NCBI GenBank assembly: GCA_032249275.1
Contig: JAVVGG010000001.1
Coordinates: 1 to 44,271, forward strand
DNA: 44,271 nucleotides
DNA from: Desulfurococcales archaeon
GTDB taxonomy: Archaea; Thermoproteota; Thermoprotei_A; Sulfolobales; AG1
Reading direction: 5' to 3'
This document shows positions 1-44,271 of the stretch, piece after piece. How positions within the stretch are numbered: the first letter of the stretch is position 1; every line of letters starts with the position of its first letter. A program made the translations under genes and the position numbers. The notes under the pieces were generated by a model. It did no database searches. It saw only the letters and a program-made list of their open reading frames with translations, and was not told the origin of the DNA.

Positions 1-868
1 GCCTAGCATAGCTCATTATGATGAGTCTCATCCTGTGATCCTTGTTCTTTATCTTCCTCAGAGAATTTATCAGCCCTGTGAGATCCTCTCTAGCTACTGC
101 ATATCCAAGCTTCTTAGCAAGCCTCACTATCTCAAGAGATGTTTTTCTAGCCCAGTCCTCCAATATATTCCTAGACTTCCCATGATAGGATGTTATTCTA
201 TTCAGGATCCCTCTTCTCCTCCATACAGGATATCTAATGGGTATTTCCTCTGGAGATTCTCGGCAAACTTCTTCTACCTATGTGCTTCATCGATCTCGGT
301 GTCTTTCTCCTCATTGATCACGTGATCTCCATATACTATCTTCTTTTCATTGATATCTACGGCTATAGCGTCTCTTGGCTGGTAGGGCTGTGGCTTGGGT
401 ATTTTCTTTGATATCCAAAGCATCATCCTATCACCTCTATAGACTAGCCTTGCCCCTCCATTTTCATACTGGTCATATCTCCTATCCCAGCCGATGATCT
501 TAAGTTTAACCCCTCTTATGATCTCCACATAGCCATCTTTCACCCTATACCCCGATCCTGGATGTAGGAGCATTGATAGCTTCCTAACTAGGCCTCCTCC
601 TAGGATTATTCCTCCAAGCATTTGCATTTGCAAGGGCATCCCTATAGCAGTCAATAGCAACCCTGGATGGAAGCCCAAACTATTCCATCAGCTCTCTGTA
701 TAGAGCATTATGAACCCTCCCAATGCTCCTCAAAACAAGGCCCAGGATCTTGTTTATAGCATAGTTGAGAGCAACATTGTATCTCCTGAGGAGCTCTATA
801 GCCCCAGGCTCGGGACTAACCCTCATTCCAATCGAGAGGGTTAGCAAATCCTCACCGCCAGAGGCCAT
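1..868 (-). pseudogene. tnpB: Decayed IS200/IS605-family TnpB (OrfB), running off the left edge
   Basis: The ORF pieces 680..868 and 274..678 join with further frames down to base 1. Motifs: N-terminal LLRRYNVALNYAIN, RuvC-I-like DAIAVDINEKKIVYG, and RuvC-II-like YAVAREDLTGL..KDHRMRLIIMSYAR. There are in-frame TAG stops at 680-682 and 274-276 plus frameshifts. Confidence 0.85.
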
Positions 869-910
869 AGAGCCCCTCCAAAAACAAAAACCTAGAAAAC
901 AAATAAAACC

Positions 911-945
911 ATCCCCGCCCTTCAGGGCGGGGCTTTCAGTTGTAA
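911..945 (-). mobile_element. IS200/IS605 left end: subterminal hairpin preceded by a TTAC tetranucleotide
   Basis: Perfect hairpin CCCCGCCC-TTCA-GGGCGGGG (913-932) about 45 nt upstream of the tnpB start. The minus strand reads TTAC|AACTGAAAGCCCCGCCCTGAAGGGCGGGGA. Confidence 0.75.
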
Positions 946-1059
946 TCAGACCGGAGCTCTACATCATTCTTTCAGAAGCGCCTTGGCCTCTTCACCAAGA
1001 ATTATTATAGAGTACATCAATATAAGCATTCTAGCTACCATAAAAATTAGGTAGGGAAT

Positions 1060-1296
1060 ATGTTGGAAGCAAGAATACTTGATCTAGAGAAGGAGGCCAA
1101 AAGATGCGGAGGAGTTGTAGCGGCAATACTATCAAGCCTGAGAAAAGTTAAAAAAGGCGATAAAATAAGAATAAGTGCTTCAGAAAGCCAGGTTAAGGAG
1201 CTTAACGAGGCAATAGATCTGTTTCTGAGATATGGATTGATACAAGTGGTTAACAAGATATCTGATAGGGAAATTGTTATAGAGAAGATCAAATGA
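1060..1296 (+). CDS. TusA/SirA-like small sulfur-carrier-fold protein
   Basis: 78 aa with the ILDL....C....LRKVKKGDKIRI pattern of the TusA/SirA fold; the canonical CPxP is replaced by CGG. Confidence 0.6.
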   Translation: MLEARILDLEKEAKRCGGVVAAILSSLRKVKKGDKIRISASESQVKELNEAIDLFLRYGLIQVVNKISDREIVIEKIK

Positions 1297-1505
1297 GCAT
1301 AAGGTATCAGAGTTCTGGACTTTAATTATCTATATAGGCTTTAGGTTATAGTTTTGCGAGTTGTAAGTTGATCGCTGATTCGATACAGCTGGATGCCCTA
1401 TTCTATGAGAAGCTTTATAGAGAGAATTCCCTGGCATCCTCAGCATCCTCGAACTGCTAATCATCAAAAAGCATAAGGCTTTTGACAGTTAAAAGTCTAA
1501 TTCTT

Positions 1506-2756
1506 TTAGGATGGAAGGATGCTAACTTTAGCTTTATTAACATATATTATTGTTGGCAACGATAAAATTAAGAAGAGCAAGGCTAGAAGAATCGTCAATA
1601 TTTTGAGACCATATAAGTCAAAGATCTTCCCACCAAGGATTTCGCCCAATCCTATGCCTATACCGAGAACTGTTACGTAGATACCTGAAGAAGGTCCTCT
1701 CCGTCTGCTTTCATCTGTATAATCGGCTAGAAGTGTTATCAGTGTCGGGGGAATAGAGAGGGCAGGTATAGCTATAATTATTATTAGTGGCAGATATAAT
1801 AAAAGATTCTCGTATGTAAAACCCGCTGTAATCAACGCCGCAGGAAAGGATACTGCGCCTAGTATCAATGATCTCCCTTTACCTATTTTCGCAGATATCA
1901 TACTGCCTATCATGATGCCTAGGGAAACACCTAGAAGGGCTAATATGAGTAGCAGCCCGATGCTTGGGTTAGCTCCTATATCTTCGAATGAACCTATATA
2001 GCTGTTAGATATATTAGCTAGAAATGGTATTGAGACCCCTAGCTTCAGCTCACTTAGTATTTTAGGTGAGAGAAAGCCCACCCCGAGAATCATTGCCATT
2101 CCAAACCACATAGGAACTAGGTAAAGAGATCTTCTATCAACTTGATAAATTTTATAGCCTGTCCTCAGCTCCGATCTAGCGACTGTTATGAATATGCTTG
2201 TCACAATCGATACAAATGCCAGTATAGAAGATACCATAAATCCTCTTAGCATTCCTAAGATTTCTAAGAACCCTGCTAAAGCGAAACCCACAGCATATCC
2301 TCCTAGGTTTGATGCTTCAAAACCGCCGACACCGAAGATCCTCTTAGCAGCACTAATCCCCATGGTCCCCTCAGCTACAGCTGATAAAGAGGAAACCAAT
2401 ATCATAGATGCGGACAACCCTGCAAGAGCGTTAAATATAAGTAGATATGAAAAACTAGGTGCTACGTCCATAGCCACGTAGGATAACGAGAGTACAGTTG
2501 ATGCTATTAAAAGAGAAATTCTAAGTCCTAGGACCTCGTATATGACTCCACATAGAAAGCCCGATAACGCTTCAACTATCGAGTAAACTGCCAATAGCTG
2601 GCCTACTGTAGCCGCGCTCAACCCCGGATATGTTAGGGCTATTGACACTATGAACACGGCATTAGCCGCTCTCACAACAGCTACAGAGAGATATACTAGG
2701 AATAACCTGCTTAGATGCAACCACATTATCCTCCTAGGATTTTCTTGATTGCTCAT
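1506..2756 (-). CDS. MFS transporter
   Basis: 416 aa with about 12 hydrophobic segments, motif-A-like GVIYEVLGLR and GSMISAKIGKGR, and LADYTDESRRRG. Confidence 0.85.
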   Translation of the reverse strand: MSNQENPRRIMWLHLSRLFLVYLSVAVVRAANAVFIVSIALTYPGLSAATVGQLLAVYSIVEALSGFLCGVIYEVLGLRISLLIASTVLSLSYVAMDVAPSFSYLLIFNALAGLSASMILVSSLSAVAEGTMGISAAKRIFGVGGFEASNLGGYAVGFALAGFLEILGMLRGFMVSSILAFVSIVTSIFITVARSELRTGYKIYQVDRRSLYLVPMWFGMAMILGVGFLSPKILSELKLGVSIPFLANISNSYIGSFEDIGANPSIGLLLILALLGVSLGIMIGSMISAKIGKGRSLILGAVSFPAALITAGFTYENLLLYLPLIIIIAIPALSIPPTLITLLADYTDESRRRGPSSGIYVTVLGIGIGLGEILGGKIFDLYGLKILTILLALLFLILSLPTIIYVNKAKVSILPS

Positions 2757-3067
2757 ATTTAAAAATTAGAGAATCATGTCTAGCTCGTTGAATATATAAT
2801 CATGGTTTGTCATAGCTTCTAAAAGCTATCTAAGGGGATTCGAATTTCACATAACTTTATCGTATTTATGCCCCACCATGTTCTAGGATCTAGATATCCC
2901 TATGAGCCTACTTAGATTTTCACCTCTACCCGTATCGTAGGGGCCACAGAGAAATTTGCTACCTATATCAATACGAAACCTAAAATAGCTTGTGAAAGAT
3001 ATCCTAAGGATAATCTTAACCCTAATCTTAGAGGCCTCACCTATAACCTTAAGCCAAACCCTCAGCT

Positions 3068-3123
3068 GGTGGATTCAGATGATGAGACTAGGCGATGAAA
3101 GCCCTGCCCGATGCTAATGAAGC
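3068..3123 (+). repeat. Dispersed motif, copy 1 (copy 2 at 23990-24044); probable tnpB 3'-end/omega-RNA remnant
   Basis: GGTGGAT..AGATGATG-N11-TGAAAGCCCT.CCCGATGC..ATGAAGC is shared by both loci. Confidence 0.6.
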
Positions 3124-3232
3124 CAGGAGAAGAGGGCTTGATAAATACCAGCCCAATAAAACAGAACTCCCTTAGGGAAAATAAGGTTAGAAGATACAGG
3201 TATCTTATCTACTGAGGAGGTTGAAGTTAGAG

Positions 3233-3341
3233 CTAATCCCTCCCCCGCTCTAAGGGGAGCTCCACTCTTCATATAGAGATAGAGAATATAGAGCTCATAG
3301 ATCTTTATCCCTGCCCTGAAAAGCTAGATTTTCGATTGTAA
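3233..3341. mobile_element. Degenerate IS200/IS605-type end sequences (MITE-like debris)
   Basis: 3235-3270 matches the reverse complement of 35591-35628. 3308-3341 is a decayed copy of the 911-945 left end, also ending in GTAA (TTAC on the minus strand). Confidence 0.55.
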
Positions 3342-3399
3342 AAAAGAAGGAGGCGAAGCCTGTCTATAGGAGGAGCACAGTGATGCTACGGATATCTAA

Positions 3400-3830
3400 G
3401 AAGATACTGAGACCCAAGCCCAACTAGCCAAAGGATGTTATAGCTATGAGGCACTCAGGAAATTATTAAAGGATCACAGAACAAGGCTTATTATATTGGG
3501 CTATGCAAGGCTTAGAAAACAGATCGATTGGCATCCTATGAAGCACAGAGCATGCTGGCAATAGTAGATCCTAGGGGATCTCCTCTGAATGCTCGCTATG
3601 CGACGTAGAGATAGTTGAGATCGGATATAGAAAGCTGAGATACCCTGGATACAGGTTCGGAAGCTTATAGAGACGTGGTTAGGAAGTTCAACACAAGGAA
3701 GAGGGTCTTCAAGATCCTGGGGATCAAAATAGATTTCAGAAAGCTCTAATCCCCGTGCTGTCCCTCAAATAACAGATGTAGACCTGAATAGATGGGGGGA
3801 GCCGATGAACAGCTAAAAAGTGTAGGGTTG
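3400..3830 (+). pseudogene. tnpB: Decayed TnpB C-terminal half
   Basis: Frameshifted fragments: KDHRTRLIILGYARLRKQIDW (homologous to KDHRMRLIIMSYAR at 1-45), IVDPRG.S.EC..C, GYRKLR, RDVVRKFNTRKRVFKILG and PQITDVDLNRWGEPMN, the last typical of crenarchaeal TnpB C-termini. Confidence 0.75.
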
Positions 3831-4093
3831 AAAGCATATAAAAGTAGAGATCACAAACCCGCCTAGTACAGCGGGTAGGATTGGAAATCGATAGAAGGGG
3901 GTCAGACGCTCTAGGAAGGCTAGCTCTCGAAGGATAGGTGGATAGGTTAGATAGAGGTTAATGAGGTGAAAAGAGAAGCCCAATGAAAGTGAACACTTGC
4001 GTTTCGACTCCTATAAGTATCATTAATTACTTGTTATAGCTAGTCTCATATCAACTAATATCCCCCGGTGTGAATTATTAATTGTGAAGACTC

Positions 4094-5470
4094 TTGAGAA
4101 CTAAAATAATAACCTCTATTGGGCCATCATCCAAAAGCCAAGAGATCTTGAGGGAGTTTTATAGATTAGGTGTTAGATGTATGAGGATAAACTTCGCTCA
4201 TGGAGAGACCAAATTCTGGGGAGAGATAGTGAGTGCCATAAGGGATCTAGAAGCATTGGTAAGGGATTATATATGCCTAATAGGGGATCTTCCGGGACCC
4301 TCCATAAGGTTAGGCGACTTTGGAGAGCTTTCGTTTAAAAGAGGAAGTAAGATCGTGTTTTCAAACACCGGAGATGGCATTCCTGTACGTGATATCGAGT
4401 TCTACGAATTGGCTGACGAAGGCGATATAATATTGCTCGACGATGGTAGAGTAGTACTAGAAGTTGTATCTTCTAGCTGGGAAAGGGTAGAGACTATAGC
4501 ACTAACCGACGGGATCCTTAGATCCGGGAAAGGGCTTGCGATCAGAGGTAAAGAGATGAGCTCTCAAATCCTGAGGGAGAGAGATCTAGAGGCTCTTAGG
4601 TTTTCTATTGAAAATAGCTTCTCATACGTAGGCGCTAGTCATGTGAGGAGCCCTGAGGATCTTAGGGTTGTAAGGAAAACGATACAAAGTTTAGGCGGAA
4701 AGCAGAAAATTCTAGCAAAGATAGAGAATATGAGTGCGGTTAAAAACATAGAATCCATAGCTGAGGAAGCAGATGGAATTGTGATTGCTAGAGGTGATTT
4801 GGGGATGAATGTAGGTTTAGAAGAGATCCCAGCGATCCAAAGAAAAGTCATTAATATATGCCGTGAAATGGGAAAGCCTTGTATAGTTGCAACCCAGATC
4901 CTTGAATCTATGATGAGCTCTCCGGTTCCCACAAGAGCTGAGGTTGGAGATCTCTATAACGTAGTAGCACAGGGGGTTGACGGGATAATGCTAACGGGCG
5001 AAACTGCTGTAGGTATATATCCTATAGATGCTGTTAAATGGGCAAAGAAGGTTATAGAGAGAGCTGAAAAAGATCCAGAAATCATATATAGAGACCTAGA
5101 ACCAAAAGAACTTGCATCCAATACTGGAAAGAAGAGTAGGTTTCCATATGGAATCTATAAGCTTTCTGAAAGCATGCAAGCTCCCATAGTGATAATAGAC
5201 GAAAATCTTAAGAATGCCACCATGATTTCTGTGAATAAGCCAAAACATAGAATCTATTTCATCACAAACAACATAGATTTGTATAGGCAGGCACATCTAC
5301 TCTGGGGTGTAGAACCGATTTATATTAAAGATCTCTCAGGTGACCGTGACATAATTCAATACATAAAAGAGAAGATCTTGAAAGAGACATCAGAATCAAA
5401 TCCATATGACAAGCTACTACTGATAAACAATATTTCGAATAAGAAGAGCATAGAAATAGTAGAACTGTAG
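4094..5470 (+). CDS. pyk: Pyruvate kinase
   Basis: RTKIITSIGPSS, RINFAHG, LAKIEN, IARGDLG, ATQILESM, PTRAEVGD and MLTGETAVG motifs. Confidence 0.97.
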   Translation: MRTKIITSIGPSSKSQEILREFYRLGVRCMRINFAHGETKFWGEIVSAIRDLEALVRDYICLIGDLPGPSIRLGDFGELSFKRGSKIVFSNTGDGIPVRDIEFYELADEGDIILLDDGRVVLEVVSSSWERVETIALTDGILRSGKGLAIRGKEMSSQILRERDLEALRFSIENSFSYVGASHVRSPEDLRVVRKTIQSLGGKQKILAKIENMSAVKNIESIAEEADGIVIARGDLGMNVGLEEIPAIQRKVINICREMGKPCIVATQILESMMSSPVPTRAEVGDLYNVVAQGVDGIMLTGETAVGIYPIDAVKWAKKVIERAEKDPEIIYRDLEPKELASNTGKKSRFPYGIYKLSESMQAPIVIIDENLKNATMISVNKPKHRIYFITNNIDLYRQAHLLWGVEPIYIKDLSGDRDIIQYIKEKILKETSESNPYDKLLLINNISNKKSIEIVEL

Positions 5471-5621
5471 ATAGATCGGGAGATGTCTTCTCTCTATACC
5501 TTAGAGGACAGAGTTCTTCAACTATAATAGAAGAGCTTTTATAGCTTAGTACAGCCGAAAGTCTCGCAATTTAAGGCTAGTGGGTCAGTAAGCTTATAAG
5601 CCACCGTAGATATATATTATT

Positions 5622-5775
5622 GAGTCGTATCCCCAAGTCCCGCAATATGCGGGATAGGGGTAACGCGCCTAAAACCAGGCGCAGGGCTAAACCATGCAAT
5701 AGCATGGGATGTAGCCTCAAACCTATCCACCTAGGGGAGCTTCTCTCCTCCAAGGTGGATAGGTTTGAGGCTAGA
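5622..5775 (+). ncRNA. Candidate structured ncRNA resembling a tnpB 3' end (omega-RNA-like)
   Basis: Four consecutive hairpins (5638-5654, 5665-5682, 5692-5707, and a perfect 21-bp stem 5712-5732/5753-5773). TATA-like AAGCTTATAAG at 5590-5600. GGGATAGGGGTAA resembles tnpB 3'-end sequences. Confidence 0.5.
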
Positions 5776-5809
5776 CGAAGTCTAACGAAAAATATGAGGG
5801 GGAGGAAAG

Positions 5810-6424
5810 ATGGATCAGGTGCAGGCTAAACAGGTCCCTCCAGGGCAGAGATATATACCTAGATTTATAATATATGCGGAGTTTGGGATCCCGAAGGTTG
5901 ATATAGGGAAATATAAATTAAAAGTCGAGGGGCTTGTGGAGAGGAGGCTGGAGCTCAACTATGAGGATCTGAAAAAGCTGGTTGACCTCGAGTATGTCTC
6001 GGATTTTCACTGTGTTACAGGTTGGAGCGTTGCTGATGTTAGGTGGAGGGGTGTATCTCTGAGGAAGATCATGGATATGGCTGGGGTGAAGAACGATGCT
6101 AGGTGGCTATTTACAATCAGCTTAGACGGATATACAACAACTATTTCTATAGAGGATGCTAGAGATCCAAGAGCTATGATTGTCATTGAAATCAACGGGA
6201 AGCCTTTAACCATTGAACAGGGATTCCCAGCCAGGATCTTTATACCCCATCTCTATGGCTGGAAAGGGGCTAAATGGATCGAGAGACTTGTCTTCATAGA
6301 CCACTATGTTGATGGATATTGGGAGGAGCGCGGCTACCATGAGAGAGGCAATGTTTGGGAGGAGGAGAGATTTAAAGGATCTAGTGGAAGACATCTCAGA
6401 AGACGTGTAGCTGGTTTCACATGA
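5810..6424 (+). CDS. Sulfite oxidase-like molybdopterin oxidoreductase (YuiH/MsrP-like)
   Basis: PPGQR, DFHCVTGWS (Mo-ligand Cys), GFPAR, YGWKGAKW and GYWEERGYH motifs. Confidence 0.92.
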   Translation: MDQVQAKQVPPGQRYIPRFIIYAEFGIPKVDIGKYKLKVEGLVERRLELNYEDLKKLVDLEYVSDFHCVTGWSVADVRWRGVSLRKIMDMAGVKNDARWLFTISLDGYTTTISIEDARDPRAMIVIEINGKPLTIEQGFPARIFIPHLYGWKGAKWIERLVFIDHYVDGYWEERGYHERGNVWEEERFKGSSGRHLRRRVAGFT

Positions 6425-6480
6425 CCCTCTTCCCACCCTTCTAGGGCGGGGTTTCCACCGCTGTGATCTCTGGCATTACC
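6421..6480 (-). mobile_element. IS200/IS605 right end
   Basis: The minus strand reads GGAAACCCCGCCCTAGAAGGGTGGGAAGAGGGTCAT (hairpin plus TCA terminus). Homologous to 18820-18880, which abuts a tnpB 3' end, and to 44210-44271. Confidence 0.65.
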
Positions 6481-6665
6481 CTTCCATGCGGAATTAGCTC
6501 TTTCCACGATCATCGGAGTGGGGGATAATTGGTGGGGAATCCTCCCCTACCAGGTCATCGAGGGCTTGAGCCCTAGAAATTAACCCACACCTTGGGGCTT
6601 AAAATCGAAGAATCCTCTCTAACTCTCTTTAAGCAGGAAGAGATTCAGTTATGGTTGTTTTAAAA

Positions 6666-7745
6666 CTATTTTTGGATAAGCCGGAGGGCTATATAGACTC
6701 TCGAGAGACTTCCATGAACATATTGTGTGCTGAAGAATATCATTCTATAATGAGGATTTTCTCTGATGAAGTTTTTAAGCAGCCTAAACTGATCTAGAGA
6801 TATTGCTAGAATGACTATAGAGCCTTCTCTAAGTAGATCCATAGCTCTGTTAAGAAATAATATGGGTAGCTTAAGTGTTTCACTACTATAGACTCTGCTT
6901 CTCCTTCCATAAGGAAGATCTGATATAATGGCATCTGCACATTCCCTTCGAAAGGCCGGGTGCATAGCGTCCGCCACCACTGGATCGAAGATACATTGAC
7001 GCTTAACTATTCTTTTAGAGACAACAGTCTTTTTAACATCTATATCGCTTCCAACGACAACTCTAGGAGATGTTCTGGCACATAGCTCATCTAATATATA
7101 GCCATAGCCGCAGAACAGATCGAGGATAGTTTTCTCCTTGCCACATAAGTACCTGCATATATTAGCCATGAAAGCTATATCTTCTTTCCTCATATATTTT
7201 TTATCCTCAACATCTTCTACATATTTCATCCTAGTAGCAATAGGATATCCAATTACTACTATATTTCCCACTACTATTGAAAGCCTATCAGGACATTCTG
7301 ATCTATTATTGACGTTCCTAACCTCTTCTGAATCTTTGCTAAACATCTCTTTTTGGTTTCTCAATATCTCATCTATGATTAATGCATAATCACAATTTGC
7401 CCTCCTCCTACCGAGACTATATATTTTAAGATCTATTTTAGACCTACATTTGAAGAAACCTTTTAAAGATCTGATCGCTGTATAGGGAGTGAATCCATTC
7501 TTAAAAAGCCCCATATATAATGGAACACCTACTTCCTTTATATAGGCTAGTGTAATATCGCTGAGATCCTCAATAGGAAAACTAAGCCTGGCAACAGCTA
7601 GTCCTGGCTCTACATGGAGTAGAAAATACTCCCCTCCAATCATTCCAAGCATATTCAGCATCTCTATATAAGACAGCTCCGGATGATCTTGAGATAGGAG
7701 GAAATAGTACTCGGTATGTTTCATATTAGATGTTGAGAGCGCCAT
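6666..7745 (-). CDS. SAM-dependent amino-methyltransferase, Trm11/TrmG10-like (probable tRNA m2G methyltransferase)
   Basis: N-terminal YFLLSQDHPELS..E, SAM motif LDLFCGYG, GSDID, and motif IV SDLPYG. Confidence 0.7.
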   Translation of the reverse strand: MALSTSNMKHTEYYFLLSQDHPELSYIEMLNMLGMIGGEYFLLHVEPGLAVARLSFPIEDLSDITLAYIKEVGVPLYMGLFKNGFTPYTAIRSLKGFFKCRSKIDLKIYSLGRRRANCDYALIIDEILRNQKEMFSKDSEEVRNVNNRSECPDRLSIVVGNIVVIGYPIATRMKYVEDVEDKKYMRKEDIAFMANICRYLCGKEKTILDLFCGYGYILDELCARTSPRVVVGSDIDVKKTVVSKRIVKRQCIFDPVVADAMHPAFRRECADAIISDLPYGRRSRVYSSETLKLPILFLNRAMDLLREGSIVILAISLDQFRLLKNFIRENPHYRMIFFSTQYVHGSLSRVYIALRLIQK

Positions 7746-8068
7746 ATCTCAACACCTGACTATTTGCTACCATTAAACAATCTCCTCCACATTTTAACTT
7801 TAAAAGTGGAAATTCCTAAGACCTACTATAGGTGACAACCTCTACAGACCTATTTACGGCTGAAGTCTATTTTTCTAGTGATAAGAAAAACAAACCTAAT
7901 GATCCCTTTAAGATACTCTCTTACATTGCTAAACCTTTCTTGGCTATAGGGAGTTCCCACGAAAAGTACAAAACAGGATTTAAGGACTAGTATCTCTGTT
8001 AGAAGATTATTTAGAACCTATGATTATGGTTATTATCTTGAGTGATACCATATATATGGTGTGTATAT

Positions 8069-8341
8069 ATGGACGAGAAACCCTCAGAAGGTATTTCCAT
8101 AATATGTATAAGGGATCGTGGCGCCTCAGGCTATGAGGTAAAAATAGCTATATATAAGACGTTAATTGGGTCTAAAATCTACGAGGAGATACACACAGCT
8201 AAAGATCTGAGACTTGATATAAGGGGAAAAGTGATGAAGATCGGGAATAAGGAGATATATCTAGTATCAGAAGAACCCGTTCTAGGCATATTTAGAGGAA
8301 CTGGGGAGCTATATATATCCAGAATGGTTGGAAAAAGTTGA
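8069..8341 (+). CDS. Hypothetical protein
   Basis: ORF coupled to the next gene (TTGA overlap). ATG 8069 preferred over GTG 8042. No motif recognised. Confidence 0.6.
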   Translation: MDEKPSEGISIICIRDRGASGYEVKIAIYKTLIGSKIYEEIHTAKDLRLDIRGKVMKIGNKEIYLVSEEPVLGIFRGTGELYISRMVGKS

Positions 8342-8892
8342 AGAGATACTTATTCATATCCAAGAATAGCTTTGGCTATAGACCCTGTGATAGAGAGTAT
8401 CTACTAGGTCTTCTCAGATGCTGCGCGAAGACCCCGAATATAAGGATCGCTTCTAGACATGTTGAAATAGAGGTTTGGGATCCAGATCTTCCCACAGTAG
8501 TAGCCCTCATAAGAGGGGTCGTGGGAGAAATAATTCTCTGGAGATCTCTAGGAGAAGAGATAGTGCAGCACTACACAGCAAATATGCCTGAGATCTTAAG
8601 GAGATTTGTAGATCTATTTAATGAGGAGAGATTCTGGGAAGCCCATGAAGCTCTTGAACCTCTCTGGAGATCAACAGGAGAAAGGGTTCTACAGGGTCTT
8701 ATCCTAGTTGCAGCCTCCTTCGTGAAGATCCAAGAAAGTAAGGTTGAAGAATTCAAGGTATTAGCGAAGAAAGCCCTTACAATGCTTAATAATATGTCCA
8801 GATATATGTGTATAGATATTAGCAGGGTTAGAGAAACCCTGAAGGTCTCTATAGAGACCTTCTCTCCCTTTAAAATAACATGCAATGAGTAG
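8338..8892 (+). CDS. DUF309 domain protein
   Basis: LFNEERFWEAHEALEPLW...LQGLILVAA signature. Confidence 0.85.
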   Translation: MKRYLFISKNSFGYRPCDREYLLGLLRCCAKTPNIRIASRHVEIEVWDPDLPTVVALIRGVVGEIILWRSLGEEIVQHYTANMPEILRRFVDLFNEERFWEAHEALEPLWRSTGERVLQGLILVAASFVKIQESKVEEFKVLAKKALTMLNNMSRYMCIDISRVRETLKVSIETFSPFKITCNE

Positions 8893-8913
8893 CTATTAAA
8901 GATCATCGGAAAG

Positions 8914-10752
8914 CTATATTTCCCTTAAATATGGGAGGGAGGGTCTCTTACTAACTAGCTCAGGCATTGTGAGCTCTACCTTTGGATAGCCTTTTGAGAG
9001 TTCTTCTAATAAGTTTATAAAGGATTCCACAGTATACGTCCTTTGATCCCCTGATGGTCTTTCCCTAACAGTTATAGTTCTTGTCTTGACCTCTCTATCC
9101 CCTATTATTACTACGAAATATACCCACTCTATTCCTGCATCCCTAAGCTTCTTAGCTAGGCTCTCATCTCTATCGTCTATATCGACTCTAAAGCCTTTCT
9201 CCGATATCGACTTATAGACCTCAAGTGCGTATCCCATGTGCTCCTGCTTTATCGGTATGATTCTCACCTGGATAGGCGATGCCCAGAAGGGTAGGTAAGG
9301 AGTTCTGCCGCTTTCCTCGATCCTTGCTGCTGTGTCAAAGAGCATGTATATATATCTCTCAACACTCCCAATAATAGCTGTATGTATTATTATGGGTCTC
9401 TTCTGAGCACCGCTTGGGTCTACATATGATATACCGAATCTCTCTGCATTACCAATATCTATTTGGAAGGTAGCTATCTCCCTGGGTCTCTGGGTAACAT
9501 CGATAATATTGTACTCAACATTAATTACCCAGTAGTAGATATTATCTGGGTAAACCACTATTAGGGCTGGTTTTCCGTCTCTTTTAACTAGCTCTGTTAG
9601 ATAATCCATAGATCTTTTCATAAAGCCCTTAGTAACATTTATAATAGCTACATAGTCTCTCCCCACCTTCTTAGCCTCCTCAAAGATCTTATCCCTTATC
9701 TTTAGGGTTAGCCTTATTGCCTCCTCAAGATCCCTGCATAATATATGCATATCGGGCATGTGAAATCTTCTAAGCCTGAATCCTAGGAGTAGCTCGCCCC
9801 TCTGCTCATATCTATAGCTATCTGCAACCTCAAACATCCCTATAGGAAGATCTCTATAGCTTAAAATCCAATCTTTTAGCATTGCAAATTGCTGATGACA
9901 TGCAGCATATCTCATAACAAGCTTCGAACCCTCACTATCAACCTCATACAATCTATCGCCGAAGAGATCTGCATGCTCCTTAACAGCCCTTACAGAGAGA
10001 TCAAACATATTTGTTCCCTTAACTCTGAAGACGGGTATTCCCAGACTTTTTACTACCGAGTATGAATATTGGGAAACACTGTCGAGTATTGCAGTAGCGT
10101 GTGGACTATATCTCATATGGCCTGGATCTGAGAATTCTTCCCACTCAAAACCAAACTTCCTCATATACTCAGATACACGCGATCTCCCGCCCTCCCCCTC
10201 TTTTTTAAATACTTCTCTCTCCACGAGAATCCTTAGATCGGGGTATTTGCTGTAGTCAAACTCCTCAGGCCTATAGAGCCTCCCATCTAGATCCAATATA
10301 TAGTAGGACTTTTCAACAGCCCTTTTAACCCTCACACCAGGCTTTATAGTTCTTGAAAGCTCGCTTAGTGGATGACCATAGCACTTTAACATAAACTCTT
10401 TATACCAACCAAAGGGGGCTCTAGATACCTTTACCTCTTTCTCCTTCAAAACCCTCTCCAGATCTACAAGTATTTGAAGGGCCATCTCAGGAGGCGCTAG
10501 ATCTTGTGATAGATGCGCATAGGGATATAGTAGCACGCTTTCCGCGTTGACCTTCCTCATAATATCTATGATCTCTTCAGATGCTCTCTCAACGATACCT
10601 CCATCCAGCTCATCCCCTCTCTCTATTGTAGTAAACACTACCAGCACGTTCTTCTCAAAACCCTCCTTTTTCATGGTATCTTCCGGCTTCTCAATAGCTG
10701 GTTCACGAACTTTATAGCTAAACTCCTCCGCATGGATTAACAATATCCTCAT
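8914..10752 (-). CDS. thrS: Threonyl-tRNA synthetase, full-length archaeal type with N-terminal editing domain
   Basis: MRILLIHA, YPYAHLS and APFGWYKEF editing domain; RYAACHQQF, SYRYEQRGE, RRFHMPDMH and IHTAIIGSVER; anticodon-binding C-terminus. Confidence 0.96.
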   Translation of the reverse strand: MRILLIHAEEFSYKVREPAIEKPEDTMKKEGFEKNVLVVFTTIERGDELDGGIVERASEEIIDIMRKVNAESVLLYPYAHLSQDLAPPEMALQILVDLERVLKEKEVKVSRAPFGWYKEFMLKCYGHPLSELSRTIKPGVRVKRAVEKSYYILDLDGRLYRPEEFDYSKYPDLRILVEREVFKKEGEGGRSRVSEYMRKFGFEWEEFSDPGHMRYSPHATAILDSVSQYSYSVVKSLGIPVFRVKGTNMFDLSVRAVKEHADLFGDRLYEVDSEGSKLVMRYAACHQQFAMLKDWILSYRDLPIGMFEVADSYRYEQRGELLLGFRLRRFHMPDMHILCRDLEEAIRLTLKIRDKIFEEAKKVGRDYVAIINVTKGFMKRSMDYLTELVKRDGKPALIVVYPDNIYYWVINVEYNIIDVTQRPREIATFQIDIGNAERFGISYVDPSGAQKRPIIIHTAIIGSVERYIYMLFDTAARIEESGRTPYLPFWASPIQVRIIPIKQEHMGYALEVYKSISEKGFRVDIDDRDESLAKKLRDAGIEWVYFVVIIGDREVKTRTITVRERPSGDQRTYTVESFINLLEELSKGYPKVELTMPELVSKRPSLPYLREI

Positions 10753-11131
10753 AGGTGTACACCCAGCTTATGTTTCCCACATCTGTATAGTCGAATATAG
10801 ATCTGTAGAAGTAGGATCTCCACATAGATACATTACCCTTCTAAATATCACGATAGTCCCTTTGGAAGCCGTAATATCCATTACATATCACTCACTACCT
10901 AATAGCATTCTAGAGCTAATAAAATAAGAGATTTCATAGATCTTTTAATAGATATCATCCCCGCTGAACCCCCATAAACTCCTGCCCTGGATCCTCTATT
11001 ACATTTATTTGCCTTTTAAAATTAGAATTGCTACAAGTCTCTTCCTTGGACAGAAAAGGAGCTTAGCTGTGGAGAGTCTGTTCATGCTGGGTCTACAATT
11101 AAGCTGGATCGATTTTATCTAGGATCTAATC

Positions 11132-12310
11132 CTATCTCACTATAGCAAGATCTTCTACAGTCTCTGTCTCAAGGGAGACAGGAAGGGGTCTAGGATCTGG
11201 AAGGATTCTTATAAGAGCATCCCCTCTACCCATCACAACCATGAGTTCCTCTATAGTTTCCCTATCGATTTTCAGGAATTTAGAGGCATCACTCCAGAAT
11301 CTTTTGCTTGGATTGCTAAGTGCTATTAAGAGACCCGAGTTCTCTAGAATCCTATCCCAATCATCCCCAAAATCCCTGAAGCTCTGTGTGGCTAGAAGAA
11401 CAGATAACCCATATCCCCTGGATAGCTTTACCAAGTTTAATAGCCTAGTTGAGCTCCTCCCCTTTCTAGTGAGGATCCACGCCTCATCTATCACTATAGC
11501 TCCCCCAACATATCTAGGATCTACATGCCTGGATGACATATAGTTAAGCATATCCTGAAAAACTATGTTCATCGCGTAGCTCAGCGTTTCCTCTTTTTCT
11601 TTAGAGATTTTCGAGAGTGATATAATATTTATCTCTCCTTCTACAATCTCATAGTGTCCGATCTGCTGTTTTCCACCATCTAGATAGGAGATCTCATCAA
11701 TGATCCTTGATATCATTATCCTCACATGCTCATCCTCCTGAGAAAGTTCAGAGAGTATGTTCTGCCACGTTGGAGTTGGTGTTTTTTCATATGCTCTCTT
11801 GATCGCTTTATATATTGCTGCCTGCATCTTTATATCATTAACATCGAAGGAGCTAACTATAGCTTCAAAAACCTGCCCTGCTCTAGCGCTGGGATCAATA
11901 TAGAAGGGATAAAGGGATCCCAGAGGGGTTCTAGGGACATCTATGGATCTAAACAAATATCCCCTCTTCAATAGCCTAGCTTCTATATCCCCCTTCACAT
12001 CTATAGCTAAAATGGTTGTCGAGAGAAGGGAGTGCATCTTTGTCGCGATACTTATTAAGGTCTCTGTCTTGCCGGAACCTGTTGGCCCTACAACTATTAT
12101 GTGAGGACTCATAGAGCTGTTTGGGTTCCAAAAGACATTCCTTCCACTGTTTATTATCCTGCCTATCAGGATCCCGCTTTTATGGATACCCCTTGAGTGG
12201 AGGGATGTCCTTAGAAAAGGGGAGAAATATATAGAGTGGATAGATGATGCTATGAATGGCCTGCTAATCATCTTACTGAGGATCTTTAAAAGAAGTCCTC
12301 TAGGCTCTGC
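11132..12310 (-). CDS. VirB4/HerA-FtsK-like P-loop ATPase, catalytic half (first ATG 12271; frame open upstream to 12331)
   Basis: GILIGR..SGRNVFWNP...PHIIVVGPTGSGKT (Walker A), IDVKGD, VIDEAW (Walker B) and RGYGLSVLLATQ. Confidence 0.9.
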   Translation of the reverse strand, partial: AEPRGLLLKILSKMISRPFIASSIHSIYFSPFLRTSLHSRGIHKSGILIGRIINSGRNVFWNPNSSMSPHIIVVGPTGSGKTETLISIATKMHSLLSTTILAIDVKGDIEARLLKRGYLFRSIDVPRTPLGSLYPFYIDPSARAGQVFEAIVSSFDVNDIKMQAAIYKAIKRAYEKTPTPTWQNILSELSQEDEHVRIMISRIIDEISYLDGGKQQIGHYEIVEGEINIISLSKISKEKEETLSYAMNIVFQDMLNYMSSRHVDPRYVGGAIVIDEAWILTRKGRSSTRLLNLVKLSRGYGLSVLLATQSFRDFGDDWDRILENSGLLIALSNPSKRFWSDASKFLKIDRETIEELMVVMGRGDALIRILPDPRPLPVSLETETVEDLAIVR

Positions 12311-12890
12311 GAAAAAACTCGTTAATAGCAGCTATAACCCCCACGCCTTTGAGATCCTCTGCATATATGCCTAGACCTCTAAGCTCTTCCCTTAATATTT
12401 CTATTTTGCGGGATAGCTTTTCAATTGCCTCTTCCTCTGTAGATCCTACGGCTGTTACGCCGAAGATCATGTTGATCGAGAATGGCATTTCTCCATTCAA
12501 TATCCTCTTCTTTATCCTCTTTAACCTCTCAATCTCTGTTCTTAGCTTCTCATTTGACGGATCAGATTCTAATATGATCTGCTTCACCTGTATAGTCTTT
12601 TCTATCTTAGCTATTATTTCATCAGATCTCGTGGGGAGCACTATAACTCTTAGATCTATTGGGGCGTTCTCTGCAAGTGTTCTCACATATGAATTCAGTA
12701 TCTTTCTTAGATCCCTTTCACTGAGATCCTCCGGCATGTCAACAAACTCCCTAACAATTAGAAAGCCTTTTGCAATACACCCCTTATCCCAACAGCTAAC
12801 GATTCTTCCTTTAACTAGCCTTAGATCTGGCGAACCATATAGGATCTTCGTCACATCATCCTTTATCCCTAAGATCTTCTTGATATTCAT
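12300..12890 (-). CDS. N-terminal half of the VirB4-like ATPase, probably joined to the downstream ORF by a +1 frameshift
   Basis: A coiled coil followed by GEMPFSINMIFGVTAVGSTEEEAIEKL...LREELRGLGI, resembling the segment preceding the P-loop domain of VirB4-type ATPases. Ends GAG TTT TTT CGC AGA GCC TAG. Confidence 0.7.
   Translation of the reverse strand: MNIKKILGIKDDVTKILYGSPDLRLVKGRIVSCWDKGCIAKGFLIVREFVDMPEDLSERDLRKILNSYVRTLAENAPIDLRVIVLPTRSDEIIAKIEKTIQVKQIILESDPSNEKLRTEIERLKRIKKRILNGEMPFSINMIFGVTAVGSTEEEAIEKLSRKIEILREELRGLGIYAEDLKGVGVIAAINEFFRRA
12309..12317 (-). other. Putative +1 programmed ribosomal frameshift site UUU-UUU-CGC
   Basis: Lies inside the only overlap (12300-12331) between the two ATPase frames. 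Re-pairing UUU to UUC places the ribosome in the ATPase frame. Confidence 0.6.
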
Positions 12891-15261
12891 TATATATCCT
12901 CTCCAAAACGTTATAGAGCTTATATGATGTTACATATGCTCGTCTAACAAGCTCTTCTATAGATGGAGGACTGATCAGGTATTCCCTATATGCAGCACCA
13001 TCATATATGTATAGGCGGAGAGATACGTCTACATTACATCTGTCGAGATCAATTCGATTTATTCCAGGCCTTAGATAGCCGTACCTATATAATCCTCCCA
13101 TAATACTTGTGACAATATAGCTAGCATCTTTAGCAGCCTTAAGGAAGAGGGTGCATCCCCTCCCATAAAATATATCGAAATCCCATATAGGGGATCTATC
13201 TTCATAGGATATCTCATCTACATACTTGTAGAAACCCCCCTCAGAACATCTTACCCTATCTAGTGTGCCTCGACCAGCATATCTATTTAAGCACCCCTCT
13301 AGCTCCTTAAGAGTGACATCTGTTAAGAAGCGCCATATAAAGCCTCCAGTCTCGGCAACAATTGATATCTTGGCAGGTATTTCGCATCCAGAGATATTTA
13401 GAACTATTTCGTCTTCTCCCTCCACGCTCTTTTCAAAGACCGTGTTTAGGCAGGAAAGTCTCAGCGTGACCCTCTCTACATTGAGACCCCCGATCGTGTC
13501 TATTTTCAAGTGTAATTCGCTATATCCTTCTCTATGTATAATTTCTAGCTTCGGCGTTATATCTATAGATCTACCCCTTATAAACGATCTATAGAATGCC
13601 TCTCCTTCTAATCCCCTAAAACCTGCTATCTCGAGCTCTGCCTCTTCAGCGCCTCTATCTACGCATATATCTAACTCGATGGGCGCTGTATTTCCTCTAT
13701 ATCTGAATTTTTTCTTACCAATAACCCTCTCTCCCACTTTTACCCTTGCAACATATTCATAGAGGTCATGAAACCCCTCTTTTCCCTTCACATTAATTAT
13801 AGCCTTTATATATCCAGGGGTATTGCACCCAGTATAAATTCCGCTTAATGCTGTGATCATCTCAGCCCTTACTACCTCGATCTCTGGCAGAGGTATGTTT
13901 AGCCTGGCATCTAATACCTGATCTTCTAATAGATCTTTAAGCGCTATTCTAACCTCTACACTATTTACAAGCATCTTCGGCATTATTTTAGCAATATAGA
14001 GGTCTCCATTCCTAGCGTAATTTTGAACATCTATAGGCCCTCTCAGGCTCACATCCAGAAAAGCTTTAGAACCTCTCACATATATCCCGGGCTCCTGCTC
14101 AAGCTCATCTATAAAGATCTCATCTTCTTTGTCGGGATCTACAACACCTATGAAGTAGCCTGCTATACAGAGAAGCTTATCTTGAAAGCCCCAACACGTT
14201 ATATCTTCTCTCTTCTTCAGCTCTTTCAGAACCTTTCCATCTATCGATGTGATCAGGATCCTGCCGCCTGTATTAATAACGATTCCTTTATAACCTGCTG
14301 AAACAGCTTTCACCGTGTGTTCCCGTATCTCGGGTCTAATTAAAATAGAATCCTTTATAGCTAGAATATTGCCTGATGCCAGTACTATATGAGAATCTCT
14401 GGTAAAACCTATATATGTAGGTTTCTCTGGCAGTCTCGCTATAGGTTTAAAGCTCTTTAGATCACTCTCTATAAGCCACCCGCTTTTCTCATCATATAGG
14501 AGAAGCTCCCTCCTCTCAGGTATCCATGCAACTGCCTTTGAGCTTAAAGGTGTCTCTAAATAGAGACCCTTGCCAATATATATAGAGCCCTTCCCACTAA
14601 CCTCTATGCTTGCGACTCGATGCCCCATACTACATAGGCTGGGGGATCCCTTGATATCATAGAAGGAGTAGCCTCCAAAGTCTGCTCCAAAGTAGATTCT
14701 AGTATATCCATCAGATTCATAAGCTATTAGAGAGTGTCCCTCCGCTCTTTTTAAGCAGTAAGAGCTGATATTATAGGTATATCCCTGATCAATTGCCGCC
14801 ACTCTCTTCCTAAACCCTTTCAATGACATGAGAAGCACTATTCTGTCTGTGAACGGCGCATAGCCTATAATAGATCCCACATCTATATCTCTTACGCTAA
14901 GCCTCTCCCCTAACACCTCGATCAGATGCCCCCTTTTCTTAGAAGAAGCTATAAAGGTATTCTCGCTGAGCGGAGCGATCTTGGACTTGTTTTCCAAGTT
15001 ATAGCATGTTGAATCTATACAGAGCTTGGGAATATCTGATACGACGTAAAAGATCCAAGGCTTTGTTGAGCTAGCCTTGATCCCTATCGAGGGTCTCATT
15101 ATGATATCTATATTGCCTTGCACCTCTTCGAACACTACCTCAGGGTTGATCTTAGAGGGTTTCAGTGTAAGACCATAGCTAGCTAGAAGATGCGGTATTT
15201 CTATTCTCCTCACCTCTTCCACCTTATAGCTCTTTCTGATCCTCTGGATCAAATTTACCAC
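12856..15261 (-). CDS. Large beta-rich hypothetical protein of the pilus operon (possibly UpsX-like)
   Basis: 801 aa with no evident signal peptide or TM helix, repeated short beta-strand patterns and many Cys. Overlaps both neighbours. Confidence 0.75.
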   Translation of the reverse strand: MVNLIQRIRKSYKVEEVRRIEIPHLLASYGLTLKPSKINPEVVFEEVQGNIDIIMRPSIGIKASSTKPWIFYVVSDIPKLCIDSTCYNLENKSKIAPLSENTFIASSKKRGHLIEVLGERLSVRDIDVGSIIGYAPFTDRIVLLMSLKGFRKRVAAIDQGYTYNISSYCLKRAEGHSLIAYESDGYTRIYFGADFGGYSFYDIKGSPSLCSMGHRVASIEVSGKGSIYIGKGLYLETPLSSKAVAWIPERRELLLYDEKSGWLIESDLKSFKPIARLPEKPTYIGFTRDSHIVLASGNILAIKDSILIRPEIREHTVKAVSAGYKGIVINTGGRILITSIDGKVLKELKKREDITCWGFQDKLLCIAGYFIGVVDPDKEDEIFIDELEQEPGIYVRGSKAFLDVSLRGPIDVQNYARNGDLYIAKIMPKMLVNSVEVRIALKDLLEDQVLDARLNIPLPEIEVVRAEMITALSGIYTGCNTPGYIKAIINVKGKEGFHDLYEYVARVKVGERVIGKKKFRYRGNTAPIELDICVDRGAEEAELEIAGFRGLEGEAFYRSFIRGRSIDITPKLEIIHREGYSELHLKIDTIGGLNVERVTLRLSCLNTVFEKSVEGEDEIVLNISGCEIPAKISIVAETGGFIWRFLTDVTLKELEGCLNRYAGRGTLDRVRCSEGGFYKYVDEISYEDRSPIWDFDIFYGRGCTLFLKAAKDASYIVTSIMGGLYRYGYLRPGINRIDLDRCNVDVSLRLYIYDGAAYREYLISPPSIEELVRRAYVTSYKLYNVLERIYNEYQEDLRDKG

Positions 15262-16709
15262 CTCAGAGGCATAAGCAATAAGAGAAGAATCATCGATATC
15301 CCAGGAACAAGAGTATTATAGACCTCGCCGAAGAACACCTTAGAGGATATAAGGGACGCTGCAAGCACAGAGACTGCTGATAATAGGAACATATATAGCT
15401 CCCCAACATGCATCATAGAAACAACCTGGGAGAGGAATATTGGCTGTAGAAGCGAGGATGCTAGAGGGATCGAAGATGAGAAGAGCTTGTTAACACTTTT
15501 CGAAAGTATATCTCCTATCTCATCAGAAAACCTATTAAACACATATGGATCTATTTCACCTTTCTCCATTAGAAATCTAACCGAAAGCGCTATATAGCTT
15601 AGTATCCATGGAAATGATAGCTTTATATCCCTAAGATATCTATCCATATCAAAGCCTGCTAAAGTTCTATATACCCTTACATAGCTTCCAGCTGCTTCTA
15701 AGAGTCTCTTGATCAGCCCTATATTTTTAATATAAGAGATAAATATTATTATAGAGACAAGGCCTAGAACTATTAATAATAAAGAAAAATAGATTATAAT
15801 AGATCCTCCTAGTAATAGCTGAGTTGGTGATAAGAGCTTTATATATATAATTACATAGAGACCTATAAGGGTTGAGAGAGATAATGCTTTAAGCACCATA
15901 TAGAGTCTCGACGATAACACTGAGATCTGCCTAAATGGATATGGCGTTGCTGGTATAGCTATGATTATAAGGGGCGTCGCTATAGTAATCATAATAGCTG
16001 TTGAGATCGCTATATAGCTACCAACTACAGAAGAAATACCTAGAATCAGCATCGGCGCCGTCGTCATAATCATTACGGCTAGCAGACCTCCCTGAGCAGA
16101 AAGATCTATTATACGAGAGATCTGCCTTGAAGACTCTTTGATCATCTCCGCCCCCATAGATCTTAGACTCTCAACCCCCACGCCCTGGGCTATGCCAGCG
16201 ATATAGCTACGAAATATCCTTTTAACAGCTCTCGGCATGCCTGCGATACTTTCTAAAGCATCGTATATGCTTATATATTTAGATATGTTGATCAACCTCT
16301 TTGATACGCTTGAGAAGTATTTAAAAACCCGTCCTTCATTATCATTAGCGGCTATAAATGTTAGAACCTCTATTAATTCAGTTCCTGTTTTAGCTGTGAC
16401 TGATGCCATAAACACTAGATATGGGAGCTCCTCAGTGAGTCCTTTCCTTCTTTCAAGCGATTTCGAGATCCTCTCTACTATCCTATAGCTAGATAGTAGG
16501 GTTCCACCCATAGCTATCAAAAGGGCTAGTTCAAATCTATAGTGTATGTTTATAAGAGTTAAAGCTAAGACTGATGCTACTATAGAAGCTAGAGATCCTA
16601 TTAGAGCTACTCTATTCTCAGCTTTAAGCAATATATAGTCTCTATAGCTAGAAATCGAGAGTGAGATAAAATCAATATATTTTCTTTTGATATCAGCTAG
16701 AAGCCCCAC
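15255..16709 (-). CDS. Type IV pilus membrane platform protein (TadC/UpsF/ArlJ-like)
   Basis: Polytopic, with a cytoplasmic EELPYLVFMASVTAKTG segment typical of TadC/GspF domains. Directly follows the secretion ATPase. Confidence 0.8.
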   Translation of the reverse strand: MGLLADIKRKYIDFISLSISSYRDYILLKAENRVALIGSLASIVASVLALTLINIHYRFELALLIAMGGTLLSSYRIVERISKSLERRKGLTEELPYLVFMASVTAKTGTELIEVLTFIAANDNEGRVFKYFSSVSKRLINISKYISIYDALESIAGMPRAVKRIFRSYIAGIAQGVGVESLRSMGAEMIKESSRQISRIIDLSAQGGLLAVMIMTTAPMLILGISSVVGSYIAISTAIMITIATPLIIIAIPATPYPFRQISVLSSRLYMVLKALSLSTLIGLYVIIYIKLLSPTQLLLGGSIIIYFSLLLIVLGLVSIIIFISYIKNIGLIKRLLEAAGSYVRVYRTLAGFDMDRYLRDIKLSFPWILSYIALSVRFLMEKGEIDPYVFNRFSDEIGDILSKSVNKLFSSSIPLASSLLQPIFLSQVVSMMHVGELYMFLLSAVSVLAASLISSKVFFGEVYNTLVPGISMILLLLLMPLRW

Positions 16710-18198
16710 TACTGCTCCCCCTTTCAGCTATAGCTGTTATTACCTTCTCCTTCACATAGGAAGGCAGTCTAGAGCTGTTTAATATAAGCTCTTCAGCACT
16801 TGGCTCTCTTGTTTTAAATGAGTAGAGAGAGTAAAGATTTCTAATTTTTATATCATCCCCCATGGGAATTATCTCATCTACACTACATACACACCTAGAT
16901 ATTCTACGCGTTTCTCGACACTCGGTGCTCATTACAACTATGGTCCATATACTGCTGATCTGATGCTTAGATAGACTTATTGGTGGGGACATAAGCCTTG
17001 TAACCACTTCTTCCGAGGATCCCCCATGGAAAGTTGTTATAGCACCCATACCCATATTAAGGGCCTGTGATAGAACTTGCGCTTCTGCCCCTCTCGTCTC
17101 ACCTATAACAAGGATCTTGTTAGCTGATGACCTCAGCGCTGCCTTTGCGAGGAGGAATTGATCTATATGAAGAGATCCTAGATCATAGGTTGCATACCTT
17201 ATCCAAGGGCTATTCTCTGGTATATCTATCTCAGGAGTATCTTCTATAACAATAACCTTCCATGTAGGGGGTACAAAGCTATAGAGCATCGCCTTTAAAA
17301 GCGTGGTTTTACCGCTAGAAGGAGGCCCTGCAATCACAATAGAGCCCCTGCCCCATATCACAAGCCTTAGATATTCTGCTACAGCCCTTGGAATAGATCC
17401 CCTTTCAACTAGCCATTCAATGGTTATTTTCTCCTTCAGTTTTTTCCTTATAGATATCTCTGGCCTTTCACCCGCAACTATGATGTCTACCATGTGAACC
17501 CTGTGCCCACCATCAGAGCTTGGAAGCTGTGTATCTATTATAGGGTTAGATCTAGAAAGATACACACCACATCTAGCAGAGATATATCTCTGTAGTGAGA
17601 GCACCTCATCTTTGTTAAGCACTATATTTGTCCTAATCATATCCACGCTAGGGTTCATCTCAATAATGCTTCTGTGCCTAATCCAAACAGGGCCTGGACC
17701 GCCTATGCTTATATCCTCTACATATGGATCGTCTAGGAGAACCTGTATTTTGCCGTATCTAAGTCTCTCCTTAACCAAGTAGATAGAGAGATCCGCATAA
17801 TTATGCGGAATATTATAGATTCTTTTAAGAACCTCCGCTATATAGTAATCATCTAGATCCCGATCTTCTGGAACATATTTTAACAACTCTCTAGAAGCCT
17901 TATCTATAATAGTTAACAACTCTCTAGAAGGTTTTGGAACCAGCTCTGAAAGATATATATACTCTCCATCTAAGCTCATAATAGAGATTTTATAGGGTCC
18001 CACACCATATTCAAGTAGGATCTCTCCAAGCATCTCTGAACCTCCACTATCCTGGTTTATGGTATTTATGCTATCTTCACCTATTCTACTAGCTATTTCA
18101 ATGGATCTCTTGTTTCTTATAAGTCTTCTTTTTAAAATAGATTCAAGTTTTTGGGGATGAGAAAAAAATATTTTTTGATGTAGCCTGTGCAAAAGCAT
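16693..18198 (-). CDS. Type IV pilus assembly ATPase (TadA/VirB11/UpsE-like); start uncertain
   Basis: YGKIQVLLDDPYVEDISIGG, ISIRK, GPPSSGKTT, IEDTPEI (Asp box), LVIGETRGAEA and ITTFHGGS (His box). Confidence 0.93.
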   Translation of the reverse strand: MLLHRLHQKIFFSHPQKLESILKRRLIRNKRSIEIASRIGEDSINTINQDSGGSEMLGEILLEYGVGPYKISIMSLDGEYIYLSELVPKPSRELLTIIDKASRELLKYVPEDRDLDDYYIAEVLKRIYNIPHNYADLSIYLVKERLRYGKIQVLLDDPYVEDISIGGPGPVWIRHRSIIEMNPSVDMIRTNIVLNKDEVLSLQRYISARCGVYLSRSNPIIDTQLPSSDGGHRVHMVDIIVAGERPEISIRKKLKEKITIEWLVERGSIPRAVAEYLRLVIWGRGSIVIAGPPSSGKTTLLKAMLYSFVPPTWKVIVIEDTPEIDIPENSPWIRYATYDLGSLHIDQFLLAKAALRSSANKILVIGETRGAEAQVLSQALNMGMGAITTFHGGSSEEVVTRLMSPPISLSKHQISSIWTIVVMSTECRETRRISRCVCSVDEIIPMGDDIKIRNLYSLYSFKTREPSAEELILNSSRLPSYVKEKVITAIAERGSSSGASS

Positions 18199-18200
18199 TA

Positions 18201-18653
18201 TTAAATCCCCGTTGCCTTTATCATCTTCTGAGTATTCGTAGCAAGTGATCTTACAGTTACAACCGCACCATTAACATTTGAAGCTCCGCTGATACTTATC
18301 ATAAGAGTTTTGCTTGACTTGGGATCTATAGTTATTGGAAGACTTCCTGATAGGGTTGAATTAAAATTCTGTAACATAACAGACCCATTGCTTGTTGTAT
18401 ACACGACTGATACGCCTTCAACATTTATAGGATCGTTACCATTGTTAGTAACGGTGATACTCACTAATATTGTATTCGTATTGATAGGCTTAGCGTTGTA
18501 GGTAACTGCAATAGATTCCAACTCAGGCATTTTGGCTATCTGTCCTGTTAACCATGCCTGGAGGATAAACATTACTGGAATCGCTATTGCAACAGCTATC
18601 ATAATCACTACTAATTCGCTTAAACCTTTTACATGTCTTTTTCCACCACTCAT
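18201..18653 (-). CDS. Archaeal type IV pilin (class III signal peptide)
   Basis: MSGGKRHVKG|LSELVVIMIAVAIAIPVMFIL: a basic leader, a PibD-type KG|LS site and a hydrophobic helix, followed by a beta-rich domain with N-x-S/T sequons. Alternative ATGs at 18665 and 18659. Confidence 0.88.
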   Translation of the reverse strand: MSGGKRHVKGLSELVVIMIAVAIAIPVMFILQAWLTGQIAKMPELESIAVTYNAKPINTNTILVSITVTNNGNDPINVEGVSVVYTTSNGSVMLQNFNSTLSGSLPITIDPKSSKTLMISISGASNVNGAVVTVRSLATNTQKMIKATGI

Positions 18654-18677
18654 GCACATCCCCATAGAAATGCTCTG

Positions 18678-18708
18678 TATTTAAAAACCCTCAGGGATCA
18701 GCGAAAGT
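18678..18708 (-). promoter_or_regulatory. Pilus-operon promoter: TATA box plus putative ANTTTC DNA-damage-response element
   Basis: Minus-strand ACTTTC (18708-18703), a 15-nt gap, then TTTTTAAATA (18687-18678) about 25 nt upstream of ATG 18653. Confidence 0.5.
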
Positions 18709-18819
18709 ATTCTTGCCAGTTAATAATCACCGATAATTAAGATCTCTTATAGCTGGATCCTTCATTAGGGCTATAAGAGATTGGGAGATCTATGCTAAGA
18801 TTTTTCGTGTATTAGTGAT

Positions 18820-19195
18820 ATGGCTCCCTCACCGTTCTGGATGGCGGGTTTCCACTGTTGGGGTCTTGGGCGTTATTCTTTCTAAGGGGGTTGGGTTTTA
18901 ACCCGTTGTGGGTTACTATGTAGCTTGCTATCTTCTTGATCTTTACTTTGTAGCCGATTCTCCTAGTTATGTTGCTTGCCGCATTTAGATCAGCATTGAT
19001 TCTCCTTTTAGTTTTTCTGCATATATATAGCCCTCTATATATTCTTCCATTGCTGTGAATTTCGCTGCATAGTGAGCACTCCATGCTTGTGTAGCCCTCT
19101 AGAGCTAGGTATAGCTCTATCCCATATTCTTCCAGCACCTCTCCAAGCCTTCTGGCTATCCCTCTAAACCATCATATATTATAGTTGATGATCTC
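18820..19195 (-). pseudogene. tnpB: TnpB C-terminal fragment with IS right end
   Basis: RRLGEVLEEYGI..EGYTSMECSLC...RGLYIC...INADLNAASNI (zinc ribbon plus RuvC-III), followed by a right-end hairpin at 18820-18880. The N-terminal part is missing. Confidence 0.85.
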
Positions 19196-19363
19196 AATAC
19201 AGTTTAAATAGATCCTCGAATGGAATAACCAGCTTCTCAGTTCTAGAGATTTTTTAGCTATAACTAGAGGTACCAGCTGATTTTCTCTTATAGCTAACTT
19301 CTTTTAATTTTAAACACGAGCTGCTAATATAGCCTACTGGTATTCACATATTATGTGGAGAGT

Positions 19364-20050
19364 ATGCCAAAGATAATTGTTGATGAGAGGGAAAGAATGT
19401 CAAAGATACCCCAGATATTGAGTAGATTGGGTGACTATGTTGTATATAAGATGCTAGATATTGGAGACTATATAGTAGCGAATACAATTGCTGTGGAGAG
19501 AAAGACCATCTCTGATCTTGTTAAAAGTATATTTGATGGCCGCCTATTCGATCAGGTGAGAAGGCTTTTGGAAGTATATGAAAGAGCTGTTATATTGGTT
19601 CAAGGCTTGCCCTCCGAGATCAGGCTTCATACCGATAGATGGCAATCAGTATATGGATCATTAGCAAGGCTTGTAGAGGAAGATGGCATTAGCGTTATAT
19701 TTTCGTCGGATGATGAGGAGGCCGCTTATTTTATACATTCACTTGCCCAGAAGAGCCAGAATATCTTTTATAGATATCCCATAGCTCATAAGAAGCCGAA
19801 GTTAGAGAGTATTGAGGAGTGGCAGCTATACATAGTACAGAGCTTACCATATATAGGACCGAAACTAGCTAGAAGGCTACTCAGAAAATTTGGAAGTGTA
19901 TTAGCAGTCTTCAGCGCAAGCCCCTCAGAGCTAAGCAGGGTTGATGGTATCTCCGAGTGGAAGGCCCAAGAAATTGTTCGAATCCTTAGAAGCCCATATA
20001 GAGAAGAAGAGAAGCAGGCTAACGCCGGCGAAGGCTATAACAATTCTTAA
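19364..20050 (+). CDS. xpf: Crenarchaeal XPF/Rad1/Mus81 3'-flap endonuclease
   Basis: IIVDERE, GDY, and the VERKT.SDL.SI.DGRL.DQ ERCC4 motif, with tandem HhH (LPYIGPKLA, VDGISEWKA). Alternative start GTG 19355. Confidence 0.95.
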   Translation: MPKIIVDERERMSKIPQILSRLGDYVVYKMLDIGDYIVANTIAVERKTISDLVKSIFDGRLFDQVRRLLEVYERAVILVQGLPSEIRLHTDRWQSVYGSLARLVEEDGISVIFSSDDEEAAYFIHSLAQKSQNIFYRYPIAHKKPKLESIEEWQLYIVQSLPYIGPKLARRLLRKFGSVLAVFSASPSELSRVDGISEWKAQEIVRILRSPYREEEKQANAGEGYNNS

Positions 20051-20065
20051 TAATAAGATTAGATC

Positions 20066-21241
20066 CTAGCTATGTGACCTAGAAGATCTCCCGGCTTTCA
20101 GCTCTCTGGCAATGAGAATCGCTATCAACCATATTAACACTATCCTGGTAAACGCTATCCACTGTATCGGGCTCTCTCTATGCCAGGGGCCTCTACTCTC
20201 AATACCCAGAGATCCTGAGATGATGCTCTCATAGAACCACAATATCATAATAATGGTGTTCAGAATATCTTGAAGTAGGAGTAGGTAAGGCTTTCTACCT
20301 CTAAGAACTATATAGAGGGGGGAGATCATGATATTCATCTGGGGTGAATATACATATGAGAAGCTTATAGAGAGAGAGGTAGAGATTAGAGAAGCTGTTA
20401 TAGAGAGGTGTTTCACAGTAAAACTGTGTGTGTATATATACATGAAGTAAAGAAGGGGTATAGAGATCATAAGAACTATAGATGCTATTCTAAAGTGTGG
20501 ATCAAATATATCACTGGTAAAGAGAACATAGAAGCAATTCTCACAATACCAATTGGAATGGTAGTTAAATATATAGAAAAGTGCAGGGGTATATAATAAG
20601 AGAAGGGCTATATATGGTGTTGATGCCGCAGATACCCCTATGGCAAGAGTTATGAAGATTTTTTTAAAGCCTAAGCCCTCTCTATGCATAGCGAGTACTG
20701 ATGTAAGAAGAGCTATCCCAGGGAAGATCTTGATTGATGCAGCAAGCCCAAGAAGAGAAGAAGCTACATAGTGCCTGCCTTTTAACATCAGTAGAAGACC
20801 TATAACCATTAGAGCTGAAGCGGATATGTCCCAATTATAGAAGAGATAGTAGATCATAGATGGTGAGATCACAGCTAGAGCTATTGACACTTTAGAAGCG
20901 TCGATCTTTTTCGCTATTAAATATATAGCGAATAAATATAACATGTAAAAGGCAGCGTTAATAATATAGAATGCTCTTGTGATAGCCGTGAGCGAGTCAT
21001 GTCCTTGGGAAAATAGGTAGAGGGCCATCTTCGACGCGGCTGTCCATTGAAGAGCTATTAGAGGTGTATATTCGAAGGGATAATCTATATATGGATATCC
21101 AACCACGATCTTGTATGGATCCCTAAAATATATCGACATATAGTCCGTATATTGGCCTAGGAAAGCGGGATCATGTATATAGATGCTTAGCGCTATTGTT
21201 ATAACGCTAAAAATAATTAAGGTCTTCAACATTCTCTCCAC
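20066..21241 (-). CDS. GT-C fold membrane glycosyltransferase (GT87/PIG-M-like)
   Basis: Polytopic, with PYIDYPFEYTPL, NWD, GLAASIKIFP and YSPQ motifs. Confidence 0.75.
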   Translation of the reverse strand: MERMLKTLIIFSVITIALSIYIHDPAFLGQYTDYMSIYFRDPYKIVVGYPYIDYPFEYTPLIALQWTAASKMALYLFSQGHDSLTAITRAFYIINAAFYMLYLFAIYLIAKKIDASKVSIALAVISPSMIYYLFYNWDISASALMVIGLLLMLKGRHYVASSLLGLAASIKIFPGIALLTSVLAMHREGLGFKKIFITLAIGVSAASTPYIALLLLYTPALFYIFNYHSNWYCENCFYVLFTSDIFDPHFRIASIVLMISIPLLYFMYIYTHSFTVKHLSITASLISTSLSISFSYVYSPQMNIMISPLYIVLRGRKPYLLLLQDILNTIIMILWFYESIISGSLGIESRGPWHRESPIQWIAFTRIVLIWLIAILIARELKAGRSSRSHS

Positions 21242-21275
21242 ATCTCTTCCCCCTCCATAGAATATTTTGGAAACC

Positions 21276-22022
21276 CTATCTGTCAGATAGATAGTCAGGC
21301 GATGATACGTCTTCTACATCGAGATCGGCTGTCCCTAGAATTGTAATACCCCTTGCGGTAATCTCTATCTCATAGATCCTTCTATCATGATTTGTATTCC
21401 TCATCTTCTCCACCATGAGGTATCTCTTTAAAACCCCTTTGGAAATCCTTCTCCTAAGCCTTATAATACCATCTGCTATATGCTCAAGACCCCAGCCAAA
21501 TGCGAACATTGTTGTTATCGCGTATTGCGAAACCAAGTATGTAGTGAAGTCCCATTTGCCAAGGGTCTTTTTTATAATATAACTGTATTTCCTAGCCATA
21601 GCTGGTTTCTCAAGCCAAAAGGCAGATATAGAATCAATCACGAGCCTTGCCCTTCCATAACCCAGGGCCTTCTTAGCCTCTATAACCTTGTTTATTAAGG
21701 TCTCTATCTCCATTTCTTGAAGAGACCATGGATCCTCTTGCATCTTTAGAGCATCTATAATTATGAGTCTCTTTCCTAGAAAGGGTTTCCATTCCCAACC
21801 GAATCTCGTTGCTTGATCCAGGATCGACTCTCTATCCTCCTCTGTAGTTACATATATACATTTATCTCCATCCAAAATGCCTTGGTGTATGAAGTGCATG
21901 CTCAGAATCGTTTTCCCAGTACCCGGCTCTCCTACTACTGCTACAAAGAATCCTTCCGGCACTCCTCCCTCGATCATTAGATCTAGATCGTGTATCCCTG
22001 TGGATAGCCTAACGACCATCAA
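21276..22022 (-). CDS. KaiC/RAD55-like RecA-superfamily ATPase
   Basis: RLSTGIHDLD, GEPGTGKT, YVTTEE, LVIDS, EHIADGII and VEKMRNTNH. Confidence 0.92.
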   Translation of the reverse strand: MMVVRLSTGIHDLDLMIEGGVPEGFFVAVVGEPGTGKTILSMHFIHQGILDGDKCIYVTTEEDRESILDQATRFGWEWKPFLGKRLIIIDALKMQEDPWSLQEMEIETLINKVIEAKKALGYGRARLVIDSISAFWLEKPAMARKYSYIIKKTLGKWDFTTYLVSQYAITTMFAFGWGLEHIADGIIRLRRRISKGVLKRYLMVEKMRNTNHDRRIYEIEITARGITILGTADLDVEDVSSPDYLSDR

Positions 22023-22072
22023 GATCCCTTAACAAGATCTTTTAGCTATATTGTTTTCCACTTGATATATTG

Positions 22073-22993
22073 TTAGCCTATTGCTTCCACAATGCTCTCA
22101 TATACCTTCTCACCCTCCCTACCTGCCTCCTTTAGCATACTATACACCATATACCTAGGTATGATTGATAAGTAATCCCTATATCTGTTCTCAGGATACC
22201 TGGATATCATTGCCTCGAGTTTCTTTATATACGAAGATATTTTTGTAAGGGCTTTCTCGATAATCTCCTCTCTCACACCACCTCCGAGCCATTCAATAAA
22301 CATTTTTATCCCATGGGTTCTCTCATCAACCTTTCCTAATAATATATCTACAAGGTCGTCTGCTATTTGATATAGAATACCTAGATTCTCGCCAAAAGAG
22401 GCTGATAGATCTTCGAAATTCTTGCCAGCTCTAGCAGCCCTAGCACCTAGGAACGTTGAGGCTTTAAAAACAGACCCTGTCTTTAGCCTGGCAAGGGTTT
22501 CATATCCTGCTACCGAAGAGCCCGGTCCAAATACATCTATGACCTCGCCGCTTGTGGCTTGAAGCCATGCTTCTATAACCTTTATTAGCGCATCGAACCC
22601 GTATCTTTCTATCATGAGCTGTGCCTTTGGTATGAGCATGTTAGAGATCAGGACTGTTTTAGAGATTCCATATCTTATCCAAGATGTGAGAGAGCCTCTT
22701 CTAATTATATCAAAATCTATTATATCATCTAGAGCTAGCGAAGCAGCGTGTACAAGTTCTATCGCAACAGCAGCATCTAGAGCATCCTCAGCTCTTCCTC
22801 CTAGAGTCTCGCATATCAGTATCGTGAGAATCCCTCTGAATCTTTTCCCACCCCTCGACATATAGTTAATTATCTCGAGAACCTCTCCCTCATATCCTTT
22901 GACTGTCTTTTCGAGCTCTGTCTCTATGTATATTTTCCTACTCTCTATATATGTTATTAGATCCTTAAAATCTATTCCAACAGCTAATCCCAT
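22073..22993 (-). CDS. Polyprenyl diphosphate synthase (hexaprenyl-PP-synthase-like)
   Basis: GGKRFRG, ELVHAASLALDDIID..RRG (FARM), KTG and YQIADDLVD (SARM). ATG 22993 chosen because the longer ORF runs into the SRP RNA. Confidence 0.9.
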   Translation of the reverse strand: MGLAVGIDFKDLITYIESRKIYIETELEKTVKGYEGEVLEIINYMSRGGKRFRGILTILICETLGGRAEDALDAAVAIELVHAASLALDDIIDFDIIRRGSLTSWIRYGISKTVLISNMLIPKAQLMIERYGFDALIKVIEAWLQATSGEVIDVFGPGSSVAGYETLARLKTGSVFKASTFLGARAARAGKNFEDLSASFGENLGILYQIADDLVDILLGKVDERTHGIKMFIEWLGGGVREEIIEKALTKISSYIKKLEAMISRYPENRYRDYLSIIPRYMVYSMLKEAGREGEKVYESIVEAIG

Positions 22994-23070
22994 ATACCTT
23001 CTCTCAACTACAGATCCCAATACCAAGATAATAAGTACAATTTTTAACGAGGGATACAATATATTAGTAT

Positions 23071-23378
23071 GGCGGGTAGGGCTGGGGGTCTCGCCCACCC
23101 CCATACCCGAAAAGGGCGTAATGCGGGGGCCAGTAACCAGGCAGCGCTATACATAGATCCGCAGGATCCTCTCCCCAGCTATGAAGCCCGCCCTGTGGGG
23201 CTTGCGGTGGCGGGGGCCTCCTCGGAGGAGGAGGCTAAACCGCCTTCACGAGGGGAAACAGGCCAGGCCCGGAAGGGAGCAACCTAACCCTCGGCGCAAG
23301 CGTTCACAGGTCACCGGGGGGAGCGCGGGGGGAGGGTCGCCCCTGCGGATCTATGTATAGCGCTGCCTGGAGCCGCCG
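23071..23378 (+). ncRNA. ffs: Archaeal SRP (7S) RNA
   Basis: GC-rich ~308 nt. Terminal helix GGCGG/CCGCC, helix 8 CCAGGCCCGGAAGGGAGCAA, 29-bp helix 23137-23165/23342-23370, and TATA-like TTTTTAA at 23041. Confidence 0.95.
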
Positions 23379-23859
23379 CAATAAACAGATTATGAGTTGT
23401 AGAGTTTATATATTGGATCTTACCGATGTGGTTTCAGTTTACTTGAAACATCTTACCCCTTGGTTTCCTATGGAGCCCACCATATTCCTACCAAGTTTCC
23501 TCATACGAGGTTGGAGCACAACACTAAAATTAAATTAGATGATCAGAATCAAGTGCTTTGGCTATTTGATGTTGTCCTAATTATAAGAGATGTTGGTTGA
23601 GGCTCTTAGATAATTCGCTATTCCCAAAGTATTCATGTTGCTGGGTAAGCTAGTATTGAGTATTTATTGTCGTGAGTTATCGAAGCATATAGAGAGCTTG
23701 AGACAAACCCACAAAACCGATAAGTTATGGGTTTTTGGCAAGGGATAAAGACGTACCCAGATTCGCAGTTGCTCTGGGGATAGAAACCTGAATTTGTTCT
23801 GAAGCTGTTTTGGGTTATATAGAAGTTTATAAGATTTGTTAGCGATTTTTATAGCTCCG

Positions 23860-24137
23860 CAATGCGGGTTGAGACCCAAGAGGAGCTCATATAGATACCG
23901 AGAGAAAACCAGGATGCGGGGGTATCCTCACAGCAATGAACCTGAGGAAACAATGAAGGTGGAGCTGTGGGTAGGGGTCACCCAGAGCGGGTGGATATAG
24001 ATGATGTGGCGGTGCATTGAAAGCCCTACCCGATGCGATGAAGCTAAGGGAAGATGTCTTGATCAAAAGTATCAAGCCCGACGAAGCTAGAACCCCACCC
24101 CATAATTTCCTTTGGAGAGTTTTAGCTATGGGTGGGA
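23860..24137 (+). mobile_element. Probable decayed tnpB 3' end/omega-RNA-like remnant
   Basis: GC-richer non-coding island containing copy 2 of the 3068-3123 motif (23990-24044) and an imperfect inverted repeat CCCACCCCATA/TATGGGTGGG. Confidence 0.45.
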
Positions 24138-24171
24138 ATACTTATAATCCTTAACTATTATATTATAGCAA

Positions 24172-24501
24172 GTGATGGTTTATTTGCTACAAAAACAGGA
24201 GCTACAATTACTTGAAGAAAGTGAGTTTCTCAACTTACTTAGAAAGATCTATAGGTATGCAAGGGCTCTCCAAGTGTTAAAAAGAAAACCCCTATATACG
24301 CGTGAATTTCTGGCAATACTAGGGAGTTGGGGAGATTCTCATATATTGCTAAAAGAGATGGAATCGCTGGGGTTGATAGTAAGATATCATGGTTACTGTA
24401 GATCTAGCAAAAGGAGATGTATATACAATAAGGTATCAACCAAAGGAGATAAGCTTTTAGATGCTTTAGGAAGGTTATTGAAACTAATGACTAATAATTA
24501 A
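24172..24501 (+). CDS. Winged helix-turn-helix DNA-binding protein
   Basis: LKEMESLGLIVR...IYNKVSTKGDKLLDAL wHTH pattern with C-x6-C in the wing. Confidence 0.7.
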   Translation: MMVYLLQKQELQLLEESEFLNLLRKIYRYARALQVLKRKPLYTREFLAILGSWGDSHILLKEMESLGLIVRYHGYCRSSKRRCIYNKVSTKGDKLLDALGRLLKLMTNN

Positions 24502-24744
24502 TAGTTCTAGATTCACGTAAGAAGCTTCATAGCTTCTGTTATTGTTCCCTTGATCGTTACCAACTTATGGTAACGCTTACATATAAAACACATTTCCACT
24601 TGCTCCATAAGAAGTTATGGGGGCCCGGCGCATGTATGATCTATATGATCCCTATACTCTAAGTGATGATAGATATGATAGCTATCAAGATTTGCTGAAG
24701 ACATTTAACCCCATTTATTCCTGTGGAGCCCACTAAAATCCCAC

Positions 24745-25440
24745 CTACCTCTTCAAAATATCTATAGCACCGCTTAGTCTACCTATCACCACCTCGTAAT
24801 CCATATACGGGAAGATCCCCGTGGTGATTACGCCTTCTATGTTTTTTAAAAGTTTATCAATAGAAACAGGATCTTCTATTGGGCCGGTATAGACATCTAT
24901 CAATACATTCCCATTATCACTTATTAGAGGACCTAGCTTCCCTTCAGTCTCTCTATATTTCACCCTATATCCTAGTCTCTCAATTTCTTTCAAAACATAG
25001 TTGATCGCATAGATCTCCACCTCCAAAGGCACAGCTCTTGTCGAGCCTAGTCTTTCCACAAGTTTCGTTTCATCAGCTATTATGATTCTCCTATTGGAAC
25101 TCAGCATAGCTATTTTCTCTCTGAATAGAGCTCCTCCGCCTCCTTTTAGCAGATTAAGCTTCGGATCTATCTCATCAGCGCTATCCACATATATATCAAT
25201 ATCTCCAGGACATATTCCACTTTCTATATCTCTTGCCCCAGCCTTTCTTAGATATAGGGTGGTATCAATGCTTGTAGAAATATACCTAAATTTATTAATA
25301 ATACCTTTTTTAGTGAGCTCATCAATAAGGATCTTTACTGTGGATCCGCTGCCGATAGCTATAGTACATCCTATACAACGCTCGATAAGATCTGCAGCAT
25401 AGATTGAAACATTCCTCCTAGCCTCGTATCTGAGATCCAT
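24745..25440 (-). CDS. rpiA: Ribose-5-phosphate isomerase A
   Basis: IGSGSTV, DSADE, KGGGGALFREK and SDNGN. Confidence 0.96.
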   Translation of the reverse strand: MDLRYEARRNVSIYAADLIERCIGCTIAIGSGSTVKILIDELTKKGIINKFRYISTSIDTTLYLRKAGARDIESGICPGDIDIYVDSADEIDPKLNLLKGGGGALFREKIAMLSSNRRIIIADETKLVERLGSTRAVPLEVEIYAINYVLKEIERLGYRVKYRETEGKLGPLISDNGNVLIDVYTGPIEDPVSIDKLLKNIEGVITTGIFPYMDYEVVIGRLSGAIDILKR

Positions 25441-25512
25441 ATTACCCCCATATATAAAGACATAGCTATTAATATTATAATGAATTAAGACTCTAGATCT
25501 GTAGTGAAGAAG

Positions 25513-26430
25513 TTAGCTCCTTTGCCGTGTGTTCATTATGAGGGAGATAATCTCATGGGCTTTTTCGGCATCTAATAATGTGGGGATCTCTATATCTCTT
25601 CCTCGGCATCTCTCTATGAAGGCTCTGATCTCGTTTAGGAGCGCCTCTGATCCTTTAACTTCTATGTATTTATGGGCGTTCCAACCCCCTGTCTTGAGGA
25701 TCACGTATTGATTTATATAGTCTCCTTCAATATAGCTTTGAGTGGAAACAGCTATTGCTTTCCTCACCTTCTGTCTCGATATACCATCAACTCCTATGTA
25801 TATATAGCCTCTCCTATGTTTTGCATATATCGATACTGCTTGATCTATATCTAAGTTATGTATATACCAGCTTACTAATTCTAGATCCTCTAGTAACAGA
25901 TGCCTTGCGAGATCTATATCGTGGATTGCTAGATCCAACAATATATTGCTTAACCTGTTTTGAGGAGGTCTCCTACTGAACCTAAATAGATAGAGGTCTT
26001 CAATACCATCTTCCATAGATTCTATATATTTTTTCATCCACATAGAAACGGGATCGAATCTAACTATAAAGCCAGGCATGGCTATAATACCCTTTCTCTC
26101 AGCTGCACGCCTAAGCCCTCTAACCTTCTCTAGGCTATCTGCAACAGGCTTTTCAATAAGTACATTGAAGCCCAGCTCGATTATCCTCATAGAAACCTCT
26201 GCAAGGCTTTCTATAGATGTTGCAACAATAATCCCCAAAAGATCTCTCCGTTTCTCAAAGCCGTCTAGATCATCTATAGCAGTAGCCCCTATTCTTGTGG
26301 CAAGAGATTTAGACTTATTTGAATCTTTATCATATACCACAGCAATCTCAGCCACCCCCTCTCTATATATTCTCTCAGCAACTGTAGATCCCCATCTACC
26401 AGCACCAACAAGGCCTAGCTTAGGCTTCAA
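25513..26430 (-). CDS. Gfo/Idh/MocA family NAD-dependent oxidoreductase
   Basis: GLVGAGRWG, VLIEKP, GFIVRFDP and DLAIHDID. Confidence 0.9.
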   Translation of the reverse strand: MKPKLGLVGAGRWGSTVAERIYREGVAEIAVVYDKDSNKSKSLATRIGATAIDDLDGFEKRRDLLGIIVATSIESLAEVSMRIIELGFNVLIEKPVADSLEKVRGLRRAAERKGIIAMPGFIVRFDPVSMWMKKYIESMEDGIEDLYLFRFSRRPPQNRLSNILLDLAIHDIDLARHLLLEDLELVSWYIHNLDIDQAVSIYAKHRRGYIYIGVDGISRQKVRKAIAVSTQSYIEGDYINQYVILKTGGWNAHKYIEVKGSEALLNEIRAFIERCRGRDIEIPTLLDAEKAHEIISLIMNTRQRS

Positions 26431-26729
26431 AATATAGCGTCACCCCCTTTAATTATAGGGTTAGATACTCAAAGGATTTTGTGTTATTATATGTCTCACC
26501 GTCATATCCTTGTTTCTCCATCATATGCCTTGGAAGCTGGCTTTCTCTCAGATGTGGAGGGTATCGAGTGATTCCCCTCTTCTTTGATTCGCATAATAAT
26601 TTCATAGTATCGCTCTACATAAAGCATATGTTGTTAGAAACATTCAGGGGCTTATTCAGCGGCTTTAAAACTAAACACGGCTAGTATCAACTAATGCAGG
26701 CCTGTGTGAAGCATTTCCTTGTTAACAAA

Positions 26730-27020
26730 ACGTTAGCGGAATTCTACCTAGCTGTTTTATAGATAACACCCTCCTTCTTCTCCCTCTCACGAAGCCTTCT
26801 AAGATTTTCCTAGCAACCCTATCTCTAATGGATCTATCGCTTGTTATTCTTCTCCTCCTCTCAGAATATGCTATAACGATCCTACCTATGTTAGTTTCGA
26901 TCCTGTAGATCTCATGCAGCCTCCTATTTATATACACAGCTGGAGTAACGTTGTTCTCTTTGATATCAGCTGTAACAACATTATCAGGGTTATATGATAC
27001 CTCGAACTCCTTGGCTTATG
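26730..27020 (-). pseudogene. tnpB: TnpB internal fragment
   Basis: VSYNPDNVVTADIKENNVT (RuvC-I-like) followed by IYRIETNIGRIVIAYSERRRRIT; truncated on both sides. Confidence 0.7.
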
Positions 27021-27266
27021 TTTATTGTTGCTGAAACTATATATCTAAGGGTCTCTAACTGCTTATATAGCTTCTTCACTCTCAACAAATAATTAGAAGT
27101 GATTAGAGACATTCAAATATATCGTTAAATCGAATACAGCTTGAAACGGCAGAGAGATGATAGAGCTTAGAATCTACTGTAGTTTAGAGGTTTAGAGATC
27201 TTAGGTAGAGACATCTCTCCATTCCATATATAAATATTGCTTTAGAATATCTTGGCATGGATATAG

Positions 27267-27707
27267 ATGAGGAGATATACACATATAATCTTTGGAGTTG
27301 GCTTCTCCATCTCCATTCTCTCCCCATTTATCTATGTATTCTATTTACCAGTAGTAGTTATTGCGAGCGGTATAGGATCTGTGGTGCCAGATATTGATAC
27401 TAGGTTTAGGCATAGAAAAGCCCTTCATAACATATTATCTCTTACAATAACCTCTATAATCGCACTGATTATAACGTTAAAAGCTGGGATAGGCTGGATA
27501 CCAGCAGCTGGTTTCACACTTGGATATATATCTCATATTATAGGGGATATGATGACCAAAAGAGGTGTGGCCTTTCTATATCCATTCAGAGGAGAATACT
27601 ATAGGCTTCCAATTATACTTGGAAGATCTGAGGATCTATTGGTTAATGTGTTAGGAACTATATTGGGGATAACTCTGATCTTTCTTGGAATATGGAATCT
27701 CACTTAG
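27267..27707 (+). CDS. YdjM-family membrane metal-dependent hydrolase
   Basis: TH...PDID...HR..LH...SHIIGD..T..G motifs with TM helices. Confidence 0.85.
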   Translation: MRRYTHIIFGVGFSISILSPFIYVFYLPVVVIASGIGSVVPDIDTRFRHRKALHNILSLTITSIIALIITLKAGIGWIPAAGFTLGYISHIIGDMMTKRGVAFLYPFRGEYYRLPIILGRSEDLLVNVLGTILGITLIFLGIWNLT

Positions 27708-28057
27708 ATCTCCTCTCTATTGATTCCCAGAATATCAGTTATATCTATTATACACTCTGGATCAACTTTTCTCCCCTTAAACTTCACACCCTCAAGCTCT
27801 AGAATACGCCTCTTTACCATAGACCCGCCAGGAGTGTAGCCTCCAAGACTTCCATCACTTTTCACAACCCTGTGACAGGGGATAATCACAGGGTTTTCAT
27901 TTATTGCGAGAAGTCTTCCCACAGCCCTTGGGCTAGTCCCAATAGCTCTGGCAAGTGAGTCATAGGTTGCGACCCTACCTATTGGTATTAACATTAAAAG
28001 TGTGTAGAGGATCTGTCTTTTTGATTCTAAACCCCTTCTCTTTATAGCCTTCCCCAT
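27704..28057 (-). CDS. ogt: O6-methylguanine-DNA methyltransferase (single domain)
   Basis: IPIGRVATY, PRAVG, and the active site NPVIIPCHRVV. Confidence 0.92.
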   Translation of the reverse strand: MGKAIKRRGLESKRQILYTLLMLIPIGRVATYDSLARAIGTSPRAVGRLLAINENPVIIPCHRVVKSDGSLGGYTPGGSMVKRRILELEGVKFKGRKVDPECIIDITDILGINREEI

Positions 28058-28143
28058 CTCCCATTCCCAAACAAATTCTATACCTTATCCCTAATTTTAA
28101 TTTAAAAAATTTAATATACTCAAGATCCGCTGGTTTGAGGGTA

Positions 28144-28755
28144 TTAACTACAGTATATATTTGCTATTTTATATAGCTCTTCAGGATCTATAGATGTTGT
28201 CCAGTCAATTCCGTGTTTGCATTTAATGCTTCCCTCTAGAATTTTGAGGATCTCTCTTGCTACGACGCTCGGCTCTTTTTCAGTTACGTCTAGCTCACAT
28301 ATCTTCTCAGGTGGGTGTTCGTTAAGAGCATTAGCAAGGCATATCCCTAGATATTCTGCCTCACTGTTTTCTATACTCTTTTCCTTTCCCCACCCTCTGC
28401 TGCATAGCCTTTTTAAAAGGTCTCTAGGATCTGTTCTGAGTACTATAAGGATCTCTAGATCTTGGTCATCAACGATCTCGGCATAATGACCTTCTATAAT
28501 TATATAGCCTTCCTCTTTCTCTTCACTACAATGAGATAGAAGCTCTTTCACACGTCTTCTCACACGATCTTCGTCTATGATATAGCTTTTCCTCTCGTGA
28601 TCATATTCTATATAAAGCCCTTCTCTTACTACCAGTTGAGAAAGATCTATTGTCTTGGCTCTCAGCATATCTGCCAGGATCTCGGCTATTGTAGTCTTTC
28701 CAACCCCTGGTGTGCCTGAAATCGCTATGGCTCTGCATCTCCCCAGAGATCTCAC
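28144..28755 (-). CDS. Adenylate kinase 6 / Fap7-like NMP kinase
   Basis: ISGTPGVGKTT, IIEGH and RL..RGW..EK..EN.EAE. Confidence 0.9.
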   Translation of the reverse strand: MRSLGRCRAIAISGTPGVGKTTIAEILADMLRAKTIDLSQLVVREGLYIEYDHERKSYIIDEDRVRRRVKELLSHCSEEKEEGYIIIEGHYAEIVDDQDLEILIVLRTDPRDLLKRLCSRGWGKEKSIENSEAEYLGICLANALNEHPPEKICELDVTEKEPSVVAREILKILEGSIKCKHGIDWTTSIDPEELYKIANIYCS

Positions 28756-28756
28756 C

Positions 28757-29164
28757 TCAGCTGTTTTTACATAGCTCTGTGCTATTGATGCTAGCTATCT
28801 CCCTAGCTTTTCCCCAATATGGATGTCTCTTTCCCTCTTTGCTAAGCCATTCGGCATTGATCCTTACGATACTTTCCATAATTCTGCAGAAGTCGAGATC
28901 CTCTATAACCCAGCTTGGAAGAAGATCCCAAGAGATCCTCCTTGCAGTTGATGTCATATATGGTATTCCCTCTTCTATCCTTTTGCTGATAGACAATAAA
29001 CCTCCCCTATCTATGTAATAAGATATGGTTGAGCTTGAGGCAAGCTCTACCCCATAGTCCTCTCCTGGAGGTATTAGAGAGGTTAGCATCTGAAGAGCCT
29101 TGCGGATCTCGCCTCTTTCGGCTAATCTTTTAGCCTCGATCATTATCTCATGCGGTGATGACAA
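28757..29164 (-). CDS. Hypothetical protein
   Basis: 135-aa ORF abutting the AK6 gene, with a TATA-like TTTATAAA upstream. Confidence 0.65.
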   Translation of the reverse strand: MSSPHEIMIEAKRLAERGEIRKALQMLTSLIPPGEDYGVELASSSTISYYIDRGGLLSISKRIEEGIPYMTSTARRISWDLLPSWVIEDLDFCRIMESIVRINAEWLSKEGKRHPYWGKAREIASINSTELCKNS

Positions 29165-29426
29165 AGTTAGCGACCCGGGGCTAGGAGAAGGGGTTTATAA
29201 ATAGTCTCAGGATAAAGACGCTTATTACAAAGGCAGATGATATTAGGATCACTAGTAAAGGCTTTAACTGAACAGTAGGCTCCACATCTCTATAGAATGA
29301 TACAAGCCCTGCAGCTGTAGCAGGTCCTGGACCCTCCCTTTTCTTCTTCTTAACACTCAATTACTCTCCCTATAATATCTATCATCTTCTAGACTATATA
29401 AAAACCATAGATATAGCGGAGAAGAT

Positions 29427-29990
29427 CTAAGCTTCAAGCTCTAATCTCAAACCACAACCTATCATGTTCTTCTCAAGCGCTTCTCTTTCTTCCTCTAAAT
29501 GAATCTTTCCATATATACTCTCTTCTAAGCACGCCGATATTAGCATCTTCATTCCCTTCAACAGATCATCCTCTCCTATAGTTACTCTCTCTATTAGCCA
29601 TTCTAGATCGCTTATCTCACACCCCCCACATATAGCAACCACCAGGATCTTTCCTTCTTCTCTAGCTCTAGAAAGTTCTAGAGCTTGTAAGATCTTCCTT
29701 GTACCAAGCGTTCTCAAGAGATATTCTATAGAGATTTTCTTTGCGATCATCTTGTTCCTCTGATAAGCTCTTCGAAGCCTTATGAGGGATGCAATGGCTA
29801 TTCTATCTGTTATCACAAGCCCCTTTCCATATATCTGGAAGACTGCGTTTTCACCACACCTCTCTCGGATCTTCTGTTCGATAAGACCAATAACATCTCC
29901 AGTTCCATCTTTGATTTTATAGTATTCGACTCTGCAGTTACCTATAATAGTATGTAGCTCGCCTAAGTATTCTTCGAGATCTCTATACAT
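29427..29990 (-). CDS. cgi121: KEOPS complex subunit Cgi121-like
   Basis: RAYQRNKMIAKKISIEYLLRTLGTRKI.QAL pattern in the known S17e-Ubl-Cgi121 context. ATG 29990 follows GGGGAG (alternative start 30002). Confidence 0.75.
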   Translation of the reverse strand: MYRDLEEYLGELHTIIGNCRVEYYKIKDGTGDVIGLIEQKIRERCGENAVFQIYGKGLVITDRIAIASLIRLRRAYQRNKMIAKKISIEYLLRTLGTRKILQALELSRAREEGKILVVAICGGCEISDLEWLIERVTIGEDDLLKGMKMLISACLEESIYGKIHLEEEREALEKNMIGCGLRLELEA

Positions 29991-30273
29991 CGGCTCCCCC
30001 ATGGCTTACAGGTAATATCGTTATTACATCGCTATTCCTTACAACCGTTTCTAGCCCTTCAAATACCATGTAATCGGCATCATTTATAAAGATAAGGTAG
30101 CCTGGTTTAACTCTTCCATCCTGCTCTATTGCTCTTGAGAGTGAGGATTCTCTTTTAACCAGATCCTTTAGCACTTCTCTGAGCTTTGCTTCCCCTTTCA
30201 CATCTATTTCTATCTCCTCCTTTCCAGCATATAATTTAAGGGGGCCTAGAAGCCTTATTTTCAGAGGAGCCAC
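29983..30273 (-). CDS. Ubiquitin-like Urm1/SAMP (MoaD/ThiS fold) with a C-terminal extension after GG
   Basis: PGYLIFINDAD and DVITILPVSHGG-ADV. Confidence 0.9.
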   Translation of the reverse strand: MAPLKIRLLGPLKLYAGKEEIEIDVKGEAKLREVLKDLVKRESSLSRAIEQDGRVKPGYLIFINDADYMVFEGLETVVRNSDVITILPVSHGGADV

Positions 30274-30283
30274 CTTTGCATAT

Positions 30284-30517
30284 TTATTCTGGGATCTCTT
30301 CCACAGCCTCTACCTTCTTTTCCTGCATTCTCTCCCTTATCTTTACAAGATGTGTTATGTAGCCAGCTATCTGGTTTCTTAGCTTTTTGCTCTGTGTTCT
30401 TAGAAGCGTTTTTAGGATCTCTTTGTTTTTCTGAAAATCCTTAGTAAATAGGTCTGGGTATTTCTCGAGAAGCTCCCTTGATATCCTTTTAATCGGTGTG
30501 GGCCTCACCTTACCCAC
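30284..30517 (-). CDS. rps17e: 30S ribosomal protein S17e
   Basis: MGKVRP..IKR, FTKDF..NK and SKKLRNQIAGYIT. Confidence 0.97.
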   Translation of the reverse strand: MGKVRPTPIKRISRELLEKYPDLFTKDFQKNKEILKTLLRTQSKKLRNQIAGYITHLVKIRERMQEKKVEAVEEIPE

Positions 30518-30580
30518 TTTGCCTTACCCTGTAATAAGAGGGTTGCAATGGATATATATGCTTAACTAGATCTTTTCACA

Positions 30581-30597
30581 GCTAAAAGCTTATATAG
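30581..30597 (+). promoter_or_regulatory. BRE-TATA promoter of the thermosome gene
   Basis: GCTAAAAGCTTATATAG; TTATATA starts 40 nt before the ATG. Confidence 0.6.
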
Positions 30598-30629
30598 AAC
30601 CCCTGAGACTTTATCTATGGTGTGAGGAA

Positions 30630-32291
30630 ATGGCAGCCCAGTATATAGAGCCAGCTGGAATCCCTGTTATAATTCTTAAGGAAGGTAGTACAAGAACTGT
30701 TGGAAGGGATGCTCTAAGAACTAATATGATGGCAGCGATAGCGGTTGCCGATATGCTTAGAACAGCGTATGGCCCTAGGGGCATGGATAAGATGTTAGTA
30801 GACTCCCTAGGAGATATAACTATAACTAATGATGGCGCAACCATACTTGATAAGATGGATCTCCAGCATCCAGCTGCAAAAATGCTTGTTCAGATAGCGA
30901 AGGGCCAGGATGAAGAGGTAGGTGATGGGACAAAGACTGCTGTTATATTTGCTGGAGAGCTCTTGAAGCAGGCTGAAGAGCTCCTCCTAAAAGAGATCCA
31001 CCCAACAATTATTGTCTCCGGCTATAAGAGGGCTATGGAGGCTGCTGCGGAGTATCTCAGAAGCATTTCAGAACCAATAAATATAGATGATGTTGAAACC
31101 CTCAAGAGAGTTGCGATAACAGCTCTTACTAGTAAGGCCGTGCATGGTGCTAGAGAGTATCTAGCAGAGATCTCTGTAAAGGCTGTTAAGACTATTGCAG
31201 AGAACAGGGATGGAAGATGGTATATAGATCTCGATAATGTTCAGGTTGTGAAGAAGCATGGAGCTAGCATAGCAGATTCTCAGCTGGTATATGGTGTTAT
31301 ACTCGATAAAGAGGTTGTCCATCCAGGGATGCCCAAGAGGGTTACCAATGCTAGGATAGCTCTTCTAGATGCTCCTCTAGAGATAGAGAAGCCCGAGATC
31401 ACAGCTAAGATCAGCATAACCTCTCCAGAACAGATAAAGGCATTCTTAGATGAAGAGGCAAAGATGTTGAAAGATATGGTAGATAAGATTGCTGCTGTGG
31501 GAGCTAATGTTGTGATCTGTCAGAAGGGTATTGATGATGTTGCACAGCACTTCCTTGCTAAGAAGGGTATCCTAGCTGTTAGGAGGGTTAAGAGGAGTGA
31601 TATGGAGAAGCTCGAGAGAGCAACAGGTGGGAGGATAGTTAGTAACATCGAGGATCTCACGGAGAAGGATCTAGGATACGCTGAACTCGTAGAAGAGAGA
31701 AAGGTTGGGGAGGATAAAATGGTATTCGTCGAGGGTACGAAGAATCCGAGGAGTGTGAGTATACTCTTAAGAGCCGGGCTAGAGAGACTGGTAGATGAAG
31801 CTGAAAGATCTTTAAGAGACTCTATGAGCGCCGTTGCAGATGCAATAAGAGATGGGAGAGTCGTATATGGAGGTGGAGCAACGGAGATAAAGCTTGCAAT
31901 GTATCTAAGGGATTACGCCACTAAGGTCGGCGGTAAAGAGTCTCTTGCTGTTGAAGCGTTTGCAGCAGCTGTTGATGGTCTAGTCACAACGCTTATAGAA
32001 AACGCTGGGCTAGATCCTCTAGAATATATAATGAAGCTCAGGGCTAAGCATAAGGAGACAGGCGGATGGTACGGTGTCGACGTGTTTAGAGGAGAGATAG
32101 CCGATATGAAAGCCTTAGGCGTTATCGAACCCGTGAGCGTTAAGGTTAATGCCATAAAAGCTGGTACAGAGGCAGCTGCTCTGATCCTCAGGATCGACGA
32201 TCTCATCGCAGCTGCCAGATCTAAAGGTGCTGAGGAGAAAGGTAAGAAAGAAGAGAAGAAAGAGGAGAAAGAAAAAGAAGAGGAGAAATAA
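30630..32291 (+). CDS. thsB: Thermosome (group II chaperonin), beta-type subunit
   Basis: [37 protein letters not shown] and [12 protein letters not shown]. Confidence 0.95.
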
Positions 32292-32421
32292 GGTAGAATT
32301 CACAGAAGAATCTTTTTACCTTTAAATATACTTCTTAGTTTTATCCAAATATTTCCCAACGTTATAGCTGTAGAGAGGATCTTTTTATAACTTTCTTCAA
32401 TAATCTTTCTATGGGAGCACC

Positions 32422-33201
32422 ATGTATACTTGGCTAACTAGATATTATGGTCACATAATCGAGCTCGATAGAAAGACCTGGATAAAGAAGAATCATATTG
32501 AGAGAGGCGTTGTATATAGGGTTGAGCCCATGCCACCATTTTATAAGGGAAGCAGTAATAAGATCTCGTTACCGCCTCCTAAGATGCCTAGGGGAGCTGA
32601 TGCTTCGAAAGTTCTTTTAAATAGAAGATCTATTCGGGATTTCGCTGATAAGCCGCTTGACATGGAGATACTGTCATCACTCCTCCATTTAGCTTTTGGC
32701 GTTACCAGATGGGAGAGAGGGGTCTATGGCTATAAATTATATCCTCTCAGATCATTTCCTAGTGCAGGTGCACTTTACCCCGTTGAGATATATGTGTCTG
32801 TGCATATGGTGAGAGGTATGCCCCAAGGTTTATATAGATATATATTTCTAGACCACTCACTAGATCCCCTTAGGGAAGGTTATTACGGAGAGTTGCTAGC
32901 CAAAATAGCCCTAGATCAGGAACATGTAGCATCTTCAGCTATCACAGTAATAATCACAGTTCTATGGGCTAGATCTGCATGGAAATACGGCTCCAGAGGG
33001 TATAAATATGCTTTGCTAGACGCTGGTTTTGCAGGTGAGAATCTATATATAGCATCGGGGATCCTGGGTCTTGGAACATGTGCTGTGGGGGCTTTCTATG
33101 AAGAGGAGCTGTGCGATGTGCTAGGCATAGACTGTGTTTCCGAGATCCCCGTTCTCATGATGCCCGTTGGCTATCCTTTGGAGATCCATGGGCAGAACTG
33201 A
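32422..33201 (+). CDS. SagB/ThcOx-family FMN-dependent nitroreductase-fold protein
   Basis: RRSIRDF, RSFPSAGALYPVEIY, KYGSRGY..ALLDAG and GLGTCAVGAF. Confidence 0.9.
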   Translation: MYTWLTRYYGHIIELDRKTWIKKNHIERGVVYRVEPMPPFYKGSSNKISLPPPKMPRGADASKVLLNRRSIRDFADKPLDMEILSSLLHLAFGVTRWERGVYGYKLYPLRSFPSAGALYPVEIYVSVHMVRGMPQGLYRYIFLDHSLDPLREGYYGELLAKIALDQEHVASSAITVIITVLWARSAWKYGSRGYKYALLDAGFAGENLYIASGILGLGTCAVGAFYEEELCDVLGIDCVSEIPVLMMPVGYPLEIHGQN

Positions 33202-33256
33202 TCACTAATATCTTAGCTTTTTTCTTTGCTTTTCTAATTATATCGTGGAGTTTGCA

Positions 33257-34069
33257 ATGCTCCTACCGGGATATAGAGCGGATATAGGGATTATAGGGGG
33301 TTCAGGCCTCTATGATCCAGGAATGTTAAGTGATATAAAGGAGGTCAAGATACATACACCATATGGAGAGCCTAGTGATTATATAGTGATAGGTAGATAC
33401 GGGGGTAAAACCGTAGCGTTTCTCCCGAGACATGGCAGGGGTCATAGGATCCCTCCTCATAGGATAAATTACCGTGCAAATATATGGGCTCTCAAAAGCC
33501 TAGGGGTTAGATACATAATAGCTGTGAGCGCCGTTGGGAGTTTAAGGGAGGATTATAGGCCAGGAGATCTAGTAGTTCCAGATCAGTTCATAGATATGAC
33601 TAAATCTAGAGAGTATACATTCTTCGAGGGCCCCCAGGTAGCCCACGTATCAATGGCAGAGCCTTTCTGCGAGTTTCTCAGAGACAAGATTATAAAGATT
33701 GGGAGGGAGCTCGGCTTCAGAATTCATGAAAAGGGAACCTATATATGTATTGAGGGCCCTAGATTCAGTACAAAAGCAGAGTCACGGGTCTGGAGAGAAG
33801 TCTATAAAGCGGATATAATAGGAATGACCCTAGTGCCAGAGGTTAACCTAGCTTGTGAAGCCCAAATATGCTACTCTACACTCGCTATGGTAACTGACTA
33901 TGATGTCTGGGCTGAGAAGCCTGTTACAGCTGAGGAGGTGGCCAGGGTTATGGCTAGCAATGTTGACAAAGCAAAGAAGATCCTCTCGAGATTAATCCCA
34001 GAGCTTCCACAAGAACCCCCAGTTGAAAGATGCAGCTGCTGCGAATCATTAAAAGCAGCGCTTGTATAG
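33257..34069 (+). CDS. mtnP: 5'-methylthioadenosine phosphorylase
   Basis: [39 protein letters not shown] and a C-terminal CSCC. Alternative start GTG 33245. Confidence 0.95.
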
Positions 34070-34102
34070 ATTGCCCAAACACCGTATTTTATGTGAGACA
34101 CA

Positions 34103-35002
34103 ATGATGGAGGAGATCGAGTCTGCTGTAAATAAAGCCGTAGAGTTTGCGAGTAACATATATAGAGAGATCGAAAAGGGTATAAGGGATAGAGGTAGGGT
34201 TACCCTTCTCACAACAGGCTGGCTCAAAAGCCCTGGATGCTCTGCTATACACTCAATATCCTCGGTTTTAAGTGGTGTTGAGGCATATCATATAGATCTA
34301 GGGTTCTTCGCGCGATATATAGCTCCCTATAGGTCTTCCATAGATTCTGATGAGGAGAGGACATGGCTGGTCATATATGGAAATCCCAAGGATCCTTGGA
34401 GCTCCATAGCAGATCGTCTGGCTAAAAGTCTCTCAACCATGGGATATGCCGGGATCATGCTAAGGGCAAGCGTAAATAAACAGCAAATAAGCCTCGATGA
34501 AATAAGGGTTATTGATATACCTAACAACATAGATCCTATATTAGTATATCTTATATCAACTACAAAGGCTATACTCGAGATAGCTAGTAGGGAGAACCCT
34601 TCTCCACGGGTCGCCAGGCTCGCCACGGAAATAACAGATCTAGCTCCTGTTATACCAGGTATTTTTCAGCGATATGAGGCAAGACTCAAAGATCTAGCGG
34701 ATAAGATCTCCGCACAAGACCTTACTCTGATAACCACATGCACCTCCAGAGCCTTTGCAGAGGGGCTAATCCTAGATAGCCACAGCTATATAGATTTGCT
34801 AGAGATAACAGATCTACATAGCATAGATTTGCTAGAGAAAACAATAGCTATATTATATGTAGAAGCTGAAAAAGATCTTGTACCACAGATCACAGTTTTA
34901 AAAAGAGCCATAGACATTATGCTCAAAACAGACCCAATATCATCGCCTATTTATTATAGAATATTATCTATGATTTTATCAAAGATGCTTAAGAGAAGAT
35001 AA
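34103..35002 (+). CDS. Hypothetical protein (possibly a degenerate SIS-domain fold)
   Basis: 299-aa ORF with an alpha/beta pattern, co-oriented with mtnP. Confidence 0.7.
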   Translation: MMEEIESAVNKAVEFASNIYREIEKGIRDRGRVTLLTTGWLKSPGCSAIHSISSVLSGVEAYHIDLGFFARYIAPYRSSIDSDEERTWLVIYGNPKDPWSSIADRLAKSLSTMGYAGIMLRASVNKQQISLDEIRVIDIPNNIDPILVYLISTTKAILEIASRENPSPRVARLATEITDLAPVIPGIFQRYEARLKDLADKISAQDLTLITTCTSRAFAEGLILDSHSYIDLLEITDLHSIDLLEKTIAILYVEAEKDLVPQITVLKRAIDIMLKTDPISSPIYYRILSMILSKMLKRR

Positions 35003-35053
35003 ACTAGAAAACTATAAATCTGGCACAGAAGTAGTTCAAATAGGAAAAAGAAG

Positions 35054-35070
35054 GCTAAAGCTTATATAAG
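35054..35070 (+). promoter_or_regulatory. BRE-TATA promoter of the poly-Glu ORF
   Basis: GCTAAAGCTTATATAAG, nearly identical to the thermosome promoter; TTATATA starts 41 nt before ATG 35103. Confidence 0.65.
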
Positions 35071-35102
35071 CTCGTCTTGAGGAAATAAGATGGGTCCTCT
35101 AA

Positions 35103-35255
35103 ATGAAGAGGTTCGAAGAAGAGGAGTGGGAGGAAGAAGAGGAGGAAGAGCTAGAGGAAGAAGAAGAATGGGAAGAAGAGGAGCTAGAGGAAGAAGAGGA
35201 GTGGGAGGAAGAAGAGTTCGAAGAGGAGGAGGAAGAAGAGGAGGAAGAGTGGTAA
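35103..35255 (+). CDS. Small hyper-acidic protein (50 aa, 39 Glu), not in the ORF track
   Basis: MKRFEEEEWEEEEEEELEEEEEWEEEELEEEEEWEEEEFEEEEEEEEEEW*. The GAA/GAG variation falls at synonymous third positions in this frame. Confidence 0.75.
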   Translation: MKRFEEEEWEEEEEEELEEEEEWEEEELEEEEEWEEEEFEEEEEEEEEEW

Positions 35256-35377
35256 ATATTCCAGTAGACTAATTTATTTATCGTAATAAGAGAAAGTTTT
35301 TATAGTAACAAGTTCAAGTTACTTACAATATATTAATTATATATATTAATTTACCAATAATGCAACATTGTGTCCAA

Positions 35378-35630
35378 GAGTCTCACCCTTTAAAGTTGGA
35401 ATAGGATTTGTAGGTTCTTATGAATTAAATATCGAATATACTCAGAAGCCCCATATCTTAGAATCCTACCTATTTCCACTAACCTCTTTCCCGCTTTGAA
35501 GGTGAGACTTTAAGTTGTAACACACCTAAGGTTGGATAGGGAGTCGAGCTGGGTAAAGGTCTGTGATGTATCCATAATCTTCTTATCCTAAAGAGCTGGA
35601 GCTTCCCCTTAGAGTGAGGGAGGGTAGGTG
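35378..35630. mobile_element. IS200/IS605-type end debris / MITE-like element
   Basis: A left-end copy at 35485-35520 ending in GTAA, an inward-facing similar copy at 35378-35406, and 35591-35628 homologous (inverted) to 3235-3270. Confidence 0.55.
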
Positions 35631-35807
35631 TGATACGATTATTGAGGTGCATATTTGGATAGATTTATTTGTGAATGATCTCTTGTTGAGGGATATTGTC
35701 CTAACATCTGATACTGCTAATATCCTTCTTTACGCATTAGCTAAACTTATCTAAAGAGATAGTTTAGAGATGCATAGATTTATTTCTGCTTACCCACACA
35801 CATTTAG

Positions 35808-37061
35808 GTGGCGGGAGTGGATAGTGATCGCTCTGTAGCCGGTGAAAATAGGTTTTATATAGTGGAGCACTTCTTAGGGGTTTTCATGTTAAATAGTGCT
35901 GGTGAGGTGGTTTTCTATGAGCTGAGACCCAAGGATCTCTCATCATTGGTGGAGTCTCTCTGGATTAGAAATGAGGGTAAGCTTGATGATGTATATGCTA
36001 GGTTTGTTGAAAGGCTTAAATCCTCTGAGGAGTATAGAAAAACTCTTATCGTGGTTGAGGAACCTGAAGTTGCTCGAGCACTTATTGCTGAAGGGTTTAA
36101 CGTATCTATAGATCCTTACAGCGCTGTTTTCGCCCTTTTCAGAGAGAGAATTTTAGATTTCTATGTTAGAATTGGTGTATTTAAAGATGTCGATGAAGCT
36201 AGGAAATATATTCGGGATGTCTCCTTAGAACTCTCTAGAAGGGGACTTAGGAGGGTAGCAACTAAAAGAGATCTGCTGGCAATTCAGAGTATAAGGGCTA
36301 TAGACGATATAGACAAGACTATTAATCTATTCGCAGCAAGGCTTAGAGAGTGGTATAGCATTCACTTCCCCGAGCTAGATCAGATTGTGGGGGATCACAT
36401 ACTCTATGCTAAGATCGTGAACAGCATAGGCGATAGATCTTTAATGGATGAGGATAGCCTAAGGAGAATAGGGGTTGGTGAATCCCTGGCTAAGAGGATA
36501 GCTAGCATGTCTAGGAAAAGCATAGGCGCAGATCTATCGGAGTTCGATCTTAAACCAATACAAACATTGGCGAGGATAATGATAGAGCTAAGCGAGCTGA
36601 GATCCTATTTAACGGATTATAACACGCTCGTCATGAAGGAGGTAGCTCCCAATGTTACAGAGCTCGTAGGCCCCCTCCTAGGGGCAAGGCTTTTAAGCCT
36701 AGCGGGTAGTTTAGAGGAGTTTGCTAAGATGCCGGCAAGCACGATCCAGGTGCTAGGGGCTGAAAAAGCCCTTTTCAGAGCGCTTAGGACAGGTGGAAAG
36801 CCTCCTAAGCATGGCGTTATCTTCCAATTTCCGGAGATCCATAGAGCTCCTAGATGGCAGAGAGGTAAGATAGCAAGGGCTCTAGCAACCAAGTTGGCCA
36901 TTGCCGCTAGGGTTGACTTCTTCACAGGCAGATTTATAGGGGATAAGCTGAAGAAGATGTTGATAGAGAGAATAGACGAGATCAAAAAGCTATATCAAAA
37001 GCCCCCGCCTAGAGAGGAAAGAATCCAAAGGGGCGAAAAGAGGCAAAGGAGGAAAAAATAG
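35808..37061 (+). CDS. nop5: C/D box sRNP protein Nop5 (Nop56/58)
   Basis: RLREWYSIHFPEL, APNVTELVG, MPASTIQVLGAEKALF, PPKHGVIFQ and RGKIARALA. Confidence 0.97.
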   Translation: MAGVDSDRSVAGENRFYIVEHFLGVFMLNSAGEVVFYELRPKDLSSLVESLWIRNEGKLDDVYARFVERLKSSEEYRKTLIVVEEPEVARALIAEGFNVSIDPYSAVFALFRERILDFYVRIGVFKDVDEARKYIRDVSLELSRRGLRRVATKRDLLAIQSIRAIDDIDKTINLFAARLREWYSIHFPELDQIVGDHILYAKIVNSIGDRSLMDEDSLRRIGVGESLAKRIASMSRKSIGADLSEFDLKPIQTLARIMIELSELRSYLTDYNTLVMKEVAPNVTELVGPLLGARLLSLAGSLEEFAKMPASTIQVLGAEKALFRALRTGGKPPKHGVIFQFPEIHRAPRWQRGKIARALATKLAIAARVDFFTGRFIGDKLKKMLIERIDEIKKLYQKPPPREERIQRGEKRQRRKK

Positions 37062-37095
37062 GCGCGTCGGAAGAAAAATAATGGGGTGAGATATC

Positions 37096-37803
37096 TTGTC
37101 GGAGCCTGTGAAGATCTATGAGCATTCTAACTATAAGGGGGTATATGTGGTGGAATTTGAAGATGGCTCTGCAAGGCTTGCAACGAAAAACCTGGTTCCC
37201 GGTAAAAGGGTATATGGGGAGAGACTATTTAGATATGGCGATAGCGAGTATAGAGAGTGGAATGCATATAGGAGCAAGCTTGCAGGAGCTCTTCTAAAGG
37301 GCTTAAAGGAGCTCCCTATATCCTTTGGATCCCGTGTTTTATATCTAGGCGCGGGATCAGGAACAACTCCCAGCCATGTCTCAGATATAGTTGGTAGAGA
37401 AGGTGTTGTATATGCTGTGGAGTTTGCGCCAAGGGTTATGAGGGAATTCCTTGTTGTTGCCGAGGATAGAAAGAATATAGTGCCTATACTAGCTGATGCT
37501 AGAATCCCCACAAGATATAGATATATTGTAGAAACTGTTGATGTTCTATATGCAGACATAGCACAGCCTGATCAGGCAGCAATAGTATCAGATAACGCTA
37601 GATTTTTCCTGAAAGATGGAGGGCATCTTTTAATGGCTGTGAAGGCTAGGAGTATAGATGTTACTATGGAGCCTAGCGAAGTGTATAAGAGGGAGATAGA
37701 TGTTCTTAAGAACAGCGGCTTCGAGATTCTAGATGTTGTCCATCTAGAACCATTTGACAAGGATCATGCCATGGTATATGCTGTATGGAGGAGAAAAGCC
37801 TAG
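37096..37803 (+). CDS. flpA: Fibrillarin rRNA/tRNA 2'-O-methyltransferase
   Basis: EYREWNAYRSKLAG, VLYLGAGSGTTPSHVSD, DIAQPDQ and KARSIDVT; SD GGGGTGA upstream. Confidence 0.97.
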   Translation: MSEPVKIYEHSNYKGVYVVEFEDGSARLATKNLVPGKRVYGERLFRYGDSEYREWNAYRSKLAGALLKGLKELPISFGSRVLYLGAGSGTTPSHVSDIVGREGVVYAVEFAPRVMREFLVVAEDRKNIVPILADARIPTRYRYIVETVDVLYADIAQPDQAAIVSDNARFFLKDGGHLLMAVKARSIDVTMEPSEVYKREIDVLKNSGFEILDVVHLEPFDKDHAMVYAVWRRKA

Positions 37804-37814
37804 CGGGTCTTCAA

Positions 37815-38846
37815 ATGGGTAGTGGAGAGGGTTTGAAGTTTATAAGGAGCCTAGATGATAGAGGAGGTATTAAAGCTGAGTATCTAGTCAGATACGAGGA
37901 AGAGGAATCCGAGTATGGCGTGTATCCTTGGAAAAGGCCTATAAGGTCGCATATTGAATATGGTGTAATAAATCTAGATAAACCCCCCGGCCCTACTAGC
38001 CATGAGGTGACTGCGTGGGTTAAGAGAATGCTTAATGTCTCCAAGGCTGGGCATGCAGGCACCTTGGATCCTGGTGTCTCAGGTGTGCTACCTATAGCTC
38101 TTGAGAAAGCCACTCGAATCATAGGAATCGTTACACATACGTATAAGGAATATATCACGCTTATGCAGCTCCATGGTGAGGTGGAGTATGATAGGCTATT
38201 GAAGGTAATCTCCATGTTTGTGGGTGAGATCTACCAGAAACCCCCTCTAAGATCTTCTGTCAAAAGGGCTGTGAGAAAGAGAAAGATCCATAGTATAGAG
38301 GTTTTAGAGGTCGACGGTAGGAAGATCCTTATGAGGGTTAGAACGGATCCTGGAACATATATTAGGAAACTATGCCACGATATAGGCCTCATATTAGGTG
38401 TTGGGGCACATATGAGGGAGCTAAGGAGAATAGCTACTGGATCTTTTAGAGAGGATGATACGCTGGTTACTCTTCACAAGCTCTCAGAGGCCATATATCT
38501 TTTCAAGAATGGCGATGAGAATTTACTGAGGAAGGTTATATTGCCTGTTGAATATATGGTGTCCCACCTACCTAAAGTAATTGTCAGAAATAGTGCAGTG
38601 GGATCTATAGCCCATGGAGCGATGTTAGCGGTGCCGGGTATCGCCATGGTAGATAGATCAGTTAAAAGGGGAAGCCTTGTAGCTGTCTTAACAGTTAAGG
38701 GCGAACTTGTTGCAGTAGGTATAGCCGAGATGAGCGGTGAGGAGATGATTTTCAGGGATAAGGGGGTAGCTGTGAGAATTAAAAGGGTTATAATGCATCC
38801 GGGGGTGTATCCAGATATATGGAAGAGACCTAAGAAAAGCATGTGA
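37815..38846 (+). CDS. cbf5: H/ACA pseudouridine synthase Cbf5 (uninterrupted)
   Basis: LDKPPGPTSHEV, GHAGTLDP, QKPPLRSSVKR, GTYIRKLC, HMRELRR and a PUA domain. Alternative start 37785. Confidence 0.96.
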   Translation: MGSGEGLKFIRSLDDRGGIKAEYLVRYEEEESEYGVYPWKRPIRSHIEYGVINLDKPPGPTSHEVTAWVKRMLNVSKAGHAGTLDPGVSGVLPIALEKATRIIGIVTHTYKEYITLMQLHGEVEYDRLLKVISMFVGEIYQKPPLRSSVKRAVRKRKIHSIEVLEVDGRKILMRVRTDPGTYIRKLCHDIGLILGVGAHMRELRRIATGSFREDDTLVTLHKLSEAIYLFKNGDENLLRKVILPVEYMVSHLPKVIVRNSAVGSIAHGAMLAVPGIAMVDRSVKRGSLVAVLTVKGELVAVGIAEMSGEEMIFRDKGVAVRIKRVIMHPGVYPDIWKRPKKSM

Positions 38847-38855
38847 TGTAAGAGC

Positions 38856-40211
38856 TTATCGAGCTCCTCTTTCAAGGAGCCTTGCAAGGGTATATGTTGC
38901 CATAGTAAGCAATGTGATATATACAACTGGAAAGACGGTTGTTAGGAAGATCAATATTATGGCGTTAGATAGCATCTCCTTGATCTCATTTCTATCTACT
39001 TTATAAAACGGGTTTAACAGGGGCTTCGAGGGTATTCCTTTTATATAATGTATCTCTATAATATGCACACCTGGATCTAGTAGCTTGTAATAGTTATAAC
39101 CATCTATCCCAGCCCAGCTCCAAGGCCTTCTGTCATCCCAAGTGGTTTGGTTGCCATCTATGCTTATAGCTGTCACCACTGTATAATATGGTGCTGTAGC
39201 TATGAGAGAGGATATAGATGCTAGATGTAGCACTAGCTTCATAATCCCTCTTCCAGGATCTTTATATATAATATAATATGTAAGTGCTGGCGGTGTATGG
39301 ATAAATATATATGGGGAGTCTGAGGCTAGAACACCGTCTATCGTGATCACATAACTACAGTTTTTAAACATACACTCATTACCTAAAAATATAGATGAAG
39401 CTGAATATAGTCTCCACCCAAACATTTCAAGAGAGAAGTAATATATTCCGCCTATTGGCAGCCCAGGCGTTTCATCCATAATAGTCTCTCCCCTATCGTT
39501 TACCAACATCGCAGCTATCTCAGAACCTGGGATCATATTCGAGCTCTGATATACTAACAGCAATGCATCCCCTAGAGCTCCTCCGCTGAGATCTCTAACC
39601 TCAATATATGGGAAAGCTCTGTCGCCAAGCGTTTTAGGGGATACAGGGTAGATTGCTGATATAAATAAGGGCATTGCTGGAAGGGCTACTGAGAATATTA
39701 GAGTGAAGGATATGAGGATCGAACCAGCTCTTTTGAAGATCCCTAGTGGAAGTGCATATATGAGTATTCCAATCGCTAGTAGCTCTGAATATTTAGTGCT
39801 TATTATAATGCTTAGGATTTGAAGTGCTATAAGACTGATCATAGCTGTGGATAAGAGGGAGGTGATTCTAGATAGAATTGGTGAGAGAAAGGCTGAGAGA
39901 CTGCCTATCATTCCTGATAAGATCTTTATAGTTCCTAAATAGCTTAGAACGTTGAGTAGCATTGCGCTTAGCCATTCATGCAGGGTCTCCCAGCTTATCC
40001 CTGTAATACTCCTTATATACCCTATTACATTAAGGATTATTGTGAATGAGGAGGCAAGGATCCATATCGCTAAAGCATCCTTAATCATATATATTCCAAG
40101 CTTCTTCACACTTGGAAATGGTAGAGGGCTTCCTAGGAGTAGGTTGCCTAGTACATAGTTAAGTAAACCTAGGTAGAAGGATAGTTCTAGAGCCTGGCTA
40201 ACTTCTAACAT
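38856..40211 (-). CDS. cedA: Ced DNA-import membrane protein CedA (VirB6-like), long form
   Basis: N-terminal GSPLPFPSVKKLG..MIKDA, several TMs, GILIYALPLGIFKRAGSILISF, a ~200-aa soluble insert and a final TM. Lies downstream of cedA1. Confidence 0.85.
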   Translation of the reverse strand: MLEVSQALELSFYLGLLNYVLGNLLLGSPLPFPSVKKLGIYMIKDALAIWILASSFTIILNVIGYIRSITGISWETLHEWLSAMLLNVLSYLGTIKILSGMIGSLSAFLSPILSRITSLLSTAMISLIALQILSIIISTKYSELLAIGILIYALPLGIFKRAGSILISFTLIFSVALPAMPLFISAIYPVSPKTLGDRAFPYIEVRDLSGGALGDALLLVYQSSNMIPGSEIAAMLVNDRGETIMDETPGLPIGGIYYFSLEMFGWRLYSASSIFLGNECMFKNCSYVITIDGVLASDSPYIFIHTPPALTYYIIYKDPGRGIMKLVLHLASISSLIATAPYYTVVTAISIDGNQTTWDDRRPWSWAGIDGYNYYKLLDPGVHIIEIHYIKGIPSKPLLNPFYKVDRNEIKEMLSNAIILIFLTTVFPVVYITLLTMATYTLARLLERGAR

Positions 40212-40228
40212 TACTATTACCTACTATC

Positions 40229-40507
40229 CTAGCCACCTATAGTTGCATTAATCGGCGGTGGAGGTGCAGGAACACCTATTTGCGAGACTATATATGTTAT
40301 CAGCGAGAAGATCGTGCCACCCATGGCTAGCCAGAAGGCAGCCCATACTGCATCTTCTACTAGTGAGTTGCCTGTCTTCTTCAGCCTTGTGATCGGTATC
40401 GGCGAACCCCTCAAAGCCCAGCCAACAATCCAAGTCAGTATAAAGATTGCCCATGCTATAACCATTACCTGCACTGTTAATTGCCTCACAAATGTAACTA
40501 GATCCAC
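40229..40507 (-). CDS. cedA1: Ced pilus subunit CedA1 (VirB2-like)
   Basis: Two hydrophobic helices, [39 protein letters not shown], and a proline-rich tail. Confidence 0.9.
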
Positions 40508-40561
40508 AGCGATACCCCTAAATATATCTCCCCTTATAAAATGTTACCAGGATGCAAGCAT

Positions 40562-41293
40562 ATGATCTCTAGAAAGGCTTTGATTGGAAAATCCTTTATA
40601 GATCCTACAGCCTCGATATATGGAAGCTCTGTGATCGAGGATGAATGCTATATAGGGAGTTTCAGCTTGATCGGTTATCCAGCTAGAGACACCCTTATAA
40701 AAATACTAGAAAGAGCATTTACCCCTAATAAAAGTGGGTCTAATTATATAGATTTTCCCACAATCTATGATATTAGTGAAGGATCTAGAATTGGGAAGAA
40801 CTCCATAATCAGATCACATGTTGTGATCTATGAAAAAGCTATTCTCGGTAAAAGAGTTAGAGTAGGGCATCACGTATTGATAAGGGAGAACAGCATAATA
40901 GGTGATGATACGCTTATCGGCAGCAACACAATAATAGATGGAGATGTCGAAATAAAAAATAGGGTTAACATACAATCGGGTGTCTATATACCCCCAAAAG
41001 TGATTATCCAGGATTCTGTCTTCATAGGTCCAAGGGTCGTCTTCACCAACGATAAATATCCACCGAGTAAAAGACTAGTAAAAACACTTGTTGGTGAAGG
41101 AGCAGTGATAGGGGCTAACTCAACTATAATAGCTGGTATCAAGATAGGAAGAAGATCAGTTATCGCTGCAGGCTCTGTGGTAACTAAAGATGTGCCGGAT
41201 GAGGTGGTGGTTGCTGGTAACCCAGCAAGGATTATTATGAGTAGAGATGAATATGAAGAAAAGAAACGTAAATATGAGACTGAAGATCTATAA
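40562..41293 (+). CDS. Hexapeptide-repeat (LbH) acetyltransferase, WbpD/WlbB-like
   Basis: Multiple [IV]Gxxxx repeats, [22 protein letters not shown] and VVTKDVP...GNPAR. Alternative start 40541. Confidence 0.88.
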
Positions 41294-41583
41294 TGGTTCT
41301 CGAATCTGCCTGTGTAGGCTTGTTTGAGTTCTACTAGTGTTTATATTTTTTAGTGGGATCAACAGCGGTTCTATTGTATTGCTAATCTTTGCTTACCCAA
41401 GCCTGTCTCTCCCGTTATTAGTTGAGACTTTTAGCTATAGAGGTAATCTTGCTATTTTTTAGCAGTATAGCCTCCAACAACGTTATTAATAAAAAATAAT
41501 ATTTATATATATCTTGTTAGTTAGGAAATAGCTTTAACGATTGCTTATAGTCTTCTTAACACGTTTTATATTTGGTGTTGGTG

Positions 41584-42792
41584 ATGAGAGTCGTCCTGGC
41601 ATATTCTGGTGGGTTAGATACTACGACATGTATTGTGTGGCTTCGAGAGAGATATAATGCAGAGGTGATAACGGTGACCGTTGATGTAGGACAGGAGGAG
41701 GATTTCGAAGAAGTTGAGAGAAGGGCATATAGGGCTGGCGCTGTCAAACACTATACAGTAGATGCTAAGGAGGAGTTTGTAAAAGAATATATATTCCCGG
41801 CTATCAAAATGAACGCCCTCTATGAGGGTGCTTACCCTCTCAGCACGGCCCTTGCAAGACCTTTAATAGCTAAGAAGGTGCTTGAGATAGCAGAGAAGGA
41901 AGGTGCTGATGCAGTTGCCCATGGATCTACATCTAAGGGGAATGACCAGGTCAGATTTGACCTTACTATAAGGGCTCTCAACCCAGACATAAAGATCATA
42001 ACCCCGGCCAGGTCTTGGGGTATGACTAGAAGTGAGGAACTCGAGTATCTGAGGAAGAGGGGTATAGATATCCCTGCATCGAATAAGAGGTATAGCATTG
42101 ATGATAATCTATGGGGTAGAAGCATAGAGGGAGGGGAGCTTGATGATCCGTCGCAGCCTCCTCTCGAAGAAGCCTTTAAATGGACCAGATCTCCAGAGAG
42201 TGCTCCAGACAGGCCGCAGATCTTGGAGATCGAGTTCAGAGAGGGAGTTCCTGTGGGAATAGATGGAGAGAGTATAGAGCCTGTGAAGCTTATATCAACA
42301 CTAAATACAATAGGAGGTATGCACGGTGTTGGCAGGATAGATCATCTTGAGAATAGGCTCGTAGGATTTAAGTCAAGGGAGGTTTATGAGGCTCCAGCAG
42401 CGGTTATACTTATAAAGGCGCACGAGGATCTAGAGAAATCTGTTCTCACGCCAAGAGAGCTAAGGATTAAGAAGATGTTGGAGCCCATATGGAGTGATCT
42501 GGTATATAATGGTCTTTGGTTCGAGCCTGCTAGAGCAGCTATTGAGGCTCTTGGCAATGAGATCAATAAATGGGTTACAGGTAGTGTTGGGGTGAAGCTA
42601 TACAAAGGATCTATATCGATTATCTCGAGAAAGAGCCCCTTCCTAGCCTACAGTCGGGAGATAGCTAGCTATGAAAAGGGCTGGTACCCCTCTGAGGAAA
42701 AGGCTGTAGGGTTTATAGAGATCTGGGGGATGCATACTCTCACAGCGCTTAGGGTGAGAAGAAATGCTTTACAGAGAACCTCTCCTGGGTAG
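41584..42792 (+). CDS. argG: Argininosuccinate synthase
   Basis: [44 protein letters not shown] and KSREVYEAP. Confidence 0.97.
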
Positions 42793-44104
42793 AGAGAGTC
42801 TCACATGGTATATATCTTCCATGAAGGATGATGAAAAAATATCTGGTGAGGTGTTAGAGGTAGAGATAGCTAGGGTAAAGAACCTGCTAGATAAAAGGCT
42901 AATACCTAGAGATGAAGGGGAAAAGATACTTAAATGTCTTGAAGATCTTAGGAAGAGCCCTGAAAAGCTCTTTGAATACAAAGAGGCTGAAGATATATTC
43001 GAAGCAATTGAGATATATCTCTACAAAATCCTGGGTCCATCTGCCGGCTGGTTCTCGCTAGGCAGAAGCAGAAATGATCATATTGCAGCCGTCCTTAGAC
43101 TCAAGGCTAAGAGGTATGTTCTATCGATAATGAAGAGGATTATATCACTAAGAAAAATTCTTGTTAAAAAAGCTATTGAATACCACTCACAGCTTTTCCC
43201 ATCATATACACATGCTAGAGAAGCACAGCCGATAACATTTGGACACTATCTCTTAAGTATAGAAGAGGAGCTCGAAGATCACTATAGAATGTTTTCAGAG
43301 ATCCTATTGATAATAGATTTATCACCAATAGGTGCAGGCGCTGTAGGCGGGACAACGGTGGAGATCGATAGGGAGGAGATAGCTAGATCCCTAGGGTTTT
43401 CACGGCATAGCAGGAACACACTTTATATGGTCTCTAGCAGGGGGTTCTTGCTACTAGCTGCCTCGATAGCTGTTGGCCTTGGAGCGTATCTAAGCAGAGT
43501 TGCAAATGATCTCATATTATTTTCATCAAAACCATACAGCCTAGTGGAGATTCCGAGTAGACATGCTGCTACAAGCAGTATAATGCCTCATAAAGCTAAC
43601 CCAGTGACACTCGAGGTACTCAGAGCAAGAGCCGGTGAATCTATAGGTCTATTAACAGCGATGTTCGATATCTATAGATCTACTATCAATGGGTATAACC
43701 TCGATTTCCAAGAGATCAATAGGCTTGTATGGAGAATCTTTGAAAACCTGATTGATGCTCTAGAAATATTAAGCGATCTAATTGAAGGAATTAAGGTACG
43801 AAAGGAAAGGGCAGAAGAGATCTCAAGGGATCCAGAATTACTTACAGCAGATATCGTCGAGATCGTTTCAACATCGAGAATGATCCCACATAGAGAAGCG
43901 CATAAGATGGTTGCAACAATAATAAGGGAGAAAAAGCTGGAAAACCTTTTAAATGAATACCTACCCTCTAAAAACCCCATCGATATCCTAGCTAAAAAAG
44001 ATTATCGCGGATCTCCACACCCAAAAAGAGTATTAGAGCTTGCAAAGGAAAAAGAAAAAGCCTTATTAGAGGAAGAGAGCAGACTATCACGACTTCAACT
44101 ATAA
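42764..44104 (+). CDS. argH: Argininosuccinate lyase
   Basis: GRSRND, PSYTH..AQP and the [10 protein letters not shown] signature; overlaps the end of argG. Confidence 0.95.
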
Positions 44105-44209
44105 ATATATTTTGGATATCTATATATTTCACTTATTTCACTATAGAAGTTTTGAGTAGAGCATAAGTTTGCGCGTTTGCTGGGTTATTTGTGTTGCTAC
44201 TATTATAAT

Positions 44210-44271
44210 ATGACTCCCTTCCTGTCCCTTATAAGGGCGAGTTTTTCGCTGCTGGAATCTCAGGCGTTACA
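44210..44271 (-). mobile_element. IS200/IS605 right end; the element continues beyond the window edge
   Basis: ATGACTCCCTTCCTGTCCCTTATAAGGGCGAGTTTTTCGCTGCTGGAATCTCAGGCGTTAC aligns with 6421-6480 and 18820-18880. Confidence 0.6.

Follow-up and report, generated by a model that had tools for sequence, protein, structure and literature searches.

Probable programmed +1 ribosomal frameshifting at UUU-CGC in the gene of an archaeal CedB-like DNA-import ATPase

In a genome of a Desulfurococcales archaeon (assembly GCA_032249275.1), the orthologue of CedB is encoded in two overlapping reading frames, and the N-terminal domain specified by the first frame is very probably joined to the ATPase domain specified by the second through programmed +1 ribosomal frameshifting at UUU-CGC, as judged from comparative sequence analysis. 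The locus lies in a 44,271-nt stretch of contig JAVVGG010000001.1 (hereafter the window; Table 1). We infer a pause-driven slip of the P-site tRNA-Phe from UUU (12314-12312) to UUC (12313-12311) while a rare Arg codon occupies the A site, as in influenza PA-X, together with the two protein products that would follow from it; the frameshift would set the ratio of N-domain-only protein to full-length ATPase, in the manner of dnaX.

Table 1. Features of the cedB locus and of related genes in the window
Feature	Position	Strand	Remarks
Zero-frame ORF, 196 aa (22 kDa)	12300..12890	-	CedB N-terminal domain; putative short product
Shift site TTT TTT CGC	12309..12317	-	T6 = 12317-12312, CGC = 12311-12309
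+1 frame, 399 open codons	11132..12331	-	Opens past TAG 12334-12332, ends at 11132
First ATG of +1 frame	12269..12271	-	Position unconserved across loci
Walker A GPTGSGKT	12065..12088	-	Found in 35/35 split loci tested
Walker B IVIDEAW	11477..11497	-	D, E and W invariant across 17 aligned split loci
801-aa protein, no known family	12856..15261	-	Synteny
484-aa hydrophobic protein	15255..16709	-	Without family match
Type IV pilus assembly ATPase, 501 aa	16693..18198	-	PF00437 E 2e-17; FlaI model E 5e-52, below cut-off
Pilin candidate, 154 aa	18201..18665	-	Weak UpsA match E 1.6e-4, below cut-off; conserved gene order
cedA-like channel gene, 451 aa	38856..40211	-	NF041796 E 2e-27, below cut-off; 26 kb away, same window
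cedA1 pilin gene, 92 aa	40229..40507	-	NF041797 123.6 bits, cut-off of 100 exceeded

The zero frame ends in GAG TTT TTT CGC AGA GCC TAG and overlaps the +1 frame by 32 nt. Counted from GCA 12310, 392 codons of the +1 frame encode a linker and a VirB4/HerA-type ATPase domain, and the joined product of 193+392 = 585 aa can be aligned through its junction to uninterrupted orthologues. The first ATG, GTG or TTG of the +1 frame is ATG 12271, which has no SD-like run beside it (the closest, GAGGA, lies ~25 nt upstream) and is probably an internal codon rather than a start. CGN triplets make up just 4.8% of the Arg codons in the 1447 long ORFs of the genome; in-frame TTT-TTT-CGN occurs among these ORFs a single time, at the cedB site, which argues that the site reflects more than chance, and no further gene split at TTT-CG was found among them. 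The original prediction, made from the letters of this locus, had described the end of the 196-aa ORF, the T6-CGC site, an overlap of ~30 nt, and a +1 frame lacking both a start codon before 12271 and an SD adjacent to that ATG, all of which agree with the present coordinates; the +1 shift at UUU-CGN and the 585-aa product that it proposed are likewise supported by comparison with relatives.

By profile matches and phylogeny, each of the overlapping frames encodes one half of a VirB4-like DNA-import ATPase that is the CedB orthologue of this genome. The 196-aa half matches the CedB model NF041017 over positions 75-206 (E 4e-15) and the ATPase half over positions 232-588 (E 4e-79), and both a VirB4-like N-domain and a Walker A/B ATPase domain are recognised in the split gene. 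The scores of the halves (266.8 and 55.5 bits) are below the curated cut-off of 700 bits, as are those of uninterrupted orthologues from families f3 and f4 (205-325 bits); 4/4 tested genes of family f13 exceed it (810-841 bits), and f13 is therefore likely to be the Sulfolobus family. Among five CedB matches in the source genome (G000), the split gene is the best. In a tree with f7/f12 as the outgroup, families f1 (that of the source genome), f3, f4 and f5 form a clade (support 97/97) that is sister to f13. Hydropathy analysis detects an N-terminal hydrophobic helix in 0/13 f1, 0/22 f5 and 0/39 f3 proteins versus 45/46 in f13, and a predicted N-terminal membrane helix is absent in f4 as well. 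The AlphaFold model of the short protein is a compact domain (pLDDT 81) with TrwK/VirB4 (7o42_A) as its best, albeit modest, structural match (Z 9.0, rmsd 5.0, 169 aligned), and the model of an uninterrupted orthologue likewise has TrwK/VirB4 as its best match. The VirB4-like identity proposed at the outset has thereby been upheld against the relatives and refined to CedB. A record titled as an uncultured Desulfurococcaceae archaeon (L086) carries cedB as an uninterrupted frame of 606 codons.

The surroundings of the gene combine pilus and Ced components. Immediately upstream of cedB, families f1, f3, f4 and f5 have a gene for a protein of ~740-830 aa; its 801-aa representative in the window has no match in Pfam, NCBIfam or Atlas. 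In those f1, f3 and f4 loci that have enough flanking sequence, the order is pilin, pilus ATPase, membrane protein, 800-aa gene and then cedB, while most f5 loci retain just the 800-aa gene of this cluster. From its position, the 484-aa hydrophobic protein is likely to be a TadC-like pilus platform; the 154-aa protein, with its weak UpsA match and conserved gene order, is likely to be a pilin encoded by the first gene of a putative operon that ends in cedB; the sole match to the families of the Ups pilus operon is the weak, sub-cut-off one to UpsA. A cedD-like gene, also below cut-off, is located on another contig, and the source genome thus holds cedA, cedA1 and cedD (cedA and cedD as sub-cut-off matches).

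The break in the gene is not a sequencing error, since contigs from two DNA and six RNA runs bridge the site without an indel and the same break is present in 12/13 other genomes of f1, the 13th being 63% complete and without a match. Sequencing or homopolymer error, an intron and a joint made at the RNA level were ruled out in the same way, no indel or joint being seen in the contigs of these eight runs. The T5 run that the original prediction had regarded as the signature of such an error was not encountered at this site in those contigs, and the sharing of the break by close relatives shows that it is not specific to one strain.

A survey of 325 genomes of the order, in 132 of which the ATPase half was matched, places the split gene in two families. 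The gene is split in each of the 26 f5 genomes and in each of the 13 f1 genomes that possess it, and the same +1 shift separates the frames in 39/39 of these orthologous loci, which come from related genomes and are not independent. In every one of the 35 loci aligned first, the overlap holds exactly one in-frame TTT-YG (alignment columns 330-331), and four loci fetched after the motif had been defined all fit it. The codon after the in-frame TTT is CGN in 33/39 loci, TGA in three and TGT in three, and never AGR; every one of these A-site variants retains UUY one base on for re-pairing of tRNA-Phe. The zero-frame stop follows 0-9 codons past the site. The preceding codon varies (TTT 14/39, AAT 24/39, AAA 1/39); the recurrence of the break, for which the original prediction had proposed a test, is seen with TTT-CGN in 33 loci, the TTT before it being variable. 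The ATPase frames are intact at ~20-90% identity. Support bearing on a single versus a repeated origin of the split is 40 in one tree, which excluded rows <480 aa as well as nine that were near-duplicate or distant, and 52/46 in another built from 39 chosen rows. Scanning of named genome and metagenome collections returned no split locus.

This pattern bears on the leading alternative, a gene fission that left two separate proteins, with translational coupling or a non-standard start codon accounting for initiation of the ATPase. The break falls at a domain boundary, where fission is tolerated, and in 33/39 split loci the +1 frame contains an ATG, GTG or TTG after it opens and before it reaches the first ATPase strand. 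These starts, however, share no position, ranging over -23 to +38 codons, and there is none in the other 6/39; moreover, fission would neither fix the +1 phase in 39/39 loci nor retain TTT-YG, and it leaves unexplained both the motif and the seemingly selected +1 tail of uninterrupted genes described below. We consider fission very unlikely.

The uninterrupted orthologues carry the site as well. TTT TTT CGN is present at the same place in 26/40 genes of f3, 1/1 of f4 and 8/46 of f13, or 35/87 in total, and four of the eight f13 genes are from genomes assembled in 1-2 contigs. It was found in 0/25 more distant loci, some of them possibly paralogues. Since 14/40 f3 and 38/46 f13 genes lack the site too, the short form does not appear to be needed everywhere. 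Codon choice at the site is strict: in 96 uninterrupted genes, Phe-Phe-Arg at this position is encoded with TTT-CGN in 34/34 cases, compared with 7/136 for Phe-Arg elsewhere in the same genes, and a further Phe-Phe-Arg 21 codons downstream in G221 is written TTC TTC AGA. The 26/26 counts for the P-site and Arg columns are circular, the group having been picked by the motif, and were not used.

A +1 slip in these uninterrupted genes would terminate after 1-16 codons, and the same site working in reverse would thus yield a minor short form with a tail of 1-16 aa. In f3, the sequence of the +1 tail varies as a coding sequence would: variable columns at zero-frame positions 1 and 3 number 31/60 and 17/60 within the tail but 17/60 and 41/60 in the 12 codons beyond the +1 stop, a contrast that gives a Fisher p of 4e-4 among kin that are not independent (19 genes in five groups; G223, G227 and G206 were omitted for length differences). 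The +1 stop itself is mostly fixed in place within a genus while switching among TAG, TAA and TGA. In the model of an uninterrupted orthologue, the site codes for the last residue of the last helix of the N-domain, directly before a linker with pLDDT <50, which places it at the predicted boundary between N-domain and ATPase domain. We infer that both gene layouts would yield the same two products, and the idea of the original prediction that the shift sets the ratio of short to long protein gains support from this reversed polarity.

The programmed +1 shift also has to be weighed against events that reach the same frame by other routes. In transcriptional slippage, RNA polymerase would leave out a single U of the T run, and translation of the altered mRNA would proceed normally. 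T6 is present in f1, f3, f4 and f13, loss of one U would give an identical protein, and the RNA data are contigs from which minority variants have been dropped and from which transcription is not provable, so that a minority transcript would be invisible in them. Against this, the run is T4 in 21 split loci, T5 in three and T3 in one, the conserved element extends past the run to the next codon (CGN, TGA or TGT), and the contigs from the six RNA runs contain no indel; slippage of the polymerase is highly improbable. A T run as short as three argues equally against a -2 shift, in which tRNA-Phe would move back two bases and add one extra Phe: T6 permits perfect re-pairing of this kind in f1, but it would be mismatched in the 25/39 loci with AAT or AAA before TTT, while +1 re-pairing is perfect in 39/39, and we regard a -2 shift as scarcely credible. 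Equally implausible is the proposal that the motif is a pause site, a U-tract terminator or a DNA element and that the split genes are broken or misassembled, for although the motif also occurs in uninterrupted genes and most of the genomes are metagenome assemblies, the break recurs in 39 genomes including the single-contig genome G017, is bridged in eight runs and is followed by an open ATPase frame with Walker A in 35/35 loci tested, and the source genome offers no better CedB match.

Missing tRNAs for CGN were ruled out as the cause of a pause, as genes for tRNA-Arg(GCG), (TCG) and (CCG) are all encoded in the genome, and slippage of tRNA-Phe through loss of a wyosine gene was ruled out by the finding of both families tested in 5/5 genomes; codon rarity is consequently the one feature that suggests slow decoding of CGC. 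Genome-wide, TTT-CGN is not avoided (24 seen vs 25 expected), which suggests that selection against the bare motif is not strong and that the efficiency of shifting may be low, possibly a few per cent. At a low rate, little ATPase would be made in lineages with the split gene, and little of the short form in those with an uninterrupted one. Folding of the 3′ RNA gave no signal at the cedB site (mean z -0.4 and 0.0), and SD pairing in the 39 split loci was no better than background; a hypothetical nascent-peptide or stress-dependent stimulator is possible. The element ANTTTC, which we take to be a DNA-damage promoter element, fits the AATTTTC variant only, and a promoter scan with a bacterial-type model gave counts at chance level.

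The partner gene cedD appears to repeat the design in other lineages. It is uninterrupted in 12/12 f1, 24/24 f5 and 43/43 f13 genomes with a match, and split in 39/39 f3 genomes, in 1/1 f4 and in most f10 genomes; junctions were read in 31/39 f3 and 36/47 f10 genomes. In f3, 29 of these shift -1 (C_CCU_UUH in 28, A_AAU_UUU in one) and two shift +1 with no TTT. In f10, 29 shift -1 at U_UUU_UU(C/A) or A_AAU_UUU, and TTT TTT CGN is found in seven genomes, three of them split +1 there and four uninterrupted; the f4 gene shifts +1 at TTT TTT CTT. Canonical slippery heptamers are present in 58/58 cedD loci that shift -1, against a background of 0.0018 per codon and a median overlap of 12 codons. Among uninterrupted cedD genes, 8/44 contain some heptamer near the boundary region, in places that differ between them, and TTT-CGN was not found in 14 such genes from f13, f11 and f8. 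No 3′ structure signal was detected at the cedD shift sites. The best reading of these sequences is that cedD is recoded at the same domain boundary as cedB, in other lineages and mostly by -1 shifts. No genome among those examined has both genes split, a pattern that is less sure in f10, where CedB orthologues are weakly detected (7/63 with the N-domain profile).

The N-domains of CedB and CedD have been predicted to form one VirB4 N-domain together, in the CedD preprint (bioRxiv 10.1101/2024.09.27.615246). On this basis, the short form would complete the scaffold of the partner without bringing an ATPase. There is about an even chance that it is a working subunit from which CedD receives the CedB half of the VirB4-type N-terminal scaffold but no second ATPase; recoding would then set the stoichiometry of the Ced motor. 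A broader reading, which we hold more tentatively and as somewhat less than evenly probable, treats cedB and cedD as a recoding-controlled motor pair: in five families one of the two would be cut at the boundary between N-domain and ATPase domain (+1 at UUU-CGN or -1 at heptamers), the site would persist as the polarity flips, and the N-domain-only product would pair with the full-length chain of the partner into a single-ATPase VirB4-like unit.

PA-X-like UUU_CGN sites reportedly occur in other RNA viruses. In influenza A, the PA-X site is UCC_UUU_CGU and shifts +1 with ~1% efficiency, and its use in cellular genes is described there as still to be seen (PMC3498833); the equation of UUU-CGN with the PA-X motif in the original prediction matches this source. 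The 33/39 split loci that include the source site resemble PA-X in the proposed re-pairing of P-site UUU to UUC, in CGN in the A site and in an open +1 frame. They differ in belonging to a cellular archaeal gene, in the A-site variants UGA and UGU, in the presence of both polarities, and in the E site, which is UCC in PA-X but TTT (14), AAT (24) or AAA (1) in cedB.

Among cellular genes, one review (PMC5009743) describes three cases for comparison. Bacterial dnaX produces its gamma and tau forms by a -1 shift at A_AAA_AAG with an SD and a stem-loop, and reversed polarity, with the long form as the frameshift product, is apparent in some bacteria. By sequence, cedB would share with it a short and a long form of an ATPase with a common N terminus and a gene architecture in both polarities. 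Unlike dnaX, cedB shifts +1 with no stimulator found, its short form would be devoid of the ATPase domain, and the paralogue cedD shares the design, using other heptamers and showing no structure signal. In E. coli copA, a -1 frameshift at a domain boundary yields the N-terminal domain of a transport ATPase as a separate protein, in one polarity (PMC5009743); the release of an N-terminal domain would be common to both genes, although the shift in cedB is +1. Bacterial prfB, encoding release factor 2, is read by slipping +1 onto UUU when a UGA stop is reached, with an SD stimulator (PMC5009743), and the three loci with TTT TGA are like it. In contrast with prfB, cedB has no SD stimulator and no apparent release-factor feedback, and a sense codon stands at the site in most loci, with a stop in 3/39.

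For the Ced system itself, a frameshift is unmentioned in the available text of the descriptions of CedB and CedD of the Sulfolobales (PMC9905601; bioRxiv 10.1101/2024.09.27.615246). The source genome resembles that system in its orthologous ATPase, in the presence of cedA, cedA1 and cedD and in the TrwK/VirB4 fold match; it departs from it in that the N-terminal membrane helix is not predicted in f1, f3, f4 and f5 and in that the gene ends a type IV pilus cluster. Archaeal recoding is on record for fucA1 (-1), magnesium chelatase (-1) and tail genes of haloarchaeal viruses, including a probable +1 case in HSTV-2 (PMC8211752, PMC5009743). In the portions of these two sources that were covered, the cellular cases are all -1 and no conserved +1 case is named. 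No report of recoding in cedB or cedD was found in the literature searched, which covered few subscription journals and took in main-text passages of the GeneTack survey (PMC3711429) and of the CedD preprint.

The +1 site is conserved in 74 loci from five families, with natural swaps of the A-site codon between rare Arg, stop and Cys, and these loci could serve directly for testing how the reading frame is maintained by archaeal ribosomes. As for annotation, automated gene prediction will report cedB or cedD as a broken gene or as a pair of genes in >100 genomes of the order. If the proposed mechanism is true, cedB would be a cellular gene of archaea with a conserved +1 frameshift. Recoding at the N-domain boundary in both cedB and cedD suggests that ATPase-less subunits are present in a set ratio in the Ced motor, and frameshifting would then determine the subunit composition of a DNA-import machine that resembles type IV secretion systems.

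In the genomes of families f3, f4 and f10 (loci in the table), the cedD gene, which encodes the partner and paralogue of the VirB4-like DNA-import ATPase CedB, is split between N-domain and ATPase domain, and -1 heptamers occur at 58 cedD loci. The motif of the window's cedB, TTT TTT CGN, is also found in cedD of f10, where it accompanies a split gene in three genomes and an uninterrupted gene in four. The window genome's own cedD (L195, on contig C33) carries a heptamer, T_TTT_TTT, 53 codons upstream of Walker A, which is absent from the cedD genes of the 11 relatives compared.

At the cedD loci L236 (genome G209) and L237 (G208) the shift is +1, and the two frames overlap by 17 nt that contain no TTT, with the sequence TGC CCC AGT GTT TAG; this overlap is possibly a +1 site at a proline codon. 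Both genomes have lost the motif from cedB. In the cedD of L239 (G230) the shift needed is -1, at A AAT TTT CGC; cedB of family f5 uses this AAT TTT CGN string for +1.

Features of the window and cedD loci of related genomes
Feature	Location	Remark
cedD loci, f3/f4/f10	L220, L225-L284, L214, L309-L314	Break at N-domain/ATPase boundary where split
801-aa protein	12856-15261	Without family match
TnpB/Cas12f-like zinc-ribbon fragment, 108 aa	18812-19138	PF07282
50-codon ORF, nearly all Glu, spaced Trp/Phe/Leu	35103-35255	
CedA-like protein, 451 aa	38856-40211	Match to CedA model (259 positions)

Elsewhere in the window genome, five further ORF ends (contigs C76, C62, C39, C5 and C27) have TTT-Y close to the stop codon. 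The +1 frame is open for 136-584 codons and has its first start 9-57 nt downstream; these ends are probably ordinary overlaps. Within the window, the match of the CedA-like protein to the CedA model is limited to residues 1-187, and the protein therefore has a long extra region. The glutamate-rich ORF is probably the acidic tail of a longer frame. The TnpB/Cas12f-like fragment, likely a transposon remnant, lies immediately upstream of the pilin gene. Near the pilin start, contigs of run X13 carry three-base insertions at 18640-18643, and there is therefore a strain difference at this point. Families f1, f3, f4 and f5 keep a gene similar in size to that of the 801-aa protein directly upstream of cedB, including at loci from which the pilus genes have disappeared.

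In two genomes with an uninterrupted cedB (L133 in G297 and L149 in G301), an in-frame TTT TTC GA occupies the site; this is the T6-CG string in a shifted phase. These two cedB genes may be split genes that have reverted, or else the string may reflect plain substitution.
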